This document shows, one piece after another, positions 1-64,000 of a stretch of DNA of 64,000 nucleotides (the first letter of the stretch is position 1; every line of letters begins with the position of its first letter). The DNA is taken from NCBI GenBank assembly GCA_048886685.1, contig JBHLKM010000005.1:138958-202957 (forward strand), in the 5' to 3' direction. The notes beneath the pieces were generated by a model that was not told the origin of the DNA, searched no databases, and was given only the letters and a program-made list of their open reading frames with translations. Both the position numbers and the translations under genes were made by a program. Origin of the DNA: Candidatus Hodarchaeota archaeon. GTDB lineage: Archaea > Asgardarchaeota > Lokiarchaeia > Sigyniarchaeales > SOKP01.

Positions 1-1
1 C

Positions 2-340
2 AATTTCAAGTATGAAGTTATTAAACAAGGATTAGAACCCACTGAATTCGGTATAATTTACAAAGAAATTAAGGAAAATAGAACTGATTTAACATATCCC
101 GGCCAATCGAGAGATGATTTAATTAATAGTGAACCATTAGATGAGTATATTTCAAGAACTTCACCCAGTCAAGCTAAAACAATGGACTTGCTTTCGGATA
201 GCACTTTAATATCTAAATCTGATAAATCTCGAATAAGAAAGATATTATCTGAAATAAAGGAAATGCAAAGCCATATTAAATATTCTATTGAACATATTCA
301 ACAACGTTTTACTGAAATTGAAAAAATATTAGGTAGATAG
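2..340 (+). CDS. 3' end of an unknown protein (truncated by window edge), coupled to cheR
   Basis: Frame open from base 2 (NFKYEVIKQG...HIQQRFTEIEKILGR) to TAG at 338-340, which overlaps the cheR GTG by 1 nt. Confidence 0.7.
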   Translation, partial: NFKYEVIKQGLEPTEFGIIYKEIKENRTDLTYPGQSRDDLINSEPLDEYISRTSPSQAKTMDLLSDSTLISKSDKSRIRKILSEIKEMQSHIKYSIEHIQQRFTEIEKILGR

Positions 341-1371
341 TGAGTTCAAAATTGATCAAAATTGAAAATATTCAAATGGATGGAGATTATTATTCTTTAC
401 TGCTTGAATATTTGGGTAATAAAACAGCGTTAAATTTTGAATATTATCGTAGGAATTTAGTGGAGAGGAGATTAAAAGCAAGAGTGATTCGGGTTAAATG
501 TAGCACTCTTCATTCTTATTATTATTATATCAAAGATAATCCTGTTGAGATTGAGAAATTTATCGACAGTTTTAACATTAATTATTCTTGTTTTTTCAGA
601 AATTGCGAAGTTTTTCAGCAATTTGAAAATTTTTTTTTGAAGTGTTTAAATTATAAGAGAGAAGATATTCTTACCAATTTGAAACCAAAACGCAAAGGAA
701 AATCAAAAGGTTCATTAAAAAATAAAAAAAATTCAGATAATAGAAGTCAATATAGGAAATTAATGATAATGAAATCTGAAAATGCACTTAAATTTTCTGA
801 AAAAACATCTCTCTATAGAAAAATAAATGGAGCTTCAAGATCGAAGGAAATTATCAGAATATGGTCATGTCCTTATGCTTCTGGTGAAGAACCTTATTCG
901 ATTGCAATAATTTTAGATAATTTGAAAAACCAGATACCTGAATTTCCTCAATTTAAGATTATTGCATCAGATATTGATAATGATGCTATTAATAAAGCAC
1001 ACATAGGACTTTATAATGAAAATGTCATGCGAGAAATTTCAAAATTCAATGAAGAGAATTATTTTATAAAAAATGAAAGTAAGTTTGGTTATAAATACTT
1101 AATTAATGAGGACCTCAAGAAATATGTAGAATTTATTGAGGAAGATATTACAAAAGGTTATGAAAAAACTAAAAAATATGATATAATATTTTGTCGATAT
1201 CTTCTAATTTATATAAGTCGAGAGGCACGGAACAATTTCTTGGAAATTATTGAAAAGCAATTAAACCCTGGCGGGTTATTGATTTTAGGTAAAACAGAAA
1301 CCTTATTTAATTCATATAATACGCTTAAATTAATCGACTCCCGTAATCATATCTATTTAAAAATTAATTAA
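340..1371 (+). CDS. cheR: Chemotaxis methyltransferase CheR
   Basis: ERRLKAR, FFRN, IRIWSCxxASGEEPYS, IASDID, YDIIFCRY, LNPGGLLILG motifs; che-cluster context. Confidence 0.93.
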   Translation: MSSKLIKIENIQMDGDYYSLLLEYLGNKTALNFEYYRRNLVERRLKARVIRVKCSTLHSYYYYIKDNPVEIEKFIDSFNINYSCFFRNCEVFQQFENFFLKCLNYKREDILTNLKPKRKGKSKGSLKNKKNSDNRSQYRKLMIMKSENALKFSEKTSLYRKINGASRSKEIIRIWSCPYASGEEPYSIAIILDNLKNQIPEFPQFKIIASDIDNDAINKAHIGLYNENVMREISKFNEENYFIKNESKFGYKYLINEDLKKYVEFIEEDITKGYEKTKKYDIIFCRYLLIYISREARNNFLEIIEKQLNPGGLLILGKTETLFNSYNTLKLIDSRNHIYLKIN

Positions 1372-1389
1372 AGATGAATTTATTAGTAA

Positions 1390-2535
1390 ATGTCAATCAG
1401 AGTATTACTTGCCGAGGATTCCGCATATCAAAGAAAAATTATTTTTGAAATGATTACATCGAATGAGGAAATTGAAGTCTTAGATGTTGCTAAAAATGGA
1501 AAGGAGGCAATTCAAAAGATAGGAGAGCATAATCCAGATGTAATTCTATTAGATCTTATAATGCCTGAAGTCGATGGATTATCTGTTCTCAAATTCCTTT
1601 CAGAACACTATCCAATCCCAACGATAGTTTTTACAGGTCTCAAACTTGAATCTTTGGATGATTCTGTTCAGGCCCTACTTTTGGGTGCTTTTGATTTTAT
1701 TATTAAACCGACTGGCTATTGGGAAGAGGAATTTCCTAAATTTAAAGAAAAGCTGATTTCTAGCATTTTATATGCTGGTAAAATAAAAAAAAGTTATGAA
1801 AAACGTAACACACTTATTAAAGAATCAATTTACACCCATTTCAGTTCGGATATAGAAGATAAAAAAAACATAACTAGCAAACCAGTAAAACCAGTAGCTT
1901 CTGAAATATCAAAAATAACTTCTTCAGATATAACAAATTTAAAATCTAATATTATAGTAATAGGAACCAGTACTGGAGGACCTAGAACCTTAAAATCAAT
2001 TTTAAAAAAGATTCCAAAAGATTTTCCTAGCCCTATTTTAATGGTGCAGCATCTAGATGCTTTTTTTATGAAGCAACTCGCTAAATCTTTAAATGATGTT
2101 TGTGAAATTGAAATTAAAATCCCAGTAAATGGTGAAAAGATTCAGCCGGAAAAAGTATACCTTAGCCCTGGAGGTAATCATATGCAAGTTGTAATGAGAA
2201 ATAACTCCCCCTGTATTAAGATTTTTAAAGGTGAGCCAGTTAATTTTTGCATGCCCTCTGTAGATGTATTATTTTTTTCTGTCGCAGAAATTTATAAACA
2301 ACATTCAATGGGCATTCTTTTAACAGGATTAGGAGATGATGGTGCAGCAGGTTTAGATGCTATTAAATTAGCTGGAGGGAAAACAATAGCTGAATCTGAA
2401 GAAACTTGTGTTGTGTATGGAATGCCAAAAGCAGCTGTGAAAAGCGGTGCTGCTAAATTAATTCTTCCAAATTATCAGATTCGAGATTATATGATGAAAT
2501 TTGCTAAAAACTTTACTTTTGATCTTAAAAACTAA
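1390..2535 (+). CDS. cheB: Chemotaxis response regulator methylesterase CheB (REC + methylesterase)
   Basis: REC domain (ED, LLDLIMP, KP) plus GTSTGGP, VQH, PSVDVLF, LTGLGDDGA, VYGMPK. Confidence 0.95.
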   Translation: MSIRVLLAEDSAYQRKIIFEMITSNEEIEVLDVAKNGKEAIQKIGEHNPDVILLDLIMPEVDGLSVLKFLSEHYPIPTIVFTGLKLESLDDSVQALLLGAFDFIIKPTGYWEEEFPKFKEKLISSILYAGKIKKSYEKRNTLIKESIYTHFSSDIEDKKNITSKPVKPVASEISKITSSDITNLKSNIIVIGTSTGGPRTLKSILKKIPKDFPSPILMVQHLDAFFMKQLAKSLNDVCEIEIKIPVNGEKIQPEKVYLSPGGNHMQVVMRNNSPCIKIFKGEPVNFCMPSVDVLFFSVAEIYKQHSMGILLTGLGDDGAAGLDAIKLAGGKTIAESEETCVVYGMPKAAVKSGAAKLILPNYQIRDYMMKFAKNFTFDLKN

Positions 2536-2553
2536 CTAAATAAGTAATTTAAA

Positions 2554-3102
2554 ATGACCGAACACCACCAAATAGGTAAAATTGAAGAGACAGACGGAAA
2601 TGGAGTAATCAATTTACCTATTGGTCATTATGCTATTGTTAATAATAAATATAGATTAGGCAAATTATATCCTAAGATTTCTATTTATGGAATAGGTTCA
2701 TGCATAGCTTTAATTCTTTGTGATTACATCAATTATGTTTGTGGGATGTCTCATATTTTGCTTCCCAAAACTACAAAAAAAATTATTAAATATCCTCATA
2801 AGTTTGCTAATTTATCTGCAATCCTCTTAATGCAAGAATTAATAAATTATGGAGCTGAAAGAAGGCATATTAAGGCAATTATCATAGGAGGATCCAGGAT
2901 ATTTGATTTGGATGACAATCTTATGGGATTTGATAATATTGGTTCCATAAAAGAAGAATTGAATAAATTAAATATTGATATTATTAAAGAAGATACAGGG
3001 GGATCAAAAGGGAGAATTGTCATTTTTGATTCTCAAGATTTTTCCTTATCTGTTAGATCTACTGGAGAAAATGATTTCAATATATTTACAAACTTAGAAT
3101 AA
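2554..3102 (+). CDS. cheD: Chemoreceptor glutamine deamidase CheD
   Basis: GIGSCI catalytic Cys, GMSHILLP catalytic His, IGGS, EDTGGSKGR. Confidence 0.92.
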   Translation: MTEHHQIGKIEETDGNGVINLPIGHYAIVNNKYRLGKLYPKISIYGIGSCIALILCDYINYVCGMSHILLPKTTKKIIKYPHKFANLSAILLMQELINYGAERRHIKAIIIGGSRIFDLDDNLMGFDNIGSIKEELNKLNIDIIKEDTGGSKGRIVIFDSQDFSLSVRSTGENDFNIFTNLE

Positions 3103-3134
3103 AAATAATTAGAAAATGAAAAGAGAGACTAAAA

Positions 3135-3809
3135 TTGAACCCAAATATTAATAATGACAAACAATTTGAAGGATTTAAACTAACATCAGAACAGTTAGAT
3201 ACGTTGATGGAACTAGGAAATATTGGTTCTGGACATGCAATAACAGCCCTTTCAAAATTATTAAACAATGAAATAGAAGTTTCCTTAACATCAGCCGAGG
3301 TTATTCCTTTTTGGAAGGTTCCTGAATTGTTCGATACTTCTAATGTAGAGGTATTTGGGATCTATTCTGAGATTCCATTCAATTCAGATATGTCAATAAT
3401 TCAAATATTCACAAAAGAATCACTCATTAATTTAATTAATCTCCTTAATATCAATGATACGATTTTAATTGAAAAGATAAGAAATATTGAGGATCTAGAT
3501 GATCTTTCTATAAGTATAATAACTGAAATAGGTAATATATTAACTGGACATTATGCAAGTGCTTTGGCAGATACATTATCAACTAAAATAATCCCGAATG
3601 TTCCAACCGTAGCACTTGATACAATAAATGCGATGTTAAACGGTATAATTGCTAAATACTCTCAATTATCAGATTATCTAGTAATAATAAGAACGAAAAT
3701 AGGATTACCAGAAATTAAATTAAATTGTATAATGTGTTTTATCCCTTCTATAAACATTTTAACAAATCTATTTACCCTTTTAAATATAAAATATAATTTA
3801 AATCTATAG
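3135..3809 (+). CDS. cheC: CheY-P phosphatase CheC
   Basis: Two E-x-x-N motifs (ELGNIGSGHAITALS, EIGNIL); follows cheD. Confidence 0.92.
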   Translation: MNPNINNDKQFEGFKLTSEQLDTLMELGNIGSGHAITALSKLLNNEIEVSLTSAEVIPFWKVPELFDTSNVEVFGIYSEIPFNSDMSIIQIFTKESLINLINLLNINDTILIEKIRNIEDLDDLSISIITEIGNILTGHYASALADTLSTKIIPNVPTVALDTINAMLNGIIAKYSQLSDYLVIIRTKIGLPEIKLNCIMCFIPSINILTNLFTLLNIKYNLNL

Positions 3810-3815
3810 AAAGAA

Positions 3816-4775
3816 ATGTCAAGAATAAACATGTTAGAAGATCTGCTTTCCAATCTTTTAAATGAAGTAAACGATCTTTCTGCAGCTTTAGTTGTAGACT
3901 TAGATGGGCTAATTATTGCTAAAAAATCAAATGGTGGATTTGATGAAGAATTAATTGGTGCTATTATGGGTATTCTTGAACAAACAATCAATAGGATTAA
4001 AAAGTATACAGAAACGTCATTTGGAAGTGGAACTCTTGACACTAATGAGTTTCAATTATTTTATATAGAATTAAGTAAAGTAGTCCCAGCAATTTTTGTA
4101 TTGGTTGGGGACCAATATTCAAATATTAACCAATTTATTCCTTACGCATATATAGTAGCAGAAAAAATTTCATTGATTTTAAATAATCGAGAAATCCCTG
4201 TAAATCTTCCAAAATTAACTAATTCTGCAGAAATAATATTAGAACCCGAGTCTAATACCCAATATGGCAATAATAATGTAAACAAAATAGTTGTCGTTGG
4301 ATCTGAGGCGGTTGGGAAAAGTTCATTGGTTGAAATGTATAGGGAAGGAATATTTGAAGAAATATATAAACCCACGATTGGAATTTCAATTAAAGAGAAA
4401 AAACTTCAAATTTCCAAAGACTTTAATTTATTCCTATATCTCCTTGACTTAGGGGGTCTTAAAAGTTTTGCCAAAATTCGCAAATTTTATTATAATTATT
4501 CAAACGCAGTTCTAATTTTGTTTGATTATACCAAAACGGAAACATTTAATAATATCTCTGATTGGATTGAAGAATTACGTAAATTTATCAAAAATAAGTC
4601 GATCCCAGTTGTTCTCATAGGAAATAAAATCGACCTTGTTGAAAATCGTGAAGAAATTAGGATTAAGGCAGAAAATCTAGCAGAGCAATATAACATCCCA
4701 TTCTTTGAAACTTCAGCATATACTGGTGAAGGTATAGATGAATTGTTTACTTACTTAATTTCAACCTTGTTTTAG
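3816..4775 (+). CDS. Roadblock/LC7 domain fused to a Rab-like small GTPase
   Basis: N-terminal AALVVDLDGLIIA...LIGAI Roadblock pattern; C-terminal G1 GSEAVGKSS, G2 PTIG, G3 DLGG, G4 NKID, G5 ETSA. Confidence 0.9.
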   Translation: MSRINMLEDLLSNLLNEVNDLSAALVVDLDGLIIAKKSNGGFDEELIGAIMGILEQTINRIKKYTETSFGSGTLDTNEFQLFYIELSKVVPAIFVLVGDQYSNINQFIPYAYIVAEKISLILNNREIPVNLPKLTNSAEIILEPESNTQYGNNNVNKIVVVGSEAVGKSSLVEMYREGIFEEIYKPTIGISIKEKKLQISKDFNLFLYLLDLGGLKSFAKIRKFYYNYSNAVLILFDYTKTETFNNISDWIEELRKFIKNKSIPVVLIGNKIDLVENREEIRIKAENLAEQYNIPFFETSAYTGEGIDELFTYLISTLF

Positions 4776-4845
4776 CATTTAAATAAGTATAAATTATAGT
4801 GCACTACTATTTATTAGATCAATTAGACTTTATAGGGAGATTTAG

Positions 4846-6210
4846 TTGTCAATCGACGTTATAATTGCTGACGATTCTGCGTATTTAAGAAAAAGCATTG
4901 CTGATATTCTTAAAGGCAGTGAAATAGTAAATATTTTAGAATTTGCTAAAGATGGAGAAGAAGCCATTAAGTTTGTCAAGAAATTTAGCCCAGATGTTTT
5001 AGTTTTAGACTTAGTAATGCCTAAAATGAATGGATTAGATGCTTTCAAAGTGATCATGGAAGAGCGCCCAACACCTACAGTTATTCTCTCAGCCATAAGT
5101 CCTAAAAACCTTGATTCATCTATTCAGGCACTTTTAATGGGAGCCTTTGATTATATTATAAAACCGGGGGGAATTGGTGCTAAAGATTTACCACGATTCC
5201 GTGAAGAATTACTAGCTAAAGTACTTTTAGCTTCTCAATCACAAATCAAGAAAATTTTTAGAAAAGAAGATGGAGTTTATAGAAAGAATAAATCGATAAG
5301 GCAAGAAATAGTTGATCAAATCTTTGATTTTGGGCAATATTTGAATACCCTAACACCTATTACAGAAGCTGAGGAAAATCAACAAGTAATAGATATTGGT
5401 AAAACTAAAGAAGTACAGAAAGAGTTAACAACTAAATCAATAATAAAGCAAACTGAAAAAGTAGATGAATTGCGAATAGAGAAATCTATAAAACCTAAAG
5501 ATCCAGTAAATTTATCTAGTATTAATGCTACTAAGCCCTTTATAAGAACTTCATTACAGAAATCTCTACCAAGTTTGCAGAAAAGAAAAGAACCACCTTA
5601 CAATCCTAACCTAACTCCCATTAAAGGAGTTTCTCTCACATCAAATATAATTGTAATTGGTGCTAGTGTAGGTGGACCTCGTACTATCACTACTATATTA
5701 AAAGAAATTCCTAGAAATTTCCCTGCTCCTATTTTAGTAGTTCAACATTTATCAGCTCATTTTACAGAAGCTTTTGCGGATAATTTAGATATGGAATGTA
5801 AATTAAAAGTTAAAGTGGCGACTAATGGAGAGTATATTAAACCTAGAGAAATTTATATTGCTCCAGGAGAAAGTCATATGGAAATTTCAGTTGATGATAA
5901 AAGACCTTGTATTAAAATATATAAAGGTAAACCAGTAAACTTTTGCATGCCTTCAATAGATGTTTTATTCTATTCAGCAGCAAGAGTGTATCGAGATCGA
6001 ACTATGGGGGTATTACTAACTGGTATGGGCTCTGATGGTGTTGAGGGGTTAGCTTCTATCCAAAAAGTAGGTGGGAAAACAATTTCAGAATCTGAGGAAA
6101 CATCTATTTTATTTGCTATGCCAAAATTCGCAGCAGAAAAGGGTTATGCTGATTTGGTTTTACCAAATTACTCAATTTACTCTGAAATTATTAAATTTGG
6201 CAGAAAATGA
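4846..6210 (+). CDS. cheB: Second CheB (REC + long linker + methylesterase)
   Basis: REC (DD, VLDLVMP, KP), GASVGGP, VQH, PSIDVLF, LTGMGSDG, FAMPK. Confidence 0.93.
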   Translation: MSIDVIIADDSAYLRKSIADILKGSEIVNILEFAKDGEEAIKFVKKFSPDVLVLDLVMPKMNGLDAFKVIMEERPTPTVILSAISPKNLDSSIQALLMGAFDYIIKPGGIGAKDLPRFREELLAKVLLASQSQIKKIFRKEDGVYRKNKSIRQEIVDQIFDFGQYLNTLTPITEAEENQQVIDIGKTKEVQKELTTKSIIKQTEKVDELRIEKSIKPKDPVNLSSINATKPFIRTSLQKSLPSLQKRKEPPYNPNLTPIKGVSLTSNIIVIGASVGGPRTITTILKEIPRNFPAPILVVQHLSAHFTEAFADNLDMECKLKVKVATNGEYIKPREIYIAPGESHMEISVDDKRPCIKIYKGKPVNFCMPSIDVLFYSAARVYRDRTMGVLLTGMGSDGVEGLASIQKVGGKTISESEETSILFAMPKFAAEKGYADLVLPNYSIYSEIIKFGRK

Positions 6211-6248
6211 GTCTTTTCAGTATAAATCATTCCATTTAATTCCTTTTC

Positions 6249-8438
6249 CTACCAAGAAAGACCTTTGAGAAATTTTATATCTTGGATGATTCTTTGAGAT
6301 TCGTGTTTTGGAACCTCCATGAAAGCAAAGAATTCATTCTGCCAAAAAGCCTTTCCAGAAGTTGTACTTCGTATATCTTCAGCAAATTTAATGGAATTTC
6401 GTACTGATAATAATATTTCAATGATTGCTTGGTATTCTTTCTCTTGATCAATGGTTTTAATTTTCGCAGAATATTTTGAAAGTAGTGAAATGGTATTTTT
6501 AATTTGATCAGGGGGGAGTTGTATTATCGTGTGATAAATTGGCTCTAAAAGGATTAATTCTGCTTCCTTTAATCCCTTTCTTATGGCTTCATAAAACATT
6601 GATGATAAATCTGTGAATACACTTTCCTGTTGAGTAGTATCAATGGCTAAATCCTCAATTTTAATTTTAAGTTCGGTTAGTTTCTCATTACATAATGGTC
6701 CGTTTAAATGGATTTTCTCAATAATTTCTATTATTGCATTTTTATATAAATCATCAATTTCCTTACTTGCATTGTAAATTACTATATTTTGATCTTCATC
6801 ACAAATCCAAAATCTTTCAATTTCTTTATCAGTTAATCCTGTATTTTCTTTTAAAACATCCATTAATACCTTAAAAGGTTTTATTGTTCTATAATCAATA
6901 TTTTGAAAAAATTTAACAGTATTATCATCTAACCTTTCAACAATTAGTATTAATTTGTTTTTACCATCCGAAGATATTACTTCTATCGAAGATGAATTAT
7001 ATCGGCATGATTCTTTAAAGACCGCTCGTGGTTCCGAAGTCGAAATATTTACTCCTCTCTTTCCTATTTCATGAGCCGTGACTTCAAGATGAAGAGGCCC
7101 CATTCCAGATAATAAAAATTCTCCAGTTTCCTCATTGATTTCAAATTTTAGATTTGGATCCTCAATTAGCATATTCTCAATTAATTCTTTCATTTTATCC
7201 AAATCTCTTAGAAATTCTGGTTCAATTGATACTGTCACTACTGGAGTGGTTACATATTTTACACTTTCGAATGGAACCATTTTATCTATATGATTGCTAT
7301 CAATTATAGTTTCACCACTTCGGATAAGTTTTAATCCCTCAATTGCTACGATATTACCCACAGGGATCCTATCTACCTGTTCTCTTCTCTGACCCATGAA
7401 AATAGCAATTCTTTGAATTGTTTCATAATTATTTTCATTCAAAAGAAAAACTTCATTTCTTTTACCACAATTTCCGCAAAATATTCTTCCGGTAGCAATT
7501 AAGCCATGTTTATCAGCTTGAACTTTGCTTAAACAGATTATTAATGGTCCATTTGGATCACAGTTTATCATCGCTTTTCCTAAATCAGAATTTAGATCAC
7601 CATCCCATATTTTTCCAATTCTATATTTTTGAGCCTCAATTGGATTCGGTAAATGGTCTACAACCATTTCTAATATGGCTTTATGAATTGGAAAGTAAAA
7701 AGCCAAGTCTGTATAGCTTTCTTTTGTATAAGTTTCTTTGTTATATCTTTCTCTAATATCTTTAAAAGTTAAATTGGATTTTTCTAGGATATTTAACGTA
7801 AATCCCCATTTATGAAGTGCGGATCCAAAGGCAACATTTCCTGATAATGGTGATACTTTCCATTTTTTATTAAATGGATGATCTGCATATCTATCAATAA
7901 GTATATTAAAGGATTTTATAATCCTAGTATATTTTTTTTTAATCTGATCATCTGAAAGTTTTAATTCTCTAATTAACCTATCAACTTTATTTATAAAAAG
8001 GACCGGTTTAACTCCTTCTTGTAATGCCTGTTTAATTACGGTCTCAGATTGGGTTATGATCTCTTCAACAGCATCTACAACAATGACAACACCGTCAATA
8101 AGTCGCAAAGCTCGAGTTACCTTACCACTAAAATCTAAATGTCCTGGTGTATCAACTAAATTTATAAGAAAGGGTTCATGACCTTCAAGAGATTTCTCAT
8201 AATATAGTGAAATATTAGCAGATTTCATAGTTATTCCACGTTGCTGTTCTTCTTCAAGGTAATCTAAAGCACGTGCCTCACCTGCTAGATCTGGTGATAA
8301 AAAACCAGCCTCACTTAGTAAAGAATCAGAAAGGGTAGTTTTACCATGATCGATATGACCTGCTAAAGCAGTATTACGAATATTCTTAGTTAATTCCATT
8401 AAGTTAAGTATTTCAGTGATTTCCTTTCTACGAGGCAT
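6249..8438 (-). CDS. Elongation factor 2 paralogue (aEF-2p) lacking the diphthamide loop
   Basis: GHIDHGKTT, RGIT, DTPGH, NKVD, GSA, GMGPLHLEV and LLEP motifs; no HRG in domain IV; ATG at 8438 preferred over TTG at 8444. Confidence 0.9.
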   Translation of the reverse strand: MPRRKEITEILNLMELTKNIRNTALAGHIDHGKTTLSDSLLSEAGFLSPDLAGEARALDYLEEEQQRGITMKSANISLYYEKSLEGHEPFLINLVDTPGHLDFSGKVTRALRLIDGVVIVVDAVEEIITQSETVIKQALQEGVKPVLFINKVDRLIRELKLSDDQIKKKYTRIIKSFNILIDRYADHPFNKKWKVSPLSGNVAFGSALHKWGFTLNILEKSNLTFKDIRERYNKETYTKESYTDLAFYFPIHKAILEMVVDHLPNPIEAQKYRIGKIWDGDLNSDLGKAMINCDPNGPLIICLSKVQADKHGLIATGRIFCGNCGKRNEVFLLNENNYETIQRIAIFMGQRREQVDRIPVGNIVAIEGLKLIRSGETIIDSNHIDKMVPFESVKYVTTPVVTVSIEPEFLRDLDKMKELIENMLIEDPNLKFEINEETGEFLLSGMGPLHLEVTAHEIGKRGVNISTSEPRAVFKESCRYNSSSIEVISSDGKNKLILIVERLDDNTVKFFQNIDYRTIKPFKVLMDVLKENTGLTDKEIERFWICDEDQNIVIYNASKEIDDLYKNAIIEIIEKIHLNGPLCNEKLTELKIKIEDLAIDTTQQESVFTDLSSMFYEAIRKGLKEAELILLEPIYHTIIQLPPDQIKNTISLLSKYSAKIKTIDQEKEYQAIIEILLSVRNSIKFAEDIRSTTSGKAFWQNEFFAFMEVPKHESQRIIQDIKFLKGLSW

Positions 8439-8534
8439 TCTCAAATGTATAAGGTATCTAAATATTAATTTAGGATTATAATTAATTTGATTAAAACTTT
8501 AGTGTTTACTTACGTTTAAAGTTAGCAAATAAAG

Positions 8535-8638
8535 AAGGGAAATGATTTCTCGCTACTCAAGATCTTCGTCATTTTGAAAACAGTCTGAAAACTATTTTAA
8601 TCCGTTGGGTCAGATAGCGCATTAAAATCATTTCCCCT
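8535..8638. repeat. Long intergenic fold-back element (candidate structured RNA or MITE)
   Basis: GGGAAATGATTT (8537-8548) pairs with AAATCATTTCCC (8625-8636); nested CGCTA/TAGCG, CTCAA/TTGGG and an inner 8-bp hairpin at 8577-8598. Confidence 0.6.
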
Positions 8639-8654
8639 TTTTTAAAATAAAACT

Positions 8655-9287
8655 TTATAATTTAACTTTTCCATCAATCTTTACAATCCTTCCTTCGACA
8701 TGCAGACGTCCATCACAGAAAAGTTCTATTGCTTTTGGAAAAGCTTTGTGCTCCCATTTTAGGATTCTTGGTCCTAAAGTGTCTTTACTGTCTGTATCAT
8801 AAACTGGAACTGCTTTCTGGATGATAATTGGTCCATGATCTTCATGAATATCAACAAAATGAACTGTGACTCCCGATACCTTGACTCCATAAGCTAAAGC
8901 ATCCTCATGTGCATGCATCCCCTTAAAACTAGGTAGTAATGCAGGATGGATATTCATTACATTTCCTTTAAAATGATTTATAAAATGCTCACTAACAAAA
9001 CGCATATACCCTACTAATACTATTATCTCACAACCATGTCTATCTAACACTTCAATCATTTTTTGGTCAAATTCTTCTCTAGTTCCTTGATGCTTATCTG
9101 ATTCAATCAAAACATATGCAATATTGTGGTTTCTAGCTCGTTCCATACAATAAGCTCCTGGTTTATTACAAATTAAGATTTCAACAGTTGCCTTCTTTTT
9201 TAAAATACCGTTTTTACATGATTGGACAATAGCCTCGAAGTTACTGCCTGATCCACTAGCAATTGCTCCAATTTTAACCTTTCCCAT
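8655..9287 (-). CDS. purN: Phosphoribosylglycinamide formyltransferase
   Basis: ASGSGSNFEAI, GYMR, NIHPALLPSFKG, GVTVHFV, DHGPII. Confidence 0.95.
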   Translation of the reverse strand: MGKVKIGAIASGSGSNFEAIVQSCKNGILKKKATVEILICNKPGAYCMERARNHNIAYVLIESDKHQGTREEFDQKMIEVLDRHGCEIIVLVGYMRFVSEHFINHFKGNVMNIHPALLPSFKGMHAHEDALAYGVKVSGVTVHFVDIHEDHGPIIIQKAVPVYDTDSKDTLGPRILKWEHKAFPKAIELFCDGRLHVEGRIVKIDGKVKL

Positions 9288-9718
9288 AATTTACTCTAAC
9301 GATTGTTTTCAAAAAAAATTAATTAATAATAAGAAAACTACCCTTTAATTATTATTCTGGGGCTAAAATGTAATAATTGTTAAATTAAAGCTATATTATT
9401 ATTCGTGTTTTTAATAATCATAATGTTTTTATTTGAATAATTCATATCTATCTTAGAAATTTAGAAATATTTCATTCTAAAAACTGTTCTCTTCTTTAAT
9501 TGAGATTTATTGTAAGAGAAAAGTACTCTATTTATTCAAAACAGAGTTTCCAAAAAATTAGTTCATATATAGAAATGAAATTTCGAGTGTTATTAATAAG
9601 TATTTTGACCTATTGAAATAGATACTTAAAAATTAAATGATAAGAGAAAGAAATCAGATTCTAAATTTACTAATTCAGTAATAAGATAAGATGAATAAAT
9701 AAAAAAAAATGAAAAATT

Positions 9719-11629
9719 ATGAGTTACGAGGGAGAACTTTTACGCATTAAAGAAGAAATTATTAATAACCTTCCACCCGAAATAAGGGTTAATAAGATCG
9801 AATTTGAGGGACCGGAAATAGCTGTTTATTCTGAAAATTCTAATGTAGATGCTGTCGAAAGCTCTACAATTTTGAAAGACTTAGCTAAAACTATGAGAAA
9901 ACGTGTTGTTTTTCGCTGGAATGTGGAGAAACGTAAAGACCCCGCTGAAACTGAAGAATACATTAGAAATTTAGTCAATGAAGATGCAGAGATTTCTGCA
10001 ATAGAGTTCGATCATACGCGAGGTGAGGTAATCATCGAATCAGGCAAACCTGGAATTGTAATTGGCAAAAAAGGAATTAACTTAAAGGAAATAAGGTCAA
10101 ATACATTTTGGCAACCTAAAACCATAAGAACACCTCCACTTGCATCAAGAACTATTCAGCTAATTCGAGGTATGCTTAAAAAGGAGAGACAAACCCAAAA
10201 AGATATATTATTAAAAATTGGCAAAAGGATTCATAGACCCCCATTATTTAAGGATTTGAATATAAGATTGACTGCTTTGGGAGGTTTTCGTGAAGTAGGA
10301 CGATCTTGTGTTTTAATGCAGACTAGAGATAGTAGTGTACTATTAGATGTAGGATTAAATGTGGGGAATCCTAATGATAAATTTCCATTTTTTGAGATAC
10401 CTGAATTTTCTTTAAGAGATCTTGATGCAGTTATCATTTCCCACGCACATTTAGATCATTGTGGTCTTGTTCCATTTCTTTATAAATATGGATACCTTGG
10501 TCCAGTTTATTGTACATTACCTACGCGTAATTTAGCTACGATGTTACAGCTAGATTTTATTCAAATATGTGAAAAGGAAGGATCACCATTACCTTATTCT
10601 AAAAGAGATGTAAAACAAACAGTTCTTCACACAATACCGCTCTCTTGGGGAAAAGTAACTGATATTGCTCCAGATATTAAGCTAACACTTCATAATTCAG
10701 GTCATATCTTAGGATCTTCAATGATTCATTTGCATTTTGGAAAAGGGGATTATAATTTTGTCTATACAGGTGATTTCAAATTTCAAAAAACTCGATTATT
10801 GGAAAAAGCAGCTGTTAAATTTCCTAGAGTAGAAAGTCTTTTAATAGAATCAACATATGGTGGCCCCCAAGATCGTATTCCAAGTAGACAAGAATCTGAA
10901 AAAGAACTTAAACAAATATTAAATTCCACCCTTAAAAGAGGGGGAAAAGTTTTAATCCCAGTTCTTGCAGTAGGACGTGCTCAAGAATTATTAATAGTAC
11001 TTGAAGAATATATTTCTAAAGGATTTATAGATAAAGTCCCTATTTTTATCGATGGTTTAATTAGTGAAGCTACTGCAATTCATACGGCGAATCCCGACTT
11101 TCTTAGCAGTGATTTGAGAGAAAAAATCTTGCATCAAGGAAAAAATCCTTTCTTAAGTGATTATTTCGAGACAGTCAGTGCTCAAGAAGAAAGGTTGGAT
11201 ATAATAAAAGGAGGACCTTGTATTATATTAGCAACAAGTGGAATGCTCATAGGAGGTCCATCTGTACAATATTTAAGGGAATTAGCAAATGATCCCAAGA
11301 ATACACTTATTTTTGTTTCTTATCAAGTTAATGGAACATTAGGCGCCAGGTTGCAAAAGGGGTTTCGAGAGTTTACTTATGTAGATGCTAAAGGTCGTAC
11401 CCAACTTGTGAAATTAAATCTAAAAGTTTTTACCCTTGAAGGATTTTCAGGTCACTCTTCACGAAGTCAAATTTCCCAGTTTTTAAGACGAATTCAACCA
11501 AGACCTAAATCTATTATAGTAAATCATGGAGAAGCTTCTAAGTGTGTAAGCTTATCAACGATGATACATAAAAAATTGAGGAAACAAACTAAAAGTCCAG
11601 TCAATTTAGAAACCGTTTTACTGAAGTAA
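9719..11629 (+). CDS. fttA: Archaeal KH-domain beta-CASP ribonuclease aCPSF1/FttA (transcription termination factor)
   Basis: N-terminal KH domains (IEFEGPE, KPGIVIGKKG), GGFREVGRS, SHAHLDH, GHILGS, YTGD, GFSGH. Confidence 0.95.
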   Translation: MSYEGELLRIKEEIINNLPPEIRVNKIEFEGPEIAVYSENSNVDAVESSTILKDLAKTMRKRVVFRWNVEKRKDPAETEEYIRNLVNEDAEISAIEFDHTRGEVIIESGKPGIVIGKKGINLKEIRSNTFWQPKTIRTPPLASRTIQLIRGMLKKERQTQKDILLKIGKRIHRPPLFKDLNIRLTALGGFREVGRSCVLMQTRDSSVLLDVGLNVGNPNDKFPFFEIPEFSLRDLDAVIISHAHLDHCGLVPFLYKYGYLGPVYCTLPTRNLATMLQLDFIQICEKEGSPLPYSKRDVKQTVLHTIPLSWGKVTDIAPDIKLTLHNSGHILGSSMIHLHFGKGDYNFVYTGDFKFQKTRLLEKAAVKFPRVESLLIESTYGGPQDRIPSRQESEKELKQILNSTLKRGGKVLIPVLAVGRAQELLIVLEEYISKGFIDKVPIFIDGLISEATAIHTANPDFLSSDLREKILHQGKNPFLSDYFETVSAQEERLDIIKGGPCIILATSGMLIGGPSVQYLRELANDPKNTLIFVSYQVNGTLGARLQKGFREFTYVDAKGRTQLVKLNLKVFTLEGFSGHSSRSQISQFLRRIQPRPKSIIVNHGEASKCVSLSTMIHKKLRKQTKSPVNLETVLLK

Positions 11630-11798
11630 ACAAATCTTTTAATAACGAAGTACTTTATTCACAGAATAGAAGAATCTAAAGTTTGTATAGAATTTACTTA
11701 AATAGCTCTTTTTCTCCTATTAACATTTCTAAAGAGAAGAATTAATTTTTTTAAACAGTATTAATTAATTTTTTTAAATAAATGTTTAGTGGTAATTT

Positions 11799-12746
11799 TT
11801 GAATATTAAAAGCTTTCTATCAAAAATAAAAAATAATCGAACAACGATATTTAGACATATCGTTCAGATTGTTGCTTTTATCATAATTAATTATATACTT
11901 TTAGAAGTAATTTTTTCAATAAACCTTTTAAGTTTTGATAGTCTTGTAAAAGTTCTGCCTATCATTAACGCTCCAGAAAATCAATTGTCAAGTGGAGCTG
12001 GAATTCTGGAGTTTATATTCTATTTTATCATACTGGGAAGTTTTCCATTATTTTTAATTGCTGTGTTAGTATTAATATTAATATTTACAAATCGAGTTTT
12101 TTGTGGATGGATTTGTCCTATCGGTACAATTCAAGATGCATGCACTGCCATTCCTACCCCAAAAAAAAAGTTAAAAATCAGTACTCATAAATCAATGCTA
12201 AAAATTAAATACGTGTTTGTGATTTTAATAATAATTATTGTTTTTCCCCTTGGAATTACCTTAACAACTAATTATGAATTTTATTTGGATTATAGAGCAA
12301 ATATCGGGGATTTTGGCGATAATCCTATGGGTTATTTTTCCTTATCAGAATATATTTTTGTATTCTTTCCGAATATGATTATAGAAATGATTGAGACAGG
12401 TAGTCTACTACCACTATTTTCAAGTATATTGACATTTATTATCTTTTTCTTTTATCTTGTAATAATTGTCTTATCGGTATGGTATCCACGAGTATATTGT
12501 AGATACTTTTGTCCTTTTGCCGCTGTTGCCTCAATAGTTTCAGAATATTCCTTCTTAAAATTAACAAGAAATCCTGTGAGATGTGTAGGAAGGACTGAGT
12601 GTGGAATATGTGAAAAGATATGTCCAAAACAAATAAGAATGTTGGATGAGCCTTTTGAGTTCTTTACCGGTAAAGGAGAATGCAATTTTTGCTTAAAATG
12701 TAAAGAATCATGCCCCTATGATGCTATTGATATGAAGTTTGGGTAA
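11799..12746 (+). CDS. Membrane polyferredoxin, NapH/MauN/NosR-like
   Basis: Several TM helices, RVFCGWICP and RVYCRYFCP motifs, two C-terminal 4Fe-4S motifs. Confidence 0.85.
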   Translation: MNIKSFLSKIKNNRTTIFRHIVQIVAFIIINYILLEVIFSINLLSFDSLVKVLPIINAPENQLSSGAGILEFIFYFIILGSFPLFLIAVLVLILIFTNRVFCGWICPIGTIQDACTAIPTPKKKLKISTHKSMLKIKYVFVILIIIIVFPLGITLTTNYEFYLDYRANIGDFGDNPMGYFSLSEYIFVFFPNMIIEMIETGSLLPLFSSILTFIIFFFYLVIIVLSVWYPRVYCRYFCPFAAVASIVSEYSFLKLTRNPVRCVGRTECGICEKICPKQIRMLDEPFEFFTGKGECNFCLKCKESCPYDAIDMKFG

Positions 12747-12854
12747 AATCTAATTAACATATTCTCAAAAGTGAAATTTTTAGATAGGATAAATCTTTAT
12801 TTTATTCGTACCAATCTTATATTAGATGCATTTTAATAAGGATTAATTTAAGCA

Positions 12855-14060
12855 ATGGATAAAAAAACAACTGAGCAACTGCAAGCGAGGATGAAGAGAG
12901 ATGTTAATGTGGGAATTCACGGGATATTAGATGAAGAAGCGACTAGATATTATGAAGATGAAAGTGAAGATATAAGACCTCCCTTCTTTAGAGATGTAGA
13001 TAGGATTGTACATTCAAAAGCTTTTAGTCGTTATATTGATAAATCTCAAGTTTTCTTTGATATCAATAATGCAAATATCACTCATAGATCACTCCATGTA
13101 ACTCTAGTATCAAGAGTCAGCAGACAAATCGGACGCGTTTTAAGATTAAACACTGATTTAATAGAAGCAATAGCCTTGGGACATGATATAGGCCACTCTC
13201 CATTTGGACACCTTGGAGAAGAACTATTAAATGAACTAAGTAAAGATTATAAGATGGGAACATTCAATCATAATGCCCAAGGTATAAGATGGCTCTCGCG
13301 TCTTGAAAAAAGATTTCCCGAAAAACCTGCTAAAGGACTTAACTTGACTTTACAGGTGTTAGATGGTATTCTCTGTCATGATGGTGAAGTTAATGAGCAG
13401 AAATTAAAACCAGTTCAAAGAAATGGAAAAAAATGGGAAGACCATCTTAAAGAATACGAGGATTGCTTTGATAAGAATATATTGAATAGAATTCCAATGT
13501 CATATGAGGGTATAGCAGTAAGATTTGCGGATACAATAAGCTACATTGGTAGAGATATTGAAGATGCTATTTTGTTAAAACTTATTAGTCGAAAAGATAT
13601 CCCTGAAGTTTGCAAAGAAGTATTAGGAGATACGAATGCTAAGATAATCAATACTCTTATAACTGATTTGTTAAACTATAGCCTTGATAATGATGTTATT
13701 GGCTATTCTGATGAAATTTTTGAAGCTTTAAAAGAACTTAAAGCTTTCAACTATGACAAGATTTATACAAGAAGAGATCTTTTTAAAAAAAATTCATTTG
13801 AAGGTACTTTTGTAGATAGTTTAAGAAATAAGTTTAAATTAATTTTTACTAAATGCTTAAGAGATTTAGAAGAAGATAATTATGATTCTCCTATTTTTAG
13901 AGACCATATTGAATATATTGATGATAAAAGCTATAGATCTTATTTTCAACCTCTTAAAAAAAAGAATAAACTAACTTTAATCGTTAGAGATTATATCGCG
14001 GGTATGTCTGATAAATATTTTGGTGATATTTTTGACTTATTTCATAATAAATTGGATTAA
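12855..14060 (+). CDS. dgt: HD-domain dNTP triphosphohydrolase (dGTPase-like)
   Basis: RDVDRIVHSKAF, KSQVF, THRSLH, LGHDIGHSPFGH, FNHN, ADTISY, DYIAGMSD. Confidence 0.9.
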   Translation: MDKKTTEQLQARMKRDVNVGIHGILDEEATRYYEDESEDIRPPFFRDVDRIVHSKAFSRYIDKSQVFFDINNANITHRSLHVTLVSRVSRQIGRVLRLNTDLIEAIALGHDIGHSPFGHLGEELLNELSKDYKMGTFNHNAQGIRWLSRLEKRFPEKPAKGLNLTLQVLDGILCHDGEVNEQKLKPVQRNGKKWEDHLKEYEDCFDKNILNRIPMSYEGIAVRFADTISYIGRDIEDAILLKLISRKDIPEVCKEVLGDTNAKIINTLITDLLNYSLDNDVIGYSDEIFEALKELKAFNYDKIYTRRDLFKKNSFEGTFVDSLRNKFKLIFTKCLRDLEEDNYDSPIFRDHIEYIDDKSYRSYFQPLKKKNKLTLIVRDYIAGMSDKYFGDIFDLFHNKLD

Positions 14061-14171
14061 ATAAATTTAATTCTTCTTAAAATTGTAGTTTACTTTTTTC
14101 CAGAATTTATAAAGTATAATATTGCGATAACATAGAATATAATAAAAAGAGAAAAATATATAATTATGAGG

Positions 14172-14308
14172 TTGGATTACACTTAGGAGGTTTTATTGTT
14201 AAAAAGTTTTTTCAGTTTACGGGGTTTTTTTTTCAGTCACGGGGTTTAAAAATTAGTTTTTGAAACTGATATCTTTTTGAATCCTCCAAATCAAATTGTG
14301 TAATCCAA
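14172..14308. repeat. Long intergenic fold-back element with an internal tandem repeat (candidate ncRNA or small-peptide mRNA)
   Basis: TTGGATTACAC (14172-14182) pairs with GTGTAATCCAA (14298-14308); GGAGG pairs with CCTCC; two copies of TTCAGT(TT/C)ACGGGGTTT at 14211 and 14232; hairpin ATTAGTTT/AAACTGAT. Confidence 0.6.
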
Positions 14309-14441
14309 GTTAAGTAATATCGATCCTTATAAATAAATTTATCTTATTTGATCAAAAAAAAAGAATTGATAATCACTTATATTTAACTGGTTTTTTGGGA
14401 TTAATTATTAAAATTTTATTAAATAGCAAATATTTTTTACA

Positions 14442-14456
14442 AAAATAAAATTATAA
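14442..14456 (+). promoter_or_regulatory. Probable BRE/TATA promoter of tRNA-Gln
   Basis: A-rich stretch followed by TTATAA at 14451-14456, about 24-29 nt upstream of the tRNA 5' end. Confidence 0.45.
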
Positions 14457-14479
14457 CAATTAGAAATAACATCTTAAGT

Positions 14480-14583
14480 AGCCCAGTAGTGTAGAATTGG
14501 GCATATTTATTGCTCATTAGTGAAAAGGTCAAGCATCGGGGGCTCTGAACCCCTGGACCACGGTTCGAATCCGTGCTGGGCTA
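14480..14583 (+). tRNA. tRNA-Gln(CUG) with a ~30-nt D-loop insertion (probable non-canonical intron)
   Basis: Acceptor AGCCCAG/CTGGGCT, D stem GTGT/GCAT, anticodon arm GGGGG-CTCTGAA-CCCCT, T arm CACGG-TTCGAAT-CCGTG, discriminator A, no encoded CCA. Confidence 0.93.
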
Positions 14584-14589
14584 TTCTTT

Positions 14590-14946
14590 TTAACCTGTTC
14601 GTTTAATAATGTGATATCCATACTGTGATTTTACAGGCTGAGAAATTTCACCTACTTTCAATTTACTGCAGGCATTCCAGAATTCAGCTACCATATCTCC
14701 CTTTGAAAATATTCCTAAATTTCCACCTCTCTTTTTACTAGGACAATTAGAAAATCGTTGAGCTAAGCTTTCAAATTTTTCCCCAGCATCTAAATCTTCT
14801 CTGATTTCTTTTGCTTTATTGAATTTATCAACTAAAATATGACTCGCTTTAATCTTCCCACCACGGATTGGATCTCCCTTAGTTCGTGATTTTTGACCCT
14901 CTGAAGTTTTTTTTTGGTATCCTTTCCCATATTTACTTTTTCCCAT
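14590..14946 (-). CDS. Parvulin-type peptidyl-prolyl isomerase with a basic N-terminal extension
   Basis: IKASHILV, FESLAQRFSNCPSKKRGGNLG, MVAEF, PVKSQYGYHIIK. Confidence 0.92.
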   Translation of the reverse strand: MGKSKYGKGYQKKTSEGQKSRTKGDPIRGGKIKASHILVDKFNKAKEIREDLDAGEKFESLAQRFSNCPSKKRGGNLGIFSKGDMVAEFWNACSKLKVGEISQPVKSQYGYHIIKRTG

Positions 14947-15030
14947 AAAATTATCAACTTAGTTGATTTAACTCAAATATTATAATTATAAAATAGGATT
15001 TCAGGGTTGTATTGGGTAAAAAATGAGATT

Positions 15031-15447
15031 TTAATTAATAATCAAATATCTAAAATTTTTAATCTCTTCAATACTGTTTATTTCAACAACAAGTTTTTGG
15101 AAATCTTGTACTTGACCCTCGAAAATCATAAAAATAATAGAGTTTTGATTCACAAAATTAACATTCTTACTAACTATTTGCTCTTTATATTCACTTTCAA
15201 TTCTATTTAATTTTTTCTGTATTAAGTAGTCATTAGGGGCAATAAGGATCATATTTCCTATAATCTTTTTAGGGATTGGAGCCAATTCGCTGGTAAGATC
15301 CATACTGGAAATATCCATTGTCGACATTAATCGTAACAATGCATCTCTAATTAATTTAGATTTATTCTCATATTGATTTTTTGAAACTAGTTTATTTATA
15401 AACTTTTTAAGGCTCTCATTTAAGGACACAGAGATTATTGGGCTCAT
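15031..15447 (-). CDS. Ribbon-helix-helix regulator, CopG/NikR-like
   Basis: N-terminal IISVSLNESL...YENKSKLIRDAL RHH pattern, ACT-like C-terminus. Confidence 0.75.
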   Translation of the reverse strand: MSPIISVSLNESLKKFINKLVSKNQYENKSKLIRDALLRLMSTMDISSMDLTSELAPIPKKIIGNMILIAPNDYLIQKKLNRIESEYKEQIVSKNVNFVNQNSIIFMIFEGQVQDFQKLVVEINSIEEIKNFRYLIIN

Positions 15448-15561
15448 CTTTTTCTCACTTCTAAATAATTGAAAGAAAATTAAAGACTAATGTAATTTTT
15501 AATATAAAATATAGATTCTAAGGTTTATAAATTTTCTTTTATATGATTTTGTTGTACTTTT

Positions 15562-17928
15562 TTAAAGTTTTATAGATCTTGCTATGACAGATTTAAAATT
15601 CTCGAGATCATTTACCAATTTTTCAGCATCGGCATCATTGATTTTATCATCTTTACCATATTTATTCAACTGAGTTAACCAGAATTCCATTCTTCCCAAC
15701 ACAGCTTCATTATCCCCTATAATCTTCCTTACACGGATAAAAGTATCATGTAATTTATTTCGAATATTTTGTGCTTTCCATCTCAGCATACAATAATCAG
15801 ACATTTCAGCTAAATTTTGTGTGATTGCCATTACATCAATTGTTTTCTCACGTTCTTCCGATTTTATCTTCCGTATGATGTTAATCTCTTCAAATAACAA
15901 TTCTATGATTTTTGCTAAGAAACCTGTCAATTGACCAGGATTACCACACCATACCCTTACCTCTAATGATTGATTTGACTCTGAGACATAAATTCTAGTA
16001 ACTATTCTTCCCCCACCGACCTTTGCTTCTGAACAATGCCAACTTTCAGCCTCGTATTTTCCTTTCGCGTCTTTTCCTTCATGAGATGTAACTGTACTTA
16101 CTTCAAAACGTTTCAAAGTTCGAACAGCAGCTCTATACGCTAATCTTGGATCTAGATCAGCAATTAAAAAGGCACGAGCATCATTAGGAAGATCTTGAAT
16201 CGTAATCTGTACATCTTCAATAGTCGACAAACATGATACCACTAAGGGACATTTTATCTGAATTTCTTTTTTTCGTATATGTACGGTTCTTTTTTCCCCT
16301 GAGGCTGTTTTATAAATGACATCACCACCAATTGAAGAAATCCCACATTCTTTTGGTTCTAAATAAAAATCTACTCCCCTTGAATTCTTTGCTTCAATAA
16401 CAGGGATGTTAATAAGAGGTGTTTTTATTTTATAACTTGCAGGAGCATCCAAGATCACTTTTACTGAATTTATGGCCATAGAACTTTTGTTACGGACCGC
16501 TATCTTCATATGTAACTGTCCACCGACGAAATCATAATCACGAACTACCTCAATTTTACCCCCATCAGTTGGTTCTAATTCAGCTTTAATAGCCTGAGGT
16601 TTTTCTCTTGGTACGGAATATGCAGTAAAATTTCTCTTTGACATATCTATATATCCATCGATATCACCACGTGCAATAATCTGTGCTAAATTTTCTTCTA
16701 TGCTTGACTCGGTTACTCCTAATCTATTAGAGAGTTCTCTTAAAGGCATTGTTCTATAAGCTCTAGCGATTTCTTTGATTTTTTTCTCCATGTGTTTATT
16801 TGTCATGAATTCTCTTCTTTGAGTAAACAAACCTTTAATTTTACCAGTTTTGATTAATTCATGAAGGGTTTTTCTCGCTAATTCAACTGCAATTTTTAGT
16901 TTTAAAGCAAGTTTATTAAGTTCAAATAAACCCATTTCTTTAGAATAGGCTTTAATTTCATTAAAAATTTGGTCCACCGTGATTACTTCATTACCCCTGT
17001 CAGCAAAATAACCATTAATAGCTTTTGCTCTCATTAAATTAACACAGAAAGATTTTACTAGTTCGTTTGGGAGGTCTAAGTTATTTGCTAAGGTTTTTAT
17101 TGATACACGACCTTTTTTCTTAATCTCACTAATTAAATTGTCTAAAATGTACTTCTGAGTATAATATACATTTTTATCTTGTGAAAATGACCCTTTTATT
17201 TGGAATTGATTGATTAACTTATATATAACCTTTCGAGAGATTTCACCACTCATATCTAACATTACACTTAAATCCTCAACTTTAACAATCCCATCATCAT
17301 TAAACTTGGATAAAAGTCTTTCCCTCATTTCCGGAGAAATGTAATAGAACATTTGGTTTTTTTGATCAATTATCCCATATATTCTTTCTTCATCCATGTA
17401 TTTGTTTATGAATTTAATCATTTGTTCTGCAGAAATATTAAAAGAATTCATTATAGTTGAAAAATTGGTAAGAGAAGCTCTTTTTAATAAGTCCAAAAAG
17501 CAGTTAGGACAAACCTCTTTTCCAATTATATGCCTTAATTTTTTACTACATAATGTTAACCTGTTTCCTTTAATAAGATTATATCTTATTGCTTCCCTTG
17601 CTAATTTTTCCTTGGTGGGAAAAAATATTCCTGGAGTTTTTAAATAAGAATTCCACGATTCAGGGCATTGAGGATTTGTACATTCAAGATAATATTGACC
17701 TGAAGACAATCTTTCTAATCTTAAAAGGGATTTGCATTCAGGACATTCACTATCTTCAACTACTGTGCACTTAAAATTCCTTTCTGAAGCTTTTGCTTTT
17801 GAATAAATAATATTATGTTTTTTACATTCATGAATCTCGGTAGTTGCAATATGATTAATACAAAAGCTGGATTTACATTTTTCACAGGTAAAATCGATAC
17901 TTTGACTCTCACAAAACAAACATTTCAT
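15562..17928 (-). CDS. Multidomain protein: Zn fingers, tandem winged-helix/PCI domains, appendage-like C-terminus
   Basis: N-terminal CxxC/CxxH clusters; five wHTH repeats, the last PCI-like (AYRTMPLRELSNRLG...IIARGDIDGYID); beta-rich C-terminal domain. Confidence 0.65.
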   Translation of the reverse strand: MKCLFCESQSIDFTCEKCKSSFCINHIATTEIHECKKHNIIYSKAKASERNFKCTVVEDSECPECKSLLRLERLSSGQYYLECTNPQCPESWNSYLKTPGIFFPTKEKLAREAIRYNLIKGNRLTLCSKKLRHIIGKEVCPNCFLDLLKRASLTNFSTIMNSFNISAEQMIKFINKYMDEERIYGIIDQKNQMFYYISPEMRERLLSKFNDDGIVKVEDLSVMLDMSGEISRKVIYKLINQFQIKGSFSQDKNVYYTQKYILDNLISEIKKKGRVSIKTLANNLDLPNELVKSFCVNLMRAKAINGYFADRGNEVITVDQIFNEIKAYSKEMGLFELNKLALKLKIAVELARKTLHELIKTGKIKGLFTQRREFMTNKHMEKKIKEIARAYRTMPLRELSNRLGVTESSIEENLAQIIARGDIDGYIDMSKRNFTAYSVPREKPQAIKAELEPTDGGKIEVVRDYDFVGGQLHMKIAVRNKSSMAINSVKVILDAPASYKIKTPLINIPVIEAKNSRGVDFYLEPKECGISSIGGDVIYKTASGEKRTVHIRKKEIQIKCPLVVSCLSTIEDVQITIQDLPNDARAFLIADLDPRLAYRAAVRTLKRFEVSTVTSHEGKDAKGKYEAESWHCSEAKVGGGRIVTRIYVSESNQSLEVRVWCGNPGQLTGFLAKIIELLFEEINIIRKIKSEEREKTIDVMAITQNLAEMSDYCMLRWKAQNIRNKLHDTFIRVRKIIGDNEAVLGRMEFWLTQLNKYGKDDKINDADAEKLVNDLENFKSVIARSIKL

Positions 17929-18085
17929 TATTCGAAATCTTTATGGTTTTTTGAAATCTATATAATTATAAAAAAATTTAGCTTAAAATATTTTAATAGA
18001 CCAAATTTTAGTAATTTCTATTAATATGAACAATTAAAAGATAATTAACTTTTCCTTATATTCTTATAAGTTTTTGATAGATTTA

Positions 18086-18811
18086 TTAAATAGAAACCTC
18101 TGGAAAAACGCGGATACGCAAAAATGACAAAATCATTACAACTGTGTTAAATAATATTATTATCAATATCATAACGAGTAATATCCAATTAGTTTTAGAT
18201 TCTCTTGCTTTTAAAATTTGAGAGGTTCCATGTTTTGCCAAAGCCAGTGGGAATAATCCCACAAATGTTCCTAAAGAAAAATAGAATACAATAAAAATGC
18301 CATCAATAAAAATTCCACTAAGTGAATATTGTAAACATTGAGAGTATATAAGTAATTCAAAGATACAAGGAGCAAAACCAGCTAAAATGCCAAAAAGATA
18401 CGGTGTTTTCTTTTTTTCCCAATTCAACTCGCTTAATTCATCTTTATATTTTGAATGAGGTATATATTTTCTTCTTGTTATAAAAAACAATAAAATTATG
18501 CCAGCAAACATGGAAACAACAGCACCAAAAAAATTAATCGTAAAATCATCGGGAATAATTTCTGGGATAAGTAATTGGGGTAGGAGACTTATAAAAATTG
18601 TAATAAAGGCAATTATTAAGTTAGAAGAAATTAACCCTAAACCATAAAGGATTAGAATTAATAAACTCCTTAATGGAGTTTTAGAAATACCAAATGACCA
18701 GAAGAAGAAGATCGCTTTATCCTCACATGGAATAGCAGTGTGAAGAAATCCCAAAGTGAATGCAGGAGCGAAAACAACTAATAATGGCGGTAAATAAAAT
18801 TCTTGAAACAT
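18086..18811 (-). CDS. Membrane protein, NiCoT/UreH/DsbD_2-like
   Basis: About 6 TM helices, GFLHTAIPC and GILAGFAPC motifs, FSLGT. Confidence 0.6.
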   Translation of the reverse strand: MFQEFYLPPLLVVFAPAFTLGFLHTAIPCEDKAIFFFWSFGISKTPLRSLLILILYGLGLISSNLIIAFITIFISLLPQLLIPEIIPDDFTINFFGAVVSMFAGIILLFFITRRKYIPHSKYKDELSELNWEKKKTPYLFGILAGFAPCIFELLIYSQCLQYSLSGIFIDGIFIVFYFSLGTFVGLFPLALAKHGTSQILKARESKTNWILLVMILIIILFNTVVMILSFLRIRVFPEVSI

Positions 18812-18864
18812 TTTTTGACAATATTATTCTTTTTGGAGTTTCTAATAATTATTTTTACTAATTC

Positions 18865-19614
18865 TTAGTCCTCTTTAAATATATTTTCATCATCATATTT
18901 AGAATTTTTGATTATAGAAAATGGTATTGTCTGTTCATAAAAAGCTTTACCAATAATTACACCTCTAACACCCATTTGCCTCAACTTATCAATATCATCA
19001 ATGTCTCGAATCCCTCCTGCTACGTATATTGAAGCTTTTTTTACTGTATTTATCATTTTTTGTATATTTTGAAAATCGGGACCAGATAAAGTCCCATCTG
19101 CTTTAATTGATGAGAAAAGAATAATTCTCACTCCCAAATTCTCAATTTTTTTTACAAATGAGAATGGATTTTTAATAGAGAGTTTTGTCCATCCTTGAAT
19201 AGCAATTCTTTCACCATGATAATCAATTGCAACAATTATTTTATTAGGGCCAATCTTCTTCACTAATTTCTTCACTAATTTTGGATCCTCTATAGCAATT
19301 GTTCCTAAAATAATACGATCCGCTCCAATTTTGATAAGTTCGAATGCTGATTCAATATCTCTTATTCCTCCTCCGACTTGAATATTTATTTTATTAGATG
19401 CGTTCTTAATTAAGTTCTTAAATAAAATTCTATTAACGTCAGATCCCCATGCACCATCTAAATCTATAATATGAATTTTCTTTGCTCCTTTATTTATCCA
19501 AAATTCGAGAGCTTCAAGAGGATCTTCATAATATATTTTTTCAGTCCCCTTTAACCCTTGATATAATCGTACACACTTCCCTTTACTAATATCTATAGCT
19601 GGAATTATCTCCAT
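18865..19614 (-). CDS. hisA: ProFAR isomerase HisA
   Basis: IIPAIDISKGKCVRLYQG, HIIDLDGA, QVGGGIR, DGTLSGP, AGGI. Confidence 0.95.
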   Translation of the reverse strand: MEIIPAIDISKGKCVRLYQGLKGTEKIYYEDPLEALEFWINKGAKKIHIIDLDGAWGSDVNRILFKNLIKNASNKINIQVGGGIRDIESAFELIKIGADRIILGTIAIEDPKLVKKLVKKIGPNKIIVAIDYHGERIAIQGWTKLSIKNPFSFVKKIENLGVRIILFSSIKADGTLSGPDFQNIQKMINTVKKASIYVAGGIRDIDDIDKLRQMGVRGVIIGKAFYEQTIPFSIIKNSKYDDENIFKED

Positions 19615-19626
19615 AGTTCTAATAAG

Positions 19627-20901
19627 CTAAGGTGGATTGTTTTTTGTAATACTATATTTTACTAATACATAAAAGATTATTATAAGAAAAATTGTACTGC
19701 CAAAATTGAAAGGAAAAAAATCTTCTATTATAAAAAAAAGCCCCATAAATGCAAGATCAAAAAAGCTCATAAAAATTAGACTTGGTTTAATATATTTTTT
19801 TGTGAGATTAGATTGCCTTGGCAGATTGAATATAATTATTGTCAACAATGGGGTTAAATTAAGTAAGTGATGATCCCATGAATCAAAATAACAAAGGAAC
19901 ATAATTGAAATCCCAAAACAATAACCATATAATATGGAATATTTTGTAGTCCTTCTAAGGATATATGAAATGAATCCTATAGAAATAAAAATAATCGCGA
20001 TAAGGAAGAATAGAAGCATTTGGAGTGATATTACCTGATTTTCCGTTAACTCAATAAAATATAAGAAGTTGATAATGAGTTTTGTTATGCTAAATGAGTG
20101 ATTTATCTGTGAAGGTTCTGAACTTGTGAAATTAGCTTCAATAAACCCATCTAATAAATTGGGCAGTATTAAAAACATTATAAGATTGAAAGATAAAGGT
20201 AGTATTATTCCAATAAATCTAATAAAACTACGAAAGATGTCAAATTTCAATTTCTTCGTTATGAAATCATAATGAATTACAAGAATGAACGGAATCATAA
20301 AAATCGTTATTGGTTTTATTAATATGCTTATTCCGAGAAAAAAACTTGCTACAAATTCCCATTTTATCTCATTTTTTTTCATAAAAATATAAAGAGATAA
20401 TAAAATTAGTAAGGTCACATACAAATTGATTTGCCCTAAAATATAATTAAAGAAATTTGGTAAACTCATTAAGAATATGCTAATATAGAGTATAACTCTA
20501 TTTTCTCCTTTTTCATGATCACCCCCTCGGAGAAAAATAATAAGTTTGTAGAGGATAGAACATATCAAGATATTGAGAATTAAGTTAAGAGAATTGAATA
20601 TTATAAAACCTAAATCAAATCCCATAAGATGAAATGGTACAAAAAATAAGGAAGCGATTGGTAAATATCTAAATGGCCAATTGTATGGAGTAGTATAAAG
20701 ATCATTTACATTTTTTAACACAACCCCTCCTACATCGTAATATACTCTGAAATCATTTTTATTTCGAAAGAAAATAAGTGTTAAAATTAGCGAGATTATA
20801 AAATATCCCCCATGAATGATAACAGCATATTTGAATACCTTATAATTCCAGAGTACTCTAAATCTTAGTTTTGATTTAGATAAAAATTTTTGCAGATTCA
20901 T
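19627..20901 (-). CDS. GT87/DUF2029 (GT-C fold) membrane glycosyltransferase
   Basis: NDFRVYY, FRYLP, GQIN, IKP, SWDHH motifs; many TM helices. Confidence 0.75.
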   Translation of the reverse strand: MNLQKFLSKSKLRFRVLWNYKVFKYAVIIHGGYFIISLILTLIFFRNKNDFRVYYDVGGVVLKNVNDLYTTPYNWPFRYLPIASLFFVPFHLMGFDLGFIIFNSLNLILNILICSILYKLIIFLRGGDHEKGENRVILYISIFLMSLPNFFNYILGQINLYVTLLILLSLYIFMKKNEIKWEFVASFFLGISILIKPITIFMIPFILVIHYDFITKKLKFDIFRSFIRFIGIILPLSFNLIMFLILPNLLDGFIEANFTSSEPSQINHSFSITKLIINFLYFIELTENQVISLQMLLFFLIAIIFISIGFISYILRRTTKYSILYGYCFGISIMFLCYFDSWDHHLLNLTPLLTIIIFNLPRQSNLTKKYIKPSLIFMSFFDLAFMGLFFIIEDFFPFNFGSTIFLIIIFYVLVKYSITKNNPP

Positions 20902-21662
20902 TTTACATTTGTTTTTAATAATCTAATGGATTTATATTTTCTAATAAGATATACAATTACCCCAATAGATAAAACTGTGAATAATATTATCAAGGTGGGG
21001 AGAACATAAAAAGGCAAAAAATCGAGAGCAATATCAACAATTACTATATTTCCTTTAATGTAAAGCTTATATGAACTTAAAATTCCTTGATCATTATAAA
21101 TAGCAATAATCTTAATATATTTATTGGGATAACTTGGCCAAATAGCATCTTTTGGGATATCAACATTTAACGTTGGTAAAACCCTGTTATCTACATCATA
21201 CCACGCGTTTAATTTTAGACCCCCCATGTATTCTCCTACTGGAATTGGAAACCAAAACGGAACCAACGAACGATAAACTGAAAAGTTTAATTCTTCAGTG
21301 TAATCATTTGGATTATTAAGGTATATAATCTGGGAATCATTATCTTTAAAACCCCAATTATTATTTCGTGTCCAGAACCAAATACTAAATTCAATTTTAT
21401 TCACAGTTTCATTTAGTTCGACGGTATTAATCTTCCATCTCATTGATGTTCCCTTACTTAAATTAAGAAAAATTCCAGAATTATCCCATTCAGACCCAAA
21501 AATGAAGTTCATTTCAGCTTCGTCGCAAATTTTACATTTCCAAATCAACTCATCATCTTCATCGACACCTACTTTATAATTAATCGCATTTACATTTAAT
21601 ACCATTCCGCTCATCATTAAAGAAAAAAAGACAAAACTAAAAAAAATCAGTCTATACTTCAA
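20898..21662 (-). CDS. Secreted surface protein with a C-terminal membrane anchor
   Basis: N-terminal signal peptide, C-terminal TM helix followed by basic tail, NxS/T sequons. Confidence 0.7.
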   Translation of the reverse strand: MKYRLIFFSFVFFSLMMSGMVLNVNAINYKVGVDEDDELIWKCKICDEAEMNFIFGSEWDNSGIFLNLSKGTSMRWKINTVELNETVNKIEFSIWFWTRNNNWGFKDNDSQIIYLNNPNDYTEELNFSVYRSLVPFWFPIPVGEYMGGLKLNAWYDVDNRVLPTLNVDIPKDAIWPSYPNKYIKIIAIYNDQGILSSYKLYIKGNIVIVDIALDFLPFYVLPTLIILFTVLSIGVIVYLIRKYKSIRLLKTNVK

Positions 21663-21666
21663 TTTT

Positions 21667-22929
21667 TTAGTCCTCCTTTAAATTTTTTCCTTTACTTTTC
21701 ATGGAATATTTTGAAACAGCATATAATGAAACTAAGAGGAAAAAAGTGGCTTCAAAATTAAATGGGAATAAGGGGTAAATAAGATACCAAATTCCTACAA
21801 ACGCAAGGTCAAAAAAGCTAAAGAAAAATAGACTTGGTTTGATAGAACTTGTAATTTCTGAATATCTAGGAAGATTAAATATTATGATAATTAAGATTGG
21901 AGTTAAATTCAAGAGGTGATGATCCCATGAATCATAGTAAGCAAGTAGCATAATAGTAATCCCAAACGCAAATCCATAAATTATTGAATCTCCTTCAAAT
22001 CTTCTAATTATAAAAATAATGAAACCCAAACCTCCTAATATGGAAACTACTCCAATCAATATATAAATTTGGTTAAAGGGTATATTATAAAAATAACAGA
22101 AATTAGTTATTAGTTTGGTTATACTAAAAGAAAAATTTAAGGCAACAGGATTGCTTCCCGTGAAGTTAGTGTCTAAAAATCCGTTCCATAATGGAGGATA
22201 GGCAAAAAAGAGAATAAAATTTAATAATACAGGTAAAGAAACTCCTATCAACCGTGTCATCGTAGTATAAAAATCAAAATTTAATTTCTTATTTACCAAA
22301 TCAAATTTTAAAATAATTAAAAACGGGATTAAAAAAAAAGCTGTAGGTTTAATTATTATTCCAATTCCTAATATTAAACTTCCTACTAATTGCCATTTGA
22401 AATTTTCATATTTTAAAAATATGTAAAGTGATACTAAAATGAATAAGGTAATGTATAGGTTAATTTGCCCATAAATGTAATTCAATATATGAGGTAGGCC
22501 AATTAAATATATACATACATATAATATGACTCTTTTATCATCCTTTTCATGATCATTGTTCCTAACTAGTAGAATGGTCTTATAAAGGATTAGACAGATC
22601 AAAATGTTAAGGATCATATTGACAATATTAAATATTACGAATGCTAATTCAAAACTTATAATTGAAAATGGTATAAAAAAGAGTGCTGATAAAGGAAAAT
22701 ATCTAAAATCCCATAAATAATTCGTTTGATTATACAAATTTTCGATATCATTAAGAAATATATCCCCAACATTATAAAAAATTACAAAATCATTTTTTTC
22801 CTTGTAAAGTAAGAAAAATAAAACAATTGAAAGTAAAAAGTAAAAACTATGAAGAATTAAAGCATATCGAAAAATTCTGTATTCCCAGAGCTCTTTGATT
22901 CTTTTAAAAATCCTTGTTTTTAAACTCAT
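21667..22929 (-). CDS. GT87/DUF2029 glycosyltransferase paralogue
   Basis: NDFVIFY, FRYFP, GQINLY, IKP, SWDHH; full-length similarity to 19627..20901. Confidence 0.75.
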   Translation of the reverse strand: MSLKTRIFKRIKELWEYRIFRYALILHSFYFLLSIVLFFLLYKEKNDFVIFYNVGDIFLNDIENLYNQTNYLWDFRYFPLSALFFIPFSIISFELAFVIFNIVNMILNILICLILYKTILLVRNNDHEKDDKRVILYVCIYLIGLPHILNYIYGQINLYITLFILVSLYIFLKYENFKWQLVGSLILGIGIIIKPTAFFLIPFLIILKFDLVNKKLNFDFYTTMTRLIGVSLPVLLNFILFFAYPPLWNGFLDTNFTGSNPVALNFSFSITKLITNFCYFYNIPFNQIYILIGVVSILGGLGFIIFIIRRFEGDSIIYGFAFGITIMLLAYYDSWDHHLLNLTPILIIIIFNLPRYSEITSSIKPSLFFFSFFDLAFVGIWYLIYPLFPFNFEATFFLLVSLYAVSKYSMKSKGKNLKED

Positions 22930-23021
22930 AAATCCATTAATAAATTATTATTTTAATTTTAAATTCTTTAATTAACTCACTATAATTAAATTTTTTAAAA
23001 ATTATTTTTAGGAAATACAAG

Positions 23022-24455
23022 ATGTCCTTTCTTAATAAAGAAATTGAAAGAGTTACATTTGGGATAATCGTTGGAAATCGCGATGTTTTTCCCGATCACC
23101 TTGCTAATGAAGGAAGAGCCGCAATAGTAGATGTTATGAAGGAATTAAGTTATGATTATGTTATTCTGAGTAAAGAAGAGACAAAATATGGAGTAGTAGA
23201 AACTTATGAAGATGCAAAGAAATGTGCTAAGTTATTTAAGGAAAGTAGAGATAAGATTAATGGAATTTTGGTGATTTTACCTAATTTTGGTGATGAAAAA
23301 GGTATTGCCAATACAATTAAGCTGGCAAATCTTAATGTTCCCGTCTTAATTCATGCATCATCAGACGAACTCGGTAAGATGGATAGAGCACACAGAAGAG
23401 ACGCATTTTGTGGGAAAATTTCTGTTACCAGTGTGTTATATCAATATGGGATTCCATTTACACTTACTAAATCTCATACTTGCTCAATTAAGTCAGAAGT
23501 TTTTAAAGCAGATATAGAGAGATTCGAAAAAATATGTAAAATAGTGAATAAACTTAGGAATGCGAGGTTAGGTCAAATTGGTACACGACCCAATGCTTTT
23601 GAAACTGTTAGATACAGTGAAAAAATATTGGAATTTAACGGTATAAGTGTAGAACCAATTGATTTATCTGAAATTCTAGGGTTAATTGAAGGATTAAAAG
23701 ATAATGATCTAAAAGTAAAAGAAAAGATTGAATTTATCAAAAATTATACGTTAACTACATCCTTTTCAGAAGAAGGGGTGTTAAAATTAGCAAAATTAGC
23801 AGTTATAATTGAAAATTGGGTAATTGAGAATGACCTCGATGGATTTGCTTTTCAATGTTGGCCATCAATCCAAGATAATTTTGGTATCGTGCCTTGCGCT
23901 GTGTTAAGTATGTTTAGCGAGGGACTTGTGCCTGCTGCATGTGAGGTTGATATTTCAGGATTAATTGGAATGCTAATTTTACAGATGGCTTCTAACAGAC
24001 CTTCAGCAATCTTAGATTGGAATAATAATTTCGGAGATGATCCCAATAAAATGGTTCTATTCCATTGTAGCAATTTGCCAAAGTCATTCTTTCAAAACAC
24101 AAGAATGACAATTCACCCAATAATTTCAGATCTTAAGGGAGGAGAGGTAAGTTATGGGGCAATCCAGGGTCGAATTAAAAGTAAACAATGTACATTGCTT
24201 AGGATTGAAACGGATGACCTATTTGGAGATATCAAGGCAATTCTCGCAGAGGGTATTTATACTGATGATCCTTTGGATACATTTGGCGGTTATGGTATAG
24301 TAGAGATTCCAGACTTACAAAAACTCTTGAAATCTTTATGCCTAGGTGGATTTGCGCACCATGTTGCAGCGACTTTAGATATAGTTGGTGATATAGTTTA
24401 TGAAGCTCTTTTTAAATATTTAGGTTTTAATATAGAATTTCATAATAATAGCTAA
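23022..24455 (+). CDS. L-fucose/L-arabinose isomerase family protein
   Basis: NFGDE, RRDAFCGKIS, QCWP, ACEVD, FHCSN, FAHH motifs. Confidence 0.85.
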   Translation: MSFLNKEIERVTFGIIVGNRDVFPDHLANEGRAAIVDVMKELSYDYVILSKEETKYGVVETYEDAKKCAKLFKESRDKINGILVILPNFGDEKGIANTIKLANLNVPVLIHASSDELGKMDRAHRRDAFCGKISVTSVLYQYGIPFTLTKSHTCSIKSEVFKADIERFEKICKIVNKLRNARLGQIGTRPNAFETVRYSEKILEFNGISVEPIDLSEILGLIEGLKDNDLKVKEKIEFIKNYTLTTSFSEEGVLKLAKLAVIIENWVIENDLDGFAFQCWPSIQDNFGIVPCAVLSMFSEGLVPAACEVDISGLIGMLILQMASNRPSAILDWNNNFGDDPNKMVLFHCSNLPKSFFQNTRMTIHPIISDLKGGEVSYGAIQGRIKSKQCTLLRIETDDLFGDIKAILAEGIYTDDPLDTFGGYGIVEIPDLQKLLKSLCLGGFAHHVAATLDIVGDIVYEALFKYLGFNIEFHNNS

Positions 24456-24458
24456 AAC

Positions 24459-25556
24459 TTAATTTTTTTTTCTTTTTATTGCAAGATCTTTTTGGAAAAA
24501 TCCTGATTTAATAAGATTACTTTTCTCGGTATCAATATGAGTTAATATATCAAAAAGATGATATCTTGGACTATTATTATGACAATTTAAAATACGTTTC
24601 CGAGTTAAATATATTGAGTATTCTGAAATGTCGCATCCAATCCATCTTCTTTTTAACTTTTCTGCAGTTAAAAGACTAGTACCTGATCCACAAAAAAAGT
24701 CCGCAACTAAATCTCCCTCATTAGAGCCTAGCTCTATTATTCTTTCAAGTAAGGAATGATGTTTTTGTGTAGGGAATCCTGTCCACTCTTTTGAAGCTGG
24801 TTGTAAACAGGGAATTTTCCAAACGTCATCAAGTTTTTTGTCTTTAACGACGCGATATCTTACATGTCCATTCTCATCTTTTAGATTTTTAAGTACACCA
24901 TTAACATTAATCCTTAATAATTGTTTCCTAGGTTTCTTACGAGGTATTCTTATTTCGTTAAAAGTGTAATTAAGTGATTTAGAATAGACTAGGATGTTAT
25001 CATGTGCACGTGGTAAATTTTTCTTCCCAGCAGAGTATTTATTATAATAATACCATATAATGTTATTTATAAAATTATTTTCTCCAAAAACCTCGTCTAA
25101 TATCAGTCTTACATAATGACTGGCATGCCAATCCAAATGAATAAATAATAATCCTGTTTCTGATAATAATTTTTTAAATAGTATTATCCTCTCATATAGC
25201 ATTTGTAAATATGAATCTAAATCTTTTTCCCAGTGATCATAATAAGCAATAAAATCAAATTTCTTACCTTTTTCTGTAATTTCAATTTTATAATTAACTC
25301 CAGAAAAGAAAGGTGGATCAATGTAAATCAAATCAATTTTATTTTCAAAATCATTTAATAGATGGAATAATACTCCTAAATTTTCTCCCCAGAATAATTT
25401 ATTTTTCCAATCTTTATAAAATGGTTTAGCAGGGATATCTATATCATCTTTGCTTGAATTAATAATGAAAGGTTTAAAAAAATTGGAAAATTCTTTTTTT
25501 AGGTCCTCTATTTGCACGGAAATATCTGTTTTATTCGCCCAAATTAGGTTAACCAT
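24459..25556 (-). CDS. Beta-class N6/N4 DNA methyltransferase (orphan)
   Basis: DLIYIDPPF precedes FPTQK...ADFFCGSGT (beta motif order). Confidence 0.88.
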   Translation of the reverse strand: MVNLIWANKTDISVQIEDLKKEFSNFFKPFIINSSKDDIDIPAKPFYKDWKNKLFWGENLGVLFHLLNDFENKIDLIYIDPPFFSGVNYKIEITEKGKKFDFIAYYDHWEKDLDSYLQMLYERIILFKKLLSETGLLFIHLDWHASHYVRLILDEVFGENNFINNIIWYYYNKYSAGKKNLPRAHDNILVYSKSLNYTFNEIRIPRKKPRKQLLRINVNGVLKNLKDENGHVRYRVVKDKKLDDVWKIPCLQPASKEWTGFPTQKHHSLLERIIELGSNEGDLVADFFCGSGTSLLTAEKLKRRWIGCDISEYSIYLTRKRILNCHNNSPRYHLFDILTHIDTEKSNLIKSGFFQKDLAIKRKKN

Positions 25557-25579
25557 TTTAATACAATAAAAAGAATTTA

Positions 25580-26314
25580 TTATCTACTTTCTAATTTCTC
25601 AATTAAATCATCAAACTCTTTATCTGAAAGAAAACCTTTAAGAGCCATTATTTCTTTGATGTTTTCCATAATTTGAGGTGCTCCCTTTGCTTCAGTTACG
25701 GTTTCTTCCAAAGCTTCAATTTTTTTTTTAAGTGCGCTTACTTCTTTTGCTTGAGTTTCTCGATCATCCCTAAGAGTTTCAATTTCTATATATTTTTCTG
25801 AATTAATTGTTTGCAATTCTTTCTTGAGATCCTCAATTTCATTTTCTTTTTGCTGTAGTTCATCCTTAATACTTGCTTTTTCACGTTCATAATTTTCTAA
25901 TACGCTATTTTTTTCTTTTTCCAAGGTTTCTGCTTTTAACGTTGCTTCTTTTAATTTATTTTCCAATTCTGTAATTTTAGAATCTGCCTCTGTCAGTTTT
26001 TCTTCTATTTCTGTTTTGGAAGATTTGATTTTATTAATTTCGGCATCAGCATAAAGTTTTTCTTCCCTTATTCTTTCAAGATTTTTTTGCGTTTCCGAAA
26101 GACTCTGTGACTGATCCTCTGCTTTTTTCGATACATCTGTGAACTCTTCTTTTATCAACTGAAGCTCAGTTGAAGTCTTTTCTAGATCTTTTGTTTTTTG
26201 AGCTAATTGCTTTTCTAAATTATTAATTTTAGATCTTAAGTCTAACAAAAATTTTCCCTCAATTGCTATCTTCTTTTCTGGTCTTTCTTCGGCTTTAGCC
26301 CAATCTATCGACAT
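25580..26314 (-). CDS. Long coiled-coil protein
   Basis: Heptad-rich K/E/L rod; MSIDW head and GFLSDKE tail. Confidence 0.75.
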   Translation of the reverse strand: MSIDWAKAEERPEKKIAIEGKFLLDLRSKINNLEKQLAQKTKDLEKTSTELQLIKEEFTDVSKKAEDQSQSLSETQKNLERIREEKLYADAEINKIKSSKTEIEEKLTEADSKITELENKLKEATLKAETLEKEKNSVLENYEREKASIKDELQQKENEIEDLKKELQTINSEKYIEIETLRDDRETQAKEVSALKKKIEALEETVTEAKGAPQIMENIKEIMALKGFLSDKEFDDLIEKLESR

Positions 26315-26557
26315 TATTTAACCTCCTTAACCAATTCTATAATTTCATTCATTAATATAAAATTTATAATCATTTGGATTAAATTTTTTTAAGTTTCAAC
26401 TATTTTTTAAATCATTTAACTATATTTTTATTATTATTTATCACATATGAAATATGATTTTATTAAACTATGTTTCAAAGGAAATAAATATTGTCTTAAA
26501 AATTATTGTATAATATTTTGAAGTGAGTATTATTATAATTTTTTTAATAATAAGATC

Positions 26558-27286
26558 TTAATCCATTATTTCATTTAACAATGGTTCAAGTTCCTTATCA
26601 GAAAGAAATCCTTTAACGTCAACCAAATCTTTTATTTTTTTTATTAAAGTGAAAATAATTTCTGATTTTGCTATTTGAGCCTCAATCGATTCAACCCTTT
26701 TAATTTGATATGATGTCTTTCCTTTTTCAACTACCAAATTCTTTTTTAGGAATTCAATTTCTTTATCTCGTTGATCAATTATAGCTTTAGTGTTTTGAAT
26801 TACCTTTTCTTTCTCGAATAATTCTTTAACTTTATTTGACATCTCTTCTTCTTTAGATCGCATTTCTTTTTCTTTTAGCATCAATTTCTTTCCTAGATCC
26901 TCAGATTTCTTCACGATAAGTTTTAATTGACTTTCCAATGTTGTTATTTTTTTTGTAGATTCATTTAATTTTTTCTCTAAGTCAGAATTTGCTGCATTTA
27001 ATTGAGTTATCTTTATATCTGCATGAAGTTTCTCCTCTTGAATTTTATTAAGTGATTTTCTAGCCATAGATCTCTTTTCAGTAAGTTGAATCAAACTTTT
27101 TTCTCGACCTGCTAATTTTTTTTTTGTATTTTCTAATAGTTCTGCTTGTTTTTCCAATTCTTTAACTAGTTGGTCAATCTTTTGTTCTAAATCCTCATTT
27201 CTGGATCTAAACTCTAATAAAGTGTTACCTTCTATAGAAATCCTCTTTTTGGGATTTTCCTCTATTTTTGTCCAGTCTATACTCAT
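26558..27286 (-). CDS. Long coiled-coil protein, paralogue of 25580..26314
   Basis: Same MSIDW head, EEKLxADxxI mid motif and GFLSDKE tail. Confidence 0.75.
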   Translation of the reverse strand: MSIDWTKIEENPKKRISIEGNTLLEFRSRNEDLEQKIDQLVKELEKQAELLENTKKKLAGREKSLIQLTEKRSMARKSLNKIQEEKLHADIKITQLNAANSDLEKKLNESTKKITTLESQLKLIVKKSEDLGKKLMLKEKEMRSKEEEMSNKVKELFEKEKVIQNTKAIIDQRDKEIEFLKKNLVVEKGKTSYQIKRVESIEAQIAKSEIIFTLIKKIKDLVDVKGFLSDKELEPLLNEIMD

Positions 27287-27456
27287 ATCAATTCACTAAT
27301 CTTATTTTTAAAAAGTTTAATAATTATGATTTGATTTATTTTCAACTTTACTTCTTTATTAAATCTATAAAATTAAATTAATTTTTCATAAAAAATAATT
27401 ATTTTAGTGAAAAAGTATTGATTATACAAGATTAAATAGGGAAAGATCTTTTTCAC

Positions 27457-28260
27457 ATGGTTAAGATTGAAATTGGGACAGCTGGATGGGATTATAAAGA
27501 CTGGATTGGATCTTTTTACCCAAAAAAGTTAAAGAGAGTTCATCATTTAGAATATTTCTCTAAGTATTTTAACATTGTTGAGATAAATTCTACTTTTTAT
27601 AATCTTCCCTCTATTGATATGGTTAATAATTGGAAATTACGTGTTCCAGCAAATTTTCGTTTCATTGTTAAGATATGGCAAAGGATTACACATAATCTTG
27701 ATGATCCTGATTTAGATTTATACATCGAAAATTTTTTTTCTACTTTAGCATTTTTGGATGAAAAAATTAAAGCATTTTTATTACAATTTCCCCCTTGGTT
27801 TAAATTTTCAGAAAATAATTTTAATAAATTGAAATCACTAATTAAAGCACTTTCTACAGACTATAATTATATTCTTGAATTAAGACACAATTCTTGGTTT
27901 AGTCTAGAAATTCTTTCTAAACTTATTGATGGACATAATCAAATACTTGGAACAACATATATGCCCGGAATTATCCCTTACTATATGGAACATCAAAAAT
28001 ATTATTATATTAGGTTGATTGGAGATAGAAAACTCACTGTTTTTAACCGGATTCAAAGAGATCAAAAGATTGCCTTAAATGACCTTTATAAAAACATTCA
28101 AAATTTAATGAACACACCTGAGATATATGAAATCTTCATCATCGTCAACAACCATTTTCAAGGTTCGGCTCCTGAAAGTGTAAATAATTTAAGAAAGTAT
28201 TTTGGAATACCATTCCATAGTTTTAACCATCAAAAATCCTTAACTGAATTTATAAAATAA
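27457..28260 (+). CDS. DUF72 (YecE-like) protein
   Basis: IGTAGWDYKDWIGSFYP, VEINSTFY, LLQFPP, ELRH, YIRLIG, NNH. Confidence 0.9.
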   Translation: MVKIEIGTAGWDYKDWIGSFYPKKLKRVHHLEYFSKYFNIVEINSTFYNLPSIDMVNNWKLRVPANFRFIVKIWQRITHNLDDPDLDLYIENFFSTLAFLDEKIKAFLLQFPPWFKFSENNFNKLKSLIKALSTDYNYILELRHNSWFSLEILSKLIDGHNQILGTTYMPGIIPYYMEHQKYYYIRLIGDRKLTVFNRIQRDQKIALNDLYKNIQNLMNTPEIYEIFIIVNNHFQGSAPESVNNLRKYFGIPFHSFNHQKSLTEFIK

Positions 28261-28361
28261 AATCCTTTAATCCTAAAAACTGAGACCAATAACTCTTTTA
28301 GATATTTAAATCGCTCTTTTGAATAAGAAAATTTAAATATTTTAAGTCTGACTAATTTTTT

Positions 28362-29627
28362 ATGGATATCATTGATAATTTAAAGAAAATAGGCAAAAAT
28401 TGGAGATTAGCTACACTTGTAATTTGGTTGTTGGTAGGAGTGGCGATAATCCCTTATCCTAATCGTATAGTTTCGGGTATAGGAATTTTGATTTTTCTTC
28501 CATTTTTAGTATTCTTAATGTTCCTATTTTTACTATCTCTAATCTCTAAAAAAAATATCTTTGAATATTCACCATGGAAAGTCATATTGTTTCTTATAAT
28601 ATCTTTACCAATAATGCTCTTAATATCAATAGTCTTAATCATCTTGTTTGCTATTTCAATTATCACCTATTTCTTTTTTGTGAGTTGGTTCATCTTTTAT
28701 GGTTGTTATTTACTCGGAAAAAGAATAGATGATAAATTGATCTCAGATGGAGGGAGGAAGCGCTTTTTAAGAGTTCTAATTTTTTTCGGGGGATTGGCTG
28801 CTTCATTGTCATGTTTGTATCTCTTTATAATAGGTCCTGATTTATTTGATTTTTCCATTATACTCAAAACCCCTATTGAGGATAAATTCCCATGGTGGTT
28901 AAACATAATTTATATGATAGTAGGAGGTGTACTCGTATCACTAGCAATTATCTGTATAGTATATATGTTCAAAAAGAGTTTTAATGGATGGTTTGGTATA
29001 TTTGCTATTTTAGTTTCATTCTATACATTGTTTTTAGTTATGAAAATTTATATGGGTTTAGTCAGTTTAGTTGGCACTGGTACAGATCCAGAAGAAATAG
29101 CTTCTATTTGGGCATATTTGGGTATAATTATCCCTGATCTCTTTATAATATTTTATTCTCTCAGCACGCTTATGGGTTCGCAAGCTGAACTTCTAAGCAA
29201 AAGGATAAAAAGATTTGGGACTGATACAATAATCATTTGGCTAATTCTTTCTAAAGTTGCATATGAATTTATTCATTACTTCCCTTATAATATCCTTGAA
29301 GATGTTAATATTCCTTGGATTCCTTGGATAAGTGAAATAAGTTATTTAGATGACACACAAATTAATTACTGGAAAAATATTGCTGTTTTAGTATTCTTCA
29401 TCGTGGTATTGGTTGTTATTGGGATCTATGAAATTCGTAAATATTATAGGGTGCAAAAAATACCAATGGAAAAAGGGTTAGATGAAGAAAAAGAAATTTC
29501 CTTGCCAGAGCTTACTACATACGAGCCTCAACCAAATGTTGCAGAAGATAGTCTAGAAAGTTTGGATTCTGATAATTATGAAGAAGAAAGCGGCGATCAT
29601 TTTGAAGAAAGTAACAATAATTTCTAA
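28362..29627 (+). CDS. Polytopic membrane protein with an acidic C-terminal tail
   Basis: About 9-10 hydrophobic segments; D/E-rich tail. Confidence 0.7.
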   Translation: MDIIDNLKKIGKNWRLATLVIWLLVGVAIIPYPNRIVSGIGILIFLPFLVFLMFLFLLSLISKKNIFEYSPWKVILFLIISLPIMLLISIVLIILFAISIITYFFFVSWFIFYGCYLLGKRIDDKLISDGGRKRFLRVLIFFGGLAASLSCLYLFIIGPDLFDFSIILKTPIEDKFPWWLNIIYMIVGGVLVSLAIICIVYMFKKSFNGWFGIFAILVSFYTLFLVMKIYMGLVSLVGTGTDPEEIASIWAYLGIIIPDLFIIFYSLSTLMGSQAELLSKRIKRFGTDTIIIWLILSKVAYEFIHYFPYNILEDVNIPWIPWISEISYLDDTQINYWKNIAVLVFFIVVLVVIGIYEIRKYYRVQKIPMEKGLDEEKEISLPELTTYEPQPNVAEDSLESLDSDNYEEESGDHFEESNNNF

Positions 29628-29807
29628 CTAACATCAATATTTTTTATTTAAAACAACCTTCTTTTTTTTTTACATAGTAAATGAATGAGAAATACATTAA
29701 TAGCTTATGATTTGATTAAAAATTAAAAATTCTCTATAGATTAATAGTTTAATAATTAGTTTTATTAAACAAATAATCAAAAAGTATCATACTTAAATTC
29801 TATTTCC

Positions 29808-30335
29808 GTGATTATAATGAGTAGTTATGAATCAAATGTTGAGGAACTGTTTCTTGAAAAATTTGAAAAGTTAGCATTAAGAGTTGAACAATTAACAGAT
29901 GAAATCTCTAAAATGAAAGTGAAATTAGATAAAAATTATAAGCTTAATAGAACATTTGGCTTAAAATCGATAAGAAATTCCGAACCTTTAAATTTTGCTA
30001 AAAATATTATCGGAATAGGAAGCCCTACTAAAAGATACATACTATCCCTAAGAGCTATTACTGAAGAATGGAAAGGAAGGAAGAATGACATATTAGTAAC
30101 AATTAGACAACAAGAAAAGGAGACGCATATGGATTTAAAGGCTCTTGGAATTAGAATTCCAATCCATGATATCAAGAGTATTTCAATGTTAGCCAAAGAA
30201 GTTATATCTCTTCTCTATATCTCATGTGATTTAAATGGAACGGCTATTAATGAAATACTTAGGGATATTATTACTGAGATAAATGACAATGGATATAAGA
30301 TGGTTCAAGAAATTAAACAGAAAATGGTTTTTTAG
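29808..30335 (+). CDS. Hypothetical protein: coiled coil plus possible PC4-like domain
   Basis: N-terminal heptads; EEWKGR...VTIR...GIRIP pattern; start may be ATG at 29817. Confidence 0.55.
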   Translation: MIIMSSYESNVEELFLEKFEKLALRVEQLTDEISKMKVKLDKNYKLNRTFGLKSIRNSEPLNFAKNIIGIGSPTKRYILSLRAITEEWKGRKNDILVTIRQQEKETHMDLKALGIRIPIHDIKSISMLAKEVISLLYISCDLNGTAINEILRDIITEINDNGYKMVQEIKQKMVF

Positions 30336-30535
30336 CAAGCCATTTAGATTTTCATTAAATTAACTATTTGTTTTGAGATATTTGATACTGAAACCATAGT
30401 TTTGCGAAATTTTATACCAATTTCACTCTATGTTAGAGATGAAAATTTTAATAGTTAATTTAAATGTTATGAGATTAATTTTATTGAATAATCAATAAAA
30501 TGAAATTTTAATGATAAAATCAAGTTGAAAAGAAT

Positions 30536-31324
30536 TTGGATTATGAAGATATAATTTTCGAAATAAAAGATCGTATTGCGCGAATAACTATTAATCGCCC
30601 TGAAGTTTATAATGCATGTACGCAAAGGACAGTTCATGAATTAATTGACGCATTTAACAAGTGCATAAGCAACGAAATAGGCGTTGTAGTTTTTACGGGA
30701 ATTGGAGAAAAAGCTTTCTGTACAGGTGGGGATCAAACTACTCGCGAAAAAGGGGGATATAAAGGAGGAGATATGCTACCACTTGAAGTAGGCTGGCAAC
30801 GAGTTACGCTTTTAATACGTACTTTACCTAAACCCGTTATAGCTCGAGTGAATGGATATGCTATAGGAGGTGGACATGTTTGGCATGTGAATTGCGATCT
30901 CAGTATTGCCGCGGAACATGCACAATTAGGACAAGCAGGACCTCGCGTTGGATCCTTTGATCCCGGTTATGGAACCGGTGATTTAATGCGTGCCGTTGGT
31001 ATTAAACGTGCAAAAGAAATTTGGTATCTATGTCGACGTTACACTGCCCAACAAGCTTTAGAAATGGGATTAGTTAATGCAGTTGTACCTATGGAAAAAT
31101 TGGATAAGGAAGTAGATCAATGGTGCCAAGAGTTATTAGAGAAAAGCCCTACAGCCTTAAAAATGCTAAAGTATGCTTTTTTAGCAGAAACAGATGGTGT
31201 TACTGGTGTTACACAGCTTGGTGTTGGCGGATTATCACTTTATTATGGTACTGATGAGGCTGTGGAAGGAAAAAATGCATTTTTAGAAAAACGGAAACCA
31301 GACTTTAATCAATTTAGAAAATAG
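30536..31324 (+). CDS. MenB/BadI-family crotonase
   Basis: AFCTGGDQ, GYAIGGG, GPRVGSFDPGYGT, EIWYLCRRY. Confidence 0.85.
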   Translation: MDYEDIIFEIKDRIARITINRPEVYNACTQRTVHELIDAFNKCISNEIGVVVFTGIGEKAFCTGGDQTTREKGGYKGGDMLPLEVGWQRVTLLIRTLPKPVIARVNGYAIGGGHVWHVNCDLSIAAEHAQLGQAGPRVGSFDPGYGTGDLMRAVGIKRAKEIWYLCRRYTAQQALEMGLVNAVVPMEKLDKEVDQWCQELLEKSPTALKMLKYAFLAETDGVTGVTQLGVGGLSLYYGTDEAVEGKNAFLEKRKPDFNQFRK

Positions 31325-32184
31325 TGAGAATTATGGATATAAAAAATGTATGCGTAATCGGAGCAGGGATTATGGGATCTGGAATTGCCCAATTAATAGC
31401 AACTCATGGTTATGATGTAATATTAGTTGATATTAGTGAGGAGTTATTATTAAAAGCCAAAAATTCGATCGAAACTAATTTAGAGAGGTTTTTTGTTGCT
31501 AAAAACAAAATAACTAAAGAGGAAGCAGAAAAAATCTTAAATAGAATTAGTTTAAATGTGAATACACAGGAAGCAGTTAAAGATGTTCAAATAGTAATTG
31601 AAGCTGTTTTTGAGGATATGAAGTTAAAACAGCGATTATTCTCTGAATTAGATACATGGTGTAGTAAAGATGTAATACTTGCGTCGAATACATCATCATT
31701 AAGTATTACAGATATTGCCTTAAAATCTAAAAATCAAGAAAGGATAATAGGAATCCATTTCTTCAATCCAGCGCCTGTAATGAAATTGATTGAATTAATA
31801 AAGGGAAAGAATACTTCTGATGAAATAGTGGACACATCAAAAAAATTTTCTGAAAACTTGAATAAGACAGTAGTAACTGTGAATGATTCACCTGGATTCG
31901 TAACAACTCGACTTATTTATGTTTTATGTAATGAAGCAATTAATTTATTTACAAAAGGAATTGCTAGTGCTAAGGATATAGATACTGCATGTAAGTTAGC
32001 ATTCAATTTTCCCATGGGCCCTTTAGAACTTTCTGATTTAGTTGGTAATGATATATATTTCCATATTGGAAAATATTTAGAAAAAGAACTAGGACAAAAG
32101 TATCGACCAAGCCATCTTTTACAAGAAATGGTAAACAAGGGATTTTTAGGAAGAAAAACGAGAAAAGGATTCTATGAGTACTAA
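31324..32184 (+). CDS. 3-hydroxyacyl-CoA dehydrogenase
   Basis: GAGIMGSGIA, IEAVFE, ASNTSS, IHFFNP, PMGPLELSD, GRKT. Confidence 0.92.
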   Translation: MRIMDIKNVCVIGAGIMGSGIAQLIATHGYDVILVDISEELLLKAKNSIETNLERFFVAKNKITKEEAEKILNRISLNVNTQEAVKDVQIVIEAVFEDMKLKQRLFSELDTWCSKDVILASNTSSLSITDIALKSKNQERIIGIHFFNPAPVMKLIELIKGKNTSDEIVDTSKKFSENLNKTVVTVNDSPGFVTTRLIYVLCNEAINLFTKGIASAKDIDTACKLAFNFPMGPLELSDLVGNDIYFHIGKYLEKELGQKYRPSHLLQEMVNKGFLGRKTRKGFYEY

Positions 32185-32420
32185 ACTACTACTTTAATTC
32201 ATTGGAATAACAATTTTTTCTATTTTTTTTAATATTCTCTTATTATTAATTGCTTTTACTTTTAAAATATGTATTAATATAACGTATAAAATATACTTTG
32301 ATTATTTTTTAATATAAAAAATCTTATTAGTTATTCATAATATAAAAAGCTAGGTTAGTATTTTTAGGGGTTTACAAATTCGAGAATCTCTTTCCTAAAA
32401 CATGATGTATCTGATTTATT

Positions 32421-32894
32421 ATGAGTAATTCGGGCTTAAGAAAAAAAAATCTTGAATTAGAAAAGCAAGTTGATAGAAAAGACAATAATAATTTAAATTT
32501 AGTTGAGAAGTACAACCAACTAAAGGAAGAGAATCAAAATTTACTGGAGGAAAGGAAAATTTTAAAAGAATTACTCGTTGAAAATGTAAAAAAGGATCAT
32601 CAGGTATCATTGTTAGAAGTTGATGATTTAAAAGATTGTCATAAGAATACATTCTATTTCCAAATAGTTTTAGGGATTCTTGTAATTGTTTTATCATTAG
32701 GATTTCATATTTTATATTTATCAATTACTGATTGTTTATTATATTCTGGTGGAGATCAGGAGTGTTGGATTAAAAATTGGTTAGGCATTGATATTCATGG
32801 TAGTTTTTTTCTTGATGTTATGTTATATTCCTTAATTGTGTTTCAAATTCTTCTTATAATTTTAATAATAAGAAATCAATTAGCAAAAGTCTGA
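32421..32894 (+). CDS. Coiled-coil protein with two TM helices
   Basis: N-terminal heptads; two C-terminal TM helices flanking a Cys-containing loop. Confidence 0.65.
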   Translation: MSNSGLRKKNLELEKQVDRKDNNNLNLVEKYNQLKEENQNLLEERKILKELLVENVKKDHQVSLLEVDDLKDCHKNTFYFQIVLGILVIVLSLGFHILYLSITDCLLYSGGDQECWIKNWLGIDIHGSFFLDVMLYSLIVFQILLIILIIRNQLAKV

Positions 32895-32932
32895 TCAAAA
32901 GTATAAAATTATGATAATGAACCGAGATTACA

Positions 32933-34690
32933 TCATTTCTTAACTAATATCAGTTTATTTTCTTCAAGAATTATTTTATCTTTATTTAAAGGACTAAAAT
33001 TGTATGTACTTCTCATTGCATTAACAATCAAATCTCCAAATATCTTCAGTCTTAACGTGTTAAATAGATCATTTATCATTTGGAGATCTTCAGGTATTGA
33101 TACCCCAAAGAAAGGATTTAGCAATAAATATATTATAGCTCCTAGGATTATACCAAAAACTAGACTAATTATACTATTAAAAGGGAAAAACCACAATATG
33201 AAAAATAGAATTAACAAATTCGGTAATAAGCGTTTCATTCTAATTTTATAATTTACTTCAAGCTTTCTTTTGAGTTGTAATATTGTATATGGCAATAAAA
33301 AGAAAGCTGATATTAACATAACAATCCCAATACCTAAAATCCCAAATAGAAAAATAAATATTGGAGATAATCCCGTTATGATTATGATTGTTATTAAAAA
33401 TCCCCTTGCTGCTGAATTAGCATTTCCAGACCCTATTAGTGCATTTCCAAACAAAGTGGAATATCCATAGATGAATTGGCCCAAAATTATAAGAATGAAT
33501 AAAGTTCGTGCCATTATAAAAATCTCGGTATTAAAAGATCCTTCATTGATAAACAGATCTTTATGTAAATAAAAAAGTAATTCACCTGAAAGTGAAACCA
33601 TAGCAGTGAGAAATCCAAGTGCTAAAATGCTAGAAATTCTTGTTGAATCATTAATAGAAGCCTCCACCGTTTCATAACTCTCTTTAGCGCATGCTTCTGC
33701 AATTTCAATATTTAATGGAGCAGAATAATACAATATCACTGTCTTAACAGCCCCGTAAGTCATTAAGACAGTTAACAAACTCAATCCAAATCCCTGATAT
33801 TCAGGATTTGAAAATATAGCTAAGTAAAATGCAGCAAAAAAAAATAAAATATCTTCGAAAAATTTTGAATTTTGAATATTTGTTAGCATTGAATAAACGG
33901 AATTTTTCATGTAGAGCAGTATTTGATGTTCTTCAATTAAATGGCTAATATCCGGAGACGACCTTTTTTTCATAGTTCTTGTTCTTAAACCTGATCTAAT
34001 TATTTCTTTTATTGAATAAGGAGCCTGCTTACTAAAGAAAAAAGCAAATAAAAACAATGTGGTGATATTGAATAAAGGGTGAAAAGCAAACCAAAAAGGG
34101 CTAATATTAAAAGAAATAAAAATATATCCCCATAATAATAGAAAAACTCCTGCGAATATTGATAAAAATGCAATTATATCATATCTATTCTTTATTTCTA
34201 GCCCGATTTGAAAAATATAGTTACTATATAAAAAAATGGTTGTAACTCCTGATGCAAAAATACATTCTCTTAATAATTGATTTATTTGAAGAAACCCAGA
34301 AATGAAAGATATCAAGATCATCCCCAGTGCTAATATCAACCCTATTAAAAACAGAATTTTCGAGTAAGTTGCTGCTTTTAACCGCCCTAATTCTTCATTA
34401 ACAATAAAAGCAGTTTTTATTTCTGCTATAAAGTACCTTGAAATTCCAATACCGATCAATCCTACAATACCGTTTATTGCGGTTGTTAATCCGAAATATT
34501 TTAATCCTTCCCAACCTGTACCTAATATTATAAAAACCCAAATGCATCCAGCATTAATTAAAGCGAAAAACATATAAAGAGATCCAGATGTAATCACTCG
34601 TGAACTTCCTTCTTGCTCAAAGAACCTTCGATCTCTCGAGAAATCAATCCTAAGTTCTGTTCTCTCTGAATTTTTTTCCATAAATAACAA
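32933..34690 (-). CDS. MOP-superfamily flippase / polysaccharide biosynthesis membrane protein
   Basis: About 13-14 TM helices; GIGISRYFIAE and NALIGSG patterns typical of Wzx/MurJ-like proteins. Confidence 0.65.
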   Translation of the reverse strand: MLFMEKNSERTELRIDFSRDRRFFEQEGSSRVITSGSLYMFFALINAGCIWVFIILGTGWEGLKYFGLTTAINGIVGLIGIGISRYFIAEIKTAFIVNEELGRLKAATYSKILFLIGLILALGMILISFISGFLQINQLLRECIFASGVTTIFLYSNYIFQIGLEIKNRYDIIAFLSIFAGVFLLLWGYIFISFNISPFWFAFHPLFNITTLFLFAFFFSKQAPYSIKEIIRSGLRTRTMKKRSSPDISHLIEEHQILLYMKNSVYSMLTNIQNSKFFEDILFFFAAFYLAIFSNPEYQGFGLSLLTVLMTYGAVKTVILYYSAPLNIEIAEACAKESYETVEASINDSTRISSILALGFLTAMVSLSGELLFYLHKDLFINEGSFNTEIFIMARTLFILIILGQFIYGYSTLFGNALIGSGNANSAARGFLITIIIITGLSPIFIFLFGILGIGIVMLISAFFLLPYTILQLKRKLEVNYKIRMKRLLPNLLILFFILWFFPFNSIISLVFGIILGAIIYLLLNPFFGVSIPEDLQMINDLFNTLRLKIFGDLIVNAMRSTYNFSPLNKDKIILEENKLILVKK

Positions 34691-34857
34691 GCTATCCTTA
34701 ACTAATTATTCATTATGAATTCTTTAGTCAAAAAAAAGTTTTAGAAAAAGTTTACAAATATATGAAAGAATTCAGGGTACTGTCTTATTTATCTGATAAT
34801 AAAAGATAAGTTTATTATTAACTGTTTTAACTGTATAATATTATCCAGCAATATCAG

Positions 34858-35040
34858 ATGAGTTATATGGTTGGTAAAGAAATTATATGTGAAAATTGCG
34901 GAGAAAATACGAGCACAGAAATATTTAATTGCGAAAAATGTGATAATATTCTTTGCGATACGTGCTCTAACATTTGCCAACGATGTGGAAACTATTTATG
35001 TGACAATTGTTATCATGATCATAAAAAAAGTTGTAAATAA
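34858..35040 (+). CDS. Small Cys-rich zinc-binding protein
   Basis: Five CxxC motifs plus HDH in 60 aa; its stop abuts the next ATG. Confidence 0.75.
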   Translation: MSYMVGKEIICENCGENTSTEIFNCEKCDNILCDTCSNICQRCGNYLCDNCYHDHKKSCK

Positions 35041-35436
35041 ATGAAAGGTTCTTATATTTTAGTCATTCAAATTCCTGAAACAACTGAGATAACTATTGGG
35101 GCCTTAGGTAACATATTATTTGAGAAAGGATCTTATTTATATATTGGATCTGCCATGGGTACTTATGGTTCAACTACCTTGGAAAACAGAATAAAAAGAC
35201 ATATTTCAACTTCAAATAAAAAAAAAATTCACTGGCATATTGATTATTTATTAAATTATGAGAGAGGTTTTATAACACAATTATACTTAATCCCTTCCCT
35301 ATATCGTATAGAATGTATAATCTCAAGAGAAATAAAGGATTTCTCAGATGATATTGTTGAGGATTTTGGATCAACTGATTGTATGTGCAAAAGTCATTTA
35401 TTCTATTTCCAGCAATTTAAAGAGTTTAAATATTAA
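35041..35436 (+). CDS. GIY-YIG (Uri/DUF123) endonuclease family protein
   Basis: KGSYIL, YLYIGSA, RIKRH, HWHIDYL, FGSTDCMCKSHL. Confidence 0.88.
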   Translation: MKGSYILVIQIPETTEITIGALGNILFEKGSYLYIGSAMGTYGSTTLENRIKRHISTSNKKKIHWHIDYLLNYERGFITQLYLIPSLYRIECIISREIKDFSDDIVEDFGSTDCMCKSHLFYFQQFKEFKY

Positions 35437-35625
35437 AGCAAATAAGTTAAAACCTTAAACCTAAAATTTGATTAAGGATTGCGATTAGGTTGTGATTAAC
35501 TTTTTCTTATCATATCTCTTTTTGAACTTCATTCTGATATTTTTGAAAAATTGGGTAAAATCCTTAAAATTTTTTAAACTTGCAATTGAATTTATCATAT
35601 CAGAAATCAATTTTTAAAAAAAAAA

Positions 35626-36573
35626 GTGAGAAATATGGGAATGTTAGATGGTAAAGTTGCCATAATAACTGGCGCTGGTCGTGGCCTTGGTCGTGAGGAA
35701 GCATTATTATTTGCTAAGGAGGGATGTAATTTATTAGTAAACGATCTAGGCGGCAGTTTTGATGGTAGCGGTGCTGAAACCAAGGTTGCTGATGAAATTG
35801 CAGAAGAATGTAAAAAATTGGGAGTTAAAGCTATATCGAATTATGATTCTGTCACTGATTTTAATAAGGCAAAAGCAATGATTGATCAAGCAATTTCCGA
35901 ATATGGGAAATTAGACATCCTAGTGAATAATGCTGGGATATTGAGAGATAGGATGCTTTTTAATATGACAGAGAAAGAGTTTGATGATGTAATAGCTGTG
36001 CATTTAAAAGGTACATTTAACATGACTCGTCATGCTTCTGCATATTTTAGAGAACAAGGAAAAGCTAATCCTGATTTAGGTGTTTTCGGGAGAATAATAA
36101 ATACTGCTTCAGATGCTGGTTTATTAGGAAATATGGGGCAAAGTAACTATGGCGCTGCAAAAGCAGGTATTGCAGCATTTACCAATATTGCTTCTATGGA
36201 ATTAGGCAAATATGCCACCGTTAATTGTGTTGTACCTGTAGCTAGAACGAGACTCACAACTGATGCAACACCAACAATGGCGGGAACAATGAGTAGGAAA
36301 GATAAAAGAGGTTTTGATATCTTCAATCCTGCTAATGTTGCTCCTATGGTTGCGTTTCTAGCTTCAGACCAAGCATTTAAAATTACAGGAGAAGTGTTTA
36401 GGGTAGTAGGTGACAGGGTTTTCTCATTAATAGGATGGACTACTTATAAACAAATAGATAATAATGGAGAACCTTTCACTCCTCAAATTTTAGCTGAACG
36501 TGTTCAAGAAGAATTATTAAAAGGAAAACCTAAAAAAGAGACTTTAGCAAGTTCACTTGCGTCTTTAATGTAA
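35626..36573 (+). CDS. Short-chain dehydrogenase (MFE-2/hydroxyacyl-CoA dehydrogenase-like)
   Basis: TGAGRGLG, VNDLG, NNAGILRD, NYGAAK. Confidence 0.9.
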   Translation: MRNMGMLDGKVAIITGAGRGLGREEALLFAKEGCNLLVNDLGGSFDGSGAETKVADEIAEECKKLGVKAISNYDSVTDFNKAKAMIDQAISEYGKLDILVNNAGILRDRMLFNMTEKEFDDVIAVHLKGTFNMTRHASAYFREQGKANPDLGVFGRIINTASDAGLLGNMGQSNYGAAKAGIAAFTNIASMELGKYATVNCVVPVARTRLTTDATPTMAGTMSRKDKRGFDIFNPANVAPMVAFLASDQAFKITGEVFRVVGDRVFSLIGWTTYKQIDNNGEPFTPQILAERVQEELLKGKPKKETLASSLASLM

Positions 36574-36578
36574 AATTA

Positions 36579-36599
36579 TTTTTTTTTTCTTTCTTTTTT
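36579..36599 (+). terminator. Oligo-T tract terminator candidate
   Basis: Long T-rich run immediately after the SDR stop codon. Confidence 0.45.
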
Positions 36600-36644
36600 A
36601 ACCACAAAAAGAACGTATTTTTCCAAAACTTCAAATAAAAAAGT

Positions 36645-37151
36645 TTACTTATCAATTAGATCCTTAAAGAATTCATCATCAAAGTGCTCTTTTCCTACCT
36701 TTTCTCCTTTCATCTCTTTATACACATAGTAGAATGCCATAAGAGCTCCTGCTAATAGACCAATAACCGCCCCAGAAAGAAGAGTATAGCCTAAATACAA
36801 AAAGAAAACAGTTGCAGATGTACCAGCAGCTATCATTGCTAATACCGTTTGATATATACTAATAAACATACAAGATAAAACACCACCAAAAATCCCTACA
36901 ATGATACCATACTTTAAGATTTCTTGATGTGGTTCTCGATTTTTAAAAAAATATAATAATCCAAAAATCGCTCCTAATAAAAATTCAAGATCAGCAAAAA
37001 GAAAAAAACCAGTATAAATCAAAAAATCTATTATTATAGATATGATAGAAATTGTAATATATGATGCGGTAGTGACTAGTGCTGAAATCAAAATACCCCA
37101 TTTTACATTTCTTTCTCTAATTATATTAGATAAATCACTCATTTTTCTCAT
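36645..37151 (-). CDS. Four-TM membrane protein
   Basis: Four hydrophobic Gly-rich segments. Confidence 0.7.
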   Translation of the reverse strand: MRKMSDLSNIIRERNVKWGILISALVTTASYITISIISIIIDFLIYTGFFLFADLEFLLGAIFGLLYFFKNREPHQEILKYGIIVGIFGGVLSCMFISIYQTVLAMIAAGTSATVFFLYLGYTLLSGAVIGLLAGALMAFYYVYKEMKGEKVGKEHFDDEFFKDLIDK

Positions 37152-37214
37152 TAAAAATAGGTTATATTAAGAAAATGAAAAAAGAATATGTTAAGTATGT
37201 TACTAATTTTTTGA

Positions 37215-38006
37215 TTATCTATCAGTACCTGGGAGATCTTTACCTTTCGTTATTGTCTTAGTAACTACTTTTTTTACTAATTTCGTTGGGTCCGCTAGGT
37301 TCTTAAGTCCTTGAGTTGCTGCGTCTGCTGCTTGCCCGATCACATCTCCTCCGATTGTGCCGCCCCCGACTAATTCCTCAGCTACAATGCCAACGGCAGG
37401 AGTTAATGCAGCGGAAACAATTGTGGTAACAGCCGCAACTGCTACAACTTTAGCAATCTTCATAGCAATTGGGCTACTGCCACCTTTCTTTGATATTTCA
37501 TCATCTTCAACCGCTTCTAAAGAACGTTTAAGTCCTTTTATTAATCTGTTTAGGGCTTCCTCTTTTTTCTCTTTTTTTCCCTTGTAATAAATTCCATCAT
37601 TGTAAGCAGTTTCTAGATACTTTGTTAAAGATTTATATTTTTGAATTTTTTTATAGCCATTCCAATCATTATCTTTGAAATTCATTAATATTGTATCACA
37701 AGGTCTTCCCTTGTTGACAGCATAAACAAAAATTTGAGGATCTTTTTTGTCACATAGATAAACTGTCTCGTAAATATAATCCCCAAGCTCTTTTTTCTGT
37801 CCAATTAATATTCTAAAACGTATCTGGTCTGTTTTACCAATTAAACTTTTTGAAAATTTGGCTAGCGCAACCTTACCCTTCTTAGCTTTCTTTTCTTTCT
37901 CAATAACGGTATCTGCTCTCTTTTCTTCAAAATAATCACTTAAAACTTCGAAAGCTTGCTTAAATATTTTTTTAGTTTTATCTATTTCTTTACCCAATAA
38001 CCCCAC
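37215..38006 (-). CDS. Hypothetical protein with an Ala/Gly/Val-rich C-terminus
   Basis: 263-aa ORF; basic N-terminal region and hydrophobic C-terminal segment. Confidence 0.65.
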   Translation of the reverse strand: MGLLGKEIDKTKKIFKQAFEVLSDYFEEKRADTVIEKEKKAKKGKVALAKFSKSLIGKTDQIRFRILIGQKKELGDYIYETVYLCDKKDPQIFVYAVNKGRPCDTILMNFKDNDWNGYKKIQKYKSLTKYLETAYNDGIYYKGKKEKKEEALNRLIKGLKRSLEAVEDDEISKKGGSSPIAMKIAKVVAVAAVTTIVSAALTPAVGIVAEELVGGGTIGGDVIGQAADAATQGLKNLADPTKLVKKVVTKTITKGKDLPGTDR

Positions 38007-38275
38007 TTCCCAATCGATATTATTCTTAAATAAAATCCAGTTACAATAAATATCTTAATTAGAATATTTATGTTTAAGTTTTTATAGAACTCTAACATAT
38101 CGTCAGTATCAATTACCAGTATGAAGAAGTTGAATTTTAAACAATTATTTAGAACAAGTCGAAAAATGATAAATAGCTTTTTTAATTAGGATTTGTATAC
38201 TTATATATAAAATTACACCTTACATAATAATTATAGAATTTATAATTTCACTATGTTAAAATTGGAATGAGTTAA

Positions 38276-38629
38276 ATGAGTGAAAGAATAACAGAAATAC
38301 TTAATTCTCTAAAGGCGATTAAAGGAGTTCATGGAGCGGCTCTTATTGAGAAATTTGGATTAATTAAAGGTAGCGCGTTACCAGGATGGGTTGATCCGGA
38401 GGCCGTTGCTGCTATGGTGACCTTAATTTTAAAAGCAAGTCAAAGAGCAACTAAAGAACTAGAACAAGGGCAATTTTTTAGTGCTATAATAGAATCAGAA
38501 AAGGGAAAAATACTTTTTAGCGAAATCGAGGGAAATATTCTTACAATAATAACCACAAAAGAAGCTAAACTTGGTATAATAAATCTAAAATTGGATGCTG
38601 CTAGTGCAGAACTCAGAAAAAGGTTATAA
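38276..38629 (+). CDS. Stand-alone Roadblock/LC7 (MglB-like) protein
   Basis: GVHGAALIEKFGLI...VAAM...ELEQG...IESEKGKI...KLGII pattern. Confidence 0.88.
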   Translation: MSERITEILNSLKAIKGVHGAALIEKFGLIKGSALPGWVDPEAVAAMVTLILKASQRATKELEQGQFFSAIIESEKGKILFSEIEGNILTIITTKEAKLGIINLKLDAASAELRKRL

Positions 38630-38751
38630 TTTTTTTCTCTTTTTTTTGAATAATTATATTTTGTTTTATCCAGATTTTTTCCTTAAAATAAAATCCTAAT
38701 TAAAATATATTTATATATTTTTTAAAATTAAACCTAAACAAAAATTAAAAG

Positions 38752-39667
38752 GTGATATATATAGTTATTATAAATTCTGAAGGCAAATTTGATGATCATC
38801 ATTATCTTTTAGATGGAATGACAATGGGATTGCCTAAATTTCTTTCAATTTATATTATTGAAAATAATGGTATGCGAATGATGATTGATGTTGGAGAAAC
38901 ATTAAAAGCCAGGACAATCATTAAAAAACTTAAAGATTTCGGTCTTTATCCTATTCATAAAATCGTATTAACTCATTCTCATTGGGATCATGCTCAAGGG
39001 CTCTCAAAATTAATTAAATTAATGAAAGATGAGGGTGTAGAAATTTTAGCTTCAGAAAACGCAGTTGAGAATTTGAGACTTCCGGAAAAAATGATTGAAG
39101 GATTTGAGGGAATTAATTTTGATCCTTTTGAAGGAGATATAACTCCTTTGAAAGAAGGTGATATCATTGATTTAAACGGACTAGAATTAGAGATCAAGAA
39201 TTTTTTTTGGGCATACTATGGATTCTATAGCTATTTTTGATAAAGCCAACAGGAACATATTCGCACAGGAGACGCATTCATTATGAGATTAGACCAAGAT
39301 GCCTTTTTTTATCCCTCTAATGCCCCCTGATTTTCATGAAAAAGAGCTACTTAAATCTTTTGTTAAATTACGAGATATGAAAAATGAGTTGAACTCCATC
39401 TCTTTAACTCATTTTGGAGTATGGATGGATAATCACTGTGAACAAATAATAAATGAGATGGAAGATCTCTACTTCAGTACAAAAAATTCACTTATAGAAT
39501 GGTATAATGAAGATCCATCAATTGAGGTTATAACTAGTAAATATTGTAAAGAATTTTTGTCTAACTCTAAATTTTGGAACGAAAAAGTATTTACATTTAT
39601 TATAGAGATGATGATAAACGGTTTAAAATTAAGCAGATTAATTGAAGGAGAAGAGATTGTCCATTAA
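38752..39667 (+). pseudogene. MBL-fold hydrolase broken by three frameshifts
   Basis: IDVG and THSHWDH in frame 1; GHT in frame 2 after T-run 39201-39208; GDA in frame 1 after ~39265; C-terminus (THFG) in frame 2 after T-run 39304-39310. Confidence 0.8.
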
Positions 39668-39705
39668 TTAACCATGTTAACTTTATTCCTAAAAAACAAT
39701 TATTC

Positions 39706-41175
39706 TTAATCAATTATCCCATTTTCTTTTAATAGTTTTAACATAATTTCTCTAGTTATTCTTGGATCAGCTTGACCTTTAGTTTTCCCCATGATCCTCC
39801 CTATTAACGCTTCAATTGCTTTTGGATTTTTATAACAATCCTCAACAATTTTAGGATTATCTAAAATTACCTCTTTGCAAAGATTTTCAATTGCTTCTTC
39901 ATCAGAAAGCCTTTTTTTGCCCTTCATTTCAATTATTTTAATGACTGATAAACCTTCTAACATCACAGCTATAAACGTTTTTGCAATTTTGGTGGTAATT
40001 TTCCCTTTTTTAATATAATTTATTAAATCAACTACTTGTTGAGGGTGAAGATTTGTTTCTTTAATCGATTTATTTAGATCATTTAAATGTCTGGATATAT
40101 CATTCATCAACCAATTACATATTTGCTTATATTCATTCGGACCAAATGATGGATCAGAATTTACCCCGTCTTCATAAAAATCAGCAATATCTTTATCTAA
40201 AACTAAATTCTCTGAATCAAATTCTGATAAATTATAATCTCTATGAAGTCTTACAGCTCTCTCGCGGGGCATTTCTGGTAATTCGTTTTTAACTTTTTGG
40301 ATGAAATCTTCCTCAATTGCTATCGGAACTAAATCCTGCTCAGGAAAGTAGCGATAATCTTCTTCAAATTCTTTTGTTCTTAGTGAAATAGTAATCCTTC
40401 GTTTATCATCCCAATGTCTCGTTTCCTGGGTTAATACTTTACCTCGTTTCAATAAATTTCTTTGTCGTTGAATTTCCCACTTTAAGGCACGTTCTACCTC
40501 CTTGAAACTACTTATATTTTTTACCTCACTTCGTTCATGGCCTTTAAGTGAGATATTCGCATCTACTCTGGCTGCTCCAGTTAAATCTAAATTCGATATA
40601 CCTGTATATTGAACAATTGATTTTAACTGTTTGAGAAATTCCCTTGCTTCTTCAGGAGAACTAATAACTGGATCGGATACTATTTCAATTAAGCAAACAC
40701 CAGATCGATTATAATCAACTAATGTGTATGGAGATGTAGCAATTGATCCCTTATGTACCAACCTTGCGGGATCCTCCTCCAAATGGATCCTATTAAGAAT
40801 TATATCCTTTTTTTTACCGTTAACTTTTACTGTTATTTTACCGCCATCTGCGAAAGCTTTACCCCCTGCTTTGTTATACTGGCTTATCTGAAAACCTTTT
40901 GGTAAATCTACGTAGAAATAATTTTTTCGAAAGAAAAACATTGAATCATTAATTTTACAATCTAAAGCTAATGCAAGTCTAGTAGCGAATTCTATTGCTT
41001 TTTTGTTTATTACAGGCAAAGATCCTGGTAAACCTAAACAAATAGGACAGTTATGAGTATTTGGTTCAGCTCCTCTATAATCTGCATTACAACTACAAAA
41101 TAATTTGGTTTTCAAATTGGTTACCTGAATATGAACTTCTAATCCGATTATTACATCTTCATAGTTAGAACTCAT
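39706..41175 (-). CDS. gatB: Asp/Glu-tRNA amidotransferase subunit B
   Basis: IGLEVH, RKNYFY, IHLEED, DYNRSG, RVDANIS, QETR, DYRYFPE. Confidence 0.96.
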   Translation of the reverse strand: MSSNYEDVIIGLEVHIQVTNLKTKLFCSCNADYRGAEPNTHNCPICLGLPGSLPVINKKAIEFATRLALALDCKINDSMFFFRKNYFYVDLPKGFQISQYNKAGGKAFADGGKITVKVNGKKKDIILNRIHLEEDPARLVHKGSIATSPYTLVDYNRSGVCLIEIVSDPVISSPEEAREFLKQLKSIVQYTGISNLDLTGAARVDANISLKGHERSEVKNISSFKEVERALKWEIQRQRNLLKRGKVLTQETRHWDDKRRITISLRTKEFEEDYRYFPEQDLVPIAIEEDFIQKVKNELPEMPRERAVRLHRDYNLSEFDSENLVLDKDIADFYEDGVNSDPSFGPNEYKQICNWLMNDISRHLNDLNKSIKETNLHPQQVVDLINYIKKGKITTKIAKTFIAVMLEGLSVIKIIEMKGKKRLSDEEAIENLCKEVILDNPKIVEDCYKNPKAIEALIGRIMGKTKGQADPRITREIMLKLLKENGIID

Positions 41176-42657
41176 CTACTTCCCTCCATCTTTAATAGGT
41201 GCTATTTTCCTAAAAATATTTAATTCCTGTTCCAGTAAATATCCTATATTAAGGATCGTTTTTTCTCCGAAATAATTGCCTATAATTTGAAATCCTATTG
41301 GTAAGCCTTTTTCATCAAAACCACACGGTAGCGAAAGAGCAGGCAACCCCGCAAGATTCACAGGACAAGTTAAAATATCCATAAAATACATCTGTAACGG
41401 ATCATTTACCAATTCTCCAATTTTGAATGCTGTGGTGGGCATCGTTGGGCATACAATAGCATCGCACTGATTCAAAGCATTTTGAAAATCATCCTTTATC
41501 AGAGTCCTAACTTTCAACGCTTTAATATAGAACATATCATAATAACCCGCAGAAAGGGCATAACTTCCTAATATAATCCTTCTCCTTACCTCACTTCCAA
41601 ATTTTTCACTTCTAGTTTTACTAAAAATCTCATATAGATCCCCACTAAAATCTGCACTCATACCTCCATATCTTAATCCATCATATCTAGCTAGGTTTGA
41701 ACTTGCTTCGCTCATTGCTATTAAATAATAGGTAGGAATAACATATTCTAAATGTGGAAAAGAAACTTCAATAATTTCGGCTCCTATGTTATTTAATTTA
41801 TTAATAGCCCTATTCACCTTACTTTTTACTTCGGTCTCCAAGCCTTTACCAAAAAATTCTTTTGGAACCCCAAGTCTCATTTTTGAAATTGGTTTTTGAA
41901 GTTCTTTAGTATATTCATCTACCTTAATATCAACTGTAGTAGAGTCTAAAGGATCATAACCGGCTATGATTTCTAATAGAAGTGCTACATCATATACACA
42001 TCTAGATATAGGGCCTATTTGATCTAATGAATTTGCATATGACACCAATCCATATCTAGATACTCTCCCATATGTTGGTTTTAAGCCAACTACACCACAA
42101 TAAGAAGCGGGGCATCTTATACTCCCCCCTGTATCACTTCCCAAAGAAATTGGTGTTTGACCCGAAGCTACACATGAACCTGAACCTCCACTCGATCCTC
42201 CAGGAACTCTTTCTAGATCCCAAGGGTTATATGTTGGGCCATAACTACTATTTTCAGTAGAGGAACCCATAGCAAACTCATCCATATTTGTACGACCTAC
42301 ACATATTGCATCTTCCTTTTCGATTAGGCGATCAATAACAGTAGCATTATAAGGTGGATAATATCCTTCTAAAATCTTAGAACCACAAGTAGTAGGACTA
42401 TTCTTGATACATATTAAGTCTTTTATTCCTATAGGTACTCCATAAAGTCTCCCTACAGATTTTCCTTTATTTAATTTTTCATCTAATTCTTTTGCTTTGT
42501 TTAGTGCTTTTTCTTTAGATAAGTGAACAAACGAGTGTAGTTTATCTTCAGTGTTTTCTATTCTTTCATAAGTTTGATGAAGTAGTTCTTCAATAGTAAT
42601 CTCATTTGACTTAATTTTCTCAATTAGTTCATATGCCATGTATTCATAGAGTTTCAT
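41176..42657 (-). CDS. gatA: Amidotransferase subunit A
   Basis: NMDEFAMGSS, PGGSSGGS, GSDTGGSIR, SSNLARYDG. Confidence 0.96.
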   Translation of the reverse strand: MKLYEYMAYELIEKIKSNEITIEELLHQTYERIENTEDKLHSFVHLSKEKALNKAKELDEKLNKGKSVGRLYGVPIGIKDLICIKNSPTTCGSKILEGYYPPYNATVIDRLIEKEDAICVGRTNMDEFAMGSSTENSSYGPTYNPWDLERVPGGSSGGSGSCVASGQTPISLGSDTGGSIRCPASYCGVVGLKPTYGRVSRYGLVSYANSLDQIGPISRCVYDVALLLEIIAGYDPLDSTTVDIKVDEYTKELQKPISKMRLGVPKEFFGKGLETEVKSKVNRAINKLNNIGAEIIEVSFPHLEYVIPTYYLIAMSEASSNLARYDGLRYGGMSADFSGDLYEIFSKTRSEKFGSEVRRRIILGSYALSAGYYDMFYIKALKVRTLIKDDFQNALNQCDAIVCPTMPTTAFKIGELVNDPLQMYFMDILTCPVNLAGLPALSLPCGFDEKGLPIGFQIIGNYFGEKTILNIGYLLEQELNIFRKIAPIKDGGK

Positions 42658-42735
42658 TTACCGCAAACCACACTTTTAAATAATGTAGGAAAAGGATCTA
42701 TTTAATATCTCTTATTTACTTACACTATTTTATCT

Positions 42736-44037
42736 TTATGGAAATTTACGTAACATTGTTCTTGGAAAAGGGATTGCATCCTTAATATTGTCTATTCCAC
42801 ATAACCACATAATAACTCTCTCAACACCTACTCCATAACCAGAATGAGGTACACTGCCATAACGTCTCAATTCAAAATACCATTCATAATTATTAGGATC
42901 TTCCCCATCAGCTTCTAACCTTTTTATCATGTCATCAAGTAATAAAGAACGTTCTGAACCCCCGACAATTTCACAATATCCTTCTGGCGCTAACATGTCA
43001 AAACATAATGCTTCTTTAGGATCTTCTTCACTTGGTGGTTTATAGAACCCCATAATTTCTGTGGGATAATGTGTGACAACAACAGGAACCTTAAAATGAT
43101 CTGCAATTTTCGCTTCTTCAATAGTTCTTAAATCCTTACCCCAAGGAATATCCATTTTATATTTTGTATTAAGGATCTTCAGAGCTTCTGAATATTTTAT
43201 AGTTGGATAATCTGCTTCTGCATAATGTTCTAACAACTTAATATCTCTTTCTAGAATTTCTAGCTCTTTTTTATTATGCTTCAATACTTCTTTTACAACG
43301 AACCTGATTTCATCTTTAGCAACTTCTGTTATTTCATCTAGTTGCATCCACGCAGCTTCCATTTCAGCCATCCAGAATTCTGATAAATGTCTTGATGTTT
43401 TTGATTTTTCAGCTCTAAAAGTTGGACCCATATTGTAAATTTTACCTAATGAAAAGATGGCTGCTTCAGCATATAATTGCCATGTTTGACTAAGATATGT
43501 TATGTCGTCAAAATATTTAACCTCAAATAGGGTAGCTCCACCTTCGGATTGACTGGGTTGGAAAATAGGAGCATCAAATTCATAATACCCATGACTTCTA
43601 AAAAATTCATGAATTGCTCCTACGACTGTATGTCGAATTTTTAATATAGCATTTAATCTCCTTGATCTTAACCATAAATGCCTATTATCATATAAAAGCT
43701 CAGGTGATTGGTGTTCCGTGATTGGGAAAGGTTCAGCTATTTGAACGATTTGTAAATCTGAAACAGAAACTTCATAACCTGTTGGAGCTCTTTCGTCCTC
43801 TTTTAGATCCCCTGAAATTTTAACTGAAGATTCAATTGTTAACTTTTCTGCTTTCTCAAATATCTCTGGGTTCTTAGCTTTTGATACAACACATTGTATT
43901 ATGTCCGATTCATCCCTCAATACAATGAATACAAATTTGTTCGATTTTCTTTCTCGATATACCCAACCTCTCAAATTCACATAATGTTCTTCTTGTTTTA
44001 AAGCATCAGAAATGGTTATATAATTTGAATCCTTCAT
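42736..44037 (-). CDS. asnS: Asparaginyl-tRNA synthetase
   Basis: YLSQTWQLY, FRAEKSKTSRHLSEFWMAE, EIVGGSER, WYFELRRYGSVPHSG (AsnRS-type rather than AspRS-type). Confidence 0.88.
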   Translation of the reverse strand: MKDSNYITISDALKQEEHYVNLRGWVYRERKSNKFVFIVLRDESDIIQCVVSKAKNPEIFEKAEKLTIESSVKISGDLKEDERAPTGYEVSVSDLQIVQIAEPFPITEHQSPELLYDNRHLWLRSRRLNAILKIRHTVVGAIHEFFRSHGYYEFDAPIFQPSQSEGGATLFEVKYFDDITYLSQTWQLYAEAAIFSLGKIYNMGPTFRAEKSKTSRHLSEFWMAEMEAAWMQLDEITEVAKDEIRFVVKEVLKHNKKELEILERDIKLLEHYAEADYPTIKYSEALKILNTKYKMDIPWGKDLRTIEEAKIADHFKVPVVVTHYPTEIMGFYKPPSEEDPKEALCFDMLAPEGYCEIVGGSERSLLLDDMIKRLEADGEDPNNYEWYFELRRYGSVPHSGYGVGVERVIMWLCGIDNIKDAIPFPRTMLRKFP

Positions 44038-44166
44038 CTTCGAATTATTTCAACTAGTAATATAACCATATATATTATGGATTTCAAAAAAATCTAACTG
44101 AAATATAAAGTTATATTTTTGTTAAAAAACAATTGCTCAATAAGATTGGAAATACTGAAACTCTCA

Positions 44167-44346
44167 TCAGAAATATCCACTAAAAATATAAATACCTAAC
44201 ACGAGAAGCACACATAAGCATAATAATATTATCACAATAAAAATTTTTTTGCGTTTAATATTAATAATTATCAAAATAATGAGAATTATAAGAACAATAA
44301 GAAAAAAGGTAAATGGCATAAAAGGATTTACAGCCACAAGAAACAT
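44167..44346 (-). CDS. Unannotated 59-aa two-TM membrane protein
   Basis: ATG at 44346 to TGA at 44167: MFLVAVNPFMPFTFFLIVLIILIILIIINIKRKKIFIVIILLCLCVLLVLGIYIFSGYF; lies 21 nt downstream of the cofE-like gene. Confidence 0.6.
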   Translation of the reverse strand: MFLVAVNPFMPFTFFLIVLIILIILIIINIKRKKIFIVIILLCLCVLLVLGIYIFSGYF

Positions 44347-44367
44347 AAAATAATATTACTTTGGAAA

Positions 44368-45153
44368 TTATTTATCGTTTTGCTTTTTCAAAAGATATTT
44401 AGAAAATATATTCATATAAAGACATTCCTCTGGCGCCATTTCAGTAGTTAATTGAGGATTTTTAGTGAACTCAACATTCACGCCCCGTATAATAACCACT
44501 GGGGTTTGTTGATCTGCCTCACTTAGAAGAAATTGAGCTGCACTAGTAAGATCATCTGCTATCGCTCTCATTGTAATTTCCATAGGTCTATTGAAGAGAT
44601 CTGGATGACCACGTAAATCTTCAACGGGTTCAAATCCAGCTGTAGCTATGGCAATTCCAATAGTTCCTTTTCTAAGAGGTTGTACTCTTGAATCTGAGAT
44701 AATTACTCCCAGTTTATTTAATTCAAACTCTATTCTTAATTTTTTCCAGTATTCCCAAACAATTTTTTTAAGATCCTTTGGGAGTAAAACAACTCTATCT
44801 GGACCGGCATTTGATTGATCGATTCCTGCATTAGCAATTAAAAAATCATTTACCTTAGCTAAGATAACATGTGTCATTCCTCCCAAAATCATTGATGCTT
44901 CTTGTATTATCAGTTCAACAAAACGTTCATCCATATCATACTCTTTTGCCATTTTTCTTGCTTTTTCTGAAATATTGGTTACATCAGACAGTTTTACTAT
45001 TCTTCCCTGTGAAGTAGCTATAACTTTTTCAGCAATTACGATAATATCTCCTTCTCTTAAAGACTCCCCTTTATTCTTTATATTTTCAATTATGATACTT
45101 AATAGATTATCATTTTCTTTAATAATGGGAAGTTTAATTGAAAATAGTTCCAT
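44368..45153 (-). CDS. cofE: F420-0:gamma-glutamyl ligase family protein
   Basis: GDIIVIAEKVIA, ANAGIDQSN, ISDS, PLRKG, DLRG, AIADDL, TPVVIIRG. Confidence 0.85.
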   Translation of the reverse strand: MELFSIKLPIIKENDNLLSIIIENIKNKGESLREGDIIVIAEKVIATSQGRIVKLSDVTNISEKARKMAKEYDMDERFVELIIQEASMILGGMTHVILAKVNDFLIANAGIDQSNAGPDRVVLLPKDLKKIVWEYWKKLRIEFELNKLGVIISDSRVQPLRKGTIGIAIATAGFEPVEDLRGHPDLFNRPMEITMRAIADDLTSAAQFLLSEADQQTPVVIIRGVNVEFTKNPQLTTEMAPEECLYMNIFSKYLLKKQNDK

Positions 45154-45210
45154 TGTAGGTTAAAAAAATTAAACTTATTTGATATACTTTGTTCATTTTC
45201 GTGATAATAT

Positions 45211-46074
45211 ATGAAAAAAATATATATGAATTTATATGACACCTTAGAAATCGGAGATGACTTCCCAACTGTTATAATGGGTGTTTTGAATTTAAGTCCT
45301 GAGAGTTTTTACCAAGGATCTGTTTATTCCAATACTGAAGCTTTAGAGAATGCTACAGTGGAAATGATTAATAATGGTGCGAAAGTGCTAGATTTAGGAG
45401 CAAGATCTACCGCCCCTTGGTCTCAAAAAATTACAATTGAAGAAGAAATTGATCGCTTTAGATCAGCCATGAACCTCGTTTGTAAAATAATACCTAAAGA
45501 TATTATTATATCTGTGGATACTCAGTATAGGAGAGTTGCCGAAGTTGCATATAACTTTTCTCTTGAATATAAAAAAAAAATTATTATAAACGATGTTAGT
45601 TGTTTAAAAACAGATCCCACCTTACAAGATTTTATAATTAACCATGAACTTCCTGTTATTTTAATGGCATCTAAAGAAGTTCCAGGTGATTTGTATACAA
45701 TCAGAGAAATTATTCAAGAATTTGAGAAAACCATAAAACAACTCAAATCAAATGGCTATGATGAAAATAATATTATCATAGATCCCGGAATTGGCAAATG
45801 GATTGAAAAGAAAGTATATACTTATGATTTGAAAATAATCAGTAATTTACTAAAACTTAGAAAATTAAATAAACCAATTTTAGTCGCTATTTCAAGAAAA
45901 TCTTTTATCGGTACAACCTTAAACATTCCAAATCCAGAAGATAGATTAAATGGAACTCTCTCTTCTACGGCAATAGCAGTTTATAATGGTGCTCACATTG
46001 TAAGAACTCATGATGTAAATAAACAATTACTTGAAATAGTAAAAATGGCTGAAGAAATCCGTAGAAATCAGTAA
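45211..46074 (+). CDS. folP: Dihydropteroate synthase
   Basis: MGVLNLSPESF, SVDT, INDVS, IDPGIG, SRKSF, IVRTHDV. Confidence 0.92.
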   Translation: MKKIYMNLYDTLEIGDDFPTVIMGVLNLSPESFYQGSVYSNTEALENATVEMINNGAKVLDLGARSTAPWSQKITIEEEIDRFRSAMNLVCKIIPKDIIISVDTQYRRVAEVAYNFSLEYKKKIIINDVSCLKTDPTLQDFIINHELPVILMASKEVPGDLYTIREIIQEFEKTIKQLKSNGYDENNIIIDPGIGKWIEKKVYTYDLKIISNLLKLRKLNKPILVAISRKSFIGTTLNIPNPEDRLNGTLSSTAIAVYNGAHIVRTHDVNKQLLEIVKMAEEIRRNQ

Positions 46075-46357
46075 ATCTCTATTTTTTGATAAAAAATCTA
46101 TTTTGAAAAATTGGGCATGTAGATTTAATGTTAATAAATTAATTTACTGAATTGAATAAATCATATAACTTAATTTTAGATACAGCAATATTGGCAAATA
46201 TTCATAGCTTATTAGTGTTATTGAGCGATGAAAAACTGTGCCTACATTTAAAAGTGATTATTACCATTATTAATATGTAAACCGTTAAATTATCACATAA
46301 GTTCATTTAAGAATGGATAAATTTAACCCTACAAAATATAAATAAGATCGAATTCTT

Positions 46358-48373
46358 ATGCCTAAACAAAAAAATAACTCTTATGACGCTGATGATATTA
46401 CTGTCTTGAGGGGTTTGGATGGCGTCAGGAAGAGACCCGCAATGTATATTGGAGATACGGCTAAAAAGGGTCTTCATCACCTAATCTTTGAAGTTCTTGA
46501 TAACTCTGTTGATGAAGCAATGGGGGATTTTGCTGATGAAATAAAGATAACCCTTTATAAAAATAATTCGGTGCAAGTATCTGATAATGGTCGTGGAATT
46601 CCTATTGATGAACACCCTGAATTTAAAAGACCCGCACTCGAAGTAATTATGGAATATTTACATGCTGGTGGTAAGTTTGATAGTAAAAGTTATAAAATTT
46701 CAGGCGGTTTACATGGCGTAGGACTCTCAGTTGTAAACGCTTTAACTGATTGGATGAATGTTGAAGTGTGTCGAGATGGACTCCTCTATAAACAAAAATT
46801 TTCAAAAGGAAAAAAAGCAACAGAAGCAGAAATTTCACCTGTAAACACTAAGAAATCTTATACAAAAATAACATTTTATCCGGATAATTCTATTTTTGAA
46901 TTTGATCCTAAAGAACCTATATTTAATGCTCATACTATAACAACCAGAATGCGAGAACTTGCATTTCTTACACCTCACACGAGATTTGAGCTTCATGATA
47001 GATTTAAAGATGAAATCGAGGAATTTCATTATGAAGGAGGCATTAAGGAGTTTATTTCATTTTTGAATAAAGATAAACAACCTTTACATAATGATATTAT
47101 ATTTATTAGCGATTCTTTTGAAGAGAGTGATGGTTCAGTAGTACTTTGCGATGTTGCAATGCAATATAATCAAGGATATCAGACAAACATTCTTTCATAC
47201 GCAAATACCATAAATACCATTGAAGGTGGAGTTCATTTAACTGGATTTAAATCAGCCTTAACAAGAGGTTTTAATTCTTATATTGAAAATTTCATGGAAA
47301 AGAAGTACAAGGATCATGTATTAAGCGGGACTGACACAAGAGAAGGATTATCTGCAGTAATTTCAGTTAAACTACCCGAACCTCAATTTGAAAGTCAAAC
47401 AAAAATAAAGTTAGGCAATCCAGAAATTCGTCAGATTGTAAGTCAGATGGTTACTGATAGATTAACTCAGTACTTAGAAGAACATCCAGAAACAGCTAAG
47501 AGAATCATTTTAAAGACAATTAATGCCAAAATAGCTCGTGAAGCAGCTCAAAAAGCAAGAATGTTAATCCGTAGAAAATCCGCATTAGATACTGCAAGAA
47601 TGCCTGGGAAACTTGCTGATTGTTCTTCGAATAATCCCGAAGAATCTGAAATCTTTATCGTTGAGGGTAATTCTGCTGGTGGTTCTGCTAAACAAGGAAG
47701 AGATAGGAACTATCAAGCTATTCTGCCTCTTAGAGGTAAGATTTTAAATGTAGAAAAAGCTCGTTTGGATAAAATATTACAAAATGAACAAATTCAATCT
47801 ATTATCAAGGTCTTAGGCGTAGGATTCCAGGAAGTCAATGAGACGAATGGAACAAATGGGGAAATAGAAGAAGGTGAAGATGTCGAAGAAAGCTTTGATT
47901 TAAGTAAATTAAGATACCACAAGGTTGTTATCATGTGCGACGCAGATGTAGATGGATTTCATATAGAAACTTTATTACTTACTTTCTTTTTTCGATATAT
48001 GCGTCCACTAATAGATGAGGGATATCTATATATTGCATGTCCTCCTCTCTATAAAGTTAGTTATAAGAAAGATCAAAAATATGTTTACACAGATAAAGAA
48101 AAAGATGATTTTATACAAGAGTTAAAAATAAAACATAAACTTAAAGACACAAGTTCAATTCGAACTCAACGTTACAAAGGTCTTGGGGAAATGAATGCAG
48201 AGGAACTTTATGCAACTACAATGAATAGAGACACGAGGAAATTAAAGAAAGTAACTTATGAAGATTATTTAGAAAATGATTTAATGTTTACGAAACTCAT
48301 GGGTAAGGAAGTTAAAGCTCGAAAGAAGTTTATTATTAGTAATTTTGATGAAGTTAATGTGTTAGATATCTAA
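46358..48373 (+). CDS. gyrB: DNA gyrase subunit B
   Basis: VRKRPAMYIG, DNGRGIP, HAGGKF, VEGNSAGG, PLRGKILN, DADVDG, RYKGLGEM. Confidence 0.97.
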   Translation: MPKQKNNSYDADDITVLRGLDGVRKRPAMYIGDTAKKGLHHLIFEVLDNSVDEAMGDFADEIKITLYKNNSVQVSDNGRGIPIDEHPEFKRPALEVIMEYLHAGGKFDSKSYKISGGLHGVGLSVVNALTDWMNVEVCRDGLLYKQKFSKGKKATEAEISPVNTKKSYTKITFYPDNSIFEFDPKEPIFNAHTITTRMRELAFLTPHTRFELHDRFKDEIEEFHYEGGIKEFISFLNKDKQPLHNDIIFISDSFEESDGSVVLCDVAMQYNQGYQTNILSYANTINTIEGGVHLTGFKSALTRGFNSYIENFMEKKYKDHVLSGTDTREGLSAVISVKLPEPQFESQTKIKLGNPEIRQIVSQMVTDRLTQYLEEHPETAKRIILKTINAKIAREAAQKARMLIRRKSALDTARMPGKLADCSSNNPEESEIFIVEGNSAGGSAKQGRDRNYQAILPLRGKILNVEKARLDKILQNEQIQSIIKVLGVGFQEVNETNGTNGEIEEGEDVEESFDLSKLRYHKVVIMCDADVDGFHIETLLLTFFFRYMRPLIDEGYLYIACPPLYKVSYKKDQKYVYTDKEKDDFIQELKIKHKLKDTSSIRTQRYKGLGEMNAEELYATTMNRDTRKLKKVTYEDYLENDLMFTKLMGKEVKARKKFIISNFDEVNVLDI

Positions 48374-48420
48374 ATCACATTATTTTAAAATTATTCACAT
48401 TATAAAATTAGGTCATTATT

Positions 48421-50859
48421 TTGACTTCAGAACAAATTGAAGAGATTTTACTAAAAGATGAAATGACAAGTAGCTATATAGATTATAGCATGTCTGTTAT
48501 TATCGGAAGAGCAATTCCTGATGTAAGAGATGGACTCAAACCTGTTCAAAAAAGAATTATATATGCAATGGCTGAAAGTGGATGGGATTCACGTTCTTCT
48601 CATGTTAAATGTGCTAAAATTGTTGGAGAAGTTTTAGGGAATTATCATCCTCATGGTGATGCTGCTGTATATAGCGCTCTTGTAAGAATGGGACAGGACT
48701 TTTCTCTAAGGTATCCATTGATAGATCCTCAAGGAAATTTTGGTTCAGTCGATGGGGATCTCCCTGCAGCCTATAGGTATACAGAAGCTAGACTCTCTCG
48801 AATTTCGGATGAGTTGATTGAAGATATTAACAAAAATACTGTTGATTTTATACAAAATTTCGATGACAGTAAAGTTGAACCGGTTTATTTACCAGCAAAA
48901 TTACCAAATATTTTAATAAATGGAACAAAGGGTATCGCGGTAGGAATGGCGACATCAATGCCTCCTCATAATTTAAAGGAAATCTGTCAAGGTATTATTG
49001 CCACCATTGACGATCCTGAAATATCAATTCAAGAACTTATGGAATTTATTAAGGGTCCCGATTTTCCGACGGGAGGTATTATTTCAGATACAAACGGGAT
49101 ATATAATGCATACACTACCGGAATAGGTAATGTCAATATTAGTGGGAAAATCGAAACTGAAGTTAAAGGAGACAAAACTAGACTAGTTATTACAGAAATT
49201 CCCTATTTAGTAAATAAATCTCTATTGATAGAATCAATTGCTAAAATGATAAAGGATGGCGTTCTTAAAGACATTAAAGACTTAAGAGATGAATCTGATA
49301 GAAGTGGGATGCGTATAGTCATAGATTTAACTAAAAATGCTCAACCTGTTATCATTAAAAATATTTTATTCAAAAGGACTAAATTGTTTACAAGCTTTAA
49401 TATTATAAATTTAGTGTTGATCAATGGTGGAAAACAACCTAAAATTTTAACTTTAAAAGAAATAATTCAGGAATATATAGAGCACCGTCTACTCATTATT
49501 AAAAGACGAATTGAATTTGACCTGAAAAAAGCTGAAGAACGACTTCATAGAGTAGAGGGACTACTCATTGCCTTAAATGATATAGATAACGTTATAAAAA
49601 TTATTAAAAATGCAAAAGATACAAACGAAGCAAAAATTAAATTAATAGAGGCATATAGCTTAAGCGATATTCAGGTTCAAGCAATTTTAAGTATGCAATT
49701 ATCCCGATTAACTAGTTTAGAAAAACAGAAGCTAGAAGAAGAAGAAAAATCCCTGAATGAAAGCATTAGTGAATATAAAAAGATTTTGGCAAGTGAAAAA
49801 TTACAATTAGATATCATAAAGAGTGAATTAAAGGATTTGAGTAAGAAATACGGTGATGAAAGGAAATCGAAGATAGAAATTAGTGGTGAAGAGCCAATTA
49901 AAGAAATTGAAAAGAAAGATCTAATTAAAAAGGAACCTACAATTGTTATTTTTACAAAAAATCAATATATTAAACGAATTTCTGTGGAACAATATCGTAC
50001 TCAAGCACGAGGTGGTCGTGGTAAAAAAAGCATGACTGTGCGGGAAGAAGATTTCATAACTGATTTATTTGTATGTTCCACTCATGATACAATTTTAGTT
50101 TTTACCTCCAAAGGGAGAGTTTATTCAATAAAAAGTTTTGATATTCCCTTACAAAAACGTACTGCACGTGGAAAGCCAATAATTAACTTTATTCCATTAC
50201 AATCTGAAGAAAAGATTTCCTCCATGATACCTATTAATAACTTTAATACTAATGAAATGCTAATAATGACTACAAAAAATGGGATAATAAAGAAATGCCC
50301 ATTGCGATTATTTTCAAAGTTTAAAAGCACAGGTGTAAGAGCCCAAAGAATAAGACCGGATGATGAATTAGTAAGTGTGAAAAGATTATCAAATGAGTTA
50401 GAAGACATTTTTATTGCTACAAAACTAGGTTATGCTGTTCGGTTTGACGAATCTGAATTGAGAGAATTAGGAAGAAACTCAATGGGTGTGAAAGGAGCAG
50501 ATTTGAGAGAAAATGATGAAGTTATTGACTCTTTATTGGTTACTGATGATGACATCATATTAACTTTAACTGAAAATGGTTATGGTCAAAGAACTTTTGT
50601 AAAGGAATATAGAAAAACAGGTAGAGGTGCTAAAGGAGTTAAAAACATAACTTTAGATAAAACAAAAAATGACAAAGTCATTGCCATTAAAATTGCGAAA
50701 AATATGGATTTATTAATTGGGACAGAACAGGGGCAAATGATAAGAGTATCTGTAGATTCAATAAGAATAACTCATAGAACTGCTAAAGGTGTGAGAGTTA
50801 TTAAGTTGTATGAAAACGATTCAGTCACGGGAATCGGAAAGTGTGAAAAAGAAGATTAA
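48421..50859 (+). CDS. gyrA: DNA gyrase subunit A
   Basis: RAIPDVRDGLKP, YHPHGD, AAYRYTE catalytic Tyr, GyrA-box QARGGRG, C-terminal pinwheel repeats. Confidence 0.97.
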   Translation: MTSEQIEEILLKDEMTSSYIDYSMSVIIGRAIPDVRDGLKPVQKRIIYAMAESGWDSRSSHVKCAKIVGEVLGNYHPHGDAAVYSALVRMGQDFSLRYPLIDPQGNFGSVDGDLPAAYRYTEARLSRISDELIEDINKNTVDFIQNFDDSKVEPVYLPAKLPNILINGTKGIAVGMATSMPPHNLKEICQGIIATIDDPEISIQELMEFIKGPDFPTGGIISDTNGIYNAYTTGIGNVNISGKIETEVKGDKTRLVITEIPYLVNKSLLIESIAKMIKDGVLKDIKDLRDESDRSGMRIVIDLTKNAQPVIIKNILFKRTKLFTSFNIINLVLINGGKQPKILTLKEIIQEYIEHRLLIIKRRIEFDLKKAEERLHRVEGLLIALNDIDNVIKIIKNAKDTNEAKIKLIEAYSLSDIQVQAILSMQLSRLTSLEKQKLEEEEKSLNESISEYKKILASEKLQLDIIKSELKDLSKKYGDERKSKIEISGEEPIKEIEKKDLIKKEPTIVIFTKNQYIKRISVEQYRTQARGGRGKKSMTVREEDFITDLFVCSTHDTILVFTSKGRVYSIKSFDIPLQKRTARGKPIINFIPLQSEEKISSMIPINNFNTNEMLIMTTKNGIIKKCPLRLFSKFKSTGVRAQRIRPDDELVSVKRLSNELEDIFIATKLGYAVRFDESELRELGRNSMGVKGADLRENDEVIDSLLVTDDDIILTLTENGYGQRTFVKEYRKTGRGAKGVKNITLDKTKNDKVIAIKIAKNMDLLIGTEQGQMIRVSVDSIRITHRTAKGVRVIKLYENDSVTGIGKCEKED

Positions 50860-50864
50860 CTATC

Positions 50865-51227
50865 TTAAGTTTTATTTTTAAGATATGGTATAAGGCAAAT
50901 AAAAACAAGATTATCCTTACCTAAATTGTCTATACCATGTTTTTCATTTGGAGGGATGTAAACCACGTCTCCTTGCGAGACTTTATTCTCCTGTCCTTTA
51001 TCATTATAAAATCTGCCATTGCCAGATAATATGTATATTTCATGATCTTGATCATGCTTATGGAGTGGAACCTTTCCATCTACCTTTATTTCAAAACGCC
51101 TCATTGCAAAATTCTTAGCACCCATATTATCATCAATTAGCCATCTAACAGTAACATCCTTTACTTCCGTTCCATCACTTAAAGTGGCTTGTTTTTCTTC
51201 CACATCAGCATAATTTTTTTTTATCAT
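50865..51227 (-). CDS. Cupin domain protein
   Basis: PLHKH...HEIYILSG and GDVVYIPPNEKH motifs. Confidence 0.88.
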   Translation of the reverse strand: MIKKNYADVEEKQATLSDGTEVKDVTVRWLIDDNMGAKNFAMRRFEIKVDGKVPLHKHDQDHEIYILSGNGRFYNDKGQENKVSQGDVVYIPPNEKHGIDNLGKDNLVFICLIPYLKNKT

Positions 51228-51301
51228 AATTTAAACAAAATTCTTAATCTATTAAAATGATATCAAATTACAATTAAATTAGATAAAAAAGGGTTAGAAA
51301 T

Positions 51302-52231
51302 ATGACAAAGAAAAAAGTAGCTTTTGACTATACTCATAATAATAAATTAACTATTGAGAATAATGCTTTTACTGACTTTATACAGTACTTATTTGATTCC
51401 GATTTTCAACTAGGAAAAATCGAGGCAGGAATAACTTCTGAAAAATTAGCTAACTATGACCTTTTCATAATAGGAGTCCCAAATTTAGGTCCTGATTTAA
51501 GTTTGGATGAAATAAACGATTTAGTCGATTATGTTAAGAACGGGGGAAGCCTTCTTATAATAAACGATGGTGGTGGAGATTACGAAAACAAAAATAATTT
51601 GTCTGAATTGACTAAAAACTTTGGAATAAGTTTTAATAATGATAAATTATCTGACAACAAATCCTTCTCCCAAGAAAATTCTCATCCTATTATTAAAGAT
51701 TTCAGCCCTCACTATATAACAAGAGATATAAACCAATTTATACACTCGAATGGCTGTACGTTAACAATAAATAAATCTATTGAAAATGAAAATATTGACA
51801 TTAATAGTATTGCATATTCCTCAGAAAGTACTTCATGGCATAGCTATTTAAATGAAGATGGTTGGCATGATGAATCTATACAGCATCTCCCTATTATAGG
51901 GGCAATACATTATAATTTAGGGAAAGTGGTTACTATTGGCAATCTCTCTATTTTTTCAAGCTTAAATAAACTATATGGTATCAAAGCGGCAGATAACTTT
52001 AAATTGATATCTAATGTTATTTCTTGGTTATTAAACAAAGCTGGTTCTGAAGAAGAAAGAGAGTCAAAACCAATATACTCAACTGTCGCAATAAGCCAAG
52101 ATCTTTTTTATTGGGCTAAAGATATGATAAATTTAGATAGATGGAAAAACCTGGAAGAACTAATTAATTTTGCTTTAAGAATCGTAAAAATAAGATTGAA
52201 GGAATTTGATAAAAATGATAAAGGCGAATAA
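51302..52231 (+). CDS. GIFT (GldG/IFT52/DUF4350-like) domain protein with C-terminal RHH-like element
   Basis: VAFDYTH, ITSEKL..YDLFIIGVP, YVKNGGSLLI, FGISFNND, GKVVTIGN, NFKLISNVISWL. Confidence 0.7.
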   Translation: MTKKKVAFDYTHNNKLTIENNAFTDFIQYLFDSDFQLGKIEAGITSEKLANYDLFIIGVPNLGPDLSLDEINDLVDYVKNGGSLLIINDGGGDYENKNNLSELTKNFGISFNNDKLSDNKSFSQENSHPIIKDFSPHYITRDINQFIHSNGCTLTINKSIENENIDINSIAYSSESTSWHSYLNEDGWHDESIQHLPIIGAIHYNLGKVVTIGNLSIFSSLNKLYGIKAADNFKLISNVISWLLNKAGSEEERESKPIYSTVAISQDLFYWAKDMINLDRWKNLEELINFALRIVKIRLKEFDKNDKGE

Positions 52232-52745
52232 AGAGAAATTATTAATTGGTTTGATTGGCGATACACATGTTCCTTCAAGAGTACCAGAAATCCCTCTGCA
52301 TATATTAAATGATTTTAAGGAAAAAAAAATTGACTATTTAATCCACCTTGGAGATTTCACTGATTTAAAATCATATAATAACCTTCAAGAGACATTTGGA
52401 AAAGATAAAGTAGTTGGGATTTTAGGAAATATGGATAATCATCAATTGAGGAAAATTTTACCTGAAAAAGTGGATTTAGATTTATATGGACATAAAATTT
52501 TCATAACACACGGTACGGGAGGATCAAATAATATAATTAAAAGGTTGAATAAATTATTTGATTTGACTGATTATGATATCATAATTTTTGGTCACGTTCA
52601 CCGTCCTTATAACGAAAGATGGAGAGATGGAAAGCTTTATATAAGTCCAGGAACCCCTACTGACAAGGTTTTTACTGATATTAACTCATATGGTTTCCTT
52701 CGAATATCTAAGGATAAGATTGAACCTGAAATTGTATATTTATAA
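52206..52745 (+). CDS. YfcE/MJ0936/Vps29-family metallophosphoesterase
   Basis: GDTH, HLGD, GNMD, THG, FGHVH, SPG motifs. Confidence 0.9.
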   Translation: MIKMIKANKEKLLIGLIGDTHVPSRVPEIPLHILNDFKEKKIDYLIHLGDFTDLKSYNNLQETFGKDKVVGILGNMDNHQLRKILPEKVDLDLYGHKIFITHGTGGSNNIIKRLNKLFDLTDYDIIIFGHVHRPYNERWRDGKLYISPGTPTDKVFTDINSYGFLRISKDKIEPEIVYL

Positions 52746-52912
52746 AATTCATGTGCTTTTATCCTTCTTTATATTATTAACCAATGTTATTATATCTCTA
52801 TTCTTACTGAAAAAGGATTCGTTAAAATTATAAATCATTAAAAAAAATAATTATATTAATTATAAAAATTCCAGAAAAATATATCTAGAAATATTAAAAA
52901 GGTATTAAAAAG

Positions 52913-53626
52913 GTGAATTCAATTAGAGAACCTAGGGACTATATTTGGGTTCTTCCTCTTATTGGTGGTGTATTAATCCTTATCTCTTTTTTTACCCCGG
53001 CCTTATATGCTGATCAAATGGGAATTGAAGAATACTATTGGATGTGGGGATTGTGGTATGGATCCGCTGCTGGTTATGGTTCTGATACTCTTTTTATCGC
53101 TACAGAAGAACCTTCTAAGTATATGATGCCTATATTTTACTCAGGACTGATTCCTGCGGTATTAATATTAATAGGATCAATAATACTTATTGCTTCTTCC
53201 AACGCTGTTAGAACAGGTAGAAGAGACATTAAAAACGCTGAAAACGGATGGATAGGGATGGGAATTATGATGATCGTAGCCTCAATAATCTATATTATTG
53301 CAATAGATATTACTGTGATGAACTATGTAGAATATGCATATGGAACTTTACCACCAGGTCTCGACCTTTGGGACGTATATGAACCTGGATTTGCGGTTAT
53401 CGCCCCATTTATTGGAGCTGTATTGTCTATTAGTGGAAGTATTGCTAGCAAAACTATCAAACCCAGAAGAGAACCTATCTTTGTCGGAGAAAAAAAGGAG
53501 ATCATTACTAAAAAGCCAATAGGCGAAGTTTCTCATGAAATTAACTTCTGTTCTGAATGTGGTCATCAACTTTTGTATAAAGGAAGTAAATTTTGCTCAA
53601 ATTGTGGAAGTGAAATAAAATATTAA
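52913..53626 (+). CDS. Four-TM membrane protein with a C-terminal zinc ribbon
   Basis: Four TM segments; FCSECG...FCSNCG. Confidence 0.8.
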   Translation: MNSIREPRDYIWVLPLIGGVLILISFFTPALYADQMGIEEYYWMWGLWYGSAAGYGSDTLFIATEEPSKYMMPIFYSGLIPAVLILIGSIILIASSNAVRTGRRDIKNAENGWIGMGIMMIVASIIYIIAIDITVMNYVEYAYGTLPPGLDLWDVYEPGFAVIAPFIGAVLSISGSIASKTIKPRREPIFVGEKKEIITKKPIGEVSHEINFCSECGHQLLYKGSKFCSNCGSEIKY

Positions 53627-53740
53627 TGAATCCTCAATAACGTGTTAAAATTTACATTTATTTTTTTTTGATAGTTGATTTGAAGAAAGCAGATACTTGA
53701 ACGCATCAATTCTAATTAAAAACAGTAGAAAAAAATTGAT

Positions 53741-54355
53741 TTATGCTGCTTCCATTGACTTTCCTGAAAGCTTTTTATAGTGATTTAGGACTGCTTGACG
53801 AGCCGCATAAACAAAAGCTCTTTTTACATTAATTCCTTGAATAGCAATTGTTTCATAAATTAAAGTATGGTCCAAATGAGCTGTATCAAGGGCTTTCCGG
53901 ATTTTGGCTATTTCTACGATATCTTCTAAATCTCGTTTATTAGCTAAAACTACCATTGGTACCTCAGGAGGATCAAATGGTTTTGTTGGTATTAGCTTAT
54001 CTCCATAAAATCGAAGTAATTCCTTTAAGCTCCAAATGTTCTCCGACCATTGGTCTATTAAGCTGTCCCAGGTAAATATACACGCATCTGTACCTTTAAG
54101 AACTGTTTGACGTTGAAATTTATGGCGACGTTGACCTGCAACGGTATATACTTGGAATACAACGTTGGAAACACGTGCTACGACACGATCAAAAAATAAT
54201 GTTCGTCCTGTGGGATCTTGTATCTGTTGCATATCTCCAGAGGCTAATCCTTCACGGCGATATACCCAATCCAATGCTGTTGTCTTTCCCCCTAAAGAAG
54301 GTCCGTAGAAACAAATTTTGAATACAAGTGTTCCATCTCCACGACGACTAGGCAA
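53741..54355 (-). CDS. MglA-family small GTPase
   Basis: KICFYGPSLGGKTT, GRTLFFD, YTVAGQ, VLKGTD, NKRD. Confidence 0.85.
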   Translation of the reverse strand: MPSRRGDGTLVFKICFYGPSLGGKTTALDWVYRREGLASGDMQQIQDPTGRTLFFDRVVARVSNVVFQVYTVAGQRRHKFQRQTVLKGTDACIFTWDSLIDQWSENIWSLKELLRFYGDKLIPTKPFDPPEVPMVVLANKRDLEDIVEIAKIRKALDTAHLDHTLIYETIAIQGINVKRAFVYAARQAVLNHYKKLSGKSMEAA

Positions 54356-54574
54356 AATTATCGAACCTTGATTTTTAAATTACTAGTAAATTAAAATTAA
54401 ATCTTATAAAATCTATAAAACTCTTTTAATATAAAAATTTGCAAAAGAAAAGTTTTGCGATTTTTAAGTAAAAAAAACCTTGTTCTTATTTGTATTTACT
54501 TCTAATATCCAAATATTATTAATAGAATGTAAATTTTTCAAATCAAGTATTAAAATGTATGAGATGAAAAATAC

Positions 54575-55291
54575 ATGTTCTGTAAAATCAATGGGGTAAA
54601 TATTCCTCTCGTATCAACAGGAACATCCCCTTTTTTTGGACCTCCTACTTTCGGAAACAGAGCTCAGGCTTACCGAGATAAGTTTATGACTAATGCTGAT
54701 GCAATGCTTGAAATCATGGAAGCATGTTATGAAGCTGGAGGGCGAGGTATTGAAGCAGTGCCTGGTGGTGCGGTTTGTAAAGCTGCTAAAATAATGAAAG
54801 AAACTCACAGTGATTACGTGGTGACCGGTTCTACTTTGCCAGGACCTAATCCCAATATTGAGGACTTAATTGATATTGATGCTAAAGTAATTTTTGTGCA
54901 TGGTGCTAATTCAGATCGAAAAAATGAAACGCTTCTCAAGTTATTAGATGATATTTCCTCTCGAGGAGTCATCCCCGGAGTGGCTACTCATAATCCACTG
55001 TCTACTATAAATTACATTTTTGAAAACGCACCTGAAGTAAAAGTATTTTTAATCCCATTCAATGCAAATGGATTTATGATGGGAGATAAAATCGCTTTAG
55101 AAGAATTGGTTGATACAAATACGAATTGTTATTTTATAGCTATGAAATCTTTAGACACAGGACGTTTAAAACCACAAAAAGCATATGATTATATTTCTCA
55201 ACATAATATCTGTGCTGTAGCAATTGGAATGGTGAAAGCTGATGAGGCACAAATTTCGACTAAGATTGCTTTAAACGCCCTACAAAAGTAA
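54575..55291 (+). CDS. TIM-barrel protein, aldo/keto-reductase-like
   Basis: GTSPFFG, PGVATH, PFNANG, IAMKSL..GRL, AVAIG patterns. Confidence 0.6.
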   Translation: MFCKINGVNIPLVSTGTSPFFGPPTFGNRAQAYRDKFMTNADAMLEIMEACYEAGGRGIEAVPGGAVCKAAKIMKETHSDYVVTGSTLPGPNPNIEDLIDIDAKVIFVHGANSDRKNETLLKLLDDISSRGVIPGVATHNPLSTINYIFENAPEVKVFLIPFNANGFMMGDKIALEELVDTNTNCYFIAMKSLDTGRLKPQKAYDYISQHNICAVAIGMVKADEAQISTKIALNALQK

Positions 55292-55292
55292 T

Positions 55293-56447
55293 TCAATAAA
55301 AAGGATTATGATATCTTCCTTCTTCTTGTCGAGGTTGATATAAGGACTTCTGTTTAATTTCTTTATCAATTAATCCTTCTATATGGCATAAATATTCATA
55401 CTCATCTTTTAAACAGAGTGTAATCGCAACTCCATGTTTACTCATTCTAGATGTTCTCCCTATTCGGTGGACATACACATCTGGAAATTTTGGAACATCG
55501 TAATTTATCACATGGCTTATATTTTCAATATCTAAACCTCTAGCGGCGACATCAGTAGCAATAAGCATATTAATTTTATGATCTCTAAAAGCTCCCAAAA
55601 TCTTCTCTCGTTGAGCTTGTGATAAATTACCAGAAATTACATTCACCCAATAATTAAATTTTCGATCAGATTTTAATTTGTTAAAAAGCCAAGCCGCTGT
55701 CTTTTTCGTATTTACGAATACTAGTGTATGTTTAGGTTTTTCTCTCTTAATGACCTTCAGAAAAGTCTCAAATTTCTCTTGGTAGTTGTCAATCATATAA
55801 TAGAATTGCTTAGTACTTCCAACGGTTATATTATCTCTACTTAAATTCAGAAAATCAAACTTGTTTCTTGAAAATTTTTTAACCAATTCTCTAATTTCTG
55901 AATAGAGTGTCGCTGAAAATAACAGAAACTGATAATTAGTTTTTATTTGGTTTAAAATATACTTCACGTCAGGAGCGAAACCCATATCCCATAATCTGTC
56001 AGCTTCGTCAAGAACGACGAACCGAATATTATCAAACCTCAGCTCTCTTCTCTTAAAAAGATCAATAATTCTACCAGGTGTCCCTACAATTATATTTACA
56101 CCGTGATGGAGTTTTCTTATTTGGTTATTAATAGAAACGCCACCATATATAGTCATTGATTTAACTCTGGGATTTTTTAGATCTCTTATAACTTCTTCAA
56201 CTTGTATAGCAAGTTCCCTAGTGGGCACTAAAATAAGAGCTTCATTGGTAACGTAGTTCAGGTTTTCAATTATAGGTAAGACAAATGCAAAAGTCTTTCC
56301 GCTTCCTGTTTTTGCCTGAGCCATAATATTTTGACCCTTTAAAATTAAAGGAATGGCTTGTTTTTGAACAGGTGTGGGTTTAATTATATTCAAATTCCGT
56401 AAAGCGTTAACATTTTTATTGTTAATGCCTAATTCTTCAAAATTCAG
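55293..56447 (-). CDS. Minimal DEAD-box RNA helicase; start extended to a CTG
   Basis: Q motif FEELG...PTPVQ, AKTGSGKT, PTRELA, DEAD, SAT, ARGLD, HRIGRTSR. Confidence 0.92.
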   Translation of the reverse strand: MNFEELGINNKNVNALRNLNIIKPTPVQKQAIPLILKGQNIMAQAKTGSGKTFAFVLPIIENLNYVTNEALILVPTRELAIQVEEVIRDLKNPRVKSMTIYGGVSINNQIRKLHHGVNIIVGTPGRIIDLFKRRELRFDNIRFVVLDEADRLWDMGFAPDVKYILNQIKTNYQFLLFSATLYSEIRELVKKFSRNKFDFLNLSRDNITVGSTKQFYYMIDNYQEKFETFLKVIKREKPKHTLVFVNTKKTAAWLFNKLKSDRKFNYWVNVISGNLSQAQREKILGAFRDHKINMLIATDVAARGLDIENISHVINYDVPKFPDVYVHRIGRTSRMSKHGVAITLCLKDEYEYLCHIEGLIDKEIKQKSLYQPRQEEGRYHNPFY

Positions 56448-56536
56448 TTTATTTCACAAAAAATTTTATCGTTTTTTCTCACAATTTCAATAAAGAAAAT
56501 GAACCTTTAAAGAAAAAGCTTTCTATAGTATTTTTT

Positions 56537-58891
56537 TTATTTAGTTTGCAATTTTTGATTAGCTTGGGGAATCAAGACGATGAAATTACTACCTTTTGTA
56601 TAATCATTTTCAACTTTATCTTCTATCCAGATTTTACCATTATATCCTTTTATAATTTTTTTTACTAATGATAATCCAATTCCCATCCCTGTTGTTCCTT
56701 TTAATTCTCTATTCCCTCGTTTGAAAATCATTTCCTTTCTATCATCAGGAATACCTATCCCATTATCCATGAATTCGATTTTAACAAATTTATTTTGCTC
56801 TACTTTTACTACAGAAGCTTCAATGATAAATTCTACTGAATGATTTTCATTATATTTTATACCATTAATAAGAATATTATCAAATACTTCACGTAGAAGT
56901 TGATTCGCATAAACCACTAATTTTTCTCCATTTGACTTATATTGGATTTTTACATTTCTCTCTTTAAAGGAATTTCTAATAAATGCAATAGAATTTTCTA
57001 ATAGAACGTTGATTTCAATATGTTCAAAAGGCTTTTGTTGTTCTTCTAGTTCAGAAAGAATATTTACATTTGAAACTAATTTTGCTCCTCTCTCAACTTG
57101 GTTCCTAATTATTTCTGTAATACTTATAATATTTTTCGATTGTTCACTCTCACCGCAATAATAAGGAATTAGCTCTGCTGAGGAGTTAATGACCGCCAAA
57201 ATATTACTCATATCATGCACAAATAAATCCTTATAGAATTGTGCACGATTATATGCCTCACGGTATTTCTCTTCAGACTCTTTTAAGGCATTTGCAGCTT
57301 TCTTTCGTTCTGTAATATCCCTTGAAATAACTAAAGCCTTTATTTCACCATCAACGTCAAAATAAGTTTTACCCTTTGACTCAATCCATACCCAATGCCC
57401 TTCCTTATGCCTAAAACGTAACTCTCCCTCACCTTCTCCTTGTTTAAACCCTTCAAATAACGCTTTTGTTATTTTTGATAAATCATCTGGATGGATAAAT
57501 TTTAATGCCGATTTTCCAAGAATATCTTCCCGGGAATAGCCTAATATTTGCCGAAAAGCAGTTTCATTTATATATTCATGTTTGAATTTCTTGTTTAGCA
57601 CTCCTATCAAATCATATGCAGTTTCTGAGATCAATCGATATTTTTCTTCGGATTCTTTTAATTTCTGTTCCGCTTGTTTACGCTTGGTAATATTTCTTGA
57701 TAATCCTAAAATCCCTGTTGCTTTTCCATCCTTATCCCGTAAAAAAGTAAATTTTGTCTCGACATTGACGATAGAACCATCTTTATGGATTTGTTCAACT
57801 TCAAATGTGCGGATACGATTTGGATCCTTGAGTTTCTTTCTTTCATTCCTTAATTCCTCTTTATATGCGTTTAACGCAATTTTCAATGAGGATGGCACAT
57901 TATAGTCCATTAAGCTTAGGTCCTTCATTTCTTCATAAGTATAACCGAGTATATTAGGAACATTTGTATCATTGTAGATTAAATTCAGATTCATATCAAA
58001 AATAAAGAGATTTTCATCTGAATTTTGAGAAATTAAACGATATCTTTCTTCTGATTGCCTTAATTTTTCTTCTGCTAATTTGCGCTGATTAATATCCCTT
58101 GAAATTATTATAGCTTTTAATTCTCCGTCTTTGTCGACAAACGTCTTTCCTTTTCCTTCAAACCATACCCAATGTCCTTCAATATGTTTAAGTCTATATT
58201 CCATTTCACCTCTTCCTTGCTTGAATCCTTCCATTAATGTTTTAACTGTTCTTGAGAGATCATCTGGGTGAACAAATTTTAATGCCGATTTCCCAATAAT
58301 ATCTACACTCGAATAGCCTAGTACTTGCATAAAAGCATTTTCATTTATGTATTCATATTTAAATTTCTTATTTAACACTGTAATTAAATCATAGGCTGTT
58401 TCAGAGATTAAGCGGTATTTTTCTTCCGATTCTTTTAACTTTCTCTCTATTTCCTTTCTCTCTGTAATATCTCGCGAAATTATAAGAGTCTTTAATTTGT
58501 TATTAACATCAACAAATCTTTTTCCTTTGACTTCCACCCATATGTAATACCCATCCTTATGTCTTACTCTTAATTCTATTTTTCCTTCTCCCTTTCTAAT
58601 TGCTTTCTTATAATATTTAAGTACACGCTGAATATCCTCCGGGTGAATTAAATTAATGGACATTGAACCTACCAGATTCTTTTTTGAATAACCTAAATGT
58701 TTTCTATGAAATACTTCATTAATATATTCAAAATTAAGGTCTTTATCTAGTATTCCGATAAAATCGTTAACATTCTCGGTAATTAATGCATATCTTTCGT
58801 TAAATTCTTGAATTTTTTTTTTCAACTTCTTTTGTTCTACGAAAAGCTTCCGAAATCTCTCTTCTACTTCAAAATTAGTACTTTTTGCCAT
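56537..58891 (-). CDS. Soluble histidine kinase with four PAS domains
   Basis: Four PAS/PAC repeats; H-box FVHDMSN, N-box NGIKY, DNGIGI, GMGIGL. Confidence 0.92.
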   Translation of the reverse strand: MAKSTNFEVEERFRKLFVEQKKLKKKIQEFNERYALITENVNDFIGILDKDLNFEYINEVFHRKHLGYSKKNLVGSMSINLIHPEDIQRVLKYYKKAIRKGEGKIELRVRHKDGYYIWVEVKGKRFVDVNNKLKTLIISRDITERKEIERKLKESEEKYRLISETAYDLITVLNKKFKYEYINENAFMQVLGYSSVDIIGKSALKFVHPDDLSRTVKTLMEGFKQGRGEMEYRLKHIEGHWVWFEGKGKTFVDKDGELKAIIISRDINQRKLAEEKLRQSEERYRLISQNSDENLFIFDMNLNLIYNDTNVPNILGYTYEEMKDLSLMDYNVPSSLKIALNAYKEELRNERKKLKDPNRIRTFEVEQIHKDGSIVNVETKFTFLRDKDGKATGILGLSRNITKRKQAEQKLKESEEKYRLISETAYDLIGVLNKKFKHEYINETAFRQILGYSREDILGKSALKFIHPDDLSKITKALFEGFKQGEGEGELRFRHKEGHWVWIESKGKTYFDVDGEIKALVISRDITERKKAANALKESEEKYREAYNRAQFYKDLFVHDMSNILAVINSSAELIPYYCGESEQSKNIISITEIIRNQVERGAKLVSNVNILSELEEQQKPFEHIEINVLLENSIAFIRNSFKERNVKIQYKSNGEKLVVYANQLLREVFDNILINGIKYNENHSVEFIIEASVVKVEQNKFVKIEFMDNGIGIPDDRKEMIFKRGNRELKGTTGMGIGLSLVKKIIKGYNGKIWIEDKVENDYTKGSNFIVLIPQANQKLQTK

Positions 58892-59229
58892 CCTAATCTC
58901 TCATAAAATTACATTTTTAAATTTTTATTAAAGAAGATATATTCTTAATAACTTTTTCTTTAATTAAATTAAGGTACAGGGATTTTTTTTTGAATAATAT
59001 GTGCAAAGCTTTACAAAAATGTGCTTTTTTATAAAATAATATGTTAATCACTTTTAAACATATACATTCAATAATAATTTAAAGAAACTTATTTTGAAAA
59101 TTTGGGAAAAAAATATTGTAAAAGAATTTTATATGACTATTCCTCTATTTTTCTTTTGCAGAATATTAAAAAATAAGTTCTTTCATGTTAAAATAAGAAA
59201 ATTATATTCAATATTTTAAATAGAAATTA

Positions 59230-62200
59230 TTGGTTTTGAAATTGAAAGATCTATTAAAATCCTTTAATCTCTCTGATGATGCGATAAAAATTTATCTTAA
59301 AGGAATAGGCAAATTTCCAATTACATTATCAGAAATACATAAGTTTGTACCAAAATCATCGATTGATGATGCTAAAGAAACTATGGATGAATTAATTAAT
59401 AAAAAATTAGTTATTGTTTTAAAAACTAAATTTTCCAACATTTTTCCTCATTATCTTTTTCTTCCTCCATTCGCAGCAGTAATTAATGCTTTCTCCAAAT
59501 TAGATGAAGATCCTGTTGAGAATATCCCTCAAGTTAAAGGAAACAACTCTGTGATTGAAAAATTTCAGAATAATTTATTATATGATATTGAATTGATTGG
59601 TCAAGATTTAATAGAAATAATTTCAGCTCAATCTGAAAGTCATCAGACTACAGAGATTTTATCTGAAGTTGAGAAAAATGTCAAGAAATTCTCTCAAGTC
59701 TTATTAACTGAAGTTAATGAATTGATTGCTAAATTAAAATCCAGATCTATTGTAAATGAAATCGATATTGAGCGTGTATTGAGAGCTGTTAACCAGAAAA
59801 TTGAAGAATCTGAAGAAATAATTTCTAACATGTTTACTCAATTTAGAGAAATCATTAGTGAGATGGATTCGGCTAACATACCTACTCAGATTGAATCATT
59901 TAAAACATTTATAAGAAAATTAGGTGAATCTATTGATAAAAGAAGTAATGAAATTTTTCAGAATTCAATTTTTTCATCTTTAAATAACCTTCAAATGGTT
60001 GAACAATCATTATTTAATGTATTAGTAGATTATATTAGCAAAGATCAGATTTCTGTTGATAAACTACTTCCCCTGTACAGTATTGAAAAAATAAAAGAAA
60101 TAATTGTCTTTTTATTAGAAAAATGTAAAGAAAAATTAACCATAATCGTTCCAAATATAGAAGATTTTATACCCTTAGAGGAATTTGATTTAGAATATTC
60201 TGAAGACGCAGATTCTGAACTTTCAACAAGAGAAATAGTGCCAACTCAAAAGAAACCAATTGTTCCTTCAAAAGGTAAGCCTTCTATTAGTAAACAACAG
60301 AAAAAAGAATTATTAGACAAAATCGACTTTACAGCAAAACGAGTACCTGATTTAAAAGGATATGAGTTGAGTCATGATGTCGCTGATATTCTGGCAATGA
60401 TTTCAGAGATTAATCCTGAATCTTCGATCATTGAGAATGTCCAAGGCTGGCTAAATAGATTATTAGTCATAAGGAAATATCTTGATCAAAACACACAATA
60501 TTTAATATTAGAGGATATTGAGAAATGGAAGAAAAATTATTTAAAAATTAAGAAAGAAGAAGAACCAGAACAAGTTGAACAGGAAGATACTGAGAGTGGA
60601 ATAAATAATGGAAGAAAAGTTGAAATAGGAATGAGTTCTAATGGATTGAAAATGAAAATAGTCTCTTCGGAATCTCATGACAATAAGCATGTTAAGGCCT
60701 TGAAAAAGAAATATATTGAATATCTATGGCTTAAAAATAATAATATAGTTGCAATTGTTGGGGATGATTTATACTTAGCATTGGGCATTTATCAAAAAAT
60801 TAAAAACGATTTTAAATATGAAATTATTGGTTTTACTACATCTTTTAAACCATTCATAGAGTTGGTACAACCAAATATCTTAAAAATTATCAATGATGCT
60901 AAACCAACTAGGGAAATTCAGATAAATAAAGGATTTAATGAAATTATAGAGCATATAAATGATTATAGTGGAAAAAAAATATCAACAAAATTAAAGAATC
61001 TACTTAATGTAGCTTTTGAAAATGATGGAATCTCCCTTAATATTTTAGAATTTAAGTTATTGGTTGGTAAGCTAGAAAAGTTTTATTATCCCTTAGAGGA
61101 TGATATGAAAGTATACATAATTGAACAATTAAATAAATTAAACAAAGAATTTTCTTCATTAGAATTAATATATCCACCAGAATTTAAACCTCCAATTATT
61201 GAAGATATAACAAGCATAGAATTAGAAAAAGACGTTGTTTTAGAGGAGAAAGAAATAGAACCGCTGGATACTGAGAAAGTTAATAACCTTTTTGATCTAT
61301 TTTTAGAAAAAATTGATGAATTTAAAGGGATAGAGCTAAGGGATCAAATTGATAAATTCATAGAGGTTATTTTAAAATTGCAAGGTTATTCAAAAATTGT
61401 TGACTGGAAGAATAATTTATCTAACATAGAAGAAGCATTAGATGAACCACTTAAAGAAAAAATAAAACTAGATTTTCTTACTTGGAAAAAAGGGATTTTA
61501 AATCCGACCCTAATCAAGGAAAAAATAAAAACAGAAGAATTAGTTAATCAACCATCAACTCAAAAAGATTATATGTCTGAAAGTGAAGAAGAATATATAA
61601 GTCCTGGATTATCACAATCACAGTTTCAATCAGATGACTTAATTTCTTCAGAAACTACTAATCATAGCGTTGCACAAAAAATTGATCCATCTGAAAAAAT
61701 GAAAAAGGAATTTGATGAAATAGAGAATAATTTCACAGAATTAAATGGTGTTGATATTAGTAAAAAAATGCAAAACCTCGTTGATATAATTTTAGAAACT
61801 GAAGGGTATTCAATGGATCTTAAAGATATCAAGGATTGGATAAATAAACTTAAAAGAATCAGAAAACCACTTGAAGATGAGATTAAAGAAGATTTTGTAT
61901 TATCCTTTTTCAAATGGAAAGAAAAATATGTAAAAGTAGACGCAAACAACCAGGTAATAGATTTTGAACCTTCTTTTGATAGTTCAGAAGATACACAAGA
62001 TGAGTTTGGTAGTATAAGCGGAAGTGGTCTAAGTGGTAAAATTGAGAGTCTAATTCAAACCACTAGCAATTCTACAGGGATTAAATTAAGTAGTGAATTA
62101 CAGGATATATCAGATATTGTTTTACGGTCTCATGGTGCTGTAGCTGCCAACGTGATTAGACAATGGATTAGTAAATTAAGATCTATTAGAGATCTCTTAG

Positions 62201-62262
62201 AAGATGAAATCAGAGAAGAGTTTCTCGAAGAATTAGAAAAGTGGAAAGAGAAATTCACATAA
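59230..62262 (+). CDS. Large protein with TrmB-like wHTH, coiled coil and five repeated helical bundles
   Basis: N-terminal LKSFNLSDDAIKIYL...ELINKKLV pattern; five ~75-aa repeats with G-x-x-[IL]-S...W..KL...W-K pattern. Confidence 0.65.
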   Translation: MVLKLKDLLKSFNLSDDAIKIYLKGIGKFPITLSEIHKFVPKSSIDDAKETMDELINKKLVIVLKTKFSNIFPHYLFLPPFAAVINAFSKLDEDPVENIPQVKGNNSVIEKFQNNLLYDIELIGQDLIEIISAQSESHQTTEILSEVEKNVKKFSQVLLTEVNELIAKLKSRSIVNEIDIERVLRAVNQKIEESEEIISNMFTQFREIISEMDSANIPTQIESFKTFIRKLGESIDKRSNEIFQNSIFSSLNNLQMVEQSLFNVLVDYISKDQISVDKLLPLYSIEKIKEIIVFLLEKCKEKLTIIVPNIEDFIPLEEFDLEYSEDADSELSTREIVPTQKKPIVPSKGKPSISKQQKKELLDKIDFTAKRVPDLKGYELSHDVADILAMISEINPESSIIENVQGWLNRLLVIRKYLDQNTQYLILEDIEKWKKNYLKIKKEEEPEQVEQEDTESGINNGRKVEIGMSSNGLKMKIVSSESHDNKHVKALKKKYIEYLWLKNNNIVAIVGDDLYLALGIYQKIKNDFKYEIIGFTTSFKPFIELVQPNILKIINDAKPTREIQINKGFNEIIEHINDYSGKKISTKLKNLLNVAFENDGISLNILEFKLLVGKLEKFYYPLEDDMKVYIIEQLNKLNKEFSSLELIYPPEFKPPIIEDITSIELEKDVVLEEKEIEPLDTEKVNNLFDLFLEKIDEFKGIELRDQIDKFIEVILKLQGYSKIVDWKNNLSNIEEALDEPLKEKIKLDFLTWKKGILNPTLIKEKIKTEELVNQPSTQKDYMSESEEEYISPGLSQSQFQSDDLISSETTNHSVAQKIDPSEKMKKEFDEIENNFTELNGVDISKKMQNLVDIILETEGYSMDLKDIKDWINKLKRIRKPLEDEIKEDFVLSFFKWKEKYVKVDANNQVIDFEPSFDSSEDTQDEFGSISGSGLSGKIESLIQTTSNSTGIKLSSELQDISDIVLRSHGAVAANVIRQWISKLRSIRDLLEDEIREEFLEELEKWKEKFT

Positions 62263-62272
62263 TAAAACTAAA

Positions 62273-62680
62273 CTATTTTAATTCTATTACATAACCATTC
62301 GAATCAGTCTTAAAAATTCCTTTAGATGAATCGAGTAAAACAAATTTATTACCCCAAGGATCCTTCACAATTACACATTTACCTATTGGAATATCGAAAG
62401 GCTCTTCTATTATAGATCCTCCCGCTTCAATAAAACGTTTTGCTGCAATTTCAACAGATTTAACCATTATGTCCGTTTCAGGCTCATAATGCTCAGTGTG
62501 AATAACTAATTCAGCTTCACTTTCGGGGATTTTTAACCCTATACTTGATTCTTTTCTCCATATCAATTTATGATCAAGTTTATCTCTATAAAATTTCAAC
62601 CCATCCTCTAAATTAGAAACAGGAATTCTGATACAATCCACTTTACGAAATAATGCATCTTTATCTGATTTATTTACCAT
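62273..62680 (-). CDS. VOC/glyoxalase family protein
   Basis: IPVSNLEDGLKFYRDKL, AGG, EPFDIPIG, DPWGN. Confidence 0.88.
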   Translation of the reverse strand: MVNKSDKDALFRKVDCIRIPVSNLEDGLKFYRDKLDHKLIWRKESSIGLKIPESEAELVIHTEHYEPETDIMVKSVEIAAKRFIEAGGSIIEEPFDIPIGKCVIVKDPWGNKFVLLDSSKGIFKTDSNGYVIELK

Positions 62681-62714
62681 AAGTTTGTATTAACATCTAT
62701 GATTTTAAATTTTC

Positions 62715-64000
62715 TTATATTTCTTTAGGAAAAATGACCAGTTCAGTAAGTTCATTTACTTTCATTAATTTCCTATTAATGAAAATCCTGACTTTCTCAG
62801 AAGTAATTTTAGGATTATTCATGAATAACTCTTGTACAATAATATGGCATTTTTTTCCTTTTTTTGCCAATTTTTCATGAATAGGATTATTTTCATTATA
62901 AATGGGAATTGGAAACATAAATGGTCTTTTATGAATATGTCTTGAACTTTTTATTTGCTTTATCTTTTTCGATAAATTAGGGGTGTTTAAAATCGCCGAT
63001 AAATAATAAGCTTCTTCTTCTGATTCAGTAGAATAATAATAATTTTCAGATCCGACAATAATAGTTTGATCTTCATTATTAATGACTGCTGCTTTTAAAT
63101 TAGAGCCACTTGCATTGTATACTGTAAGAAAGGATTTGTTATTAACTTGTTTATGCAATTTATTCCAATAATTCAAATTATCATAGAGAGTATCAATTTT
63201 ACTTGTCACTTTCTTATTTGCTTGGTAAATAGTGTTCATTTCATTATAAAAACTCTGAGCTTTTGGATATTGTTGAAGATAGTCAAGATCAAAATTAAAT
63301 CGAGTATTGATAGGTAAGAATACATCTTTTAATTGTTTTAAGTGAAAGGGGATAAGGTCTATGTTTAAAAATGTTTTAAAGTGAAACTTATCTTCAATTT
63401 CTTTATTTTTGAAAGGATGTAACCATTTTTCTTTAGCTCTGGATAATATATCAGGATCAGAATCGATTGTGAGATACCCATTTTTCTTATTTTTAATTTG
63501 AAAAAATATAAGTGTTCTCGGAACCAATGTGGCTCCCTGATAGAATTTCTTTTTATATGGGCTGTTCTGTAAATTATTTAACATCTTTAATTCATGAATA
63601 GGCATAATTAATTTCGCACCATTACCGTTATCATCGATTTTTAAACTTGAATATGATGTTTCCTTGATTAGCTCTGATTTATTATTAAAGATTTTTGTTT
63701 TAATGGGATATCTTTTTGTGATCGGTATGTAATTGTCTTTACCAATATATTCTGCTTTCAAACAAATATGTTCTACATTGAAAAAATAACTATCCGGAAA
63801 GTCCCAAATTTCTAAATTTGCATTAAATGAATAAAATGCTCGAAATTTGTAGCAATGATCCCCGTTTAATACGCTTTTAGGCATAACAAAAAATATCTTA
63901 CCCCCATTCTTTAAAAAATAAAAGGGAATTGCATAGAAGAAAATTCCTGCCAATTCTATATGCGTTATGTATTGACTTAATGGTTTAATCCTTAATAGAT
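62715..64000 (-). CDS. C-terminal part of a gamma-class N6 DNA methyltransferase (Type IIG/Eco57I-like), truncated by window edge
   Basis: ELAGIFF...LKNGGKIFFVMPKSVL, TRD-like YLSAILN...FPIP; frame stays open to the window end. Confidence 0.7.
   Translation of the reverse strand, partial: LLRIKPLSQYITHIELAGIFFYAIPFYFLKNGGKIFFVMPKSVLNGDHCYKFRAFYSFNANLEIWDFPDSYFFNVEHICLKAEYIGKDNYIPITKRYPIKTKIFNNKSELIKETSYSSLKIDDNGNGAKLIMPIHELKMLNNLQNSPYKKKFYQGATLVPRTLIFFQIKNKKNGYLTIDSDPDILSRAKEKWLHPFKNKEIEDKFHFKTFLNIDLIPFHLKQLKDVFLPINTRFNFDLDYLQQYPKAQSFYNEMNTIYQANKKVTSKIDTLYDNLNYWNKLHKQVNNKSFLTVYNASGSNLKAAVINNEDQTIIVGSENYYYSTESEEEAYYLSAILNTPNLSKKIKQIKSSRHIHKRPFMFPIPIYNENNPIHEKLAKKGKKCHIIVQELFMNNPKITSEKVRIFINRKLMKVNELTELVIFPKEI

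Follow-up and report, generated by a model that had tools for sequence, protein, structure and literature searches.

The gene lies on the minus strand of the window, by which we mean the whole 64,000-nucleotide stretch of DNA analysed, as an uninterrupted open reading frame of 788 amino acids (Table 1). The encoded protein is soluble, has a mass of about 90 kDa and carries a net charge of +24. An AT-rich TATA-like element 5' of the gene is, from its sequence, a candidate promoter of the gene's own. The flanking genes encode a NikR-like RHH protein (window 15031-15447, downstream), a parvulin, a DsbD_2 membrane protein and HisA. These are syntenic within the host's family only; elsewhere in the order the synteny is gone. 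Examination of the neighbourhood for an operon or for ESCRT linkage found neither. That the gene is unlinked to ESCRT genes, in a neighbourhood that is general family synteny, was counted against a role as ESCRT adaptor. The genuine Vps28 locus elsewhere in the genome also has unrelated genes as neighbours.

The AF2 models (pLDDT 95.2 for the C-terminus, 82.6 at full length) place along the chain a Zn module, five winged helices (wH), a beta-sandwich, an alpha/beta platform and, after a long helix, a bundle of four helices. With these models Foldseek returns the UFL1-DDRGK1 chimera 8b9x first, followed by AP2, COPI and AP4 appendages and BBS9.

Table 1. Features of the gene, its upstream region and the encoded protein, in window coordinates
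Feature	Residues	Position	Strand	Basis or remark
Whole gene	1-788	15562..17928	(-)	788 codons + stop; no TM segment (maximum 19-residue Kyte-Doolittle hydropathy 1.37)
TATA-like element		17958..17972	(-)	AT-rich; ~30-44 nt upstream of ATG; read from 157-nt intergenic sequence
N-terminal Zn module	1-140	17509..17928	(-)	16 conserved Cys/His; enough for four Zn sites
wH1	141-197	17338..17508	(-)	DDRGK1 winged helix match: Pfam DDRGK best stretch 142-220, AF2, 8b9x alignment
wH2	199-257	17158..17334	(-)	Intact counterpart of composite DDRGK1/UFL1 winged helix; AF2
wH3	258-317	16978..17157	(-)	UFL1-type; carries GYFADRGNEVIT; Pfam E3_UFM1_ligase 234-436, AF2
wH4	318-375	16804..16977	(-)	UFL1/eS25/FeoC-like; wing poorly modelled, pLDDT <50 at 371-375
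wH5	377-438	16615..16800	(-)	Best PCI-type unit: Pfam PCI best stretch 376-432, AF2
Flexible linker	439-458	16555..16614	(-)	pLDDT <50 at 442-456; 41% mean identity even in close orthologs
Appendage beta-sandwich	459-558	16255..16554	(-)	GAE/Ig-like; AF2 pLDDT about 97
Appendage alpha/beta platform	563-661	15946..16242	(-)	AP4 beta appendage 2mj7 Z 13.4, rmsd 2.7
Long connecting helix, first part	664-693	15850..15939	(-)	AF2
Vps28 C-terminal-domain-like four-helix bundle	694-788	15565..15849	(-)	VIA, Pfam VPS28, PDB profile search

The N-terminal module contains 16 cysteines and histidines (C3, C6, C15, C18, C23, H26, C35, H38, C54, C62, C65, C83, C88, C127, C140 and C143), all of them invariant or near-invariant among 28 orthologs (residues 1-143). 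This is enough for four Zn sites, and the ligands can be provisionally assigned to an AN1-like cross-brace pattern (C3/C6/C15/C18/C23/H26/C35/H38), a Zn ribbon (C62/C65/C83/C88; Pfam Zn_ribbon_Top1 matches weakly, E 0.024) and an additional site (C54/C127/C140/C143). AN1-like and ribbon fingers had been proposed for this region in the initial annotation; a conserved Zn module is indeed present, and its likeness to AN1 is one of pattern only. The spacing seen is C-X2-C-X8-C-X2-C-X4-C-X2-H-X8-C-X2-H, against C-X2-C-X9-12-C-X1-2-C-X4-C-X2-H-X5-H-X-C in the reference cross-brace. The AN1 fingers of the PDB match the protein or its family profile at E 0.23-0.79 only. The label AN1-like is therefore pattern-based, as zf-AN1 was absent from the families listed in Pfam scans of the protein and the 28 orthologs.

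The winged-helix array is specifically UFL1/DDRGK1/PCI-like. Three Pfam families score above their cut-offs: PCI (PF01399; 82.6 bits, above the gathering cut-off, in three to four stretches), DDRGK (PF09756; 55.4 bits, cut-off 27.8) and E3_UFM1_ligase (PF09743; 54.7 bits, cut-off 23.2), the last of which matches 27 of 28 orthologs. In a search of the PDB with the family profile, 8b9x is the top sequence match (E 1.2e-13) and DDRGK1 follows at E 1.3e-5; 8b9x is also the top fold match of the AF2 model (Foldseek E 2.6e-10). The array is collinear with DDRGK1 then UFL1, and in the alignment the junction of the 8b9x chimera falls inside wH2, after its helix 2 and before its helix 3. No other protein in the genome exceeds the cut-offs of both the DDRGK and the E3_UFM1_ligase families; this, and an intact wH2 spanning the DDRGK1/UFL1 junction, were counted in favour of a fission origin of the two eukaryotic proteins. 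Five tandem wHTH units (~17480-16620), DDRGK1 and UFL1 likeness and a PCI as the last unit had all been read from the sequence before, and these readings stand: AF2 gives five units over nt 17508-16615, the UFL1 and DDRGK1 likeness holds by sequence and by fold, and wH5 holds the best PCI stretch. The motifs then quoted were all located in the reading frame, IYGIIDQKNQMFYYISPE at residues 183-200 (nt 17329-17382), GYFADRGNEVITVDQI at residues 306-321 (nt 16966-17013) and LEVRVWC at the end of the platform (residues 655-661, nt 15946-15966).

The C-terminus of the protein is, on the AF2 models, a true sandwich-plus-platform appendage, nearest to those of AP2 alpha/beta2, AP4 beta, COPI gamma/beta and BBS9/2/7. 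In structure comparison (VIA) the sandwich matches the GGA2 GAE domain (Z 10.5) and the gamma2-adaptin ear (Z 10.0), and Pfam GAE_BBS1 matches 15 of 28 orthologs. For sandwich and platform together Foldseek gives 9qpq_H (E 1.4e-10), 1e42 (1.2e-9), 1w80 (1.2e-8) and 1pzd (6.6e-8), and VIA scores against AP/COPI appendages range over Z 11-13.4. The sandwich was considered by itself as an appendage marker and rejected, with complement MG, transglutaminase and HAP2 Ig-like domains matching at similar Z. Since the sandwich alone matches other Ig-like folds, only the sandwich-plus-platform unit is diagnostic. The earlier proposal of an Ig-like sandwich plus platform (~16555-15890) in the AP/COPI and BBS2/7/9 order is thus in agreement with AF2, Foldseek and VIA. 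Given a UFL1/DDRGK1/PCI-like array and a true appendage, the wHTH units do not match generic regulators only, nor does the C-terminus lack the sandwich-plus-platform fold, the two outcomes against which that reading had been staked.

The tail had been described simply as helical. It is helical, and we correct its nature to that of a Vps28 C-terminal-domain homolog. By VIA it superimposes on the yeast Vps28-CTD (2j9u_A; Z 13.2, rmsd 2.1, 93 of 94 residues), where it should be remembered that high structural Z-scores come easily for helical bundles. Pfam VPS28 matches at residues 689-778 (profile positions 88-180) with 21.5-24.5 bits, at or just below the cut-off, and matches 27 of 28 orthologs, with a best E of 8.5e-7. 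Four Vps28-CTD entries of the PDB match the family profile at E 0.03-0.055. Across the order, identity is 28-41% in the bundle as compared with 50-73% in the appendage and long helix. Asgard ESCRT-II is without the Vps36 NZF, the target of the yeast Vps28-CTD (Makarova 2024, PMC10936438). The weaker conservation of the bundle, its borderline Pfam score and this NZF-less ESCRT-II were counted against an ESCRT adaptor.

The protein is this genome's ortholog of the Lokiarchaeial family asCOG cog.003822, listed in Makarova et al. mBio 2024 (PMC10936438), Table S2. It has all three family features: N-terminal Zn domains, a UFL1-type wH region, and Adaptin-C followed by Vps28-C; a NikR-like neighbour is also common to the entry. 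The architecture has been discussed by Liu et al. (10.1101/2020.10.19.343400, Fig 5a) and Makarova et al. (PMC10936438), and the family is catalogued as a putative ESCRT-linked adaptor. Both the architecture and the functional proposal have thus already been published and are not a new discovery. The initial annotation, which did not recognise the architecture as described, was mistaken on this point as on the identity of the tail; its structural reading is sound. The protein shares 79% identity over its full length with a Loki's Castle (LCGC14) sequence listed in UniRef as E3 UFM1-protein ligase, and the family supplies nearly all matches to the 'E3 UFM1-protein ligase 1' family in the Asgard phylum.

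Such fusions are called 'extremely patchy' in the literature. A survey of Asgard distribution, as had been suggested, recovered full-length orthologs, mostly as single copies, in 121 of the 132 genomes of the host's family and in 20 of the 21 genomes of the order's other families. Within one Asgard order the gene is near-universal. The best 80 orthologs are all from uncultured MAGs. Orthologs of 43-45% identity are also present in single-contig genomes of the order, among which there may be cultured strains. As to paralogs, one weak match was obtained with a single-sequence query and three with a trimmed profile.

What might such a protein do? With the tail a Vps28-C homolog, the functional reading moves towards ESCRT. 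We think it probable that this cog.003822 ortholog, with its Zn/wH/appendage/Vps28-C architecture, acts as a cytosolic scaffold or adaptor within the Asgard ESCRT/membrane-remodelling network, and its most likely role would be that of an ESCRT-II-docking adaptor. The Vps28-C bundle would dock the protein onto ESCRT-II, bypassing core ESCRT-I; the appendage would serve as a hub for short-motif partners, and the Zn/winged-helix array may hold cargo or a modifier-related partner. The genome has an EAP30/Vps22-like gene (C10:142152-142808), a Vps25 gene (C10:143002-143307) and a separate bona fide Vps28 (C1:211468-212028) covering profile positions 3-174. Asgard Vps28 binds Vps22 in the yeast two-hybrid assay (Hatano 2022, PMC9192718). 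The proposed role matches the ESCRT-0-like role put forward by Makarova et al. 2024 (PMC10936438).

Could the protein instead be a scaffold E3 that is non-catalytic, like UFL1, and serves a ubiquitin-like modifier (perhaps a divergent Ufm1) at ribosomes or membranes, its array positioning an E2 and a substrate as UFL1-DDRGK1 does? The array finds its best sequence and fold matches in the UFL1-DDRGK1 chimera and ribosome-bound UFL1, eS25-type wH matches occur in 25 of 28 orthologs, and Foldseek also likens the sandwich to TRAP-beta at the translocon. The genome encodes ubiquitin-like loci (four above cut-off, one below), and Ufm1 homologs defined by structure are reported from nine Asgard clades (Köstlbacher et al. 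2026). However, the UFC1-binding segment of UFL1 (profile positions 1-28) is unmatched, the appendage stands where UFL1 has its C-terminal ribosome-binding domain, and there is no membrane anchor of the DDRGK1 type. The search for UFM1 and UFC1 that had been proposed found no partner with Pfam models: neither Ufm1 (PF03671) nor UFC1 (PF08694) exceeded the cut-off in this genome, and Ufm1 (PF03671) was found in 0 of 398 Asgard genomes. The Pfam Ufm1 model misses the divergent structure-defined homologs, and its silence is therefore weak evidence against a UFM1 link. The ancestral role was inferred by Picchianti 2023 to be UFM1-independent. Most likely the protein acts without UFM1, and we regard a role as scaffold E3 as improbable.

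An equally slim chance is given to the appendage and long helix being mainly an oligomerisation or coat-like device, which would, without involving ESCRT, pair the scaffold with the many membrane proteins that carry such a module at their end. Relatives of the module fall into 385 representative clusters, and most of them cover only its residues 5 to ~230. It also terminates many receptor-like membrane proteins: of the 29 relatives that exceed 860 aa, 28 have it behind a predicted TM helix, with PKD, Big, CARDB, FG-GAP or fn3 domains further towards the N-terminus. The appendage and long helix are moreover the most conserved parts, Vps28-C being less so, and the long helix (664-715) leads across the order with 67-73% identity, where orthologs share 40-47% overall. 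Against this, the module would be cytoplasmic in the receptors by inferred topology only, and adaptin appendages are known to serve as hubs for peptide motifs, not for oligomerisation. That the protein is a nucleic-acid-binding regulator, with its wHTH units and Zn ribbons on DNA or RNA, is very unlikely despite weaker Pfam matches to FeoC, DeoR, AsnC-type and HTH_24 families, automatic JGI labels ('ArsR/Lrp/S25'), a match to the SelB wH array (E 2.7e-4) and the net positive charge, as the matches to PCI, DDRGK and UFL1, wH families of protein interaction, are stronger by 10 to 15 orders of magnitude, wH1 and wH2 carry no net charge, and transcription factors offer no known precedent for a fusion to an appendage and Vps28-C.

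Eukaryotic DDRGK1 and UFL1, which have to complete each other by way of a composite winged helix, may have arisen by fission inside one wH of a single continuous array like this one, which would have been ESCRT- or coat-linked and UFM1-independent in its ancestral state. We offer this tentatively, as a possibility on the doubtful side; it could account for the split winged helix common to UFL1 and DDRGK1. The family is a classic Asgard 'eukaryotic signature protein', which joins in one chain three modules of eukaryotic type: a UFL1/DDRGK1 scaffold, a coat-adaptor appendage and the Vps28-C of ESCRT-I. Its binding partners would reveal pre-eukaryotic ties among ESCRT, coat-adaptor and Ubl-ligase scaffolds. 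For the present, its value is as a well-defined, highly conserved experimental target in cultured Lokiarchaeia.

Among known systems, the cog.003822 family agrees in its four-part architecture and in the NikR-like gene downstream, and nothing essential differs. Human UFL1-DDRGK1 (8b9x, 8ohd, 8qfc) has a similar series of tandem PCI-like wH, in the order DDRGK1 wH, composite wH, UFL1 wH. Here, in contrast, all five wH are complete and in one chain, so there is no split composite wH. Unlike in UFL1, the N-terminus is a Zn module and the Pfam match begins at profile position 29; both the partial wH that needs DDRGK1 and the C-terminal ribosome-binding domain are absent. Likewise the DDRGK-type winged helix is present, but the N-terminal membrane anchor of DDRGK1 is not (maximum hydropathy 1.37). 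The PCI proteins of the proteasome lid, COP9 and eIF3 share the wH subdomain; the helical-repeat subdomain that precedes it in them is absent here, where PCI profile positions 22-78 of 84 are matched and AF2 shows bare wH units.

The appendages of AP2 alpha/beta2, AP4 beta and COPI beta/gamma have the same bilobal sandwich-platform fold at an identity of only 9-14%. In place of the hinge-attached alpha-solenoid trunk of the AP/COPI large subunits, Zn fingers and the wH array lie upstream. With the C-termini of BBS2/7/9 the protein shares the order GAE, platform, helical region, and the following helix fits the BBS9 order (6vbu_9; Foldseek E 3.2e-7, VIA Z 12.5 over model residues 4-308), whereas their N-terminal beta-propeller and coiled coil are absent from the AF2 model. 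Finally, the four-helix bundle is that of the ESCRT-I Vps28 CTD (2j9u, 2g3k), here without the N-terminal core/steadiness box by which Vps28 binds Vps23, the Pfam match being confined to the C-terminal part of the profile.

The minus-strand gene at 15562-17928 is open throughout its 788 codons, in a window (C5:138958-202957) of about 30% G+C from a 4.4 Mb assembly of 47 contigs. Above the Pfam gathering cut-offs, its product matches PCI (82.6 bits), DDRGK (55.4 bits, best over residues 142–220, profile positions 102–179) and E3_UFM1_ligase (54.7 bits, residues 234–436, profile positions 29–234). Weaker matches are seen to VPS28 (residues 689–778, profile positions 88–180, E 2.3e-4) and to eS25, FeoC, Zn_ribbon_Top1 and GAE_BBS1. 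Over 28 orthologs, PCI is found in 28, UFL1 and DDRGK in 27 each, and VPS28 in 27 (best E 8.5e-7); GAE_BBS1 (15) and EAP30 (10) are rarer. No other protein in the source genome exceeds the cut-off for both PF09743 and PF09756, and across 398 Asgard genomes nearly all PF09743 matches fall on this family of approximately 790–810 aa.

The UFL1/DDRGK1-type array of five winged helices proposed in the initial annotation is upheld by the full-length AF2 model (pLDDT 82.6), in which all five are complete (residues 141–438) and are followed by a disordered linker and the C-terminal module. The best PDB match of this model is the UFL1-DDRGK1 chimera 8b9x (2.6e-10), then ribosome-bound UFL1 (8ohd_A and 8qfc_B, 3.5e-8), with generic wHTH arrays ranking lower (SelB, for example, at 2.7e-4). 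The family profile searched against PDB sequences likewise finds 8b9x (E 1.2e-13), DDRGK1 (E 1.3e-5), eS25 (E 0.002), UFL1 (E 0.007) and four independent Vps28-CTD entries (E 0.03–0.055). In the profile alignment, residues 142–344 run unbroken along 8b9x chain residues 14–222; repeat arrays allow more than one register, and the alternative here scored far worse. The DDRGK1|UFL1 junction of 8b9x falls between helices 2 and 3 of an intact second winged helix. From the alignment, collinearity with DDRGK1 and then UFL1 is consistent with an origin of the eukaryotic pair by fission.

The C-terminal region was modelled separately (residues 455–788, 111 diverse sequences), and AF2 returned, at a mean pLDDT of 95.2, a beta-sandwich and an alpha/beta platform together with four helices, one of them 51 residues long. 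The leading Foldseek matches are the COPI leaf chain 9qpq_H (1.4e-10) and the appendages of beta2-adaptin (1e42, 1.2e-9), alpha-adaptin (1w80, 1.2e-8) and gamma-COP (1pzd, 6.6e-8), with BBS9 at 3.2e-7 and BBS2, BBS7 and BBS1 scoring below it. A VIA search, independent of Foldseek, divided the match domain by domain. The platform resembles the AP4-beta appendage (Z 13.4, rmsd 2.7), and sandwich plus platform resemble beta2-adaptin (Z 13.1), alpha-adaptin (Z 12.8) and gamma-COP (Z 11.0); BBS9 (Z 12.5) aligns along residues 4–308 of the model. The sandwich by itself resembles many Ig-like domains and so is not diagnostic. Given these appendage matches and the rank of UFL1-DDRGK1 ahead of generic arrays, the C-terminus does have a sandwich-plus-platform fold, and the winged helices match more than generic transcription regulators. 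What had been described as a helical tail is indeed helical, but its identity had been missed: it is a homolog of the Vps28 C-terminal domain (yeast 2j9u_A, Z 13.2, rmsd 2.1, 93 of 94 residues). The feature as a whole is confirmed, and the initial annotation had it right in all but this tail; the three motifs quoted there lie at residues 183–200, 306–321 and 655–661.

In the N-terminal module 16 Cys/His residues are invariant or nearly so, by their number enough for four putative Zn sites. The first eight ligands (C-X2-C-X8-C-X2-C-X4-C-X2-H-X8-C-X2-H) follow the AN1-like pattern suggested earlier; profiles do not support that name, zf-AN1 being absent among the Pfam families listed for the 28 orthologs. 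Of the 132 genomes of this family, 121 have a full-length ortholog, mostly in single copy, as do 20 of the 21 from the order's three other families (39–46% identity). Sister families of the class have partial relatives only, and the rest of the phylum weak matches only. Against orthologs of 40–47% overall identity, the long helix (67–73%) and appendage (50–64%) are most conserved, and the second and third winged helices (15–33%) and Vps28-C bundle (28–41%) least. The close relatives come from MAGs of Promethearchaeota (Lokiarchaeia-type). An ortholog of 74% identity is encoded on a contig labelled 'Candidatus Nanopelagicaceae bacterium' (L074, DATKTW010000042.1), and proteins above 80% identity are filed under Thor-, Odin-, Hod-, Hermod- and Heimdallarchaeota names; mis-binning or mislabelling of the MAG records probably accounts for both observations.

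The appendage module occurs in 385 representative clusters. A TM helix is predicted upstream of the module in 28 of the 29 relatives that exceed 860 aa, and 17 also have an N-terminal hydrophobic segment; PKD, Big, CARDB, FG-GAP and fn3 domains precede the module in these proteins (P0142-P0267), and two also carry DDRGK/UFL1-type winged helices. By these predictions they resemble type I receptors, with the module as a presumed cytoplasmic tail. The source genome has three further carriers: two tandem paralogs of about 340 aa, which have no Pfam match and adjoin Prok-JAB (deubiquitinase-like) and DUF4443 genes, and a 671-aa protein of TPR plus appendage. In addition, residues 643–785 match Sel_Asgard profile positions 50–194 (E 1e-8), so the platform end, long helix and Vps28-C-like tail are common to this protein and one of the Sec cluster.

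Neighbouring and related genes in the source genome (C1, C2, C6 and C10, other contigs of the genome, G000)
Feature	Location	Strand	Setting
RHH/NikR_C-like gene, 138 aa	window 15031-15447	-	directly downstream of the gene under study
Bona fide Vps28	G000:C1:211468-212028		among unrelated housekeeping genes (RNA cyclase, NUDIX, SAM hydrolase)
Vps22-like/Vps25 pair	G000:C10:142152-143307		contig other than that of Vps28
Appendage-module paralogs	G000:C6:66005-68199 and G000:C2:290672-292684		
NCBIfam 'Sel_Asgard' putative selenocysteine-system protein, 226 bits	G000:C1:218769-219344 (locus L016:1486-2193)	-	directly downstream of SepSecS (TIGR03531)

The gene looks monocistronic and has a TATA-like element approximately 30–44 nt before its start codon; the neighbouring genes give no functional signal. 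Orthologs within the family, and Lokiarchaeum GC14_75, keep the NikR-like gene adjacent; in the other families of the order the two are not neighbours. Candidate partners are present in the genome, namely ESCRT-II (Vps22-like and Vps25), a separate Vps28 and several ubiquitin-like genes, all unlinked to this gene; the ESCRT genes are themselves scattered over different contigs. Domain identities, conservation and the presence of these candidates are the established part of a mechanism in which the Vps28-C domain would dock onto ESCRT-II, the appendage would be a binding hub for short-motif partners, and the array of winged helices and Zn sites may hold cargo or a modifier-related partner. Alternatively, the protein might be a Ubl-ligase scaffold; neither Ufm1 nor UFC1 was detectable with Pfam models, though structure-defined Asgard Ufm1 homologs are reported. 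It might also be a coat-like oligomerisation device or a nucleic-acid binder.

The ESCRT-II adaptor reading has precedent. Asgard proteins joining Vps28-C, adaptin appendage and HTH/PCI domains were described by Makarova et al. (mBio 2024, PMC10936438), who proposed that such fusions attach to ESCRT-II without an intermediary, in a role analogous to that of ESCRT-0. For UFL1 and DDRGK1, an Asgard origin and a UFM1-independent ancestral function have been inferred (Picchianti et al., EMBO J 2023). The initial annotation did not recognise the architecture as described, but it was already known from the accounts of Liu et al. and Makarova et al. (mBio 2024). The cog.003822 protein is biologically important, though already catalogued, and the member in the supplement of Makarova et al. 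(mBio 2024) has NikR as its next gene, the same neighbour as here.
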